A stretch of 64,000 nt of DNA from Escherichia coli (GTDB lineage: Bacteria > Pseudomonadota > Gammaproteobacteria > Enterobacterales > Enterobacteriaceae): the NCBI RefSeq assembly GCF_044647545.1, contig NZ_CP172818.1, one strand, 5' to 3'. Both the position numbers and the translations under genes were made by a program. Positions 1 to 64,000 of the stretch are shown here, in pieces (position 1 is the stretch's first letter; the number at the start of each line of letters is the position of its first letter). The notes beneath the pieces are model-generated. The model was not told the origin of the DNA. It was given only the letters and a program-made list of their open reading frames with translations, and did not search any database.

Positions 1-116
1 AGCAATCCGATCACCAGGCCGCCAGCCAGACCGAGGACCGAGATCCACAGGGTCATTTTGGCACCTTCAATCAGAAGCGGAATGGCAGGCCAGATGGCAC
101 TCCAGTCAAACTGCAT
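1..116 (-). CDS. glnP: Glutamine ABC transporter permease GlnP, 5' end only (gene continues beyond window start)
   Basis: Reverse-strand translation from ATG at 116..114 gives [27 protein letters not shown]..., which I recognise as the GlnP N-terminus; lies just downstream of glnH in the glnHPQ operon orientation. Confidence 0.85.
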
Positions 117-254
117 ATGTTGTTCCTGTTACCGTGGTGTAAATAATCAAATTCAGGGTAATTAATGGCCCCGGAGCGGGTTTGCGCCCCTCACCCTAAT
201 CCTCTCCCCAGAGGGGAGAGGGAACTGCCAGTGCGCCTTACAGGCGTAGCGTTA

Positions 255-1016
<762 letters not shown>

Positions 1017-1039
1017 CTATCCACGGGACGATCCCCTGC

Positions 1040-1200
1040 GTGACATTCACATATATGAAAAAATCGTGCCAGTTTTGCAACTCATTGATTTATCGAGATG
1101 CGGTAAAAACGTGATGCACGATTTATAGGGCAATACCCTGAAGATGCACCATTCTGGGGCACCAAACTGGTGCGCTAAAATTGTGCACTCAACACAGTGA
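1040..1200 (-). promoter_or_regulatory. glnH upstream region: sigma54-type promoter (minus-strand TGGCACGattttTTCAT at about 1056-1072) plus NtrC-like TGCACC...GGTGCA half-site repeats at about 1144-1195
   Basis: Motifs read directly from the sequence; glnHPQ is a known NtrC/sigma54-activated operon. Exact site boundaries not verified. Confidence 0.5.
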
Positions 1201-1404
1201 TTATTTAGCGTAAAACCTGATGAAAAAACAATCTTTATGTAACGATTGTGTGATGATGTGGATACAAAAAATTTACTTAATCAGCTGGAGATAGCAGATG
1301 GATGCACTAAATAAGTGCGTTGAGGTGGGCTGCAAAACAAAACGGCCTCCTGTCAGGAAGCCGCTTTTATCGTGTACTAAAGTTCTGCACCATCAGCGAT
1401 GGAT

Positions 1405-2081
<677 letters not shown>

Positions 2082-2206
2082 TTATTTGCTCGCCAGGAAT
2101 TTTCGGAATAAATATGCTTTTGCATAATTCGATATATAAAGACGGTGTAGAGGAAAAGTAGCGAGAAAATCTGCATGGTTATGCATAACCATGCAGAAAT
2201 GTAAAT

Positions 2207-3094
2207 TTAATTTATATCTAATTCTTTTATTTTGCTCTCTTTGCGTACTGTCAGCGTAGAACCCATTGAAGCGGCGATGATAGCGCCGAGCGCCAGCAGC
2301 TGTATGGGTGTCAGTGTTTCTCCGAGGAAAATCATCCCGGAAACGGCAGCCAGCGCAGGTTCCATGCTCATTAGCGTACCAAATGTGCGTGTTGGCAAAC
2401 GGGTGAGGGCAATCATTTCCAGCGAATAAGGCAGAGCGGTCGAGAGAATAGCGACCGCCAGACCCAATGGAATAACCGACCAGTGCCAGAGTGCTTCACC
2501 AGCCTGAAGCGCTCCAATTGGCACGAAAATTAACGCTGCAATCAACGAACCAATTGCCACCGTCGCAGGGCCATGTTCCGCTCCTGCGCGTTGCCCACTT
2601 AAAATGTAAATAGCCCAACAAGCCCCGGCGCCCAGAGCCAGCGCACAGCCGGTTAAATCGACATGGGAAACGTCTTGCCCCAGCGGTAGCAGGAACCACA
2701 GACCAAGAACCGCCAGAACAACCCAGACGAAATCTACCGGGCGACGAGAAGAGAACAGCGCCACCGCCAGTGGTCCGGTGAACTCCAGCGCCACCGCAAT
2801 ACCCAGCGGTACCGTCTGAATAGAAAGATAAAAAAGATAATTCATCCCCCCCAGCGAAACGCCGTAAAACAACAGCGGTAACCGCTGCTCTTTGGCAAAG
2901 CGCAGTCGCCATGGCTTAAAGAACGCGATGAGGATCAGCGTGCCTAATGCCAGACGCAGCGCAGTGACCCCCGGTGCGCCCACCAGAGGAAAAAGTGACT
3001 TAGCTAACGAGGCTCCACTCTGAATAGACGCCATGGCAACGAGCAATATGACTATTGGTAACCAGACCGGCATTTTACGTAATGAACCAGGCAT
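2207..3094 (-). CDS. rhtA: Threonine/homoserine exporter (DMT/EamA family)
   Basis: ORF 2207..3106; the recognised RhtA N-terminus MPGSLRKMPVWLPIV begins at the ATG at 3094; 10-TM EamA-type protein. Confidence 0.9.
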   Translation of the reverse strand: MPGSLRKMPVWLPIVILLVAMASIQSGASLAKSLFPLVGAPGVTALRLALGTLILIAFFKPWRLRFAKEQRLPLLFYGVSLGGMNYLFYLSIQTVPLGIAVALEFTGPLAVALFSSRRPVDFVWVVLAVLGLWFLLPLGQDVSHVDLTGCALALGAGACWAIYILSGQRAGAEHGPATVAIGSLIAALIFVPIGALQAGEALWHWSVIPLGLAVAILSTALPYSLEMIALTRLPTRTFGTLMSMEPALAAVSGMIFLGETLTPIQLLALGAIIAASMGSTLTVRKESKIKELDIN

Positions 3095-3446
3095 CCTTTC
3101 TCCCACAAATATCTAAACCTAAGTAAAGCGTGGAGTGTACTGGATATACCCAATGCTGGTTGAGCATTTGTTGAAAAAATTTTCCCCCGTTTTGACTAAA
3201 ATGCGCCAGGATTGATGGAATCATTAGTCTGGTGATTAGGAATAATCTGGATGAATGACAGGGAAAACATGCGTAATACTTACGCAGTTCTCTGAAAAAG
3301 TGATTTAAATTTAGATGGATAGCGGTGTATGGAAACGTTCTGTTACATGAAATGGCCCGTTAGACATCACAAATCGCGAAGAGTTTCCCATTAATTTTTG
3401 ATATATTTAAAACTTAGGACTTATTTGAATCACATTTGAGGTGGTT

Positions 3447-3962
3447 ATGAAAAAAATTGCATGTCTTTCAGCACTGGCCGCAGTTCTGGCTTTCACCGCA
3501 GGTACTTCCGTAGCTGCGACTTCTACTGTAACTGGCGGTTACGCACAGAGCGACGCTCAGGGCCAAATGAACAAAATGGGCGGTTTCAACCTGAAATACC
3601 GCTATGAAGAAGACAACAGCCCGCTGGGTGTGATCGGTTCTTTCACTTACACCGAGAAAAGCCGTACTGCAAGCTCTGGTGACTACAACAAAAACCAGTA
3701 CTACGGCATCACTGCTGGTCCGGCTTACCGCATTAACGACTGGGCAAGCATCTACGGTGTAGTGGGTGTGGGTTATGGTAAATTCCAGACCACTGAATAC
3801 CCGACCTACAAACACGACACCAGCGACTACGGTTTCTCCTACGGTGCTGGTCTGCAGTTCAACCCGATGGAAAACGTTGCTCTGGACTTCTCTTACGAGC
3901 AGAGCCGTATTCGTAGCGTTGACGTAGGCACCTGGATTGCCGGTGTTGGTTACCGCTTCTAA
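3447..3962 (+). CDS. ompX: Outer membrane protein X
   Basis: 171-aa beta-barrel protein beginning MKKIACLSALAAVLAFTAGTSVA with C-terminal ...GYRF; matches OmpX as I recall it. Confidence 0.95.
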   Translation: MKKIACLSALAAVLAFTAGTSVAATSTVTGGYAQSDAQGQMNKMGGFNLKYRYEEDNSPLGVIGSFTYTEKSRTASSGDYNKNQYYGITAGPAYRINDWASIYGVVGVGYGKFQTTEYPTYKHDTSDYGFSYGAGLQFNPMENVALDFSYEQSRIRSVDVGTWIAGVGYRF

Positions 3963-3975
3963 TCACTTCGGTGAT

Positions 3976-4012
3976 ATAAAAAATCCGCCTCTCGGGGCGG
4001 ATTTTTGTTTTT
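3976..4012. terminator. Rho-independent terminator hairpin between convergent ompX and opgE
   Basis: aaaaaatccgcctctcggggcggatttttgtttt: GC stem flanked by an A-run and a T-run, so it can serve both strands. Confidence 0.7.
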
Positions 4013-5594
4013 AAGGTTTCGGGTCGAAAATATCGGTTCCGAGATGGTTGTAATCTACCTTCTGTAACTGGAAGTTGGTGATGTATATCGGCCCGGCTTT
4101 CTTCTCAGATATAAACGGGTATTTGATGTTAATTTCCTTCGCTTTAATTCCCGTCCACTGGGAGAAAAAACCTAAGAAGTCATTGGCTGAGCGGCGGGCT
4201 TTAATCACCCGATGCGCTTTATCGTCGCTCGAAATGACCATAAAAGGCACCTGGAAATTCTGCTGATATTTATCATCATGGGCAAGGTATTGCACGTCTT
4301 TGCCGCGCTCTTTAAAGGCCAGACCGTGGTCAGAAAAGTAAACCAGCGAGAAGCTGCTGCCGCTGTTGCGTAACTGATCGTACAGCTTACGCAGTAAATC
4401 GTCCGTTTGCGTCATGGTATAGAGATAGCACGACGTTTCTTTCGATTGCACAAAGGTTTCGTATTTGCCTTGTGTCCGGTCGCAGGCCTGCGGATGTGAG
4501 CCCATCAGATGTAAAACAATCAGCTGCGGTTGCGAGTGCTCTTGCGCCAGCACTTGAGCGGTCATATCCAGTAACGCTTCGTCTTTCGTGTTTTTATCTG
4601 CTTCAAAATTACCTTCTTTCAGGAAGTACACTTCATCTGCACGTTTGGCGATGCTGGCGATAGCGGTATCGTATTCGCCGATTTGCCCCTGGTTGGAAAA
4701 CCACCAGGTCTGGAAGCCCGCGCGATTTGCCAGGGTGACAAAGTTATCCTGAAACTGTGGTTTGCCATCGACAACGCGATTGAGCGTTAAGCCAAGCGAT
4801 TTCTGCGTGGAGCCACTGGCGGCAATGTAGTCAGCAAATATCAAACCGTTAACGCTGCTGGCAAACGGGGTATTGTCCCAGTGACCGCCAAAGGCACCGA
4901 GGGCATCGCGACGCGCGCTTTCACCGATCACCACCACATAGGTCTGATACTTCGGCTTAACGGCAGTGACCGTCCAGGTATCTTTCATTCCGGAAAGTTT
5001 TGCCATCCGTTCTTGCTCTTCAATCACCTCGTTATTATTGACGATGACATCCTTAGCAAAACGAAATACCGGATAGCCAGTATCTTTCAGTTTAAATACG
5101 CCGCCCCAGGCCAGGTTTTGCACGGGAGCAACAAAAAATGTCGCCACACTGAATACCAGACACAGGCTGTCGAAGGTATTCCAGCGCGCTTTTTCATTCT
5201 CTTTTTTTCGCCTGATTGCTATTACGCCGAGCGCAAAAATAAATAAGCCGACCAGGTAGCTGTACCACGGAAAAATCGTCAGGATTTCGGTCGACTCTTC
5301 CATATTGGTGGAGTGCAATGCCAGCAATGTATTGAAATTAGGCGCGCCGTAGGCCTGAGCAAAAGGGAAATAACAAGCCGCCACCAGCGAACTGACACCG
5401 ACCAGAACTTTTTGTACGCGAGGCAATGTTCGCCATAGCAAAAGCAAAATAGCCGTAAACGCAGCGGTGTAGAGCAAACTGAAGGGATAACCTAAGCCGA
5501 GGTTAATTAATAGCGACTGTAAAAAGTAGAACGCAGTCCACGGGCTAAATACCCGGCTACGGGTAACAAGCGATTCTTTGAGGGTTAAATTCAT
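4011..5594 (-). CDS. opgE: Phosphoethanolamine transferase (OPG modification), sulfatase-like membrane enzyme
   Basis: 527-aa ORF with N-terminal TM segments and a C-terminal sulfatase/alkaline-phosphatase-like domain; position between ompX and mntR matches opgE (ybiP). Confidence 0.85.
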   Translation of the reverse strand: MNLTLKESLVTRSRVFSPWTAFYFLQSLLINLGLGYPFSLLYTAAFTAILLLLWRTLPRVQKVLVGVSSLVAACYFPFAQAYGAPNFNTLLALHSTNMEESTEILTIFPWYSYLVGLFIFALGVIAIRRKKENEKARWNTFDSLCLVFSVATFFVAPVQNLAWGGVFKLKDTGYPVFRFAKDVIVNNNEVIEEQERMAKLSGMKDTWTVTAVKPKYQTYVVVIGESARRDALGAFGGHWDNTPFASSVNGLIFADYIAASGSTQKSLGLTLNRVVDGKPQFQDNFVTLANRAGFQTWWFSNQGQIGEYDTAIASIAKRADEVYFLKEGNFEADKNTKDEALLDMTAQVLAQEHSQPQLIVLHLMGSHPQACDRTQGKYETFVQSKETSCYLYTMTQTDDLLRKLYDQLRNSGSSFSLVYFSDHGLAFKERGKDVQYLAHDDKYQQNFQVPFMVISSDDKAHRVIKARRSANDFLGFFSQWTGIKAKEINIKYPFISEKKAGPIYITNFQLQKVDYNHLGTDIFDPKP

Positions 5595-5865
5595 ATGCCA
5601 CTATCGTAACAAACGCCATGTGCTTACCCTGGCGTCAAGGGTCAATACCTGCAAGAGTGCGTGGAGAGGGGAAAGGGGTCCGCATCCGCGAGCCGCAATA
5701 TACGCAGGGCTGCAAGAAGATAGAGCGAGCCGCCGTTCAGGTCAACTACTGACGAACAAATCTTTTGCGAAGGGGATTGCAAATCCGACAAAAAGTGGGG
5801 TTTTTCAGACCAAAACGCGTTGTGCCTGCATAAAAGCAGGAGTGAAGCGGCGTACCGCGACGCCG

Positions 5866-5994
5866 CTATTTATCGGAAGGTTTATCTTGCTGCGGTTTGT
5901 TGTTGACCATATCGCACAACATAGAGAGCAGCATTAACCGTACTTTAAAGGGAGAATGACTAAACACGCGCATACACCTCTTGAACTCATTCAT
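5866..5994 (-). CDS. mntS: Small protein MntS (42 aa), manganese homeostasis; within the rybA locus
   Basis: Minus-strand ATG at 5994 translates to MNEFKRCMRVFSHSPFKVRLMLLSMLCDMVNNKPQQDKPSDK with a stop at 5868..5866; below the 60-aa cut-off of the ORF track; sits upstream of and divergent from mntR as in K-12. Confidence 0.8.
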   Translation of the reverse strand: MNEFKRCMRVFSHSPFKVRLMLLSMLCDMVNNKPQQDKPSDK

Positions 5995-6179
5995 AAGACC
6001 TCCTGACTTGCTAATCCCGTCGATCCTTGAGGGATGATTGCATTACATACAGATATAGCACAGGCTATATTATATAGCTATTGCTAAAACGTTAATTTTT
6101 TGTACCTTCGCAACTCTGGTTTACAATGTGCGCACGAAATGAGAACGCTATGTATGCGTCACCATAATGAGGAAGCACA

Positions 6180-6647
6180 ATGAGTCGTCGCGCAGGTACG
6201 CCAACAGCAAAAAAAGTGACGCAGTTAGTGAACGTGGAAGAGCACGTTGAAGGGTTCCGCCAGGTCAGAGAGGCGCATCGGCGCGAGCTTATTGATGATT
6301 ACGTTGAGCTGATTTCTGACTTGATCAGGGAAGTGGGGGAAGCTCGTCAGGTAGACATGGCTGCTCGTTTGGGAGTTTCGCAACCGACGGTGGCTAAAAT
6401 GCTTAAGCGACTGGCAACCATGGGGCTGATTGAAATGATCCCCTGGCGTGGCGTGTTTTTAACGGCAGAAGGAGAGAAGCTGGCGCAGGAAAGCCGCGAG
6501 CGACATCAGATAGTCGAAAATTTCTTGTTGGTGTTGGGCGTCAGTCCGGAAATCGCCCGTCGCGACGCGGAAGGCATGGAGCACCATGTTAGTGAAGAGA
6601 CGCTCGACGCTTTTCGTTTGTTTACCCAGAAACACGGTGCCAAATGA
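6180..6647 (+). CDS. mntR: Mn(II)-responsive transcriptional regulator (DtxR family)
   Basis: 155-aa ORF with a DtxR-type HTH ([17 protein letters not shown]); matches MntR. Confidence 0.95.
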
Positions 6648-7762
6648 GCCTGCCTTTTTTAAGCACGCTGCAAGGCGATCGTTTTTTTCAGTTATTAATT
6701 CTTGTTGGCATCGGATTAAGCTTTTTCGTTCCCTTTGCACCGAAATCCTGGCCTGCTGCTATCGACTGGCACACCATCATCACCTTAAGCGGCCTGATGC
6801 TGCTGACCAAAGGTGTCGAGTTAAGCGGTTATTTTGATGTGCTGGGGCGCAAAATGGTGCGCCGTTTTGCTACGGAGCGTCGGCTGGCGATGTTTATGGT
6901 ACTGGCGGCGGCGCTGCTTTCTACCTTTCTGACCAACGATGTCGCGCTGTTTATAGTTGTTCCGCTGACTATCACGCTAAAAAGACTGTGTGAGATCCCG
7001 GTTAATCGGCTGATTATTTTTGAGGCGCTGGCAGTCAACGCTGGTTCGCTACTGACGCCAATTGGCAACCCGCAAAATATTCTTATCTGGGGACGTTCTG
7101 GTCTTTCGTTTGCCGGATTTATTGCCCAAATGGCACCGCTGGCTGGCGCAATGATGCTGACACTCCTGCTGTTGTGCTGGTGTTGTTTCCCTGGAAAGGC
7201 GCTGCAATACCATACGGGGGCGCAAACGCCGGAGTGGAAACCGCGGCTGGTGTGGAGTTGTCTGGGGCTGTATATCGTTTTTCTGACGGCGCTGGAGTTC
7301 AAACAAGAGCTGTGGGGACTGGTGATTGTGGCGGCCGGCTTTGCGCTGCTGGCACGTTGCGTGGTGCTCAGTGTGGACTGGACGCTGCTGCTGGTGTTTA
7401 TGGCGATGTTTATCGACGTCCATTTACTGACCCAGCTTCCAGCGTTGCAAGGCGTGTTGGGTAACGTGAGTCATTTATCTGAACCCGGGTTATGGTTAAC
7501 GGCAATCGGTTTATCGCAGGTGATCAGTAATGTGCCGAGCACGATTTTGCTGCTCAATTATGTGCCACCGTCTTTATTATTGGCATGGGCGGTAAACGTA
7601 GGTGGCTTTGGTTTATTACCCGGATCGCTGGCAAATTTGATTGCGTTACGGATGGCGAACGATCGCCGTATCTGGTGGCGTTTTCATCTTTATTCGATAC
7701 CGATGCTGTTGTGGGCGGCGCTGGTGGGATACGTTTTATTCGTTATGCTCCCGGCCAACTAG
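6644..7762 (+). CDS. ybiR: Putative transporter (anion permease / ArsB-NhaD-like fold)
   Basis: 372-aa polytopic membrane ORF overlapping the mntR stop (ATGA); gene order matches ybiR. Confidence 0.85.
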
Positions 7763-7774
7763 GGTCTGGCCAAA

Positions 7775-7808
7775 TAAAAAAGGCGGATGATGAGTCCGCC
7801 TCTGTTTT
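7775..7808. terminator. Rho-independent terminator hairpin between convergent ybiR and ldtB
   Basis: aaaaaaggcggatgatgagtccgcctctgtttt: GC stem with flanking A-run and T-run. Confidence 0.7.
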
Positions 7809-7820
7809 ACGTTTTGACGA

Positions 7821-8741
7821 TTAATTCAGACGAACCGGCATCCCAGAACGATTTTTGATCGCTTCATCAAGAACAACCTGGTCAACATCTGGCTGACCGG
7901 TCACTGTCTGCACGCTCTTCGTCAGGGTAATTGGCACAATTTCCTGACCTTCAAACTGGGCTTCGGTGGTAGACAGCGGATTATGGACTTCAATATAACG
8001 GCTGCCGTCTGGCTCGGTGGTCGCTTTTACCGGCTCATCAATAAACTGCACGCGAGTACCGACAGGCACTTTCTCGAACAGGAATTTAATGTCTTCGTTA
8101 CGCAGACGCACACAGCCATGACTTACACGCAGGCCGATACCGAAGTTGGCGTTGGTGCCATGGATAGCGTACAGGCGACCGATGTAGAGTGCATACAGAC
8201 CCATCGGGTTATCCGGACCTGCCGGAACGACAGCCGGAAGCGGTTCGCCCGCAGCGCGGTACTCTGCGTGCATTTTGGCGGTCGGCGTCCAGGTCGGGCC
8301 TGCTTTCTTACGCTCAACTTTGGTGGTCCAGTTGATAGGCGTGTCTTTGCCTAACTGACCAATGCCGATGGGCAGCACGATAACGGTGTTGCTGCCTTTC
8401 GGATAGTAATAGAGACGCATCTCTGCGCTGTTAATGACAATGCCTTCATGAACGGTATCCGGCAGGATCAGCTGCTGCGGAATGTTCAGTACAGTACCGC
8501 CTTTCGGCAGGAAGGTATCCACACCCGGGTTAGCTTCCATCATGTTGGAAAGACCCATCTGGTACTCGGCGGCAAAATACTCCAGCGGCTGAGTGTTACC
8601 TTCAGGAATGGTGATTACCTGATTCTGACCAACCAGGCGACTCCCGTCGGTTGGCAGAGGATAAGTTACCGCAGAGGCGGTACTGCAAAAGCCGACAACA
8701 GCGAAGGCCGCTGCGAATAATGTTTTCAATTTCATATTCAT
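7821..8741 (-). CDS. ldtB: L,D-transpeptidase (YkuD domain; anchors Lpp to peptidoglycan)
   Basis: 306-aa ORF with signal peptide; catalytic region ...SHGCVRL... is visible; matches YbiS/LdtB. Confidence 0.9.
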
Positions 8742-8959
8742 GTTAAGCGAGATTTTGTGCCTGGCAGGCCATTGGGTTGAGAATATTAGAGTATTGGAAG
8801 CGCATTATAAGTTCATTCCAGCTCACAGTGAAATCAGATGTGTACGAAATCACATTTTTTGCCTTTGGGAAGAGTGTAGACCTTAAGCGGGGGACGGGAT
8901 CTTCTTTCAGACTTATGGCATAATACGCGGTTTGTCATATCTCTTTTCAGGATACGCCT

Positions 8960-10552
8960 GTGTTAGTTTCCAGTAACGTCACCATGCAGTTCGGCAGTAA
9001 GCCGTTGTTTGAAAACATTTCCGTCAAGTTTGGCGGCGGCAACCGTTACGGCCTGATTGGCGCGAACGGTAGTGGTAAATCCACCTTTATGAAGATCCTC
9101 GGCGGCGACTTAGAGCCGACGCTGGGTAACGTTTCCCTCGATCCCAACGAGCGCATTGGTAAGCTGCGTCAGGATCAGTTTGCCTTTGAAGAGTTCACTG
9201 TGCTGGATACGGTGATCATGGGGCATAAAGAATTATGGGAAGTGAAGCAGGAGCGCGACCGCATCTATGCTTTGCCGGAAATGAGTGAGGAAGACGGCTA
9301 TAAAGTGGCCGATCTGGAAGTGAAATACGGCGAAATGGACGGTTACTCTGCGGAAGCTCGCGCCGGTGAACTGTTGCTTGGCGTGGGAATTCCAGTGGAA
9401 CAGCACTACGGCCCGATGAGTGAAGTTGCTCCTGGCTGGAAGCTGCGTGTGCTGCTGGCGCAGGCGCTGTTTGCTGATCCGGACATTCTCCTGCTCGACG
9501 AACCGACCAACAACCTCGACATCGACACCATTCGTTGGCTGGAACAGGTGCTGAACGAGCGTGACAGCACCATGATCATCATCTCGCACGACCGTCACTT
9601 CCTTAACATGGTTTGTACCCACATGGCGGATCTGGATTACGGCGAGCTGCGCGTTTATCCGGGCAACTACGATGAGTACATGACGGCGGCGACCCAGGCG
9701 CGTGAACGTCTGCTGGCTGATAACGCCAAGAAGAAGGCGCAGATTGCTGAGCTGCAATCTTTCGTTAGCCGCTTTAGCGCCAACGCCTCGAAATCTCGCC
9801 AGGCAACTTCGCGCGCGCGCCAGATTGATAAAATCAAACTGGAAGAGGTGAAAGCCTCCAGCCGTCAGAACCCGTTCATCCGTTTTGAACAGGATAAGAA
9901 ACTGTTCCGTAACGCGCTGGAAGTGGAAGGTCTGACCAAAGGGTTTGATAACGGTCCGCTGTTTAAAAATCTCAACCTGCTGCTGGAAGTCGGTGAAAAA
10001 CTGGCGGTACTGGGTACCAACGGCGTCGGTAAATCAACGCTGTTGAAAACGCTGGTGGGCGATCTGCAACCGGACAGCGGCACCGTAAAATGGTCTGAAA
10101 ACGCGCGCATTGGTTACTATGCTCAGGACCACGAATATGAGTTTGAAAATGATCTGACCGTGTTCGAATGGATGAGCCAGTGGAAGCAGGAAGGCGATGA
10201 CGAGCAGGCGGTACGCAGCATTCTCGGTCGTTTGCTGTTCAGCCAGGACGACATTAAAAAGCCAGCTAAAGTGCTTTCCGGTGGGGAAAAAGGGCGGATG
10301 CTGTTTGGTAAGTTAATGATGCAGAAGCCGAACATTCTGATCATGGACGAACCGACCAACCACCTGGATATGGAATCTATTGAGTCGCTGAACATGGCGC
10401 TGGAACTGTATCAGGGCACGCTGATCTTTGTTTCACACGACCGTGAGTTCGTAAGCTCCCTGGCGACCCGTATTCTGGAAATCACCCCGGAACGCGTGAT
10501 CGACTTTAGCGGTAATTACGAAGATTATCTGCGTAGTAAAGGGATCGAGTAA
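8960..10552 (+). CDS. ybiT: ABC-F family ATPase (two ABC cassettes, no TM domain)
   Basis: 530-aa ORF with a GTG start and two Walker A motifs ([18 protein letters not shown]) plus signature motifs; matches YbiT. Confidence 0.95.
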
Positions 10553-10559
10553 CTGTTGA

Positions 10560-11202
10560 TCTCGTTTCCCAGATCCAGCAGCTGCTGAGGTTGTCATAAA
10601 ACAGGCCGAAGCTAAACGTCATTGCGGCGGGTGATGGCTAATGGAATGTGTTGTACAGCGGGTCAGTACTCACGGCGTTGTAGCCCATCGCGTCGAGGTT
10701 ACGCATCTCGTAACGTTTACCGTTGCGTTGCAGGTCGCCGGCTTTATCTCCGAGGCCATAAAAGCGTTCATCTTTACGACGGCTCTGATAGTGCGCCACA
10801 CCGTCACCGTGGGCATTCAGCAGATAAGCGCTGGTCGGTCGGTCATTCACTAACGGCAGCCATTTCGTCTTCGTTGTTACTATAGTGCCACTCCAGCCAC
10901 AGCGGCTGGTGAACGGTGGACCAGTGACTCGGTGGCGATAACCACGGCGTTGTTGTGCTGGTTCAGGTTCATGCGGGCAGGCCAGCCGCTGGACATTTTG
11001 CCGGCCGCGCCCTTCCCGATGGCACATCCTGCTGGAGCAATGCTCCAGGTGCGATCCAGCGCCAGCTCGCCTTTGCGTTTTAACAGCACGCGGAACAGAA
11101 TTCCAGCACGTACAGACGCAATACGCCCGCCATCGACCAGCAGTTCAACGTGGTGGGCAGACTGTTTGAGGTCCAGTTTTTCAGCGTTTCGACGTTGCAC
11201 AT
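10560..11202 (-). pseudogene. Remnant of a glycoside hydrolase family 31 gene (alpha-glucosidase/alpha-xylosidase-like): 5' portion only, frameshifted and truncated at the ybiT junction
   Basis: Minus-strand fragments carry GH31 N-terminal-region signatures (...LDLKQSAHHVELLVDGGRIASV...; ...ERFYGLGDKAGDLQRNGKRYEMRNLDAMGY...), spread over at least two frames, and only about 210 codons remain of a family that is normally about 700-800 aa. Confidence 0.55.
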
Positions 11203-11207
11203 CACTC

Positions 11208-12445
11208 TCAGGCGCGTTTTGCGCGACGTTCAGCAATAAAGGTGACCAGGAAGAAAGCGCCAATCAGGTCAAAGAAGCCCATGGCGATAAACAGGGCTTA
11301 AAGCCGATTTTGTCAGCAGTAACCCCGATAATCAGGGAGAAACAGGAAACTTGCTATCGACGCGGCAGAACCGCGCATGCCGTTACAGTGGCCATCTGAC
11401 CTTTGTCGAGGATTCCACTACTAATGCGCTAAGCATGCAGGAGATGATCTGGTCAACCGAAGCCGCCTATGGAAGATAAGGACGATGGCGATATGGGTTA
11501 TCCAGAAAGGCCATCACCGCCAGCGAAACCATCAGGAATGCGCCACTGACCGATCTATGCGCAATGGAGTTCACACTGACTCAGCCCAAACAGGCGGGTG
11601 TAAAGTTTGGTCAGATAGCCGCTGGCAATACTGCCAAGATCAGCGGCGAAGGAACGGCAACCAGGCGAAAGAGTGCGATCTGCTTCAGGTCGATGCCATA
11701 GGCATCTGGACAGGTATAGCGGAACCCAGAAACTCATCACCGCCCACGCCGGTTCTGCCATAAAGGCTGGGATAGTGATACCGTAAAAGCGTTTATTTTT
11801 GCCCACGGTTTTCAGTGCGGTCAGAAAGGGTAACTTGACCGGGGAGCTTCGTTATCCTGGCGGAGCAACCAGCTTGGCTTCGCTGAAGGTCAGGATGCTT
11901 ATCCGGGTTGCGATAAAACCCACCACAGCACCACCCACAGCATCGCCAGGATGCCAGTGGCATAAATGCGCCCTGCCAGCGAATGAAGCGTGGGCAAAAT
12001 AGATAATCGGTGGGGCCAGCATGGCACCGATGGAGTCTACGTCTGCCCAGCGGCGATCGGGCGTTGCGATTTTGGAAACCATTCACCTCATAGTTTTGGG
12101 GTTTGCCGGGGTGGCCGCGGCTTCCGCACCGCCCGATAAAGAAGCGCAACAGCGCCAGATGTACCCAGTTTCCCGCCCCCGCATGCATCAGACAGGCCAG
12201 CGCCCACAGCCCCTGTGCAGATCAGAAGCCCAGTTTGAGGCCAATGACGTCAATGAGCCACCGCATAACGGTTGAAATAGGGTATAGGCGAGTTGGAAAG
12301 CACCTACAATCCAGGAATATTGTTTTGTGCAATCCCCAGGCTGCTTTTCAACTCGGCGTACACCCAGCGAATTACGTGTGATGTAGTTGACAGTAACACC
12401 GAGCAAAAAAAGGACCAGCATCCACCAACGCAGATTTTTGAACAC
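11208..12445 (-). pseudogene. Decayed MFS transporter gene (N-terminus resembles ExuT/DgoT-type anion:cation symporters), multiple frameshifts
   Basis: ORF 12188..12445 begins MFKNLRWWMLVLFLLGVTVNYITRN (MFS N-terminal TM1 pattern); a C-terminal piece ...ALFIAMGFFDLIGAFFLVTFIAERRAKRA ends at a stop at 11210..11208; the body is broken into ORFs under 135 aa in different frames. Confidence 0.5.
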
Positions 12446-12769
12446 CGGCGTGGTTTACTGGCAGTCATATCAATCGATACCCACTGATATGCACTCCACA
12501 GAATGGTATAGGGGGGCGGCAACGTCAGACGGAGTTGTCACACCACTTTTAACCTTTTGATAAATAAAGTCTTTATTGTCTGTTTTTCCATTGTTCTTGT
12601 ACTGGAAGTTGTTGTCACATTTTTACAGTAAGAGACACTAAAAGCGAAAAAGAAAGCGGGTTTTGTGCACGTTTTTCCATGCGGCCCATACATTACTGAA
12701 ATGGATTTAATGCCAGACAGAATGGGCTTTTTTTGCTCATGAAAATTCTGTCATTTCCGAATTAGAGGA

Positions 12770-13800
12770 CATCAGAAATCGGCAAAGAGCTTAAATTGCC
12801 GATATCGCCGCACGTACCGGATTATCGCCGATACGGTTTCGCGGGTGCTGCTGGCAAAGCGAATACCAGTGCACGCGCTCGCGAACAGGCGCTGGCCTGC
12901 GCGTGAGTTGGGCGCGATGGATGGCATGGCAGCAGGTCATGTTGCTGAATACAACTCATCATTTTGCGCCGCAACGCGCGTTTGACCAACGATCTGATAT
13001 CTTTTATTACCTGGTGTGATCCAGCATCAGCAAAGCGTTATCGCCCGCATGAAGTGCGGCTGCGTTACTGCGTGTTAAGGTAGTTCTACAGCTGATCCCT
13101 GGCGTGATCTGGCGGCATGAATGAAGCAGATACGCAGGCGGCGATCCTGCTGGGGATCGACGATCCGCACATCCATGATCTGGCCGCCGATCGCTAAGCC
13201 TTGCGCTGATCGACTGCTGGTGATGAACGAATGCGCCTCCCGACGATTGCGCCGGACCATCGGTTAATCGGCGTGTCTGCCGCCCGCTATCTGTTTGAAA
13301 TGGGTCACCGGGAGGTGATGAACGTTATGTGCCTGCGCTCGGCCACACTATGGAGCAGCGGTTTGCAGGGATCAAAGAATCATGGCGTCAGCATAATCTG
13401 GCCTTTCACCATGACCGTCATTTGCTGAATATCAGCAGTTTTCTCAGCGCTAAAGAAGCGGAAGAAGGTCGGAGCGCGGCCTGATGCCGCCAATGGCAAT
13501 ACGTTGCCGACGGCGTTTCTGGTCGGCGGGGATTTTTATGGCGGCGGGAACGGTAAATGCGCTACATCGTCGTGGTCTGCGCGTACCACAGGATGTCTCG
13601 GTGATGAGTATCGATGGTCTTCAATCTTGCGGCAATCGAGGATGTTCCCGACGGCTGTGACGTGCCACGCGATCAGCTAAGGGTTAAGTGGTGCAAATGT
13701 TGCAACAGCGGCTGATTCGCCGGATGTCTGCGGTGGGCTCGCTGCTGCTGCACGGACGATTAGCGGTGCGGACGCGCGGCGGTTGCCCAGGAAAAGGGAA
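12770..13800 (+). pseudogene. Decayed LacI-family transcriptional regulator gene, multiple frameshifts
   Basis: HTH-like IADIAARTGLSP continues in another frame as DTVSRVLLAK...ARELG; the C-terminal region contains ...GLRVPQDVSVMSIDG..., typical of LacI/GalR effector domains, but split across frames with stops. Confidence 0.5.
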
Positions 13801-13833
13801 CACCGCCGTGGAACGGGAAGGGCTGTACGACAA

Positions 13834-15102
13834 TCATTCCATTCCCAGCGCTCGCTTACCGTGAATGTTGAGGTCGGCAAGCGTAAAGCGTCCTTCCCAG
13901 TTTGTTTCATAGTCCTCGCGCGGGAAGTCGCCCGGCGATGCGCCTTTTTCCAGTGCGGCCTTCACCTTGTGCGCGTAGGCAAGATTTTTCTCGCACATCG
14001 GTGCCGCAGGAATGTACATCACGTTGCCCCAACCCTGTTGATTTTCAACGGGGGCAACGGAATGGATGACGTCGCAGTGCCACCAGACGGAGTCTCCGGC
14101 TTCGAGTTGTGGAATGCTGGTTAATGCCTCAATCAACAGTGGATGCCATTGCTCTGATACCGGCAACACTCTTCCGGGCGCTACGCCGCACAGTTCATCC
14201 TCCGGCACATCATCAAGCAGCGGACGTAACAGCACGTACGCCATGGCTTCAGGAATGGGCACGACGTGCAGCAGTCCCTGACCAGGCAGCATATCAGAGA
14301 GCGCTGTCCAGCCCTGGAATGTCCGAAACACGGAACATTTGGTGGTGTTGTCCACCGTGTACTCTTCAACTTCTGTACGATGTGCCGCATGCCAGGGATC
14401 ATATTGCGCCAGATTGCCATTAAAGACGTTGGCGAAAACGCGCTGATACGCTGGAAGCAGCCAGCGTTCCAGTGCCCCGGAGTCGGTATGCGCTCCGAGA
14501 CCTTTGGAGGCCGTTCCGGGCGGACGGCGGCGGATACGGTCAGGGTAGATGACGCTCACATCCGGGTTAAACCATTGCTTTCCATCACTTTCAAATGTCC
14601 ACAGACGATTGAGAAACGACTGCGCATTCGCCATTTCTTCACTCTGGCGGGCCTGCATTTGCGCCTGCGACCAGTAGATGGGGTAAATCTCGGGACGTGA
14701 AGCGCTGAGCGTCCCGAAGAAATTATCGCCGGGGCCTTTGTAGACCTCATCAAAGCGGTTGCGGTCCAGATAGTCCAGCATCGACTGATCCCAGCCTAGC
14801 GCTTGTTCGCGGGGGAAATGGCCTTTTATCACCGCACAACCGCGACGTTTAATCTGTTCGCGTTGCTCTGCAGTAACATGACCTGCTTTGATATCGGCAT
14901 AAGACAGCACCGGCCAGACTGCATCGCCCTGTGCTTTGAGTGCGTTGATTTCAGCCACTCGCGTGGCAATGTCATCGCTTAGCTGATTAAAGATCTGCTG
15001 GACGTCGCCAAGCTGCGCCCGCAGCGCGTGCTTCATCTGACGGATAGCTGCTTTGTGATCGGCAGGCAATGTGTTGCTGGTAAAAGTAGAAGCCATAACC
15101 AC
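13834..15102 (-). CDS. ybiU: DUF1479 family protein
   Basis: 422-aa intact ORF matching YbiU; the true start may be a few codons inside (MASTFTS...). Confidence 0.9.
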   Translation of the reverse strand: MVMASTFTSNTLPADHKAAIRQMKHALRAQLGDVQQIFNQLSDDIATRVAEINALKAQGDAVWPVLSYADIKAGHVTAEQREQIKRRGCAVIKGHFPREQALGWDQSMLDYLDRNRFDEVYKGPGDNFFGTLSASRPEIYPIYWSQAQMQARQSEEMANAQSFLNRLWTFESDGKQWFNPDVSVIYPDRIRRRPPGTASKGLGAHTDSGALERWLLPAYQRVFANVFNGNLAQYDPWHAAHRTEVEEYTVDNTTKCSVFRTFQGWTALSDMLPGQGLLHVVPIPEAMAYVLLRPLLDDVPEDELCGVAPGRVLPVSEQWHPLLIEALTSIPQLEAGDSVWWHCDVIHSVAPVENQQGWGNVMYIPAAPMCEKNLAYAHKVKAALEKGASPGDFPREDYETNWEGRFTLADLNIHGKRALGME

Positions 15103-15247
15103 CTCGCATTAACTTTCATTCGAAACTATGCTGATTTGCATGTGACAATATAAGTTATAAATAAGTTAATGCAAGTTTAATGATTTGATGTGATGTACAG
15201 GATGTAAAAAGAAGGGAAAACCGGAGCGCATGGCTCCGGTAGAGAGG

Positions 15248-16063
15248 TCAGCTGTTAAAAGGGGATCTGTTATCCAGCACAGCCTGAATCACGTTCAGCG
15301 CGCCTTCATGATTATTATCATCGGTAGCATAACGGGCGATTTGTTTAATGTTTTCCGCAGCATTGCCCATCGCAAAGGAATAACGCGCCATTTTCAGCAT
15401 CTCCGCATCGTTACCGCTGTCGCCAATCGCTACCACATTTTGCGGTGACAGATCCCAGCGTTTCAGTAACCGCGAAATACCGTTTGCTTTATGTAGACCG
15501 GGAATAATCAGGTCGATAAAGCCAAAACCACTGGTGACGGGTTTCATAATGCCATCCAGCGCTATGTGCAGTTTGTCGATCACTAACGGGATTTGTTCAT
15601 CCGGCAGGTTGAGCGAAAACTTGAACAGTACGTCGTCAATCTCCTGATAATCTTTTACAGGTTTCAGGCGATGGTAGTGTTTTGCCATCAGTGCGACGAA
15701 TGCTTCGGGGGCATTTTCGCTGACATATGCACTTTGCAGACCGCAAGCGACAAAATTGAGTTGCTTATCTTTTAGCAACTCGCCAATAACAATCCGCGAT
15801 TCATGTCGGGTCAGTTCGCCGTGGAACAACTGCTTGCCATGTTCGTAAACCAGTGCGCCGTTTTCCGCGACAAAAGAGATCTCATCCTTTAGCTCAGGAA
15901 AGAACGAAATAAGCTGGTAATACTGATTACCGCTGGCGACAACGAACTCAATGCCGCGCTTTTTCAGTTCCTGATATTGCGCCATAAAACGTGGTTGGTT
16001 GTACGTTTTGGCGTCGTTAAGAAAAGTACCGTCCATGTCTGTGACGATAACTTTTACGCTCAT
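15248..16063 (-). CDS. ybiV: HAD-superfamily sugar phosphatase (Cof subfamily)
   Basis: 271-aa ORF with the HAD motif I (VTDMDGTFL); matches YbiV/SupH. Confidence 0.9.
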
Positions 16064-16208
16064 AGGTGTGCTCCTGGCTCGAAAATGAAACCGTAACAGT
16101 GTAATAACAATGTGACGCAGAGCACAAATTATATTTCGAATGAAAGCGAGGCTGAAATTGATGATGTGAATGATTTAGCCCGGCGACGACGACGCCGGGC
16201 TGAGGAGA

Positions 16209-18641
16209 TTACAGCATATGTTCAGTACGGGCGATGATATCGTCCTGAGCGTCTGGAGAGAGCGCGGTGAAGAAGGCGGAATAGCCCGCGACACGCACTA
16301 CCAGATCGCGGTACTGATCCGGATGTTTTTTCGCTTCCAGCAGCGTTTCGCGGGAAACGATGTTGTACTGAATATGCCAGCCTTTATGCACTTCAAAGAA
16401 GGTGCGTAGCAGGATCATCAGTTTCTGCTTGTCAGATTCGTTCTCCAGCGTTGCCGGATTCAGTTTCTGGTTGAGCAACACGCCGCCGAGAATCGCGGCC
16501 GTAGGCAGTTTACCCACCGAGCCAATGACCGCAGTAGGGCCAAGATGATCAGTACCGGAGGCCGGACTAGCTCCTTCTGCCAGCGGGGTATGCGCTTTAC
16601 GTCCGTCCGGCGTTGCCATCGTCTGCGCGCCAAAGGGTACGTTAGCGGAGATAGATGACGTACCCGCGTAATAATTGCCGCCAACCGGACCACGACCATA
16701 GCGCGGGTTATGGTACTGTTTTAGTTCGTCGATATAGGTCTGATAAGCGCGAGCCAGCAGCGTATCGACAGTATCATCGTCGTTGCCGTACTTAGGCGCA
16801 CCGTTAATCAGCCGCTGACGCAGCTGCTCGTGAGTCAGGCCGTCGAAGTCATCCGCCAGTGCGGCAGCCAGCTGTTGCTGACCAATCGCGCCCTGTTCAA
16901 ATACCAGTTTCTTCACTGCCGCCAGGCTGTTGCCGAGGTTAGCAATGCCGACCTGCAGGCCAGAAACCCAGTCATATTTCGCGCCGCCTTGCTTGATACT
17001 TTTCGCTCGCTCAATACAGTCATCCACCAGCGCCGAGCAGAGAATATCGTGTACGTTCTCTTCCAGCATGGTGTCGACGACATATTCGATTTCGATTGAT
17101 TTACGCGTGTAGTAACGGATTTGCGTATCCCATGCGTCCATTACTTCATCGAAGTTGTTGAAGTTACCCGCTGACAACGCTTTTTCTTGTGGCAGGAACA
17201 CTTTGCCGCTGGTGGCATCACGACCGCCTTCCAGCGCCGCCAGCATCACGCGGGCGAAGTTGATAAAGCTCATGCCGGTACAGCGATAGCCCCATTTGCC
17301 ACCGACGGCGGTTTCGATACAACCAATCGCTGCGTAGTCGTAAGCGTCCTGCGGTTCAATACCGAGTTTAATAAATTCCGGGATGACGATTTCATCGTTG
17401 TTGAACGCCGGCATCCCGAAACCACAGCGGATCACCTGAACACAGGCATCGAGGAAATCGTTACTCATACCCGCATGGTAACGCACGCTGAGGTTAGGCT
17501 GAGTCGAACGCAGGCGACCGCAGGATTCGAGGATCGCATAAGAGAGTGGATTTACCGCGTCCATCGGTTGACCATCAACCAGATTTTGCCCGCCAATGGT
17601 GACGTTCTGATACAGCGGACTTCCCGCAGAGGCTTTTGAGTGTGAGCCGGAGCGGATTTTGTTCACTTCCAGCAATTTCAACCAGCAGCTATGCAGCATC
17701 TCGATGGCGTGTTCGCGATCCAGTGTCTGGTTCAGTTCAACGTCACGGCGATAGTATGGATAGAGATACTGGTCCATACGACCAAAAGATACTGAGTGAC
17801 CGTTAGATTCGATCTGCAATATCAACTGGATGAAGTAACACAGTTGCAGCGCCTGCCAGAAAGTCTGCGGCGGTTGGTGGGCGATAAGATCGCAGTTTTC
17901 TGCCATCGCCAGCAGTTCATCGCGACGGCTTTCGCGGGTTTCGGTCGTGGCCATTTCACGCGCCAGGGCAGCGAAACGTTCAATGTGTTCACTGACTGCC
18001 ACCAGCACGATATCAATCGCTTTCAGGAATTGCTCGCCGTGCAGATCTTCCAGTACCGTCAGATTGATGCGCGAGCGACGTTCCGCCACTTTCTCACGCA
18101 GACCATCAAGCCCTTTTTCCAGCAGTAGCGGGAAATTCACCGCCAGGTGCGCATCGCCGGAGGTCATATTGCCCTCCGCTTTAATGATGCCGGTCGCCAG
18201 CAGACCTTTTTGCTCATCGGTAAACATGCCGTAGCAGCGATCCTGTACCGTCTGACCGCGCCACCACGGGCACACTTCATGCAGAACACGTTTGTTCTCC
18301 TCGCTCACCGCAAAACCAGCACCCGGACGATCTGCCAGATCATCAATCTCTTTTTCGATCCACGAGACGGTATATTCCGGGAAGATCGGCGCGGCGCGAA
18401 CCTCGCTTGCCTGGTTGCCGATGATCAACTCATCGTGCTTGATCCAGATGGTGCGATTCGCCAGGTGATGCGCCAGTGCCAGCGCGCGACGTACCGGGAT
18501 CGGCTTATCGAGATGTTGTTGATACATCTCGGTATAGTGCTGCGCGCGCTCGGTACAGACTGGTGGTTTCACAATATGCACCAGCGCATTTTTGTGCGCT
18601 TTAATGCGGTCGCTGAGCGTGTCCAGTTTCAGTGTGGTCAT
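16209..18641 (-). CDS. ybiW: Glycyl radical enzyme, pyruvate formate-lyase-like, substrate unknown
   Basis: 810-aa ORF with a C-terminal glycyl-radical motif (...VVRVAGYSAFF...) and a PFL-like fold; matches YbiW. Confidence 0.9.
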   Translation of the reverse strand: MTTLKLDTLSDRIKAHKNALVHIVKPPVCTERAQHYTEMYQQHLDKPIPVRRALALAHHLANRTIWIKHDELIIGNQASEVRAAPIFPEYTVSWIEKEIDDLADRPGAGFAVSEENKRVLHEVCPWWRGQTVQDRCYGMFTDEQKGLLATGIIKAEGNMTSGDAHLAVNFPLLLEKGLDGLREKVAERRSRINLTVLEDLHGEQFLKAIDIVLVAVSEHIERFAALAREMATTETRESRRDELLAMAENCDLIAHQPPQTFWQALQLCYFIQLILQIESNGHSVSFGRMDQYLYPYYRRDVELNQTLDREHAIEMLHSCWLKLLEVNKIRSGSHSKASAGSPLYQNVTIGGQNLVDGQPMDAVNPLSYAILESCGRLRSTQPNLSVRYHAGMSNDFLDACVQVIRCGFGMPAFNNDEIVIPEFIKLGIEPQDAYDYAAIGCIETAVGGKWGYRCTGMSFINFARVMLAALEGGRDATSGKVFLPQEKALSAGNFNNFDEVMDAWDTQIRYYTRKSIEIEYVVDTMLEENVHDILCSALVDDCIERAKSIKQGGAKYDWVSGLQVGIANLGNSLAAVKKLVFEQGAIGQQQLAAALADDFDGLTHEQLRQRLINGAPKYGNDDDTVDTLLARAYQTYIDELKQYHNPRYGRGPVGGNYYAGTSSISANVPFGAQTMATPDGRKAHTPLAEGASPASGTDHLGPTAVIGSVGKLPTAAILGGVLLNQKLNPATLENESDKQKLMILLRTFFEVHKGWHIQYNIVSRETLLEAKKHPDQYRDLVVRVAGYSAFFTALSPDAQDDIIARTEHML

Positions 18642-18646
18642 GGTTG

Positions 18647-19573
18647 TTATCCTCGTAAGGTCGCGGTTAACCCTTTCTGGCAGGCGTACTGCTGGGCAAA
18701 GTCGAGCAGTTCTGGCGCATCAAGCGGTTTTTCCGGGGCGTCATAGGGCAGATTAAGTAAGTGATATTTGTTGATGCCCAGCGTGTGGTAGGGCAGAAAA
18801 TGAATTTCGCCAACGTGCAGCTCGTCGGCGGCAAAATCGGTAATGGCTTTTACAGAGGTTTCGTCGGCATTAAAGCCCTGAATCAGCGGTACGCGGATAA
18901 TGATTTTTTTGCCCGCTGAGGCGAGTTTTTTCAGGTTATCCAGCACTCTGGCGGCGTTACCGTCGGTCCACTGTTTAAACGGCGCGTCGGCAACGTGTTT
19001 TAAATCGGCAAGAAACAGATCGATATAGGGCAGAGAAGGGGCGATATATTTCCACGGCACATGCAGACAGGTTTCTACCGCAGTATGAATGCCAGCCTCG
19101 TGGCTGGCTTGCAGTAGCGCCATCGCCATTTCCGGCTGCATAAACGGTTCACCGCCAGAAAGCGTTAAGCCGCCGCCGCTGCGATCGTAAAACGGTTTAT
19201 CGCGCAGAACGGTCGCCATGATCTCCTCAACGCTTTTCACTTCACCACACACGGTTAACGCCTGTGTCGGGCAGCAGTCGGTTAGCGCCGTCAGATGCTC
19301 CGGGGTTAACTTTTCCCGATGAATAAGCAAACCATTCAACGCGCGCTCAATCACGTCCGGCGCGGCCTTAGCGCACAGCTCACAGCCTTCCAGGCACAGA
19401 CGTGGGTCATACAGCAGATCCTGCGTGCGGGCGCGGCTTTCCGGGTTCTGACACCAGCGGCAGCCCAGCGAACAGCCTTTAAGAAATACGACCGTGCGGA
19501 TACCGGGGCCATCATGGGTCGAGTAGCGCTGAATATTGAAAATCATAGTTGCCTCTCTGTTTCGTTCAAACAT
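18647..19573 (-). CDS. ybiY: Glycyl radical enzyme activating enzyme (radical SAM)
   Basis: ORF contains the radical SAM CxxxCxxC cluster ([11 protein letters not shown]) and further Cys-rich ferredoxin-like motifs; lies immediately downstream of ybiW; an alternative start at MIFNIQ (19546) is possible. Confidence 0.85.
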
Positions 19574-19676
19574 TAAAATACTTTCGAATGAAAGTTAGAT
19601 TGATGTGCGTCAACTGTTCAGAGAGTTTTCCCGTGATAGTCTACATTCAGACAAAAAGTACATTTTGAGGATGGTT

Positions 19677-20339
19677 ATGGAACTGTATCTGGATACTTCA
19701 GACGTTGTTGCGGTGAAGGCGCTGTCACGTATTTTTCCGCTGGCGGGTGTGACCACTAACCCAAGCATTATCGCCGCGGGTAAAAAACCGCTGGAGGTTG
19801 TGCTTCCGCAACTTCACGAGGCGATGGGCGGTCAGGGGCGTCTGTTTGCCCAGGTAATGGCTACCACTGCCGAAGGGATGGTGAATGACGCGCTTAAGCT
19901 GCGTTCTATTATTGCGGATATCGTGGTGAAAGTTCCGGTGACCGCCGAGGGGCTGGCAGCGATTAAGATGTTAAAAGCGGAAGGGATTCCGACGCTGGGA
20001 ACCGCGGTATATGGCGCAGCACAAGGGCTACTGTCGGCGCTGGCAGGTGCGGAATATGTTGCGCCTTACGTTAATCGTATTGATGCTCAGGGCGGTAGCG
20101 GTATTCAGACTGTGACCGACTTACACCAGTTATTGAAAATGCATGCGCCGCAGGCGAAAGTGTTAGCCGCGAGTTTCAAAACCCCGCGTCAGGCGCTGGA
20201 CTGCTTACTGGCAGGATGTGAATCAATTACTCTGCCACTGGATGTGGCACAACAGATGATTAGCTATCCGGCGGTTGATGCCGCTGTGGCGAAGTTTGAG
20301 CAGGACTGGCAGGGAGCGTTTGGCAGAACGTCGATTTAA
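19677..20339 (+). CDS. fsaA: Fructose-6-phosphate aldolase 1
   Basis: ORF 19605..20339; the recognised FsaA N-terminus [32 protein letters not shown] begins at 19677 (220 aa). Confidence 0.9.
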
Positions 20340-20491
20340 CCGGACGTTCTGCATCCTCATCAATTGCTGATAACGTTGTGGAGTGCACCAAGCTTCCGCG
20401 CCTGAAATTCGCCCGAACTAGGCAGATAAGGTTACGCCGATTGGGTCTGAGAAAATTATCTGCCGCGACTTATCAGGCCTGGGGCTGGCAG

Positions 20492-21241
20492 TTACTGCCC
20501 GCACACCTCACACCCCGGATTACGCATCAGTTTCATTTCGCGAAACTGACAGGTCATCGCATCGTACATCACGATTTTTCCGCTGGCCGGTTTGCCATAA
20601 CCTGCCAGCAGTTTGATCGCTTCCATTGCCTGCAACGAACCAATTACGCCGATTAACGGTGCCATCACGCCTGCTTCTACGCAGGTTAACGCGTTCTCGC
20701 CAAACAAACGGCTAAGGCAGCGATAGCACGGTTCGCCGTCCTGATAAGTGAAGACCGTGATTTGCCCTTCCATACGAATTGCCGCGCCGGAAACCAGCGG
20801 CACCTTCGCGGCAAAACAGCCTGCGTTCAGTTGATTACGTACTGCAACGTTATCCGTACAGTCGAGCACCAGATCGTGTTTTGCAATCATCGCAGCAAGT
20901 TCAGCGTCATCAAGCAGTGCATTGACTGGCGTAATCGCGATATGTGGGTTGATCCGCGTCAGGGCGTCACGGGCGGATTTCACCTTCGGTTGCCCGACCG
21001 TGGCATCGCTGTGCAGCGTCTGGCGTTGCAGATTCGAGAGCGAAACCGTGTCGAAGTCGAGCAGCGTCAGGTTGCCGACACCGGCGCTTGCCAGATACTG
21101 CGAAGCTGCGCAGCCGAGTCCACCGAGGCCGACGATCAGCACACGAGAATCTTTTAGCGCCTCCTGACCGTCAAAATCAAAACCGCGCAGAATGATTTGC
21201 CGGTTGTAGCGCAGCATCTCCTGATCGCTGAGTTCCGCCAT
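20492..21241 (-). CDS. moeB: Molybdopterin-synthase adenylyltransferase
   Basis: 249-aa ThiF/MoeB-type E1-like ORF (GLGGLGCAASQYLASAGVG nucleotide-binding motif, C-terminal CxxC). Confidence 0.95.
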   Translation of the reverse strand: MAELSDQEMLRYNRQIILRGFDFDGQEALKDSRVLIVGLGGLGCAASQYLASAGVGNLTLLDFDTVSLSNLQRQTLHSDATVGQPKVKSARDALTRINPHIAITPVNALLDDAELAAMIAKHDLVLDCTDNVAVRNQLNAGCFAAKVPLVSGAAIRMEGQITVFTYQDGEPCYRCLSRLFGENALTCVEAGVMAPLIGVIGSLQAMEAIKLLAGYGKPASGKIVMYDAMTCQFREMKLMRNPGCEVCGQ

Positions 21242-22476
21242 TACAGGCCTCCGAACAACGCGTTAAACGGTTCTACTTCCACCCATTCGCCCACTTCCAC
21301 ATTGCCGCGATCGCGTTCCAGCACGATAAAGCAGTTGCCGAGGCTAAAGGAGCTAAATATATGTGAACCCTGATGTCCGGTGGTCGTCACTTCCAGTTCG
21401 CCATCGGCGTTGCGTTGCAGCACGCCGCGCTGGAAATCAAGGCGTCCTGGCGATTTCTTCAGAGGCGATGCCGTGCGCACACGCTGGCGCGCGGGCAGGC
21501 CGCTGGCGGTATTGCCGCTTAGTTTTGCCAGCAAAGGCTGTACCAGTTGATAGAAGGTCAGCGTTGCTGAAACCGGGTTGCCCGGCAGGCCGCAGAACCA
21601 GCTATTGCTGAGTTTACCGAACGCGAACGGTTTACCTGGTTTAATCGCCAGCTTCCAGAAGGCGATCTCCCCCAGCTCTTCAAGAATGGTTTTGGTGTAA
21701 TCCGCTTCACCCACTGAAACACCGCCGGAACTGATCACCACATCCGCCTGGCTGTCGGCTTCAATAAATGCGGCGCGCAGGGCATGGGGATCGTCGCGGA
21801 TAATCCCTAAGTTGATTACCTCGCATCCCAACTGTTCTAACATCAGGTGTACGGCGAGACGGTTGGTATCGTAGATTTGGCCGTCGCCCAGCGGCTGGCC
21901 TGGCAACTGGAGTTCATCACCGGTAGAAAACAGCGCTACACGCACTTTACGAATCACCGGAACTTCGGCAATCCCCAGTGAAGCAATTACTGGCAGCTCT
22001 GCGGTAGTCAGGCGAGTCCCCGCCGGGAAAACAACCGCACCTGCAGAGATATCTTCACCGCGACGGCGAATATTTTGCCCGCTACGCACTTCAGCAGTAA
22101 AACGCACGCCATTGTCCGTTTGTTCAGTCTGCTCCTGCATCACCACCGCTTCGCAGCCTTCCGGCACCGGCGCACCGGTCATAATACGAATGCAGGTACC
22201 CGCAGGCCATTCACCATGGTACGGCTGACCGGCAAAGGATTTACCGGCAACGGGCAGCGGTTGCCCGGAGGCAATATCGGCTAAACGCACCGCGTAGCCG
22301 TCCATAGCGGAGTTATCAAACCCCGGGACATCCAGTGGCGAAACGACATCGCTCGCCAGAATACGACCAAAACACTGAACCAGTGGCAGCGTTTCCTGGG
22401 CGGTCAGTGGGGTAACGCGAGAAAGCATCTCATTAAGCGCGGTGTCGAGCGACATCAATCCGGTGGTAAATTCCAT
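21241..22476 (-). CDS. moeA: Molybdopterin molybdenumtransferase
   Basis: 411-aa ORF matching MoeA; its stop overlaps the moeB start (moeAB operon). Confidence 0.95.
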
Positions 22477-22679
22477 GAAAACACTCCTGCGGAGGCAAAA
22501 TCGAATTTGCCTATTATGTCAGAAAAACGCCACAGACTGTATGCCACCTCGGGCGTAGCGTTGGCTCCTGCCTTTACATGCCATATCCATCTTTCTATAT
22601 TCAAAAATTGAATGAGTAATTCATAAAAATTCTGATATTTATAGCAAAAGTGGCGAGCCACCCTTAATGGACGAATACT

Positions 22680-23645
22680 ATGGGCAAAGCAGTCATTGCA
22701 ATTCATGGTGGCGCAGGTGCAATTAGCCGCGCGCAGATGAGTCTGCAACAGGAATTACGCTACATCGAGGCGCTGTCTGCCATTGTTGAAACCGGGCAGA
22801 AAATGCTGGAAGCGGGCGAAAGTGCGCTGAATGTGGTGACGGAAGCGGTGCGTCTGCTGGAAGAGTGTCCACTGTTTAACGCCGGAATTGGCGCTGTCTT
22901 TACGCGTGATGAAACCCATGAACTGGACGCCTGTGTGATGGATGGTAACACCCTGAAAGCCGGTGCGGTGGCGGGCGTTAGTCATCTGCGTAATCCGGTT
23001 CTTGCCGCCCGACTGGTGATGGAGCAAAGCCCGCATGTGATGATGATTGGCGAAGGGGCAGAAAATTTTGCGTTTGCTCATGGCATGGAGCGCGTCTCAC
23101 CGGAGATTTTCTCCACGCCTTTGCGTTATGAACAACTACTGGCAGCGCGCGAGGAAGGGGCAACAGTCCTCGACCATAGCGGTGCGCCACTGGATGAAAA
23201 ACAGAAAATGGGCACCGTGGGGGCCGTGGCGTTGGATTTAGACGGCAATCTGGCGGCAGCCACGTCCACGGGCGGAATGACCAATAAATTACCCGGACGA
23301 GTTGGCGATAGTCCCTTAGTGGGTGCCGGATGCTACGCCAATAACGCCAGTGTGGCAGTTTCTTGTACCGGCACGGGCGAAGTCTTCATCCGCGCGCTGG
23401 CGGCATATGACATCGCCGCGTTAATGGATTACGGCGGATTAAGTCTCGCGGAAGCCTGCGAGCGGGTAGTAATGGAAAAACTCCCTGCGCTTGGCGGTAG
23501 CGGTGGCTTAATCGCTATCGACCATGAAGGGAATGTCGCGCTACCGTTTAACACCGAAGGAATGTATCGCGCCTGGGGCTACGCAGGCGATACGCCAACC
23601 ACCGGTATCTACCGTGAAAAAGGGGACACCGTTGCCACACAGTGA
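22680..23645 (+). CDS. iaaA: Isoaspartyl dipeptidase / L-asparaginase (Ntn hydrolase)
   Basis: 321-aa ORF with the autoproteolytic GTVGAVALD motif; matches IaaA (YbiK). Confidence 0.9.
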
Positions 23646-25503
23646 TGAACTTGATGCCGGTGATGTGCTGGCGGTTGAAAATCTGAATATTGCCTTTATG
23701 CAGGACCAGCAGAAAATAGCTGCGGTCCGCAATCTCTCTTTTAGCCTGCAACGCGGTGAGACGCTGGCAATTGTTGGCGAATCCGGCTCCGGTAAGTCAG
23801 TGACTGCGCTGGCATTGATGCGTCTGTTGGAACAGGCGGGCGGTTTAGTACAGTGCGATAAAATGCTGTTGCGGCGGCGCAGTCGCGAAGTGATTGAACT
23901 TAGCGAGCAGAGCGCTGCACAAATGCGCCATGTGCGCGGTGCGGATATGGCGATGATATTTCAGGAACCGATGACATCGCTGAACCCGGTATTTACTGTG
24001 GGTGAACAGATTGCCGAATCAATTCGTCTGCATCAGAACGCCAGTCGTGAAGAAGCGATGGTCGAGGCGAAGCGGATGCTGGATCAGGTACGCATTCCGG
24101 AGGCACAAACCATTCTTTCACGTTATCCGCATCAACTCTCTGGCGGGATGCGCCAGCGAGTGATGATTGCGATGGCGCTGTCATGCCGCCCGGCGGTGCT
24201 GATTGCCGATGAGCCAACCACCGCGCTGGATGTCACTATTCAGGCGCAGATCCTGCAATTAATCAAAGTATTGCAAAAAGAGATGTCGATGGGCGTTATC
24301 TTTATCACTCACGATATGGGCGTGGTGGCAGAGATTGCCGATCGGGTACTGGTGATGTATCAGGGCGAGGCGGTGGAAACGGGTAGCGTCGAACAGATTT
24401 TTCATGCACCGCAACATCCTTACACCCGTGCGCTGTTAGCTGCTGTTCCGCAACTTGGTGCGATGAAAGGGTTAGATTATCCCCGACGTTTCCCATTGAT
24501 ATCGCTTGAACATCCAGCGAAACAGGAACCACCCATCGAGCAGAAAACGGTGGTGGATGGCGAACCTGTTTTACGGGTGCGTAATCTGGTCACCCGTTTC
24601 CCTTTGCGCAGCGGTTTGTTGAATCGCGTAACGCGGGAAGTGCATGCCGTTGAGAAAGTCAGTTTTGATCTCTGGCCTGGCGAAACGCTATCGCTGGTGG
24701 GCGAGTCTGGCAGCGGTAAATCCACTACCGGGCGGGCGTTGCTGCGCCTGGTCGAATCGCAGGGCGGCGAAATTATCTTTAACGGTCAGCGAATCGATAC
24801 CTTGTCATCCGGTAAACTTCAGGCATTGCGCCGCGATATTCAGTTTATTTTTCAGGACCCTTACGCTTCGCTGGACCCACGTCAGACCATCGGTGATTCG
24901 ATTATCGAACCGCTGCGCGTACACGGTTTATTGCCAGGTAAAGAAGCGGCTGCACGCGTTGCGTGGTTGCTGGAGCGCGTGGGCCTGTTACCGGAACATG
25001 CCTGGCGTTACCCGCATGAGTTTTCCGGCGGTCAGCGCCAGCGCATCTGCATTGCTCGCGCGTTGGCATTGAATCCAAAAGTGATCATTGCCGACGAAGC
25101 CGTCTCGGCGCTGGATGTATCTATTCGCGGGCAGATTATCAACTTGTTGCTCGATCTCCAGCGTGATTTCGGCATTGCGTATCTGTTTATCTCCCACGAT
25201 ATGGCCGTGGTAGAGCGGATTAGTCATCGTGTGGCGGTGATGTATCTCGGACAAATTGTTGAAATTGGTCCACGGCGCGCGGTCTTTGAAAATCCGCAGC
25301 ATCCTTATACGCGTAAATTACTGGCGGCAGTTCCGGTCGCTGAACCGTCCCGACAACGACCGCAGCGTGTACTGCTGTCGGACGATCTTCCCAGCAATAT
25401 TCATCTGCGTGGTGAAGAGGTTGTAGCCGTCTCGTTGCAATGCGTCGGGCCGGGGCATTACGTCGCACAACCACAATCAGAATACGCATTCATGCGTAGA
25501 TAA
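23632..25503 (+). CDS. gsiA: Glutathione ABC importer ATP-binding protein (two fused ABC domains)
   Basis: The track ORF 23524..25503 is over-extended; the recognised GsiA N-terminus (M)PHSDELDAG follows a TTG at 23632, overlapping the iaaA 3' end; two Walker A motifs (GESGSGKS, twice). Confidence 0.9.
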
Positions 25504-25522
25504 CATTCAGGCGGAGAATAAA

Positions 25523-27061
25523 ATGGCAAGAGCTGTACACCGTAGTGGGTTAGTGGCGCTGGGCATTGCGACAGCGTTGATGGCATCTTGTGCATTCGCT
25601 GCCAAAGATGTGGTGGTGGCGGTAGGATCGAACTTCACCACGCTCGATCCATATGACGCGAATGACACGTTATCTCAGGCCGTAGCGAAATCGTTTTACC
25701 AGGGGCTGTTCGGTCTCGATAAAGAGATGAAACTGAAAAACGTGCTGGCGGAGAGTTATACCGTTTCCGATGACGGCCTTACTTACACCGTGAAACTGCG
25801 GGAAGGAATTAAATTCCAGGATGGAACCGACTTCAACGCAGCGGCGGTAAAAGCGAATCTGGACCGGGCCAGCGATCCGGCGAATCATCTTAAACGCTAC
25901 AACCTGTATAAGAATATTGCCAAAACGGAAGCGATCGATCCGACAACGGTAAAGATTACCCTCAAACAGCCGTTCTCAGCGTTTATTAATATTCTTGCCC
26001 ATCCGGCGACCGCGATGATTTCACCGGCAGCGCTGGAAAAATATGGCAAGGAGATTGGTTTTCATCCGGTGGGAACCGGGCCGTATGAACTGGATACCTG
26101 GAATCAGACCGATTTTGTGAAGGTGAAAAAATTCGCGGGTTACTGGCAGCCAGGATTGCCCAAACTGGACAGCATAACCTGGCGTCCGGTGGCGGATAAC
26201 AACACCCGCGCGGCCATGCTGCAAACCGGTGAAGCGCAGTTTGCTTTCCCCATTCCCTACGAGCAGGCCGCACTGCTGGAGAAAAACAAAAATATCGAGT
26301 TGATGGCCAGTCCGTCAATTATGCAGCGTTATATCAGTATGAACGTGACGCAAAAGCCGTTCGATAACCCGAAGGTCCGTGAGGCGCTGAATTACGCCAT
26401 TAACCGCCCGGCGCTGGTGAAAGTGGCCTTCGCGGGTTATGCAACGCCAGCTACTGGTGTGGTACCGCCGAGTATCGCCTACGCGCAAAGTTATAAACCG
26501 TGGCCTTACGATCCGGCGAAAGCGCGCGAATTACTGAAAGAGGCGGGATATCCCAACGGTTTCAGTACCACGCTGTGGTCGTCACATAACCACAGCACTG
26601 CGCAGAAAGTGCTGCAATTTACCCAGCAGCAGTTAGCGCAGGTCGGGATTAAAGCCCAGGTGACTGCGATGGATGCCGGACAGCGGGCGGCAGAAGTTGA
26701 AGGTAAAGGGCAAAAAGAGAGCGGCGTGCGGATGTTCTACACTGGCTGGTCGGCTTCAACCGGCGAAGCAGACTGGGCTCTATCGCCGCTGTTTGCCTCG
26801 CAGAACTGGCCACCGACGCTGTTTAATACCGCGTTTTACAGCAATAAACAGGTGGATGACTTCCTGGCTCAGGCATTGAAAACTAATGATCCGGCGGAAA
26901 AGACCCGTTTATATAAGGCGGCGCAGGATATCATCTGGCAAGAGTCGCCGTGGATCCCGCTGGTGGTAGAAAAACTGGTGTCGGCACACAGTAAAAACCT
27001 GACCGGTTTTTGGATCATGCCAGACACCGGCTTCAGCTTTGAAGACGCGGATTTGCAATAA
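25523..27061 (+). CDS. gsiB: Glutathione ABC importer periplasmic binding protein
   Basis: 512-aa ORF with signal peptide; family 5 solute-binding protein; matches GsiB. Confidence 0.95.
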
Positions 27062-27078
27062 GCAACGCAGGGAGTGGA

Positions 27079-27999
27079 ATGCTTAATTACGTTATCAAAC
27101 GCTTGCTGGGGTTGATTCCGACGCTGTTTATCGTCTCGGTGCTGGTGTTTTTATTTGTCCATATGCTGCCCGGCGATCCGGCGCGATTGATTGCCGGGCC
27201 CGAAGCTGATGCGCAGGTTATAGAACTGGTGCGTCAGCAGCTGGGGTTGGATCAGCCGCTGTATCACCAGTTCTGGCACTATATCAGCAATGCTGTGCAG
27301 GGGGATTTTGGCCTGGCGATGGTGTCGCGTCGTCCGGTTGGCGATGAGATTGCCAGCCGCTTTATGCCAACGCTGTGGCTGACCATAACCAGTATGGTCT
27401 GGGCGGTGATATTTGGTATGGCGGCGGGAATTATCGCCGCCGTCTGGCGTAATCGTTGGCCGGATCGATTGAGTATGACCATTGCGGTGTCGGGGATCTC
27501 GTTTCCGGCATTTGCTCTGGGGATGCTTTTAATTCAGGTATTCTCCGTTGAACTGGGCTGGCTGCCTACCGTGGGAGCAGACAGTTGGCAGCACTACATT
27601 TTACCCACCCTGACGCTCGGCGCGGCAGTGGCAGCCGTGATGGCGCGCTTTACCCGCGCGTCGTTTGTCGACGTTTTAAGCGAAGATTATATGCGTACCG
27701 CGAGGGCGAAAGGGGTGAGCGAAACCTGGGTTGTCCTCAAGCACGGGCTACGCAACGCGATGATCCCGGTAGTGACCATGATGGGCTTACAGTTTGGCTT
27801 TTTGCTCGGTGGTTCCATCGTGGTGGAGAAAGTTTTCAACTGGCCCGGACTTGGACGCTTACTCGTTGACTCCGTAGAAATGCGCGATTACCCGGTGATT
27901 CAGGCGGAAATTCTGCTTTTCTCGCTGGAATTTATTCTTATCAACTTAGTGGTGGATGTGCTTTACGCCGCCATTAACCCGGCTATCAGGTACAAGTAA
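27079..27999 (+). CDS. gsiC: Glutathione ABC importer permease
   Basis: 306-aa DppB-like permease ORF; operon position. Confidence 0.95.
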
Positions 28000-28001
28000 G
28001 G

Positions 28002-28913
28002 ATGCGACTATTTAACTGGCGACGTCAGGCGGTGTTAAACGCCATGCCACTGGTCAAACCTGACCAGGTACGTACACCGTGGCATGAATTCTGGCGACGA
28101 TTTCGCCGTCAGCATATGGCGATGACCGCCGCATTGTTCGTTATTTTATTGATTGTGGTGGCCATTTTTGCACGCTGGATTGCTCCCTATGACGCCGAAA
28201 ATTATTTTGATTATGACAATCTGAATAACGGACCTTCTTTGCAGCACTGGTTTGGCGTCGATTCACTGGGGCGTGACATTTTCAGCCGTGTCCTGGTTGG
28301 TGCGCAAATCTCGCTGGCGGCGGGCGTGTTTGCCGTGTTTATCGGTGCGGCGATCGGGACGTTGCTGGGCTTGCTGGCTGGATATTATGAAGGCTGGTGG
28401 GATCGGCTGATCATGCGCATTTGCGATGTGCTGTTTGCCTTCCCGGGTATTTTACTGGCGATCGCTGTTGTTGCGGTGTTGGGAAGCGGCATTGCTAACG
28501 TGATTATCGCAGTCGCCATTTTTTCCATCCCCGCGTTTGCCCGACTGGTGCGCGGCAACACGCTGGTGTTGAAACAGCAAACCTTTATTGAGTCAGCACG
28601 CAGTATTGGTGCCAGCGATATGACCATTTTATTGCGTCATATCCTGCCTGGGACCGTCTCTTCTATCGTGGTGTTTTTCACCATGCGCATTGGTACCTCG
28701 ATTATCTCTGCCGCCAGCCTGTCATTTCTCGGCCTCGGTGCGCAGCCGCCGACACCAGAGTGGGGAGCAATGCTCAATGAGGCACGAGCGGATATGGTTA
28801 TCGCGCCGCATGTCGCTGTTTTTCCGGCCCTGGCTATTTTTCTGACCGTACTGGCGTTCAATTTGTTGGGCGATGGTTTACGCGATGCGCTGGATCCGAA
28901 AATTAAAGGATAG
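28002..28913 (+). CDS. gsiD: Glutathione ABC importer permease
   Basis: 303-aa DppC-like permease ORF; operon position. Confidence 0.95.
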
Positions 28914-29089
28914 TTACGTTTGAATATTGCTTGAAAGGGTAATCACCTCACAGGAAATTATTGCCCTAAGCAAGTGTTGTAACTTTCTGCTGATTTTGTA
29001 GAATCGGGTAATTTGGTTAAAAAGCCGCAGCAAGGGACTATTTTGCAGCGGCACAGCGTTCAGACAGTTATTTTGTTAAATGTATTAAC

Positions 29090-31438
29090 ATGCTGAGTTT
29101 ATACGAAAAGATAAAGATAAGGCTGATAATTTTATTTTTATTGGCAGCACTGTCATTTATTGGTCTTTTTTTCATCATTAACTATCAACTGGTATCGGAA
29201 CGCGCGGTAAAACGTGCCGATAGCCGCTTTGAACTTATTCAGAAAAACGTTGGCTATTTCTTTAAAGATATTGAACGTTCGGCCCTGACATTAAAGGACT
29301 CACTGTATTTATTAAAAAATACAGAGGAGATTCAACGCGCCGTAATTCTGAAAATGGAAATGATGCCATTTTTAGACTCGGTGGGACTGGTACTTGATGA
29401 TAATAAATATTATCTCTTTTCGCGGAGGGCGAATGATAAAATCGTTGTTTATCATCAGGAACAAGTAAATGGACCGCTTGTCGACGAGTCAGGGCGGGTT
29501 ATTTTTGCCGATTTTAACCCATCGAAACGACCGTGGTCGGTGGCTTCAGATGACTCTAACAACAGCTGGAATCCGGCATACAATTGCTTTGATCGTCCGG
29601 GTAAAAAATGTATCTCTTTTACGCTACACATCAACGGCAAAGATCACGATTTGTTAGCGGTGGATAAAATTCATGTCGATTTAAACTGGCGATATCTGAA
29701 CGAGTATCTTGATCAAATCAGCGCTAATGATGAAGTTCTATTTTTAAAGCAAGGTCATGAGATCATTGCTAAGAATCAACTCGCTCGTGAAAAATTGATT
29801 ATTTATAATAGCGAAGGTAATTATAATATTATTGATTCTGTCGATACGGAATATATTGAAAAAACATCAGCGGTGCCAAACAACGCATTATTCGAAATCT
29901 ATTTTTATTATCCTGGTGGTAATTTATTGAACGCATCAGATAAACTTTTTTATCTGCCGTTTGCTTTCATTATTATCGTATTGCTGGTGGTTTATTTAAT
30001 GACCACTCGAGTTTTCCGTCGGCAATTTTCTGAAATGACCGAACTGGTTAATACGCTGGCGTTTTTGCCTGACTCTACGGATCAAATCGAGGCCCTGAAG
30101 ATTCGTGAAGGCGATGCGAAAGAGATTATCAGTATCAAAAATTCGATCGCGGAAATGAAAGATGCTGAAATTGAACGGGCAAATAAATTGCTCTCGCTGA
30201 TCTCTTACGATCAGGAAAGCGGTTTTATTAAAAATATGGCGATTATTGAGTCCAACAATAATCAGTATCTGGCTGTGGGGATCATCAAACTGTGTGGTCT
30301 GGAAGCTGTGGAAGCGGTGTTTGGTGTTGATGAACGCAATAAAATCGTCAGGAAATTGTGTCAGCGAATTGCCGAGAAATATGCGCAATGCTGCGATATC
30401 GTGACATTTAATGCCGATCTCTATTTACTCCTGTGCCGGGAAAATGTACAGACGTTTACCCGTAAGATAGCGACGGTAAACGATTTTGACAGCAGTTTTG
30501 GCTACCGCAATCTGCGCATCCATAAGTCTGCTATTTGTGAACCTTTGCAGGGGGAAAACGCCTGGAGTTACGCAGAAAAGCTGAAACTGGCGATTTCCAG
30601 TATCCGCAACCATATGTTCTCAGAGTTTATTTTCTGTGATGATGCGAAACTCAACGAAATAGAAGAGAATATCTGGATTGCGCGTAATATTCGCCATGCA
30701 ATGGAAATTGGCGAACTATTCCTCGTCTATCAACCGATCGTTGATATTAACACCCGCGCCATTCTGGGCGCGGAGGCGTTGTGCCGTTGGGTGTCTGCGG
30801 AGCGGGGGATCATTTCACCGCTAAAGTTCATTACCATTGCTGAAGATATCGGGTTTATCAATGAGCTGGGTTATCAGATTATTAAAACCGCGATGGGTGA
30901 ATTCAGACATTTTAGTCAGCGTGCGGTCCTGAAGGACGGTTTCTTACTGCATATTAATGTTTCGCCCTGGCAGTTAAACGAACCACACTTTCATGAGCGT
31001 TTTACCACCATCATGGAAGAAAATGGCCTGAAGGCGAACAGCCTCTGTGTTGAGATCACTGAAACCGTGATTGAGCGAATTAATGAACATTTTTATCTCA
31101 ATATTGAACAACTGCGTAAACAAGGGGTACGGATATCGATTGATGACTTTGGCACCGGTTTGTCAAACCTGAAACGTTTTTATGAAATTAATCCAGATAG
31201 CATAAAAGTGGACTCACAATTTACCGGCGATATTTTCGGTACTGCGGGAAAAATTGTGCGCATTATTTTCGATCTGGCACGCTATAACCGGATCCCGGTG
31301 ATTGCGGAAGGCGTAGAGAGCGAAGACGTTGCGCGCGAATTAATCAAATTAGGATGTGTTCAGGCTCAGGGGTATCTGTACCAGAAACCCATGCCGTTCT
31401 CCGCCTGGGATAAAAGTGGAAAATTAGTAAAAGAGTAG
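29090..31438 (+). CDS. pdeI: Membrane-anchored c-di-GMP phosphodiesterase (EAL domain) with large periplasmic N-terminal region
   Basis: 782-aa ORF with an N-terminal TM segment and a C-terminal EAL domain (…[10 protein letters not shown]…, …[10 protein letters not shown]…); matches YliE/PdeI; locally AT-rich. Confidence 0.9.
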
Positions 31439-31445
31439 TTTACGT

Positions 31446-32774
31446 ATGTCCAGAATCAATAAGTTCGTACTTACAGTCAGTCTGCTGATTTTTATCATGA
31501 TTTCAGCAGTTGCCTGCGGGATCTACACTCAAATGGTAAAGGAACGGGTGTATGGCCTGAAACAGTCCGTTATTGATACTGCTTTTGCGGTGGCAAATAT
31601 TGCTGAATATCGGCGTAGTGTGGCAATTGATCTGATCAACACGCTAAATCCTACGGAGGAACAGCTGTTGGTTGGCTTACGCACAGCTTACGCCGACTCG
31701 CTTTCACCCTCTTATTTGTACGATGTCGGTCCTTATCTGATTTCCAGTGACGAATGTATTCAGGTAAAGGAGTTCGAGAAAAATTATTGTGCAGATATTA
31801 TGCAGGTTGTGAAGTATCGACATGTCAAAAATACAGGGTTTATCTCTTTTGATGGTAAAACCTTCGTCTATTACCTCTATCCGGTAACTCACAATCGTAG
31901 TCTGATATTTTTGCTTGGTCTGGAACGTTTTTCTTTACTGTCAAAATCGCTGGCGATGGATAGCGAGAACCTGATGTTCTCCCTGTTTAAGAACGGTAAA
32001 CCGGTGACCGGTGATGAATATAACGCTAAAAACGCCATCTTCACCGTTTCGGAAGCAATGGAGCACTTCTCCTATTTGCCGACCGGATTGTACGTATTTG
32101 CGTATAAAAAAGACGTTTATTTTCAGGTATGTACATTGATTATTTTCTTTGCCGCATTGGTGGCAGTGATATCGGGTGCCAGTTGCCTCTATCTGGTACG
32201 CAGAGTGATTAATCGTGGTATTGTGGAGAAAGAAGCCATTATTAATAACCATTTTGAACGCGTCCTGGATGGCGGGCTTTTCTTTTCGGCTGCCGATGTC
32301 AAAAAACTCTACAGTATGTATAACTCGGCATTCCTGGACGATCTGACCAAAGCAATGGGCAGAAAATCCTTTGATGAAGATTTAAAAGCCCTGCCGGAAA
32401 AAGGCGGCTATTTGTGCCTGTTTGACGTCGATAAATTCAAAAACATTAACGACACCTTCGGTCATTTGCTGGGCGATGAAGTGTTGATGAAAGTGGTGAA
32501 AATCCTTAAATCACAGATCCCGGTAGATAAAGGTAAAGTCTACCGCTTCGGCGGTGACGAATTTGCGGTGATTTATACTGGCGGCACGCTGGAAGAGTTG
32601 CTATCGATTCTAAAAGAAATCGTTCATTTCCAGGTGGGAAGCATTAATTTAAGTACCAGTATCGGTGTAGCGCATTCAAATGAATGTCCTACCGTCGAAC
32701 GCTTGAAAATGCTGGCGGATGAGCGGCTGTATAAGAGTAAGAAAAACGGCAGGGCACAGATTAGCTGGCAGTAA
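31446..32774 (+). CDS. dgcI: Membrane-anchored diguanylate cyclase (GGDEF domain)
   Basis: 442-aa ORF with a GGDEF active-site motif ([12 protein letters not shown]); matches YliF/DgcI. Confidence 0.9.
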
Positions 32775-32779
32775 TTAGA

Positions 32780-33700
32780 ATATTATACCCCTTAATCAAG
32801 GGTACTAATGAATTGGTAAATCATTTCAAACATTTTACTTTGCAAAAACTTCCGGCCCTTTTATTCCAATGTATTCAAAAAACGCAATGCCGGCCCCTTC
32901 TTTTTTTTTCTTTTCCTCCCCTTTTCTAAAACTTTTTTTTTTAAATTCCCTTTTGTTCCAAAACCGGGTGGATGCCCCGTCCGGCGGGCCTTTTTCTCTT
33001 CTCCCCCCTTTGTTTTTGTTTTGCTTATGGGCCGCACTCTCGGGTTTGTGACTTAAGGGGAAGGACAAACTTCCAAACAACAAACAGACCCACATTTCTT
33101 TCCTTTCTTTTCAATTTAATTTTTTTTTTTTTCTCCCAAAAAAAAAACAAATTCAAAAAAAATCTTTTTTTATTGCTAAAGGCCAGAAATGCATTTGCCA
33201 TTTTTTTGTAGGCCGCCAGTTCATCATCTTCGATTTCTTTGGTTCCTTTACTACTTAGACCACTCTTGGACCAACCATCATAAAAAAACACATGATTTGC
33301 TGATTTAAAAAAAATAATTTTTTTGCCTCCCCCTCTTTCTTTTTGAGGGGGAAATTTTTTTTAAGAACACCCCAACCTAAATCACCCTCCCATATGCCCT
33401 CCATCACTTCTCCAGCGCAAGCCATAAAAATTTTATATTAAAAACCAAGTTTTTTTTGTTTTGCGGAATCTTTCCCTTATACACACCCATACACCCATCT
33501 TTTGTTATTGTTTATATTATAAAAATTATTCTTTTTTAAAAAAAATTGAAAAAAAAAATTTATTTTGGAAAAAAAAAGGAGGGTTGCCCGAAGGTTTTTT
33601 TTTTTTTGATTTATGGGGGGGATTTTTGGGAAGGAAAGGAAAGGGGGGAGGGAAGGAGAGGAAGAAAAAAAAAAAATTAATTTAGATTTCTGCCTTAAGA
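32780..33700. other. Low-complexity, homopolymer-rich non-coding tract between convergent dgcI and rimO; origin unclear (possible assembly artefact or foreign/synthetic insert)
   Basis: Runs of at least 10 T, at least 10 A and 7 G, plus GA-rich and CT-rich blocks (e.g. ggaaggaaaggaaaggggggagggaaggagagg); only short Lys/Phe/Gly-rich ORFs; unlike the surrounding E. coli sequence. Confidence 0.6.
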
Positions 33701-33704
33701 TTAA

Positions 33705-35030
33705 TTAAACCCGGCTACCCCACAAATCGTACTCATCGGCGTGCTCGACTTTCACACGCAGGATATCACCCGGCTTAACGTTGGTTTCACCATTGAGATA
33801 AACCGCGCCGTCGATTTCCGGTGCATCTGCCATGCTGCGACCAATCGCACCTTCTTCGTCCACTTCGTCGATAATCACCAGAATTTCACGGCCCACTTTC
33901 TCTTGCAGGCGCTCGGCGGAAATCTGCTGCTGCAACTGCATGAAACGGTTCCAGCGTTCTTCTTTCACTTCTTCCGGAACCTGGTCAGGCAGGGCATTGG
34001 CGTCTGCACCTTCAACCGGGCTGTATTTAAAGCAGCCAACGCGATCCAGACGTGCTTCTTTCAGGAAGTCGAGTAGCATCTGGAAATCTTCTTCCGTCTC
34101 GCCAGGGAAACCGACAATAAAGGTTGAGCGTAGGGTCAGTTCCGGGCAGATTTCGCGCCACTGTTTGATGCGCGCCAGTTGGCGATCTACAGAACCCGGA
34201 CGCTTCATCAGTTTGAGAATGCGCGGGCTGGCGTGCTGCAACGGAATGTCCAGATACGGCAGGATTTTGCCTTCTGCCATCAGTGGGATGACGTCGTCCA
34301 CATGCGGATAAGGGTAAACGTAGTGCAGACGTGTCCAGATCCCCAGTTTCGATAACTGTTCGCACAGGCTGACCATGCTGGTTTTTACCGGCTCGCCGTT
34401 GTGGAAGCCAGTACGATGTTTAACATCAACGCCATAGGCGGAAGTATCCTGCGAGATCACCAGAATCTCTTTAACGCCCGCATCAACCAGACGTTTCGCT
34501 TCACTTAACACTTCGCCAATAGGACGGCTCACCAGGTCGCCGCGCATAGACGGAATAATGCAGAAGGTGCAGCGGTGATTACAGCCTTCAGAAATTTTCA
34601 GATAGGCATAATGACGCGGCGTCAGTTTCACGCCTTGTTCTGGCACCAGGCTCAGGAATGGGTTGTGTTTCGGTTTTGGCACGTAGTGATGAACGTGCTC
34701 CAGAACCTGCTCATAGCTATGAGGCCCGGTGATTTCCAGCACTTTCGGGTGGACTTCGCGGATCTGATCTTCTTTTGCCCCCAGACAACCGGTCACAATT
34801 ACCTTGCCGTTTTCATTCAACGCTTCACCAATGGCTTCCAGTGATTCTTGTACCGCGCTGTCAATAAAGCCGCAGGTGTTGACGATCACCATGTCCGCAT
34901 CGTCATAGCTCGGTACCACGTCATAACCTTCAGTGCGTAGTTCGGTGAGAATACGCTCTGAATCGACAAGGTTTTTCGGACAGCCAAGGGAAACAAAGCC
35001 GATTTTCGGCTGGGGAGTTACTTTGCTCAT
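33705..35030 (-). CDS. rimO: Ribosomal protein uS12 methylthiotransferase (radical SAM, MiaB family)
   Basis: 441-aa ORF with an N-terminal MTTase Cys triad and a radical SAM CxxxCxxC (CNHRCTFC); matches RimO (YliG). Confidence 0.95.
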
Positions 35031-35242
35031 AGCTTAAAAAATATTCAGTTACAGGAAAGGTCAGGGCAGGGATTCTACAGAGTTCTGGATAAAATTTGTA
35101 TCGCAATCTCATACGCTGGCGGAGGCGAAGGAAATGTAAATTTTGTTAATTCGGCGTGAAGAATTGATCCTGGACAGCATTTTGCTCAAAAAATAGCCAT
35201 ACTATTTAATTGCAACAAGGCTGGAAAGAGGAGGATCGAAGT

Positions 35243-35626
35243 ATGTTCGTTGACAGACAGCGAATCGATCTGCTGAACCGGTTGATCGACGCACGCGTTG
35301 ACCTCGCCGCATACGTGCAACTGAGGAAGGCAAAAGGATACATGTCCGTCAGCGAAAGCAATCATCTACGAGATAACTTTTTTAAACTGAATCGCGAACT
35401 GCACGATAAATCGCTGCGGTTGAATCTTCATCTGGATCAGGAAGAGTGGAGTGCTCTTCATCATGCTGAAGAAGCATTAGCGACAGCCGCAGTATGTTTG
35501 ATGAGTGGGCACCATGATTGCCCGACTGTTATTACCGTCAACGCCGATAAGCTTGAAAATTGTCTGATGAGCTTAACGCTGAGTATCCAGAGCCTGCAGA
35601 AGCACGCCATGCTTGAGAAGGCCTGA
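35243..35626 (+). CDS. bssR: Biofilm regulator BssR
   Basis: ORF 35210..35626; the recognised BssR sequence begins MFVDRQRIDLLNRLIDARVDLAAYVQL at 35243 (127 aa). Confidence 0.9.
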   Translation: MFVDRQRIDLLNRLIDARVDLAAYVQLRKAKGYMSVSESNHLRDNFFKLNRELHDKSLRLNLHLDQEEWSALHHAEEALATAAVCLMSGHHDCPTVITVNADKLENCLMSLTLSIQSLQKHAMLEKA

Positions 35627-35629
35627 AAA

Positions 35630-35672
35630 CTAAGGGGGAGAAAGCGTCTCCCCCTTCATGTTTAAGTTTTTG
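35630..35672 (+). terminator. Rho-independent terminator after bssR
   Basis: aagggggagaaagcgtctcccccttcatgtttaagttttt: G/C stem followed by a T-rich tail. Confidence 0.65.
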
Positions 35673-35736
35673 TAAAAATGAATTTGTTCTCTCCTCCACT
35701 GACTACGCTTTAAGCCAGAGTCAATCCGGAGGCGTT

Positions 35737-36852
35737 ATGCATCGACAATTCTTTTTCCTTGTGCCCCTTATTTGTCTTTCTTCCGCTCTCTGGGCGGCTC
35801 CTGCAACGGTAAATGTCGAAGTACTGCAAGACAAACTCGACCATCCCTGGGCGCTGGCCTTTTTACCCGACAATCACGGTATGTTAATCACTCTGCGCGG
35901 CGGCGAGTTGCGTCACTGGCAAGCAGGAAAAGGATTATCTGCGCCGCTTTCCGGAGTGCCGGACGTTTGGGCGCACGGGCAGGGCGGCCTGCTGGACGTG
36001 GTTTTAGCGCCTGATTTTGCTCAGTCTCGCCGCATCTGGTTAAGTTATTCCGAAGTAGGCGATGATGGCAAAGCCGGAACTGCTGTGGGTTATGGCCGCT
36101 TAAGTGATGATCTCTCAAAAGTGACCGACTTCCGCACCGTCTTTCGTCAGATGCCAAAACTGTCTACCGGCAACCATTTTGGCGGGCGGATGGTATTCGA
36201 CGGTAAAGGTTATCTTTTGATTGCTCTGGGCGAAAACAATCAGCGCCCGACGGCGCAGGATCTGGATAAATTACAGGGCAAACTGGTGCGTCTGACCGAC
36301 CAGGGCGAAATCCCGGATGATAATCCTTTTATAAAGGAATCCGGTGCACGCGCCGAGATCTGGTCTTATGGCATTCGTAATCCACAAGGAATGGCGATGA
36401 ATCCGTGGAGTAAAGCACTATGGCTGAATGAACATGGCCCGCGCGGTGGTGATGAAATTAATATCCCGCAAAAAGGCAAAAACTACGGCTGGCCGCTGGC
36501 AACCTGGGGAATCAACTATTCGGGCTTTAAGATACCGGAAGCGAAAGGGAAGATCGTCGCCGGGACCGAGCAACCTGTTTTTTACTGGAAAGATTCGCCC
36601 GCCGTGAGCGGCATGGCCTTCTATAACAGCGATAAATTCCCCCAGTGGCAGCAAAAATTATTTATTGGCGCGCTGAAAGATAAAGATGTCATTGTGATGA
36701 GCGTCAACGGCGACAAAGTGACAGAAGATGGCCGTATTTTAACGGACAGAGGGCAGCGAATTCGTGATGTTCGCACTGGACCCGACGGTTATTTATACGT
36801 TCTCACCGACGAGTCCAGTGGGGAATTACTTAAAGTTAGCCCACGCAATTAG
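35737..36852 (+). CDS. yliI: Soluble aldose sugar dehydrogenase (PQQ-dependent, beta-propeller)
   Basis: 371-aa ORF with signal peptide; matches YliI. Confidence 0.9.
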
Positions 36853-37475
36853 CTAACGGGAATCATCACCACTTTGCGCACTGCGGGGCGTTCAGTGAGT
36901 TGCTGATACCAGCGTTGCAGATTTGGACGCGGTGTCCAGGTCAGGCCAACATTAAACAAATTGTAGATGAACGGTGCGATAGCGATATCGCCCACACCAA
37001 ACTCGTCGCCGGAGAACCATTTTACTTTTGCCAGTTCCGCATCGAGCAGGGCAAACAGGGCGTCGCACTCTTTACAACTGGCATCAATGGCGGCCTGATC
37101 GCGCTCTTCCGGTGGTGTTCTGACTAATCCCATCAGGATCCCGCGATGGGCATTACTGAGCGTCTGGTTTGCCCAGTCCATCCATTTTTCTGCTTCCGCA
37201 CGACGTGCCGGTGAGTCGATCCACAGGCGTTTTTGCCCGTACTGTGCCGCCAGATAGCGGACAATGGCGTTTGATTCCCAAAGAATGAGATCACTTTCGT
37301 CGTCACGCAACAATGGCACCAGCCCGTTAGGGTTCATCGCCAGAAAATCAGCATCGTGATTTATCCCAAACTCACGGCCCGCGAGAATTTGCTCATAAGG
37401 TAGTTCCAGTTCTTCGAGCGTCAGCAATACTTTTTTTACGTTGGTTGAATTATTCCGACCCCACAGCGTAATCAT
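36849..37475 (-). CDS. gstB: Glutathione S-transferase
   Basis: ORF 36849..37481; the recognised GstB N-terminus [16 protein letters not shown] begins at 37475 (208 aa). Confidence 0.9.
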
Positions 37476-37721
37476 ACTCACCCCTTTTCCGACAGGCAGC
37501 CACAGGCTGAACAGGACTTTGATGGTGAAGTAAAGTTAACTTTTAAGCAACAGCTGGCAAAAAAATGACAACAGAAGCAGCGAAGCGGCAGGATATTGCA
37601 TAAACTTTAAAAACTTTACCAACTTACGGTTTCTTTAAGTTTGTGTGTGCGTTATTAATCACCGAACTTATCATACGGCGATATAACGTATTTTTTTTGA
37701 ATGGATACTCGGGTGGCATTT

Positions 37722-38924
37722 ATGACGCAATACTCCTCTCTCCTTCGTGGTCTTGCAGCGGGTTCTGCATTTTTATTCCTTTTTGCCCCAACGGCATTCG
37801 CGGCCGAACAAACCGTTGAAGCGCCGAGCGTGGATGCGCGTGCATGGATTTTAATGGATTACGCCAGCGGTAAAGTGCTGGCAGAAGGCAATGCGGATGA
37901 GAAACTGGATCCCGCGAGCCTGACTAAAATCATGACCAGCTATGTGGTTGGGCAGGCGCTTAAGGCCGATAAGATTAAACTCACCGATATGGTGACGGTC
38001 GGTAAAGATGCCTGGGCGACGGGAAATCCGGCACTGCGTGGTTCATCGGTAATGTTCCTCAAACCGGGCGATCAGGTTTCGGTGGCAGACTTGAACAAAG
38101 GTGTGATTATCCAGTCCGGTAATGACGCCTGTATTGCGCTGGCCGATTACGTTGCCGGGAGCCAGGAGTCATTTATTGGTTTGATGAATGGTTATGCCAA
38201 AAAACTGGGTCTGACCAACACTACCTTCCAGACGGTGCACGGTCTGGATGCGCCGGGGCAGTTCAGTACCGCGCGCGATATGGCATTGCTGGGTAAAGCA
38301 TTAATCCACGATGTGCCGGAAGAGTATGCCATTCATAAAGAGAAAGAGTTCACCTTCAACAAAATTCGTCAGCCTAACCGTAACCGTCTGCTGTGGAGCA
38401 GCAATCTGAATGTTGATGGCATGAAGACAGGAACCACTGCAGGCGCGGGATATAATCTGGTTGCTTCGGCTACCCAGGGTGATATGCGTTTAATCTCCGT
38501 AGTGCTGGGGGCGAAAACTGACCGTATCCGTTTTAATGAGTCTGAGAAATTATTGACCTGGGGTTTCCGCTTCTTTGAAACCGTGACGCCAATTAAACCT
38601 GATGCCACCTTTGTGACTCAGCGCGTCTGGTTTGGTGATAAGAGCGAAGTGAATCTCGGGGCAGGCGAAGCGGGCTCAGTGACCATACCGCGTGGGCAGC
38701 TGAAAAACCTGAAAGCGAGCTACACGTTAACGGAACCGCAGCTTACCGCACCGCTGAAAAAAGGTCAGGTTGTCGGGACCATTGATTTCCAGCTTAACGG
38801 TAAATCCATTGAGCAGCGTCCGCTGATCGTGATGGAAAATGTGGAAGAGGGCGGATTCTTTGGTCGGATGTGGGATTTCGTGATGATGAAATTCCATCAG
38901 TGGTTCGGCAGCTGGTTCTCTTAA
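37722..38924 (+). CDS. dacC: D-alanyl-D-alanine carboxypeptidase PBP6
   Basis: ORF 37701..38924; the recognised start is [14 protein letters not shown] at 37722; signal peptide and the SxxK active-site motif (SLTKIM) are present. Confidence 0.95.
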
Positions 38925-38970
38925 TTTTGTGATAACCGGATGGCGCGAAACGTCATCCGGTTATACGTCA

Positions 38971-39729
38971 TTAATACATCAACTTAATACGCTGCGTCTG
39001 CGCGTACTTCACATACTCATCTTCCGGGCAACAATCGCTCACTACAATATCAAAGCGTTTCAGGTCACCCATGCGTGCCGGACGCACCTTGCCAAATTTA
39101 CTGTGGTCGACAACCAGCACATGCTTTTGCGCCATCGACATGGCCCAGTGTTTTACCGGCAACTCTTCAAGATTAAAACAGGTAGCGCCCTTACTGACAT
39201 GCACCCCCGCCGCGGAATAAAAAGCGATATCCGGGCAAAAATTATTCAGCGTTTGCTGAAAATCGATGGGTTTGAAAATGGCGTTGCTGGCGTGAAATTC
39301 ACCACCGCAAAGAAACGCGCGGCAATGAGGTTTCTCTTTCAGTGCCAGAAAGGTATTTAGCGAATAACAAACGGCGGTGAAAGGGATTTCATTATCAATC
39401 GCTTCAATAATCCACGGTGTGGTGGTGCCACAGTCAAAAAAGAGGGTCTGATCGGGTTCTACCAGCGTCGCAGCCAGTTTTGCCGCCCGGCGTTTTTCTT
39501 CCACCAGGCGGGATTTTTGATCGCTTAGCAGGTAATGGCTGGCGCTGCGCGGTTCCAGAACAATATAGCCGCCGAGCAAAACGACGGGCGCACTGTGGTT
39601 GTTCAGATCGCGACGAATCGTCATCTCCGAAACCCCAAGCAGGGCGGCGGCGTCTTTAAGATGTAACTTATCGCTGCGTTTTAATTCTTGCAGCAGCTGC
39701 CCGATACGCTCTTCGCGACGTGTTTCCAT
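38971..39729 (-). CDS. deoR: DeoR transcriptional repressor of the deo operon
   Basis: 252-aa ORF with an N-terminal HTH and a DeoR-type C-terminal domain; matches DeoR. Confidence 0.95.
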   Translation of the reverse strand: METRREERIGQLLQELKRSDKLHLKDAAALLGVSEMTIRRDLNNHSAPVVLLGGYIVLEPRSASHYLLSDQKSRLVEEKRRAAKLAATLVEPDQTLFFDCGTTTPWIIEAIDNEIPFTAVCYSLNTFLALKEKPHCRAFLCGGEFHASNAIFKPIDFQQTLNNFCPDIAFYSAAGVHVSKGATCFNLEELPVKHWAMSMAQKHVLVVDHSKFGKVRPARMGDLKRFDIVVSDCCPEDEYVKYAQTQRIKLMY

Positions 39730-39786
39730 AATCCCTCTGAATAGTTATTGAAGCGAGCCGCTCAATACTACACTTTTTAGCAGAGA

Positions 39787-40383
39787 TCAGTCACGCACCC
39801 AGCCTTTGCGGATCGGTAATGCAAAACAGAAGCGATACCACGATTGCAGACGTTGATAGAGTTTATGCCCCATCGCTTGCCAGATAATCTGGGCGCTAAG
39901 GCAGCCAATCATACCTGCCAGCAATCCACCGAGCATATCCAGCGGCCAGTGGACGCCAAGATAAACGCGCGACCAGGCAATGACGACGGCCAGCACCATT
40001 AAAAGTGAGCCGGACCACAGGCGATGCCAGCATAAAAATGCCAGTGCAAAGGTGAAAATCACCGTACCGTGATCGCTCGGGAATGAGTCATCCGCCGCAT
40101 GATGCAGGAAGTTATAGCCGATATTTTCGACAAAGGGTCGGTCGTGCGGAAAAAGATGTCCCATCGTCCAGGACACCAACAGGCTGACCGCCAGCGCGAT
40201 AGCGATTTTTATCACCAGTTGCCGTTGTGCTGTAAGCCCCCACAACCAAAGTACCGCGGCCAGCAGCGGCACCACGGTAATCAAATCTTTAGCAATAAAA
40301 ATCGCCAACGAGATCATCCACGGCGCAGAGTCTGGCGTCGCGTTAATAAGAGAGAATAGAGAGAGATTCAAATTTTCCAGCAT
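39787..40383 (-). CDS. ybjG: Undecaprenyl-pyrophosphate phosphatase (PAP2 family)
   Basis: ORF 39787..40398; the recognised start is MLENLNLSLF at 40383; PAP2 motifs (PSDHG, SRVYLGVHWPLD). Confidence 0.9.
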   Translation of the reverse strand: MLENLNLSLFSLINATPDSAPWMISLAIFIAKDLITVVPLLAAVLWLWGLTAQRQLVIKIAIALAVSLLVSWTMGHLFPHDRPFVENIGYNFLHHAADDSFPSDHGTVIFTFALAFLCWHRLWSGSLLMVLAVVIAWSRVYLGVHWPLDMLGGLLAGMIGCLSAQIIWQAMGHKLYQRLQSWYRFCFALPIRKGWVRD

Positions 40384-40667
40384 AACTTCCCGACGCAAAG
40401 TGATTAAAAGGGAGCCAATACAGGCAAGTCGTTGAGAATAAAGTGCAGGTTAAACTGGGTAAAGCGGCATCGTCTTATTTCCCTCAAGCGGCCTGTTTAC
40501 GGTGGGTGATTGTAACGGGCATAGGTTAAATAAAACTTAAAGAAAGCGTAGCTATACTCGCAATAATGTAAGAATGTGCTTAACCGTGGTTTCAGCTACA
40601 AAATTTGCTTTCTCGTTAGCTGCGCTTTTATTAAACTTTGCGCGATTATTATTGGCGAAGAAATTGC

Positions 40668-41900
40668 ATGCAAAATAAATTAGCTTCCGGTGCCAGGCTT
40701 GGACGTCAGGCGTTACTTTTCCCTCTCTGTCTGGTGCTTTACGAATTTTCAACCTATATCGGCAACGATATGATTCAACCCGGTATGTTGGCGGTGGTGG
40801 AACAATATCAGGCGGGCATTGATTGGGTTCCTACTTCGATGACCGCGTATCTGGCGGGCGGGATGTTTTTACAATGGCTCCTGGGGCCGCTGTCGGATCG
40901 TATTGGCCGCCGTCCGGTGATGCTGGCGGGAGTGGTGTGGTTTATCGTCACCTGTCTGGCAATATTACTGGCGCAAAACATTGAACAATTCACCCTGTTG
41001 CGCTTCTTGCAGGGCATAAGCCTCTGTTTCATTGGCGCTGTGGGATACGCCGCAATTCAGGAATCCTTCGAAGAGGCGGTTTGTATCAAGATCACCGCGC
41101 TGATGGCGAACGTGGCGCTGATTGCTCCGCTACTTGGTCCGCTGGTGGGCGCGGCGTGGATCCATGTGCTGCCCTGGGAGGGGATGTTTGTCTTGTTTGC
41201 CGCATTGGCAGCGATCTCCTTTTTCGGTCTGCAACGAGCCATGCCTGAAACCGCCACGCGTATAGGCGAGAAACTGTCGCTGAAAGAACTCGGTCGTGAC
41301 TATAAGCTGGTGCTGAAGAACGGTCGCTTTGTGGCGGGGGCGCTGGCGCTGGGATTCGTTAGCCTGCCGTTGTTGGCGTGGATCGCCCAGTCGCCGATTA
41401 TCATTATTACCGGTGAGCAGTTGAGCAGCTATGAATATGGCTTGCTGCAAGTGCCTATTTTTGGGGCGTTAATTGCGGGTAACTTGCTGTTAGCGCGTCT
41501 GACCTCGCGCCGCACCGTACGTTCGCTGATTATTATGGGCGGCTGGCCGATTATGATTGGTCTGTTGGTCGCTGCTGCGGCAACGGTTATCTCATCGCAC
41601 GCGTATTTATGGATGACCGCCGGGTTAAGTATTTATGCTTTCGGTATTGGTCTGGCGAATGCGGGACTGGTGCGATTAACCCTGTTTGCCAGCGATATGA
41701 GTAAAGGTACGGTTTCTGCGGCGATGGGGATGCTGCAAATGCTGATCTTTACCGTCGGTATTGAAATCAGCAAACATGCCTGGCTGAACGGGGGCAACGG
41801 ACTGTTTAATCTCTTCAACCTTGTCAACGGCATTTTGTGGCTGTTGCTGATGGTTATCTTTTTAAAAGATAAACAGATGGGAAATTCGCACGAAGGGTAA
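40668..41900 (+). CDS. mdfA: Multidrug efflux MFS transporter MdfA (Cmr)
   Basis: ORF 40638..41900; the recognised start is [20 protein letters not shown] at 40668 (410 aa); 12-TM MFS protein. Confidence 0.95.
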
Positions 41901-41940
41901 AAAAATGCCTGATTGCTTTGTGCGATCAGGCATTCTCAAA

Positions 41941-42225
41941 TTAATGGTGATGGTCGTCAATCTGGTGTTCGATAACCATCCCTTCACCTACGCTGGCAAG
42001 ATGGCGAACATAAGGATGCGGGCGGTAAGCCGGAGCTGGCGCAGGAGCCACATAGACGGTTTGCGGCACAGTCGCGACGCTGACCGCTTGTGGAACACTG
42101 ACTGAATCAGGAACCACAACCACTTTGTATCCACTCGGCACATCGACGGTGACACTTTGCGCCATCGCCACACCAGTAAAGCCCATTAAAAGCGCGCCCA
42201 ACAGTAGACAATTTTTCATAATCAT
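41941..42225 (-). CDS. ybjH: Small secreted protein of unknown function (DUF1471-like)
   Basis: 94-aa ORF with a signal peptide (MIMKNCLLLGALLMGFTGVAMA); position matches ybjH. Confidence 0.8.
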   Translation of the reverse strand: MIMKNCLLLGALLMGFTGVAMAQSVTVDVPSGYKVVVVPDSVSVPQAVSVATVPQTVYVAPAPAPAYRPHPYVRHLASVGEGMVIEHQIDDHHH

Positions 42226-42310
42226 TTCGCCTGAAATAATGCAGCGGGTTAATTTCCGCGAATTATGCAGCCTTCATTCAGGCATTGTGTTGCCGGGCGT
42301 GCTGCCGTTT

Positions 42311-43126
42311 TTATTGGTTAAATGGCGCTTCGTGTTTAAGAACTTTATCGATCACATCCAGTACGCCTTCACGGTTATTGGAGCCTGCCCGGTATTTTGC
42401 TGCTGCGACGACCGCGCTGCCGGCATTTTCCATTGCAAAACTAAAGCCTGCCTGACGCAGCATCTCAATATCGTTACCGCCATCGCCAAAGACCACCACT
42501 TCGCTGTCGTCTATTCCCCATAATTTCTGCAGTTGGCGAAGGCCATTGGCTTTATGTACGCCGGGGATAATCAGATCGATGCTGCCGTTGCCGGTGTGGA
42601 CCGGCACCATAATATCGCCGATGGCCTCATGTAATGCTTTTTGTACTTGTGGAATCAGTTCATCAGAAAGATTCAGGCCAAACTTAAAGAAGATATCTTC
42701 TAAGTTGTCAAAGTTATCGACGTATTCCAGACGGTGATAATACATTTCCGCCACCGTTTTCATGGCATCGTCATATTTTTTGAGGGTATAGGCGCTATTT
42801 TTTCCGCAGGCAATAATTTCCACTTCCGGGCGCGTCAGCAAATGTTCCACGACAGTAGCAAACGCATCTTTCGACAGCTCGCCATTAAAAACATCTTTGC
42901 CTTCGCTCACTACCCAGCCGCCGTTTTCAGCCACAAAGGCAATTTCATTAGCAATTTCAGGGAAGAAAGAGATCAACTGATAATATTGATTCCCGCTGGC
43001 GACCACAAAGCGAATGCCTTGTGCTTTCATTTGCTGATACTGAGCCATAAACCGCTCACGGTTATAGGTTTTTTGATCGCTTAAGAAAGTACCATCCATG
43101 TCTACCGCAATTAATTTAATGCTCAT
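42311..43126 (-). CDS. ybjI: HAD-superfamily phosphatase (Cof subfamily)
   Basis: ORF with the HAD motif I (IAVDMDGTFL); paralogous to ybiV in this window; matches YbjI. Confidence 0.9.
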   Translation of the reverse strand: MSIKLIAVDMDGTFLSDQKTYNRERFMAQYQQMKAQGIRFVVASGNQYYQLISFFPEIANEIAFVAENGGWVVSEGKDVFNGELSKDAFATVVEHLLTRPEVEIIACGKNSAYTLKKYDDAMKTVAEMYYHRLEYVDNFDNLEDIFFKFGLNLSDELIPQVQKALHEAIGDIMVPVHTGNGSIDLIIPGVHKANGLRQLQKLWGIDDSEVVVFGDGGNDIEMLRQAGFSFAMENAGSAVVAAAKYRAGSNNREGVLDVIDKVLKHEAPFNQ

Positions 43127-44334
43127 CAACTATTCTCCATCGCCGTCTGCGTTTTGGTATCGGGTTTGGCGACGGCTTTCGCGACAATAGCCGCGAGAAT
43201 AACCAGCGCCAGTACAACCATCATTGCACTACGTAATCCATAATGTTCGCCGAGATAGCCCAGCAGCGGCGGCCCGACGAGGAAAGCCAGATAACCGGTC
43301 GTAGCTACCACGCTGACGCGGGTTGGTGCATCGGGGCCGGTATCGCTGGCGGCAGAAATGGTCAGAGGGAAGCCCAGCGAGGCACCCAGTCCCCAAAGTA
43401 CAACAGACACCCCAGCGACCCAGGCGCTATCGACAAAAATAATCAGGCCAATACCCAACGCTCCCATTAGTGCACTGGCCCGAACCACGGCAACGCGACT
43501 GTAACGGTCGATGAACCAACCGCCGGTAAAGCGTCCAACAGTCATCCCCAGGGTAAAACCGGCATAAATCAGCGAGCCGGAAGTAGGGCTAAAACCGTGA
43601 CCGTCAACCATTAATAAGGGTAACCAGTCGTTGGCAGAACCTTCGGCAAAGGCCATCGCCAGCACCACAACACCAATCAGCAGCAACTGGATATCCCGAT
43701 AAAAAGGTACGCCTTTTTCACCATGCTGGGTGCCATCGGCAGCATTTTTGCCCGTACCGTCAGGGATTGCCTGAATGGCGATATAAATAGGCGCGATGCC
43801 TACCAGCGCCGCCAATAAAATGTGCACCGTTGCCGGAACGCCAAAGGCCGTCAGTGCCATCCCGACACCAGCGCCTGCCAGCGTGCCCAGGCTATAAAAA
43901 CCGTGCATCATCGGCAAAACCGTCTTATTCATTTCTCGCTCAACGGCAGCACCTTCAACGTTTATCGCCACTTCCGCAGAACCAAAACTTGCCCCAAAGA
44001 CGCCGAGACCAACCGCGAAGAGCAGGGGCGATGTCAGCCAGAGTGCCAGGCTTAGTATCATCATCCCAATCAATGCGCAGGACATCGTCACAAGGATGAC
44101 ATTACGCGTCCCAAAGCGTTTCACTAACCACGCCGAGCAGAGAATACCGCTCATCGAACCGATCGACAGACCAAAGAGAACACCGCCCATTTCAGCGATC
44201 GAGACAGAGAGAATATCGCGGATAGCAGGCGTACGGGTTGCCCAGGACGCCATTAACAGGCCTGGCAAAAAGAAGAACATAAACAGCGCCCAGGTTCGGC
44301 GTTTCAATGCATTACGTGAAGAATTTACGGTCAT
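43126..44334 (-). CDS. ybjJ: Putative MFS transporter
   Basis: Track ORF 43126..44397; the likely true start is [21 protein letters not shown] at 44334; polytopic membrane protein; matches YbjJ. Confidence 0.85.
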
Positions 44335-44417
44335 AGACCACGTCAAAATAAGAAGAGGGAAGACAACATTAGCAAGATTGTGTACATTTGTACACAATTG
44401 TAGAGAGAGGAAATGAC

Positions 44418-44954
44418 ATGCGTCGCGCTAACGATCCGCAACGGCGAGAAAAAATTATCCAGGCCACGCTGGAGGCGGTGAAACTTTATGGAATACATGC
44501 TGTTACACACCGCAAAATTGCTACCCTTGCCGGGGTACCGTTGGGATCGATGACTTACTATTTTTCAGGAATTGATGAGTTGTTGCTGGAGGCGTTCAGC
44601 CGTTTTACTGAGATCATGTCCCGGCAATATCAGGCATTTTTTAGCGATGTTAGTGATGCTCCGGGCGCATGCCAGGCTATCACCGATATGATCTACAGCT
44701 CACAGGTTGCAACGCCGGATAACATGGAGCTGATGTACCAGCTCTACGCGCTGGCTAGCCGAAAACCGCTATTAAAAACGGTAATGCAAAACTGGATGCA
44801 GCGCAGTCAGCAAACGCTCGAACAATGGTTTGAACCCGGAACCGCCCGCGCGCTTGATGCGTTTATTGAGGGGATGACGCTGCATTTTGTCACCGACCGT
44901 AAGCCGCTATCGCGCGAGGAGATTTTGAGGATGGTTGAGAGGGTTGCAGGGTAG
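44418..44954 (+). CDS. rcdA: TetR-family transcriptional regulator RcdA
   Basis: Track ORF 44388..44954; the recognised start is [19 protein letters not shown] at 44418; TetR-type HTH. Confidence 0.9.
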
Positions 44955-44973
44955 TAGATAAATTTCAGGCAAC

Positions 44974-45052
44974 AAAAAACCCACCAACCTTGAACCGAAA
45001 TGGCGGGGTTGATGGGCTCCACAAAATGGGGACATCAAAGAAAAGCAGTGGC
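44974..45052 (-). ncRNA. rybB: RybB small RNA (sigmaE-dependent, Hfq-binding; represses outer membrane protein mRNAs)
   Basis: The reverse complement reads gccactgcttttctttgatgtccccattttgtggagcccatcaaccccgccatttcggttcaaggttggtgggtttttt, matching RybB as I recall it, including the terminator hairpin and U-tail; located between rcdA and ybjL as in K-12. Confidence 0.85.
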
Positions 45053-45128
45053 ACTAATTAAGACTGATGCCCTGCGGAAAAGTTCTGCGGTTGTGCAAAA
45101 AAATTTCATTTTCAGGGCAACTTCAGTT

Positions 45129-46814
45129 TTATCCTAATCCTGGCCATACCATGACGATGATTGTCCCTGCTAGCGTCAGCAGGACGTTGGCGATTGCATA
45201 GGTGCCCGCATAGCCCAGCGCCGGGATGTTACTGCGAGCTGTATCACTGATGATCTCCATTGCCGGCGCGCAGGTGCGTGCGCCCATCATTGCGCCGAAC
45301 AACAGTGCGCGGTTCATTCGCAATACATAAGCACCGAACAAGAAGCAGATAACCACTGGCACCAGACTGACAATCAATCCGGCAATCAACATTTGACCGC
45401 CAATCGCGCCCAGGCCGTTATTAATACCGCTACCGGCGCTCAGACCAACGCCTGCCATAAACACCATCAAGCCGAACTCTTTCACCATGCTTAATGCACC
45501 TTGCGGAATGTAACCGAAGGTCGGGTGGTTAGCACGCATAAAGCCCAGCATAATTCCGGCGAATAACAACCCGGCAGCGTTCCCCATGCCGAAACTGAAT
45601 GTGCTGAACTGGAAGGTGATCATCCCGATCATCAGCCCAATAACAAAGAAGGCGCAGAATGCCAGCAAGTCAGTGACCTGGCTGTGAATCGAGATAAAGC
45701 CGATGCGATCGGCGATGGTTTTTACGCGACGGGCATCGCCGCTGACTTGTAAAACGTCACCTTTGTTAAGCACGACGTTGTCATCAATCGGCATCTCAAT
45801 CTGGCTACGAATGACGCGGTTAAGGAAGCAACCGTGATCGGTCAACTTCAGTTGTGCGAGACGTTTGCCTACAGCGTTATGGTTTTTAACGACCACTTCT
45901 TCAGTGACGATACGCATGTCGAGAAGGTCACGATCGAAAACTTCTTTGCCATTACGGAAACTGGGATCGAGTCGGGCGTGGGCGTCGGGGTAGCCTACCA
46001 ACGCTATTTCATCGCCCATTTGTAGCACGGCATCACCGTCTGGATTTGCCAGAATCCCGTTACGCCGAATACGTTCAATGTAACAGCCAGTTTGTCGATA
46101 AATACCCAGTTCACGCAGATTTTTGCCGTCGGTCCAGGCCACCAGCTCCGGGCCGACGCGGTAGGCGCGGATCACCGGTAAATAAACCTTACGGTTGGCA
46201 TCAGTGTCCAGGCCACGTTCGCGGGCGATTTGCTGGGCGCTGGTCTGTAAGTCCTGATGCTGCAATTTCGGCAAGTAACGCGCACCAACAATCAAACTCA
46301 CCAGACCGATTAAATAGGTTAAGGCATATCCGAGGCTCAGATTATCCAGCGCCAGTGAGAGCTGCCTGCTTTCCATACCGGAATGACGCAGTGTATCGCC
46401 AGCACCGACCAAAACCGGTGTTGACGTCATAGAGCCTGCTAACATACCGGCCGTCAGGCCAATATCCCAGCCAAACAGCTTACCTAACCCTAAGGCGATG
46501 ACCAGCGCACTGCCAACCATCACCAGTGCTAACATTAGGTAATTTTTCCCATCGCGAAAAAAAATGGAAAAAAAGTTCGGTCCGGCTTCGACCCCGACGC
46601 AGAAAATAAACAGCATAAAGCCAAGATTAAGCGCGTCGGTGTTAATGCTGAAATGTTGTTGGCCTAATAACAGCGATACGACTAAAACGCCAATGGAATT
46701 ACCCAGTTGGATCGAACCAAGTCGTAATTTCCCGAGACATAGCCCAAGCGCGAGGACCACAAATAATAACAGAATGTAATTCCCATTTAACAATTCGGCG
46801 ACGTTTATATTCAC
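45129..46814 (-). CDS. ybjL: Putative transporter with duplicated membrane domains and central TrkA-C/RCK-C domains (AAE family)
   Basis: 561-aa intact ORF; matches YbjL. Confidence 0.9.
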
Positions 46815-47083
46815 GGAGGCTAACTTCTTGTTTACTAGTAAGCTGTTGAAAGAAATGGTAATTTACGATAATGTTTTTTACCAGAATTCAGGGCGCAGAT
46901 TCATTCAGCGCACCTAAACGATAGTAAAGTAACAATATATTTTACTAGTGTAATCACATTAGGTATCAACGGCTATATGAATTGCGTTGGCCTATATTAG
47001 CATGGAATGCGAAGCGGCTTTATCTTACTGAACGCCACACTGGCGAAAAATGTGTTCGATAGACGCAGTGTCAGGAGGAACGA

Positions 47084-47461
47084 GTGAAACATAAACAACG
47101 TTGGGCGGGGGCAATCTGCTGTTTTGTCCTCTTCATTGTGGTGTGCCTTTTTCTGGCGACGCACATGAAAGGCGCTTTTCGGGCTGCCGGGCATCCTGAA
47201 ATCGGCTTGCTGTTTTTCATTCTTCCTGGAGCAGTTGCCAGCTTCTTTTCACAGCGTAGAGAAGTCCTGAAACCTCTGTTTGGCGCAATGCTGGCGGCAC
47301 CCTGTTCAATGCTTATTATGCGGCTGTTTTTTTCACCGACGCGCTCATTCTGGCAAGAGCTGGCATGGTTATTAAGTGCGGTGTTCTGGTGTGCGCTGGG
47401 GGCACTGTGTTTCTTATTTATCAGTAGTTTGTTTAAACCACAGCACAGAAAAAATCAATAA
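47084..47461 (+). CDS. ybjM: Inner membrane protein YbjM
   Basis: 125-aa hydrophobic ORF; position matches ybjM. Confidence 0.85.
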   Translation: MKHKQRWAGAICCFVLFIVVCLFLATHMKGAFRAAGHPEIGLLFFILPGAVASFFSQRREVLKPLFGAMLAAPCSMLIMRLFFSPTRSFWQELAWLLSAVFWCALGALCFLFISSLFKPQHRKNQ

Positions 47462-47485
47462 AGCCCTCAACGCGAGGGCTTGTCA
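47461..47485. terminator. Hairpin terminator between convergent ybjM and grxA
   Basis: aagccctcaacgcgagggctt: perfect 8-bp stem with a 5-nt loop, sitting between the two stop codons. Confidence 0.6.
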
Positions 47486-47490
47486 GACGA

Positions 47491-47748
47491 TCAGGCGTCC
47501 AGATTCTCTTTCACCCATGCAGCAAAATCGGTATAGCCGCCGATATGTTGCTGATCGACAAAAATCTGCGGCACGGTTTCTACGGGTTTACCTGCCTTTT
47601 GTTGTAGATCTTCTTTAGTGATCCCTTCCGCACGAATATCTACATACTGATACTGAAAATCATCGCGTTCATTGCTCAATTTCTCAGCCAGATCTTTTGC
47701 ACGCACACAGTAAGGGCAACCCGGACGACCAAAAATAACGGTTTGCAT
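47491..47748 (-). CDS. grxA: Glutaredoxin 1
   Basis: Track ORF 47491..47763; the recognised start is MQTVIFGRPGCPYCVRAK (CPYC active site) at 47748; 85 aa. Confidence 0.95.
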   Translation of the reverse strand: MQTVIFGRPGCPYCVRAKDLAEKLSNERDDFQYQYVDIRAEGITKEDLQQKAGKPVETVPQIFVDQQHIGGYTDFAAWVKENLDA

Positions 47749-47907
47749 TATTTCTCTCCTCATAGATTTATGCCTGTAATGATCACGCTAAAATGTATTC
47801 GCTGAAAGTAGGTTTAACCTGTTGCATTAATTGCTAAAAGCTATAACTGTTAAACACAATACGGTGAAAAGTTTTAGACTGAAGGCTCATTTTGCAGAGG
47901 GAAGCGT

Positions 47908-48195
47908 ATGCGCGCGATCGGTAAATTGCCTAAAAGCGTGTTGATACTGGAATTTATCGGAATGATGTTGCTGGCGGTGGCGCTGCTGTCGGTAAGCGGC
48001 TCCCTGTCGCTGCCTGAGCCATTTTCTCGGCCAGAAGTGCAGATTCTGATGATTTTTCTCGGTGTTTTGCTCATGCTTCCCGCTGCGGTGGTGGTTATTC
48101 TTCAGGTGGCAAAACGTCTTGCCCCACAGCTGATGAACCGCCCAACGCAATATTCACGTTCAGAAAGAGAAAAAGATAATGACGCCAACCATTGA
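47908..48195 (+). CDS. ybjC: Small membrane protein YbjC (co-transcribed with nfsA)
   Basis: 95-aa ORF with two predicted TM segments; overlaps the nfsA start. Confidence 0.85.
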   Translation: MRAIGKLPKSVLILEFIGMMLLAVALLSVSGSLSLPEPFSRPEVQILMIFLGVLLMLPAAVVVILQVAKRLAPQLMNRPTQYSRSEREKDNDANH

Positions 48196-48901
48196 ACTTA
48201 TTTGTGGCCATCGCTCCATTCGCCATTTCACTGATGAACCCATTTCCGAAGCGCAGCGTGAGGCGATTATTAACAGCGCCCGTGCGACGTCCAGTTCCAG
48301 TTTTTTGCAGTGTAGTAGCATTATTCGCATTACCGACAAAGCATTACGTGAAGAACTGGTGACGCTGACCGGCGGGCAAAAACACGTAGCGCAAGCGGCG
48401 GAGTTCTGGGTGTTCTGTGCCGACTTTAACCGCCATTTACAGATCTGTCCGGATGCTCAGCTCGGCCTGGCGGAACAGCTGTTGCTCGGTGTCGTTGATA
48501 CGGCAATGATGGCGCAGAATGCATTAACCGCAGCGGAATCGCTGGGATTGGGCGGGGTATATATCGGCGGCCTGCGCAATAATATTGAAGCGGTGACGGA
48601 GCTGCTGAAATTACCGCGGCATGTTCTGCCGCTGTTTGGGCTGTGCCTTGGCTGGCCTGCGGATAATCCGGATCTTAAGCCGCGTTTACCGGCCTCCATT
48701 TTGGTGCATGAAAACAGCTATCAACCGCTGGATAAAGACGCACTGGCGCAGTATGACGAACAACTGGCGGAATATTACCTCACCCGTGGCAGCAATAATC
48801 GCCGGGATACCTGGAGCGATCATATCCGCCGAACAATCATTAAAGAAAGCCGCCCATTTATTCTGGATTATTTGCACAAACAGGGTTGGGCGACGCGCTA
48901 A
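48179..48901 (+). CDS. nfsA: Oxygen-insensitive NADPH nitroreductase A
   Basis: 240-aa ORF matching NfsA (MTPTIELICGHRSIRHFTDEPISEAQREAII...). Confidence 0.95.
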   Translation: MTPTIELICGHRSIRHFTDEPISEAQREAIINSARATSSSSFLQCSSIIRITDKALREELVTLTGGQKHVAQAAEFWVFCADFNRHLQICPDAQLGLAEQLLLGVVDTAMMAQNALTAAESLGLGGVYIGGLRNNIEAVTELLKLPRHVLPLFGLCLGWPADNPDLKPRLPASILVHENSYQPLDKDALAQYDEQLAEYYLTRGSNNRRDTWSDHIRRTIIKESRPFILDYLHKQGWATR

Positions 48902-48961
48902 AACCGCCACGTCGATGTATGATACGCGGGCTTTTGACCAGGTCTGAAAGAGAGGTGCAGG

Positions 48962-49864
48962 GTGAAAATTGCCATATTGTCCCGGGATGGAACGCTCTAT
49001 TCGTGTAAGCGGCTGCGTGAAGCCGCTATACAGCGTGGTCACCTGGTTGAAATTCTTGATCCGCTTTCTTGCTACATGAACATAAATCCTGCGGCGTCTT
49101 CTATTCACTACAAAGGCCGCAAGTTACCCCATTTTGACGCTGTGATCCCGCGTATTGGTACCGCCATTACCTTTTATGGGACGGCGGCACTGCGCCAGTT
49201 CGAGATGCTGGGGAGCTATCCGCTCAATGAGTCGGTCGCCATTGCCCGGGCGCGTGACAAATTGCGTTCCATGCAACTGCTGGCGCGTCAGGGCATCGAC
49301 CTGCCTGTCACGGGCATTGCGCATTCGCCGGATGATACCAGCGATTTAATCGACATGGTCGGTGGTGCGCCGCTGGTGGTTAAGCTGGTTGAAGGTACGC
49401 AGGGAATTGGTGTCGTGCTGGCGGAGACGCGTCAGGCGGCCGAAAGCGTGATTGACGCTTTCCGCGGTCTGAACGCGCATATTCTGGTGCAGGAATATAT
49501 CAAAGAGGCGCAAGGGTGCGATATCCGCTGTCTGGTTGTTGGCGATGAAGTGGTCGCTGCGATTGAACGGCGGGCGAAAGAGGGCGATTTTCGTTCCAAT
49601 TTGCATCGTGGCGGCGCGGCAAGCGTCGCCAGTATCACACCACAGGAGCGTGAAATCGCGATAAAAGCCGCGCGAACGATGGCGCTGGACGTTGCTGGTG
49701 TAGATATTTTGCGTGCTAATCGCGGGCCATTGGTGATGGAAGTGAATGCGTCGCCGGGGCTGGAAGGAATAGAAAAAACCACCGGTATCGACATCGCGGG
49801 TAAAATGATCCGCTGGATCGAACGCCACGCAACGACGGAATATTGCCTGAAAACGGGTGGTTAG
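48962..49864 (+). CDS. rimK: Ribosomal protein bS6 glutamate ligase (ATP-grasp)
   Basis: 300-aa ORF with a GTG start ([18 protein letters not shown]...); ATP-grasp fold; matches RimK. Confidence 0.95.
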
Positions 49865-49951
49865 TCGCAATCACATTACTGATCATGGTTTTGCCTGCGC
49901 TTTTTGCGTAAGCTGTGCCGGTCTTTTTATCGAAAGAGGTTGTACAAAATT

Positions 49952-50428
49952 ATGACATCGCTGGTCGTTCCTGGTCTGGATACGTTGCGTCAATGGCTCG
50001 ATGACCTGGGGATGAGTTTTTTTGAATGTGATAACTGTCAGGCTCTGCATCTGCCCCATATGCAGAATTTCGACGGTGTCTTTGATGCCAAAATCGATCT
50101 GATCGATAACACGATCCTGTTTTCTGCCATGGCGGAAGTCCGACCTTCAGCCGTATTGCCGCTGGCGGCGGATTTATCTGCCATCAATGCCAGTTCGCTG
50201 ACCGTGAAAGCATTTCTTGATATGCAGGATGATAATCTGCCAAAGCTGGTGGTTTGCCAGTCTTTATCCGTTATGCAGGGCGTAACCTATGAGCAGTTTG
50301 CATGGTTCGTGCGTCAGAGCGAAGAGCAGATTTCGATGGTCATTCTTGAAGCTAATGCCCATCAACTGCTGTTACCGACTGACGATGAAGGGCAAAACAA
50401 CGTTACTGAAAACTATTTCCTCCACTGA
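49952..50428 (+). CDS. ybjN: YbjN (putative sensory transduction regulator family)
   Basis: Track ORF 49904..50428; the recognised start is MTSLVVPGLDTLRQWLDDLG at 49952 (158 aa). Confidence 0.9.
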   Translation: MTSLVVPGLDTLRQWLDDLGMSFFECDNCQALHLPHMQNFDGVFDAKIDLIDNTILFSAMAEVRPSAVLPLAADLSAINASSLTVKAFLDMQDDNLPKLVVCQSLSVMQGVTYEQFAWFVRQSEEQISMVILEANAHQLLLPTDDEGQNNVTENYFLH

Positions 50429-50778
50429 TAACTCCTTTCGAGCACGCAGTCACTGCGGCAGCGACTGCGTGCTGCAAAATTATCTGCTGTTTTTAACCTT
50501 TTCTTAAAGATTGTTTCACTTCTCTTGTGCCGATTTGGCTTTATCACATAGAGCAAATACGCATAAAAATTTGTTAAATACCGTTTTTTAATCCGAGCTA
50601 TAGTCTCAAACCCTGGCTAAAGTTATTCTTGCGATGCTTTTATATAGCGAGCAGTGCTGGCCGGGAGAGAGTTCTCTTTTCTTACACCGCGCCGATAAAA
50701 AATATGCACGTTTATTGCATATCTTTCAGTGTGACAACTTTTGTTCGTTTGTTAACGAACTTTCAGAAGGAAAGAGAT

Positions 50779-51891
50779 ATGACCGCCTTAAATAAAAAAT
50801 GGCTATCGGGTCTGGTTGCGGGTGCTCTGATGGCCGTCTCTGTCGGCACGCTCGCGGCTGAACAAAAAACACTCCACATTTATAACTGGTCTGATTATAT
50901 CGCCCCGGACACGGTGGCCAATTTTGAAAAAGAAACCGGTATTAAAGTCGTCTACGATGTTTTCGACTCTAACGAAGTACTGGAAGGCAAATTAATGGCG
51001 GGTAGCACCGGCTTTGACCTGGTGGTGCCGTCAGCAAGCTTTCTTGAACGCCAGTTGACTGCGGGAGTTTTCCAGCCGCTGGACAAAAGCAAATTGCCGG
51101 AGTGGAAGAATCTCGACCCGGAGCTGCTGAAGCTGGTCGCCAAACACGATCCCGACAATAAATTTGCTATGCCCTATATGTGGGCGACGACCGGGATTGG
51201 CTATAACGTCGATAAAGTCAAAGCGGTGCTGGGCGAAAACGCGCCCGTCGATAGCTGGGACTTGATCCTCAAACCTGAAAATCTGGAAAAACTGAAAAGC
51301 TGCGGCGTCTCTTTCCTTGATGCACCGGAAGAAGTGTTTGCTACCGTGCTGAATTATCTCGGTAAAGATCCCAACAGCACTAAAGCAGATGATTACACCG
51401 GACCGGCAACCGATCTGCTGTTAAAGCTGCGCCCGAACATTCGTTATTTCCATTCATCTCAATACATTAACGACCTGGCAAACGGCGATATCTGCGTCGC
51501 TATTGGCTGGGCGGGCGATGTCTGGCAGGCGTCAAACCGCGCGAAGGAAGCGAAGAATGGCGTTAATGTCTCGTTCTCGATTCCGAAAGAAGGGGCGATG
51601 GCGTTCTTTGATGTCTTCGCCATGCCTGCGGATGCCAAAAATAAAGACGAAGCCTATCAGTTCCTGAATTACCTGCTGCGCCCGGATGTGGTGGCGCATA
51701 TTTCCGACCATGTGTTCTATGCCAACGCGAACAAAGAAGCTACGCCGCTGGTAAGCGCGGAAGTGCGTGATAATCCAGGGATTTATCCTCCGGCGGACGT
51801 TCGTGCGAAGTTGTTCACTCTGAAAGTGCAGGATCCAAAAATAGACCGTGTGCGCACCCGCGCGTGGACCAAAGTGAAGAGCGGAAAATAA
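50779..51891 (+). CDS. potF: Putrescine ABC transporter periplasmic binding protein
   Basis: The track ORF is over-extended from 50629; the recognised start is MTALNKKWLSGLVAGALMAVSVGTLA at 50779 (370 aa). Confidence 0.95.
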   Translation: MTALNKKWLSGLVAGALMAVSVGTLAAEQKTLHIYNWSDYIAPDTVANFEKETGIKVVYDVFDSNEVLEGKLMAGSTGFDLVVPSASFLERQLTAGVFQPLDKSKLPEWKNLDPELLKLVAKHDPDNKFAMPYMWATTGIGYNVDKVKAVLGENAPVDSWDLILKPENLEKLKSCGVSFLDAPEEVFATVLNYLGKDPNSTKADDYTGPATDLLLKLRPNIRYFHSSQYINDLANGDICVAIGWAGDVWQASNRAKEAKNGVNVSFSIPKEGAMAFFDVFAMPADAKNKDEAYQFLNYLLRPDVVAHISDHVFYANANKEATPLVSAEVRDNPGIYPPADVRAKLFTLKVQDPKIDRVRTRAWTKVKSGK

Positions 51892-51985
51892 TCCGCAGTC
51901 GTAGATGCCGGACGGGCGCACCACACCCGCCGGCAATTCGCACCATTATGGTGCGCTTGCACACATTCAATGCCGGAGAGCAGCC

Positions 51986-53119
51986 GTGAATGACGCTATC
52001 CCTCGCCCGCAGGCGAAAACCCGTAAGGCGCTGACGCCGCTATTAGAAATCCGCAACCTCACCAAATCCTACGATGGTCAACATGCGGTGGATGATGTCA
52101 GCCTGACCATCTACAAAGGTGAAATCTTCGCGCTGCTGGGCGCATCCGGCTGTGGCAAGTCCACGCTGCTGCGTATGCTGGCAGGTTTCGAACAACCTTC
52201 TGCCGGACAGATAATGCTTGATGGCGTCGATTTGTCACAGGTGCCGCCTTACCTGCGCCCCATCAATATGATGTTTCAGTCTTATGCGCTGTTTCCGCAT
52301 ATGACCGTGGAACAGAACATCGCTTTTGGCCTGAAACAGGACAAACTACCGAAAGCGGAAATTGCCAGCCGGGTCAATGAGATGCTCGGCCTGGTGCATA
52401 TGCAGGAGTTCGCCAAACGCAAACCGCATCAGCTTTCCGGTGGTCAGCGACAGCGTGTGGCCCTGGCCCGAAGCCTTGCCAAGCGCCCGAAACTATTACT
52501 GCTCGATGAGCCGATGGGCGCGCTGGATAAAAAGCTGCGTGACCGGATGCAGCTTGAAGTGGTGGATATTCTGGAGCGCGTCGGTGTGACCTGCGTGATG
52601 GTTACTCACGATCAGGAAGAGGCGATGACCATGGCGGGGCGTATCGCCATTATGAATCGTGGGAAATTTGTCCAGATTGGCGAACCGGAAGAGATCTATG
52701 AGCATCCGACCACCCGCTATAGCGCTGAATTTATCGGTTCGGTTAATGTCTTTGAAGGTGTACTCAAAGAGCGTCAGGAAGATGGTCTGGTACTTTATTC
52801 GCCGGGACTGGTGCATCCACTGAAAGTCGATGCGGATGCTTCAGTGGTCGATAACGTGCCGGTGCATGTGGCGCTTCGCCCGGAAAAAATCATGCTTTGC
52901 GAGGAACCGCCCGCCAATGGTTGTAACTTCGCGGTGGGGGAGGTGATACACATTGCCTATCTCGGCGATCTTTCGGTGTATCACGTTCGTCTGAAAAGTG
53001 GGCAGATGATCAGCGCCCAGCTACAAAACGCCCATCGTCATCGTAAAGGGTTACCGACCTGGGGCGATGAAGTGCGTTTGTGCTGGGAAGTGGACAGCTG
53101 TGTGGTGCTGACGGTTTAA
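51986..53119 (+). CDS. potG: Putrescine ABC transporter ATP-binding protein
   Basis: The track ORF is over-extended from 51905; GTG at 51986 gives (M)NDAIPRPQAKTRK...; Walker A GASGCGKST; 377 aa. Confidence 0.95.
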   Translation: MNDAIPRPQAKTRKALTPLLEIRNLTKSYDGQHAVDDVSLTIYKGEIFALLGASGCGKSTLLRMLAGFEQPSAGQIMLDGVDLSQVPPYLRPINMMFQSYALFPHMTVEQNIAFGLKQDKLPKAEIASRVNEMLGLVHMQEFAKRKPHQLSGGQRQRVALARSLAKRPKLLLLDEPMGALDKKLRDRMQLEVVDILERVGVTCVMVTHDQEEAMTMAGRIAIMNRGKFVQIGEPEEIYEHPTTRYSAEFIGSVNVFEGVLKERQEDGLVLYSPGLVHPLKVDADASVVDNVPVHVALRPEKIMLCEEPPANGCNFAVGEVIHIAYLGDLSVYHVRLKSGQMISAQLQNAHRHRKGLPTWGDEVRLCWEVDSCVVLTV

Positions 53120-53128
53120 GGAGCAAAA

Positions 53129-54082
53129 ATGAGTACACTTGAACCTGCTGCCCAGTCGAAACCGCCGGGCGGATTTAAGCTGTGGTTGTCGCAGCTGCAA
53201 ATGAAGCATGGGCGCAAACTGGTGATTGCGCTGCCGTATATCTGGCTAATCCTGCTGTTTCTGCTGCCATTTCTGATTGTCTTTAAAATAAGCCTGGCGG
53301 AGATGGCGCGCGCTATTCCACCTTATACCGAACTGATGGAGTGGGCTGACGGGCAACTTTCCATCACTCTTAATCTCGGTAATTTTCTGCAACTGACTGA
53401 CGATCCGCTCTATTTCGATGCTTATCTCCAGTCGTTACAGGTGGCGGCGATTTCGACTATTTGCTGTTTACTGATCGGCTATCCGCTGGCGTGGGCGGTG
53501 GCGCACAGTAAGCCTTCGACCCGTAATATCTTATTGCTACTGGTGATCCTGCCGTCGTGGACCTCGTTTCTGATTCGCGTTTATGCCTGGATGGGAATAT
53601 TAAAAAATAACGGCGTACTGAATAATTTTCTGCTGTGGCTGGGGGTTATCGACCAGCCGCTGACCATTCTGCATACCAATCTGGCCGTTTATATCGGCAT
53701 TGTTTATGCCTACGTGCCGTTTATGGTACTGCCGATTTATACCGCGTTGATTCGTATTGATTATTCGCTGGTGGAAGCGGCACTGGATCTCGGTGCACGA
53801 CCGCTGAAAACGTTCTTTACTGTGATCGTGCCGCTGACCAAAGGCGGGATTATTGCCGGATCGATGCTGGTGTTTATCCCGGCTGTGGGCGAGTTTGTGA
53901 TCCCTGAACTGCTCGGTGGCCCGGACAGCATCATGATCGGGCGCGTGCTGTGGCAGGAGTTCTTTAACAACCGCGACTGGCCGGTGGCCTCAGCGGTAGC
54001 GATCATCATGTTGCTGCTGCTAATTGTGCCGATAATGTGGTTCCACAAGCATCAGCAAAAAAGCGTGGGAGAACACGGATGA
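53129..54082 (+). CDS. potH: Putrescine ABC transporter permease
   Basis: 317-aa permease ORF; operon position. Confidence 0.95.
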   Translation: MSTLEPAAQSKPPGGFKLWLSQLQMKHGRKLVIALPYIWLILLFLLPFLIVFKISLAEMARAIPPYTELMEWADGQLSITLNLGNFLQLTDDPLYFDAYLQSLQVAAISTICCLLIGYPLAWAVAHSKPSTRNILLLLVILPSWTSFLIRVYAWMGILKNNGVLNNFLLWLGVIDQPLTILHTNLAVYIGIVYAYVPFMVLPIYTALIRIDYSLVEAALDLGARPLKTFFTVIVPLTKGGIIAGSMLVFIPAVGEFVIPELLGGPDSIMIGRVLWQEFFNNRDWPVASAVAIIMLLLLIVPIMWFHKHQQKSVGEHG

Positions 54083-54924
54083 ATAATTTACCGGTAGTTC
54101 GTTCGCCCTGGCGGATTGTGATTTTGCTGCTGGGCTTCACCTTTCTCTACGCGCCAATGCTGATGCTGGTGATCTATTCATTCAACAGCTCGAAGCTGGT
54201 GACGGTGTGGGCCGGCTGGTCAACGCGCTGGTATGGCGAATTATTGCGCGATGACGCGATGATGAGTGCGGTTGGTTTAAGCCTGACAATTGCGGCCGGT
54301 GCGGCGACGGCGGCGGCGATCCTCGGGACGATTGCGGCGGTCGTGCTGGTGCGCTTTGGCAGGTTTCGCGGATCAAATGGTTTTGCCTTTATGATCACCG
54401 CGCCGCTGGTGATGCCAGATGTCATCACGGGCTTGTCGCTATTGTTGCTATTCGTCGCGCTTGCTCATGCCATTGGCTGGCCTGCGGACCGCGGTATGCT
54501 CACCATCTGGCTGGCGCATGTCACTTTCTGTACGGCTTATGTGGCGGTCGTTATTTCTTCAAGATTGCGGGAGCTGGACCGTTCCATTGAAGAAGCCGCG
54601 ATGGATCTTGGTGCGACGCCACTGAAAGTGTTTTTCGTCATTACGCTACCGATGATCATGCCCGCGATCATTTCTGGCTGGTTACTGGCTTTTACTTTGT
54701 CGCTTGATGATCTGGTGATCGCCAGCTTTGTTTCCGGGCCGGGAGCCACCACGTTACCGATGCTGGTCTTTTCTAGCGTGCGGATGGGAGTGAATCCGGA
54801 AATCAACGCCCTGGCAACATTGATCCTCGGTGCGGTCGGAATTGTCGGATTTATCGCCTGGTATCTGATGGCGCGCGCAGAAAAACAGCGGATACGCGAT
54901 ATCCAGCGTGCAAGACGTGGCTGA
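54079..54924 (+). CDS. potI: Putrescine ABC transporter permease
   Basis: The recognised start MNNLPVVRSPWRIV at 54079 overlaps the potH stop (ATGA); 281 aa. Confidence 0.95.
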   Translation: MNNLPVVRSPWRIVILLLGFTFLYAPMLMLVIYSFNSSKLVTVWAGWSTRWYGELLRDDAMMSAVGLSLTIAAGAATAAAILGTIAAVVLVRFGRFRGSNGFAFMITAPLVMPDVITGLSLLLLFVALAHAIGWPADRGMLTIWLAHVTFCTAYVAVVISSRLRELDRSIEEAAMDLGATPLKVFFVITLPMIMPAIISGWLLAFTLSLDDLVIASFVSGPGATTLPMLVFSSVRMGVNPEINALATLILGAVGIVGFIAWYLMARAEKQRIRDIQRARRG

Positions 54925-54983
54925 AGACACTAAAATTTGCCAACCTGGCTACATAATGCCGCGCATGTCGCGGCATTGTTTTC

Positions 54984-55472
54984 ATGGAAGACGAAACGTT
55001 GGGATTTTTTAAGAAAACATCTTCATCTCATGCTCGCCTGAATGTGCCTGCGCTGGTGCAGGTAGCGGCGCTCGCCATTATTATGATCCGTGGCCTCGAC
55101 GTGCTGATGATTTTCAATACGCTGGGCGTGCGCGGTATTGGCGAGTTCATTCATCGCAGCGTACAAACCTGGAGTTTAACGCTGGTCTTTTTAAGCAGTC
55201 TGGTGCTGGTTTTCATTGAGATCTGGTGTGCGTTTTCACTGGTGAAAGGGCGTCGCTGGGCGCGCTGGCTGTATCTGTTGACACAAATCACGGCCGCAAG
55301 TTACTTGTGGGCGGCTTCGCTGGGGTATGGTTATCCGGAGCTGTTCAGCATTCCCGGTGAATCAAAACGTGAAATCTTCCATAGCCTGATGCTGCAGAAG
55401 CTGCCGGATATGCTCATCCTGATGCTGCTGTTCGTTCCCTCGACCAGTCGGCGGTTCTTCCAGTTGCAATAA
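54984..55472 (+). CDS. ybjO: Inner membrane protein YbjO (DUF2593)
   Basis: 162-aa ORF with hydrophobic segments; position matches ybjO. Confidence 0.85.
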   Translation: MEDETLGFFKKTSSSHARLNVPALVQVAALAIIMIRGLDVLMIFNTLGVRGIGEFIHRSVQTWSLTLVFLSSLVLVFIEIWCAFSLVKGRRWARWLYLLTQITAASYLWAASLGYGYPELFSIPGESKREIFHSLMLQKLPDMLILMLLFVPSTSRRFFQLQ

Positions 55473-55512
55473 TGTGTATAATCGTCGCCCCTGATGATGT
55501 GAAGGTCAATGT

Positions 55513-56640
55513 ATGCAGTGCGCACTTTACGACGCGGGTCGCTGTCGTTCCTGTCAGTGGATAACGCAGCCGATTCCAGAGCAACTCTCCGCTAAAACCG
55601 CCGATCTTAAAAATCTGCTCGCCGACTTTCCGGTTGAGGAATGGTGCGCGCCGGTGTCAGGCCCGGAACAAGGGTTTCGTAATAAAGCCAAAATGGTGGT
55701 GAGTGGTAGCGTTGAAAAACCACTGCTCGGTATGCTGCATCGAGATGGTACACCGGAAGACCTTTGTGACTGCCCGCTTTATCCAGCCTCATTTGCGCCC
55801 GTTTTTGCGGCGCTAAAACCCTTCATCGCCCGTGCGGGTTTAACACCTTACAACGTGGCGCGTAAACGTGGTGAACTGAAATACATTCTGCTGACTGAAA
55901 GCCAGAGCGATGGCGGCATGATGCTGCGTTTTGTACTGCGTTCTGATACCAAACTGGCGCAACTGCGTAAGGCGCTGCCGTGGTTACAGGAACAATTACC
56001 GCAGCTGAAAGTTATTACCGTCAATATTCAGCCGGTACATATGGCGATTATGGAAGGGGAGACGGAGATCTACCTGACCGAACAACAGGCGCTGGCAGAG
56101 CGTTTTAATGACGTACCGCTGTGGATCCGTCCGCAAAGTTTCTTCCAGACTAATCCGGCGGTCGCCAGCCAGCTTTACGCCACCGCGCGCGACTGGGTAC
56201 GACAGCTGCCGGTTAAACATATGTGGGATCTGTTCTGCGGTGTGGGGGGCTTTGGTTTACACTGCGCGACGCCTGACATGCAGTTAACCGGGATCGAAAT
56301 TGCGCCAGAGGCCATTGCCTGTGCAAAGCAGTCAGCCGCTGAACTGGGCTTAACGCGTTTGCAATTTCAGGCGCTGGACTCCACGCAGTTTGCCACTGCT
56401 CAGGGGGAGGTGCCGGAGCTGGTGCTGGTTAACCCGCCGCGCCGCGGCATTGGTAAACCGCTGTGTGATTATCTCTCAACGATGGCACCGCGTTTTATTA
56501 TCTACTCCAGCTGTAACGCCCAAACCATGGCGAAAGATATCCGCGAACTGCCAGGTTACCGCATCGAACGGGTACAGCTTTTTGATATGTTCCCGCACAC
56601 CGCGCACTATGAAGTGCTGACGCTGCTGGTGAAGCAATAA
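55513..56640 (+). CDS. rlmC: 23S rRNA (uracil747-C5)-methyltransferase
   Basis: 375-aa ORF with an N-terminal Cys cluster ([14 protein letters not shown]...CDCPLY) and a SAM-dependent MTase domain; matches RlmC (RumB). Confidence 0.95.
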
Positions 56641-56664
56641 AAAAGCCGCAGGTGCGGCTTTCTG
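56638..56664. terminator. Hairpin terminator between convergent rlmC and artJ
   Basis: aaaaaagccgcaggtgcggctttct: GC stem flanked by an A-run and a T-run. Confidence 0.65.
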
Positions 56665-56668
56665 AATC

Positions 56669-57400
56669 TTACTGTGGGAACCACTGGTCATTGATTTTCT
56701 GATATGTACCGTCAGCTTTAATTGCTGCCAGCGCATTATTCAGTTTTTCCAGCAGAGCTTTGTTATCCGGACGTACAGCGATACCTAGGCCGGTGCCGAA
56801 GTATTGCGGATCGGTCACTTTTTCAGTCGCAACGCCCAGTTGCGGATTGGTTTTCAGCCATTCGTTTACCACTGCGGTGTCACCAAATACGCCATCAATA
56901 CGGCCATTTTTCAGATCGATAAAGGCATTCTGATAACTGTCATAGGAGACAGTTTTCACTTCCGGGTGCTGATCCTGAATATATTTCTGGTGCGTGGTGC
57001 CGTTTTCCATCCCAATACGTTTGCCTTTCAGATCGGCAAACGTTTTGTAGGTATCTTTTTTGGCAATCACGACGGCTGAGTTTTCGTAGTAGGGCGTGGT
57101 AAACGATACCTGTTTGCTACGCTCCGGCGTGATATCCATTCCGGAGATTACGGCGTCATATTTTCTGAATTTCAGTGACGGGATCAGGCTGTCGAACGCG
57201 TGATTCGTAAAAGTACATTCTGCCTGCATTTGTTTGCACAAGGCTTTTGCCAGATCGATATCAAAGCCGACAATCTCATTATTAGCACCTATAGATTCAA
57301 AGGGTGGATAGGTGGCTGAAACGCCAAAATTGATTTTCTCTGCGGCAGAAGCACCGAAAGTAAAAGAAGCAAGTAAAGCGGCAAGAACTAACTTTTTCAT
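56669..57400 (-). CDS. artJ: Arginine ABC transporter periplasmic binding protein ArtJ
   Basis: The track ORF extends to 57451; the recognised start is MKKLVLAALLASFTFGASA at 57400 (243 aa). Confidence 0.95.
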   Translation of the reverse strand: MKKLVLAALLASFTFGASAAEKINFGVSATYPPFESIGANNEIVGFDIDLAKALCKQMQAECTFTNHAFDSLIPSLKFRKYDAVISGMDITPERSKQVSFTTPYYENSAVVIAKKDTYKTFADLKGKRIGMENGTTHQKYIQDQHPEVKTVSYDSYQNAFIDLKNGRIDGVFGDTAVVNEWLKTNPQLGVATEKVTDPQYFGTGLGIAVRPDNKALLEKLNNALAAIKADGTYQKINDQWFPQ

Positions 57401-57574
57401 GATGGAACTCCCGTCTGTCAATCTTATGATTTTTGGCCGTGTCTGCGGCATGGGATAACAATGCCATCAAGTGAATTTATATGCAATAAATATGATTAAA
57501 TAATTTAAATGAAATAAAAAAAGACGGACAGCTTAGTGAGTTGCCCGTCTTCATTATAAGAATTTATGCACTAT

Positions 57575-57612
57575 GTAGGCCGGATAAGGCGTCCACGCCG
57601 CATCCGGCATCA
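57575..57612. repeat. REP (repetitive extragenic palindromic) element
   Basis: tgtaggccggataaggcgtccacgccgcatccggcatc: the classic E. coli REP palindrome (GCCGGATAAGGCG...CGCCGCATCCGGC) in the artJ-artM intergenic region. Confidence 0.8.
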
Positions 57613-57624
57613 GACGCAGCCAAA

Positions 57625-58293
57625 TTAATTCCTTCGCTCAAACGCCAGTGCTTTACGCTCGATCAGACGCATCATCAGCGTCAGCAGACCGTTAACAATC
57701 AGGTAAATAATCCCTGCCGCACCGAACACCATGACATCGTAGGTGCGTCCGTACAACAACTGGCTGTATCCCATCACTTCCATCAGCGTAATGGTGTAAG
57801 CCAGAGAAGTACTTTTGAACACCAGCACCACTTCGTTGGAATAAGAAGAGAGCGAGCGTTTAAACGCGTACGGCAGCAGGATCGCCAGCGTATCTTTTTT
57901 GCTCATTCCCAGGGCGCTACAGGACTGCCACTGACCTTCCGGGATCGCGCGAATGGCACCGTAAAACAGCTGCGTGGTATACGCTGCACTGTTCAGCGAC
58001 AACGCAATCAGCGCACATAACCACGGTTCTGACAACAGATGCCACAGTGCCGGATACTCCTGCAACGTCGGGAACTGACCCGGTCCGTAATAAATCAGGA
58101 AGATCTGCACCAGCAGCGGCGTACCGGTAAACAGCGTGATATAGCCCCGCACCAGCCACACCAGCACCGGCGTTTTCAGCGTCAGGATGATGGTAAAAAT
58201 CAATGCCAGAATCAGTGCCACAATCAGCGAGGCAACGGTTAGCGTCAGGCTGGTGTGCAGCCCTTTCATCAGTTCGGGTAAATACTCAAACAT
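57625..58293 (-). CDS. artM: Arginine ABC transporter permease
   Basis: 222-aa permease ORF; operon position. Confidence 0.95.
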   Translation of the reverse strand: MFEYLPELMKGLHTSLTLTVASLIVALILALIFTIILTLKTPVLVWLVRGYITLFTGTPLLVQIFLIYYGPGQFPTLQEYPALWHLLSEPWLCALIALSLNSAAYTTQLFYGAIRAIPEGQWQSCSALGMSKKDTLAILLPYAFKRSLSSYSNEVVLVFKSTSLAYTITLMEVMGYSQLLYGRTYDVMVFGAAGIIYLIVNGLLTLMMRLIERKALAFERRN

Positions 58294-59009
58294 TAGCTGG
58301 GCCTCCGCTCAAAACGTGTCGCGCGCAGGTCAATGCGTTTGAGAATGTACTGACTGAGCAGGGTGATCACCAGGTAAATCGCCGCCGCCACAATGTACCA
58401 GGTAAACGGTTCCTGGGTACGGGTAGCGATGCTTTTGGTTTGTAGCATTAAATCATTCACGCTTATCAAACTGACCAGCGCGGTATCTTTCAGCAGCACC
58501 AGCCACTGGTTACCGAGACCAGGCAGCGCATGACGCCACATCTGCGGCATCACCAGACGGAAAAAGATAGCCGATTTCGACAGCCCCAGCGCCTGTCCGG
58601 ATTCCCACTGGCCCACCGGCACCGCTTTCAACGCGCCGCGCAGCGTTTGCGAGGCATAGGCGGCATACAGCAGCGACAGAGCGATGACACCACAAAGGAA
58701 CGGGCTAACGTCGAAGTTCTCAATGTCCATCTGCACCGGGATCTGCACGAACCCAAGATTGATAGTGAAGCCATCCGAAAGCGTCAGCAGCAGCTGCGAG
58801 GAGCCAAAATAGATAAACAGCACCACCAGAATTTCTGGCAGGCCGCGCAGAACCGTCACCAACGCTGAACCTGCCCACGCGACGGGACGCCATTTTGCAG
58901 ACTCCCATACCGCAAAGAACATCGCCAGCGCCAGCCCGACAATCAATGCACAAACGGCAAGGCCGACGGTCATCCCGGCGGCGCTTGCTAAAGGAAAAAA
59001 TTCATTCAT
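58293..59009 (-). CDS. artQ: Arginine ABC transporter permease
   Basis: 238-aa permease ORF; its stop overlaps the artM start. Confidence 0.95.
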
Positions 59010-59015
59010 CAGGAA

Positions 59016-59747
59016 TTACTTCTGGAACCATTTGTTGTAGATGGTTTCGTAAGTGCCATCTTTCTTCACTTTTTCCAGCGCAGTGTTGAGTTTCTGCTGC
59101 AGTTCAGTGTTGCCCTGACGTACCGCGATGCCGAGACCAGTACCGAAGTAATCTTTATCGGTCACTTTATCGCCCACTGCCGCCAGTTTCGGGTTGTCTT
59201 TCAGCCACTCGGTGACCACTGCGGTGTCACCGAATACGCTGTCGATACGACCGTTTTGCAGATCCAGTTTTGCGTTCTGGTAGCTGTCATACGGAACGGT
59301 GGTGATTTCCGGGTGCTTATCCATAATGAACTTCTGGTGTGTCGTCCCGTTCTGAACGCCGACTTTTTTGCCTTTCAGCTGATCAACACTGGTGTATTTA
59401 CCCTGCTGACCCACAAACAGGGCAGAGTTGTCATAGTAAGGGGTGGTAAACAGCACCTGCTTTTCACGTTCTGGGGTGATATCCATCCCGGCCATCACCG
59501 CTTCCACGCGACGGAATTTCAGGCTTGGGATCAGGCTGTCAAATGCCTGGTTGGAGAAAGTGCAGGTTGCATCAATCTCTTTACACAGCGCTTGTGCCAG
59601 GTCGACGTCAAAACCAACGATCTGGTTGTTTGCATCAATCGATTCAAACGGAGGATAGGAGGCTTCGGTAGCAAAACGAATAGTTTCGGCAGCTGTGGCG
59701 GAAAGACTAAAACCTGCAATTAACGCGGCAATCAGAACTTTTTTCAT
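59016..59747 (-). CDS. artI: Arginine-binding periplasmic protein ArtI
   Basis: 243-aa ORF with signal peptide; paralogue of ArtJ. Confidence 0.95.
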   Translation of the reverse strand: MKKVLIAALIAGFSLSATAAETIRFATEASYPPFESIDANNQIVGFDVDLAQALCKEIDATCTFSNQAFDSLIPSLKFRRVEAVMAGMDITPEREKQVLFTTPYYDNSALFVGQQGKYTSVDQLKGKKVGVQNGTTHQKFIMDKHPEITTVPYDSYQNAKLDLQNGRIDSVFGDTAVVTEWLKDNPKLAAVGDKVTDKDYFGTGLGIAVRQGNTELQQKLNTALEKVKKDGTYETIYNKWFQK

Positions 59748-59764
59748 TGTTGTTATCCCGAATA

Positions 59765-60493
59765 TTAGTGAGAGAGATAGTTTTTAAATGCTTCGGTTTG
59801 CGGCTCGGTAAAGCAGCTCGCGTCGCCTTGTTCTACGATATGACCGTTTTCCATATACACCACTCGGCTGGCGGTTTTACGCGCCACTTCAACTTCGTGG
59901 GTGACGATCACCTGGGTAATATTCGTTTCTGCCAACTCACGAATGATGCTGACGATTTGTGCCGTAATTTCCGGGTCCAGTGCGGCGGTCGGTTCATCGA
60001 ACAGCAGTACCTGCGGTTCCATCATCAACGCACGGGCAATAGCAACACGCTGCTGCTGACCACCAGAAAGATGCAGCGGGTAACGATCGCTATAAGGTTT
60101 GAGACGCAGACGTTCCAGCAGTTTTTCTGCACGGGCCAGCGCCTGATCTTTGCTCAACCCCAGTACACGGCAGGGCGCTTCAATCAGGTTTTGCTGCACG
60201 GTCAGATGCGGCCACAGGTTGTATTGCTGAAACACCATGCCAACGTTACGACGCAAATCGCGAATCGCTTTGTCAGAGGGTGTTTTGGTGAAATCGAAAT
60301 GGTTGCCTGCAATGTTGAGCGTACCGGAGCGCGGCATCTCAAGCAGATTGAGTACACGCAGCAGCGAGCTTTTCCCCGCGCCGCTGGGGCCAAGTAACAC
60401 CAGCGTTTCGCCCTGTGGGCAATCCAGCGTGATATCGAACAGCGCCTGATGCGCGCCGTAGAAGCAATTAATGCCGTTTAATTGAATACTCAT
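59765..60493 (-). CDS. artP: Arginine ABC transporter ATP-binding protein
   Basis: The track ORF extends to 60592; the recognised start is [18 protein letters not shown] at 60493 (242 aa); Walker [10 protein letters not shown]. Confidence 0.95.
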
Positions 60494-60710
60494 TGACACT
60501 CGTATACTGGCAGTCTGATAGCTATTGAGGTCGAAGATAGTACCTTTGACAGAATAATTATGCAATATTTCTGCTTTAAAAGTTAAAAGCAAAGCGCATT
60601 ATTCAATAAACATAGCACAAAATAACGGGGGCGGTGGTCGGCGAGCATAAATGTCGGCATTCCTCACGAAATGCCGGACAATTTACGGGGTTTATTGGTT
60701 GATCAAGGCG

Positions 60711-61226
60711 TTAGCGATTCTCGATGGACTGACGGAGCGTACCCGCTGTGGCATGAACGCTACCGCCTAAGTAGCGCACATCGTCGATGACCCAACACTG
60801 GCCTTCCTGAATCATTAACACTTCATCCTGCCAGCCCTGGTCACCCTGTTTGAGATCCACGCGCAATGGAATGTTACGGGCATCACGATTAGGGATAGTC
60901 GATGCACTGGCAACGTGGGCGCTGTCTGGCAAGGTGGTTCGACTGGAGAACGGATCGCTGCTTAACAATTCACGATGACTATTATCGCGGCTGGCATCGC
61001 TAAGTAGGGTTGCCAGTTTGTCACTCAAATAGGGGCGCAGGGCGGTAATGTCATTGCTACGATGTTGAATGCGGTAGTCATAGAATTGTTGAGCCACGCT
61101 GTCAGGGCCACCCTGGACACAGGAACCGGTGCGGGGGCCGTTATCTTTATAAGCTGGCGTGACGGTGGTACAGGCACTCAGCAGCAGTGCACATGGAATA
61201 AGTAGAGATAGTGAACGGTAGCGCAT
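60711..61226 (-). CDS. ybjP: Putative lipoprotein YbjP
   Basis: ORF with a lipoprotein signal peptide and lipobox (LLSACT); the likely start is MRYRSLSLLIPCALLLSAC at 61226. Confidence 0.85.
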   Translation of the reverse strand: MRYRSLSLLIPCALLLSACTTVTPAYKDNGPRTGSCVQGGPDSVAQQFYDYRIQHRSNDITALRPYLSDKLATLLSDASRDNSHRELLSSDPFSSRTTLPDSAHVASASTIPNRDARNIPLRVDLKQGDQGWQDEVLMIQEGQCWVIDDVRYLGGSVHATAGTLRQSIENR

Positions 61227-61305
61227 AATCATTTCCTTATTAGCTTGTTCTGAAAAATGGCGTTATACGATAATAGATGATATCCTTTCAATACCATCTT
61301 AAAAG

Positions 61306-61569
61306 CACAAAACAATACTTTATATTATAATAATAAAAATATATACTAATAATTAAAAAAATTAACATATACAACACATAATAAAAAAAAATAATAATTT
61401 AATATAAAAAAATAATTAAAAATTCTAAAAAACTTTAAATAATTTTAATAACAATCAAAATTATTAAATATTAAATCAAAAAAAAAAATTTTTAAAATAA
61501 AAAAAAAACAAATAAAAAAAATAATAATAAAACTATTAAATTATAAAAAAAAACAAATAATATTAAAAA
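61306..61569. other. Extreme A/T tract with no G on the + strand for about 264 bp, between ybjP and ybjQ; origin unclear
   Basis: Composition read directly: from about 61306 to 61569 the + strand carries no G and only sparse C; A/T-only repeats such as aataat, attaaa and A8-10 runs. Confidence 0.6.
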
Positions 61570-61629
61570 TGGCATATCAGTCCGATAATGCTTTAGAGAT
61601 CGAAGGCTTAACAAACAAGGAGATCGATC

Positions 61630-61953
61630 ATGCAATTTTCTACAACCCCAACTCTGGAAGGCCAGACCATCGTCGAATATTGCGGTGTGGTGACCGGCGA
61701 AGCGATTTTAGGTGCCAATATTTTCCGTGATTTCTTTGCTGGTATCCGCGATATCGTTGGCGGACGCTCCGGGGCTTATGAAAAAGAATTGCGTAAAGCG
61801 CGGGAGATCGCCTTTGAGGAGCTCGGCGATCAGGCCCGGGCGCTGGGGGCCGATGCCGTAGTCGGTATTGATATCGACTATGAAACGGTCGGGCAAAACG
61901 GCAGTATGCTGATGGTTAGCGTCAGCGGTACGGCGGTGAAAACGCGTCGATGA
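61630..61953 (+). CDS. ybjQ: UPF0145 family protein YbjQ
   Basis: 107-aa ORF ([28 protein letters not shown]...); matches YbjQ. Confidence 0.9.
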
Positions 61954-62780
61954 GAAGAGTCTTCTGGCTGGTCGCCGCCGCTCTGTTACTGGCAGGGTGT
62001 GCCGGCGAAAAGGGCATTGTCGAGAAAGAGGGATATCAGCTTGATACCCGACGCCAGGCGCAGGCGGCGTATCCGCGCATTAAAGTGCTGGTGATCCACT
62101 ACACCGCAGATGATTTTGATAGCTCGCTGGCGACACTGACCGATAAGCAGGTCAGCTCGCATTATCTGGTCCCTGCGGTACCACCGCGATACAACGGTAA
62201 ACCGCGCATCTGGCAACTGGTGCCGGAACAGGAACTGGCCTGGCATGCGGGGATTAGCGCCTGGCGCGGGGCAACGCGCCTTAACGACACCTCTATTGGC
62301 ATTGAGCTGGAAAACCGTGGCTGGCAGAAATCAGCCGGAGTGAAATATTTTGCCCCGTTTGAACCGGCACAGATTCAGGCGCTTATTCCACTGGCGAAAG
62401 ATATTATTGCCCGTTATCACATCAAGCCGGAAAACGTAGTGGCACATGCGGATATCGCCCCGCAGCGCAAAGACGATCCGGGGCCATTATTTCCCTGGCA
62501 GCAACTGGCGCAGCAGGGGATTGGTGCCTGGCCGGATGCGCAGCGGGTGAACTTTTACCTTGCCGGGCGCGCGCCGCACACACCGGTAGATACCGCGTCA
62601 TTGCTGGAGCTTTTGGCGCGCTACGGTTATGACGTTAAACCTGATATGACACCGCGCGAGCAGCGGCGCGTGATTATGGCGTTCCAGATGCATTTCCGCC
62701 CGACGTTATACAACGGCGAAGCGGATGCAGAAACTCAGGCGATTGCCGAAGCGTTGCTGGAGAAATACGGGCAGGATTAG
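61950..62780 (+). CDS. amiD: N-acetylmuramoyl-L-alanine amidase AmiD (lipoprotein; amidase_2/PGRP fold)
   Basis: 276-aa ORF with a lipoprotein signal (LLLAGCAG); overlaps the ybjQ stop; matches AmiD (YbjR). Confidence 0.9.
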
Positions 62781-63790
62781 CGCGGCAGTTTTCCGTGGTC
62801 GCGTAGCCAGGCGGCAGTTTTCTCGATACCTTCATCCAGGGTGAGGACTGGTTGATAACCTAACTCTTCCTGCGCACGCGTAATATCTAGCGTAAAGTCA
62901 AAATTCAACTTGGAGACGCCGTAGTGGGTCAGCGGCGGCTCTTTTGCTGACTTGCGGCCTAAACGCTCCATGCTGCGGGCGATCATATCCAGCATCGGGT
63001 AGGGGACGGAACGAATACGACAGTCAATATTCAATTCGTCGATCAGCTTCTGCACGATGCTGCGCAGTGTGCGATGTTCGCCGTTGGTGATGTTGTACAC
63101 ACGCCCGGAAGGTAGCTTATCGCAGGCTTCCTGGCTTGCCAGCCACATGGCGTGCACGGCATTTTCATAGTAGGTCATATCCACCAGCGCACTGCCGCCG
63201 TGCGGTAACAGAATGCTGCCATAGTGGTGCATCATATGCGCCAGACGGGGAATAAAGACTTTATCGTGCGGTCCGAACAGACTTTGTGGGCGCAGAATAG
63301 TAAAGCGCGTTTGTGGATTCGCCTGCGAAAGCATATTGATCACCTCTTCGCTGGCTGCTTTGCTGCGGGCAAACTCGTTGGCGAAGCGGTGAGGGCGAAA
63401 ATCTTCTTTAATATCGCGATGGTGGTGATAATCGAAGTACAGGGAGGGGGAAGAGATATGAATAAAGTTACGCACACCCCAGGCGACAGCCCATTCACCC
63501 AGGCGGCGAGTGGCGCGAACGTTAGCCAGATCGAAAGCCTGTTGTGTCCCCCAGGGCGAGGTAAAGCTGGAGCAGTGCCACAGCGTATCAATGCCCGCGA
63601 GCATCACTTTAGCTTGTGATGAGACCAGCTCGGTCAGATCCGCCGGAACAAACTCTGCGCCCATTTTTTCCAGCAATTTACCCATTGCCTCGTTGCGACC
63701 GGTCGCTCGCACGCTGATGCCTTTCTGGCATAAAAACTCTACCGCGTTTCGACCTAAGCCGCTGGTGGCGCCGGTAACCAGTACCTTCAT
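62777..63790 (-). CDS. ybjS: NAD(P)-dependent epimerase/dehydratase family protein
   Basis: The track ORF extends to 63853; the likely start is [20 protein letters not shown] (Rossmann GxxGxxG) at 63790. Confidence 0.85.
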
Positions 63791-63888
63791 ATCAATCCAC
63801 TGTTGTTGAGAAAATGACGTGCGCATTCTTCCGTGATTTCCCCCATGATGCAATGGGAAACATGAAAGAATAACGCAGGTTTTGTCGA

Positions 63889-64000
63889 TTAATCTGTGCT
63901 TTGTTCTGCCAGTCTGGCGATTTGTTTTGCCATTCCGCGAAAAATAAACAGATGCGCGGGGATCATCAATAACCAGTAAAACAGCCCCGGCATACCGTGC
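63889..64000 (-). CDS. ybjT: 3' end of ybjT-like gene (partial; continues beyond window end)
   Basis: Minus-strand translation of the window end gives ...[36 protein letters not shown] with a stop at 63891..63889; assignment to ybjT is from gene order only. Confidence 0.5.

Follow-up and report, generated by a model that had tools for sequence, protein, structure and literature searches.

A G-free A/T-rich tract upstream of ybjQ in an Escherichia coli genome record is very probably an assembly artefact at an island site

Introduction

The genes ybjP and ybjQ of Escherichia coli flank a site that is empty in most strains and filled with AT-rich foreign DNA in others. Among 5,426 complete E. 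coli genomes, 4,292 (about 79%) have a short ybjP-ybjQ spacer, the empty site, which measures 125 bp in K-12, and 1,129 (about 21%) carry an island of about 2.5 kb there, always as a single chromosomal copy. The island has 33% GC, and annotation lists its gene as a pentapeptide-repeat pseudogene. In O157:H7 Sakai the same island comprises ECs_0949-0951, and in CLSC36 (E. coli O1:H42) it occupies 2,542 bp, from 34250 to 36791 of the extracted locus L004, which corresponds to 3291350-3293891 of NZ_CP041300.1.

In FDAARGOS_1285 the island gene is an uninterrupted open reading frame of 589 amino acids (1085-2854 of locus L001), of which RefSeq annotates just the initial 1.2 kb, calling it a partial pseudogene; the Sakai copy is divided into ECs_0949 and ECs_0950. 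A search of the 589-aa reading frame against NCBIfam gave a weak match in the repeat region to the Hailong effector HalA, with an E-value of 1.5e-5 that is far below the curated cut-off. The effector EspX2 is listed as ECs0876 in S-loop57 (PMC2323221); identity of the island gene with EspX2 was considered and rejected, as the Sakai island holds ECs_0949-0951, which are distant locus tags. The site shows one more arrangement in strain ST2747 (NZ_CP007394.1), in which ybjQ, amiD and ybjS are missing downstream of ybjP and there is a direct join to a truncated ybjT; in the same region ltaE and poxB carry frameshifts. Either this strain has a natural deletion variant of the hotspot, or its record too is of low quality.

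Two further kinds of described sequence bear on an AT-rich stretch upstream of a gene. The natural curved AT-rich DNA that is bound by H-NS contains G and C on both strands and measures tens of bp. Assembly is the other source of unusual sequence: the section 'Limitations of homologous polishing' of the Homopolish paper (PMC8011154) describes a correction step that borrows from related genomes and depends on them. Here we analyse a tract without a single G between ybjP and ybjQ and compare it with all three.

Results

The tract lies in a 64-kb window, the whole stretch of E. coli DNA that was analysed. An earlier note, made from the letters of the window, had reported about 264 bp without G on the + strand at 61306-61569, with very few C, directly upstream of ybjQ and between the divergent ybjP and ybjQ-amiD genes. 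This description holds with a difference of one base: the longest G-free run of the window extends from 61306 to 61570, and its 265 nt consist of 173 A, 75 T, 17 C and no G, giving an A+T content of 94%. The coordinates place it between the ybjP start codon (61226-61224, minus strand) on one side and the ybjQ ATG (61630) on the other, with a gap of 60 nt between the end of the tract and that ATG. The runs of eight to ten A and the motifs aataat and attaaa named in the same note are seen in the tract as well. It is a low-complexity stretch of A and T with some C, which we read as assembly or consensus junk for the reasons given below.

The length of this run is far outside the norm of the core genome, as the note had said. 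The runner-up in the window is a G-free run of 87 nt at 33088-33174, which lies within another corrupted zone; once the four corrupted zones are excluded, the maximum in the window falls to 32 nt, about one-eighth of the tract. The natural sequence of CLSC36 and K-12 in this region, 139 kb in total, reaches a maximum of 50 nt. With the composition of the window, about 1e-31 runs of at least 265 nt would be expected by chance, and even a background of 30% GC raises this expectation only to about 2e-15. We know of no natural process that gives rise to 265 nt of E. coli DNA in which one strand lacks G altogether.

Internally the tract resembles its own shuffled versions. It has 119 distinct 6-mers against 113 +/- 5 in shuffles, and its promoter-like matches are not significantly enriched (7 against 3.7 +/- 2.3). 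At periods of 10-11 bp the Fourier power of AA/TT does not stand out from shuffles, of which 10-87% reach the observed value; the tract thus lacks the phasing that would give sequence evidence for intrinsic curvature. It contains no open reading frame and no notable tandem array, and at the gathering threshold Rfam places no family in it, the sole match in the window being RybB at 44971-45049. The ends of the tract show no terminal repeats and no target-site duplication, only low-complexity internal matches. There is no second copy within the window. An exact 40-mer of the tract and a 30-mer of its left junction gave no match in genome and metagenome contig collections, which are incomplete and hold one genome per species together with JGI metagenomes, and the reading frames overlapping the tract are absent from the public protein collection. 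A degraded copy of the island was considered as the origin of the tract and rejected: the best local alignment to the 2,542-bp island, on both strands, scores 29, against 30.5 +/- 2.8 for shuffles.

The rest of the window agrees with E. coli genomes of the ST648 type, CLSC36 among them. Positions 36000-60999 are 100% identical to CLSC36 and to at least 11 other complete genomes. The whole window was aligned to a 72.9-kb composite of CLSC36; outside the four corrupted zones, about 58 kb differ at 9 positions, by 6 SNPs and 3 indels of one base each, which gives a backbone identity of 99.98%. Judged by this identity, the source is an ST648/CLSC36-like strain and its conserved backbone is essentially error-free. 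At one of the differing sites, position 29859 in pdeI (29090-31438), the window has A6 and CLSC36 has A5. The window encodes an intact pdeI product of 782 amino acids, and the annotation of CLSC36 marks its copy of the gene as frameshifted; of the two records, the window may therefore be the more reliable one in the backbone.

The comparison with reference strains proposed in the earlier note was carried out over the 5,426 complete E. coli genomes. Neither the tract nor the ybjP-ybjQ arrangement of the window occurs in any of them, those with 100% identical flanks included, where the 2,542-bp island stands instead. Matches to genomes with the short spacer span 278 bp less than the window does. 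The listed 100% matches to the island include eight of the 12 genomes whose flanks are 100% identical, and "Strain ST648" is also among these listed matches.

In the window the site is a composite. The lipoprotein gene ybjP (60711-61226, minus strand) is intact and of the island-type allele, and identity to CLSC36 continues up to 61247. From 61248 onwards, 318 nt stand in place of the 2,542 bp of CLSC36, beginning with a left junction (61248-61305) and continuing with the tract. The left junction is a noisy copy of the K-12-type spacer followed by 12 nt that lead into the tract: 61248-61293 aligns to 46 nt of K-12-type spacer that is missing from island-bearing genomes, with extra and changed bases, and contains the exact 17-mer atgatatcctttcaata common to the K-12 type. 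Its best matches among complete genomes have 83-94% identity over 33-53 nt of island-free spacer, and none of the 5,426 E. coli genomes matches the whole piece. At 61566 island-type identity resumes, and the native upstream region of ybjQ (61566-61629, + strand) leads into an intact ybjQ (61630-61953, + strand), with amiD next from 61950. From 61566 to 64000 the window is 99.96% identical to 36792-39226 of the CLSC36 locus. The right junction, 'atggcatatcagtccg', is accordingly of the island type, and the left one is K-12-type spacer. This combination of a noisy K-12-type spacer with island-type ybjP and ybjQ alleles is present in no complete genome. It suggests that the fragment at 61248-61293 is either a leak of sequence from island-free relatives into the consensus or a rare recombinant.

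The same record is damaged at three other places. Together with the ybjP-ybjQ site there are four damaged zones, and these match, within a few nt, the four segments that are present in CLSC36 and missing in K-12. The largest is an accessory sugar-utilisation island with LacI, MFS and GH31 genes between ybiT and ybiU (10549-13833), carried by 577 of the 5,426 complete genomes. Aligned to the reference, it lacks 1.9 kb internally and has an error rate of about 8%, with indels making up half of the errors; over 3.3 kb there are 123 substituted, 109 deleted and 43 inserted bases. None of its genes survives intact: the longest reading frame is at most 155 amino acids, against reference genes of 787, 433 and 367 amino acids. 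The flanking ybiT and ybiU are intact. A small REP/BIME element between fsa and moeB (20387-20460) has lost 25 of 99 bases in its alignment to the reference, 23 of these G or C, and has a single substitution.

The third of these zones (32776-33699) lies between dgcI and rimO and corresponds to a RelE/ParE-HTH toxin-antitoxin pair that 1,138 of the 5,426 complete genomes carry. The zone is colinear with the reference and aligns to it at 63-94% identity; 25% of its bases stand in runs of at least five, against 5.7% in the reference, and 90% of its substitutions turn a base into a copy of its neighbour. Its deletions avoid homopolymers (19%, against a background of 51%). Across the damaged zones indels and substitutions are about equally frequent and deletions outnumber insertions (109:43, 81:9 and 25:0). 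To our knowledge of bacterial mutation spectra, natural divergence cannot yield such a 1:1 ratio together with neighbour-copying beside a backbone that is 99.98% identical. The error rate is about 8% in the zone of 54% GC and about 24% in that of 41% GC, and the zone of 33% GC is wholly lost; over these three zones the trend is suggestive of damage that increases with AT content. A link between the severity of errors and the rarity of a segment was also considered and rejected, the least damage being in the rarest segment.

Products of this damage have already been deposited. A reading frame in the toxin-antitoxin zone (32835-33095, minus strand) is identical to WP_400165219.1, 'hypothetical protein [Escherichia coli]', which stands as a singleton in a collection of about 15 billion proteins, and a junk reading frame in the LacI/MFS/GH31 zone (10638-11027, minus strand) is likewise a singleton NCBI protein. 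Both are on one NCBI contig of 4,499,902 bp. The presence of junk reading frames from two zones in NCBI implies that the window belongs to a locally corrupted assembly that was deposited and annotated in RefSeq, and that the damage sits in the record itself and was not introduced later. The chromosomes of the listed relatives measure 4.92-5.37 Mb, against the 4,499,902 bp of the source contig; about 0.5 Mb of accessory DNA may have been lost or collapsed genome-wide in the source assembly.

Discussion

The damage is limited to four non-backbone segments, its error spectra are non-biological, and the tract is absent from relatives; together these observations argue that the tract is an artefact. 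We regard it as very probable that the tract is of non-biological origin, made in the building of a public E. coli assembly, and is not DNA in the cell, and the reads presumably give it no support. It follows that there is almost certainly no new regulatory element upstream of ybjQ-amiD, as the tract is not a real feature. The earlier note had left room for "an insertion or sequence artefact", and it is the artefact that gains support from the absence of the tract in relatives and from the three other damaged zones. Its idea of an insertion into a reference-like spacer is just half correct: the closest relatives hold a 2.5-kb island here, which the tract has replaced.

The tract most probably arose as follows. 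The pipeline would have started from a low-accuracy draft, which was probably built from long reads because deletions dominate among the errors, and would then have corrected it by short reads or by homologous genomes in a step effective on the shared backbone only. Non-backbone segments would thereby have been left with very poor consensus quality, or would have been actively mangled. At ybjP-ybjQ the consensus probably lost the AT-rich island and emitted a short, noisy spacer like that of island-free genomes, then 265 nt of featureless A/T output, before the true sequence was recovered about 64 nt upstream of ybjQ. Homology-guided polishing would account for the stray K-12-type fragment. There are counterpoints to this explanation. 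In an island-bearing strain the 46-nt fragment at 61248-61293 is unaccounted for by simple read error; one of the failed non-backbone segments has an ordinary composition (54% GC), and the confinement of damage to segments that K-12 lacks is not fully explained; and the matches in public records concern the junk of two sister zones only, not the tract.

The alternatives can be weighed by what each of them makes of the flanks, the tract and the other zones. Closest to the artefact is the possibility that the strain truly has no island and acquired a K-12-type spacer by recombination, so that only an A/T stretch of about 271 nt is spurious, for example a frozen low-quality long-read segment. The window does align cleanly to K-12, with about 271 nt inserted (61294-61564) and the 46 matching nt and the exact 17-mer to the left of this insertion. 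Yet ybjP up to 61247 has the island-type sequence, as does the right junction 'atggca'; the spacer copy is just 83-94% identical to any natural spacer; and a standard spacer between island-type flanks occurs in no complete genome. We consider this unlikely; under it the tract is an artefact all the same and only the true underlying sequence differs. It is far less probable that the island was lost and that a real A/T tract now serves as a binding site for H-NS or Fis, or as a curved or UP-like element, and silences or thermoregulates ybjQ-amiD. The A+T content of the tract and its position 60 nt upstream of the ybjQ ATG would suit such an element, and the native occupant of the site, at 33% GC, indicates that AT-rich inserts are tolerated there. 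The absence of the tract from every complete genome speaks against it, as do the lack of 10-11 bp AA/TT phasing, the insignificant number of promoter-like matches and the three other non-biologically damaged zones in the same record. The strongly curved, H-NS-attracting regulator that the earlier note had envisaged therefore finds neither phasing nor conservation nor promoter enrichment, and it would lie in a corrupted record. Were the tract real, it would be without precedent as a G-free element of 265 nt in a promoter region of the E. coli core genome.

Further from the evidence still is an origin in a generative model or in the preparation of a dataset instead of in sequencing. Homopolymer smoothing, and the reversion of the left junction to the commonest allele of the population, do resemble degenerate model output; the presence of WP_400165219.1 and a second singleton in NCBI and RefSeq on one 4.5-Mb contig argues against a generated sequence, as do stretches of 25 kb that are identical to a specific lineage, and we hold it to be extremely improbable. 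As the site is a known integration hotspot, empty in about 79% of genomes and filled by the island in about 21%, one might also think of the scar of an insertion or of a small mobile element that is not autonomous, such as a MITE-like element or the remnant of an AT-rich island. As the tract has no terminal inverted repeats, target-site duplication or reading frame, no further copy in the window or in public collections, and statistics that equal those of shuffles, the probability of this is close to nil. We give just as little credence to real damage, that is, a targeted and massive mutational decay of horizontally acquired DNA that spares the backbone, brings indels and neighbour-copying substitutions, and has collapsed the AT-rich island into a G-free tract; if true, it would imply a new process able to single out non-core DNA and destroy it in situ.

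The assembly artefact has consequences for the use of such records. Junk from a RefSeq-annotated assembly already yields singleton 'hypothetical proteins' such as WP_400165219.1, which is a warning about data quality, and scans based on composition will mark such zones as exotic. A comparison with the nearest complete genomes offers a clue by which artefacts of this kind can be recognised: the backbone is perfect, and all anomalies fall on segments that are missing from island-free relatives.

Relation to known systems

With the curved AT-rich DNA that H-NS binds upstream of promoters, the tract shares a very high A+T content and a position upstream of the promoter region; it differs in having no helically phased A-tracts and in being conserved in no relative. 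The natural ybjP-ybjQ island (ECs_0949-0951, 2.5 kb, 33% GC) has the same site, the same right junction, the same ybjP and ybjQ alleles, and is likewise AT-rich. In contrast to its 2,542 nt, the window has 318 nt, with no detectable similarity to the island, no reading frame and another left junction.

The third comparison is with local misassembly, or a low-quality long-read or hybrid consensus, of the class that the Homopolish paper (PMC8011154) addresses in its section on homologous polishing. The smoothing of bases towards their neighbours and the 265 nt without G exceed ordinary read error, and the confinement of damage to segments lacking in K-12, together with the spacer fragment, would call for a step that uses related genomes. 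Like this class, the window combines an accurate backbone with discrete zones of dense error, and it shares with it deletions as the main type of indel, collapsed lengths, singleton hypothetical junk reading frames and a contig that is shorter than the chromosomes of its relatives.
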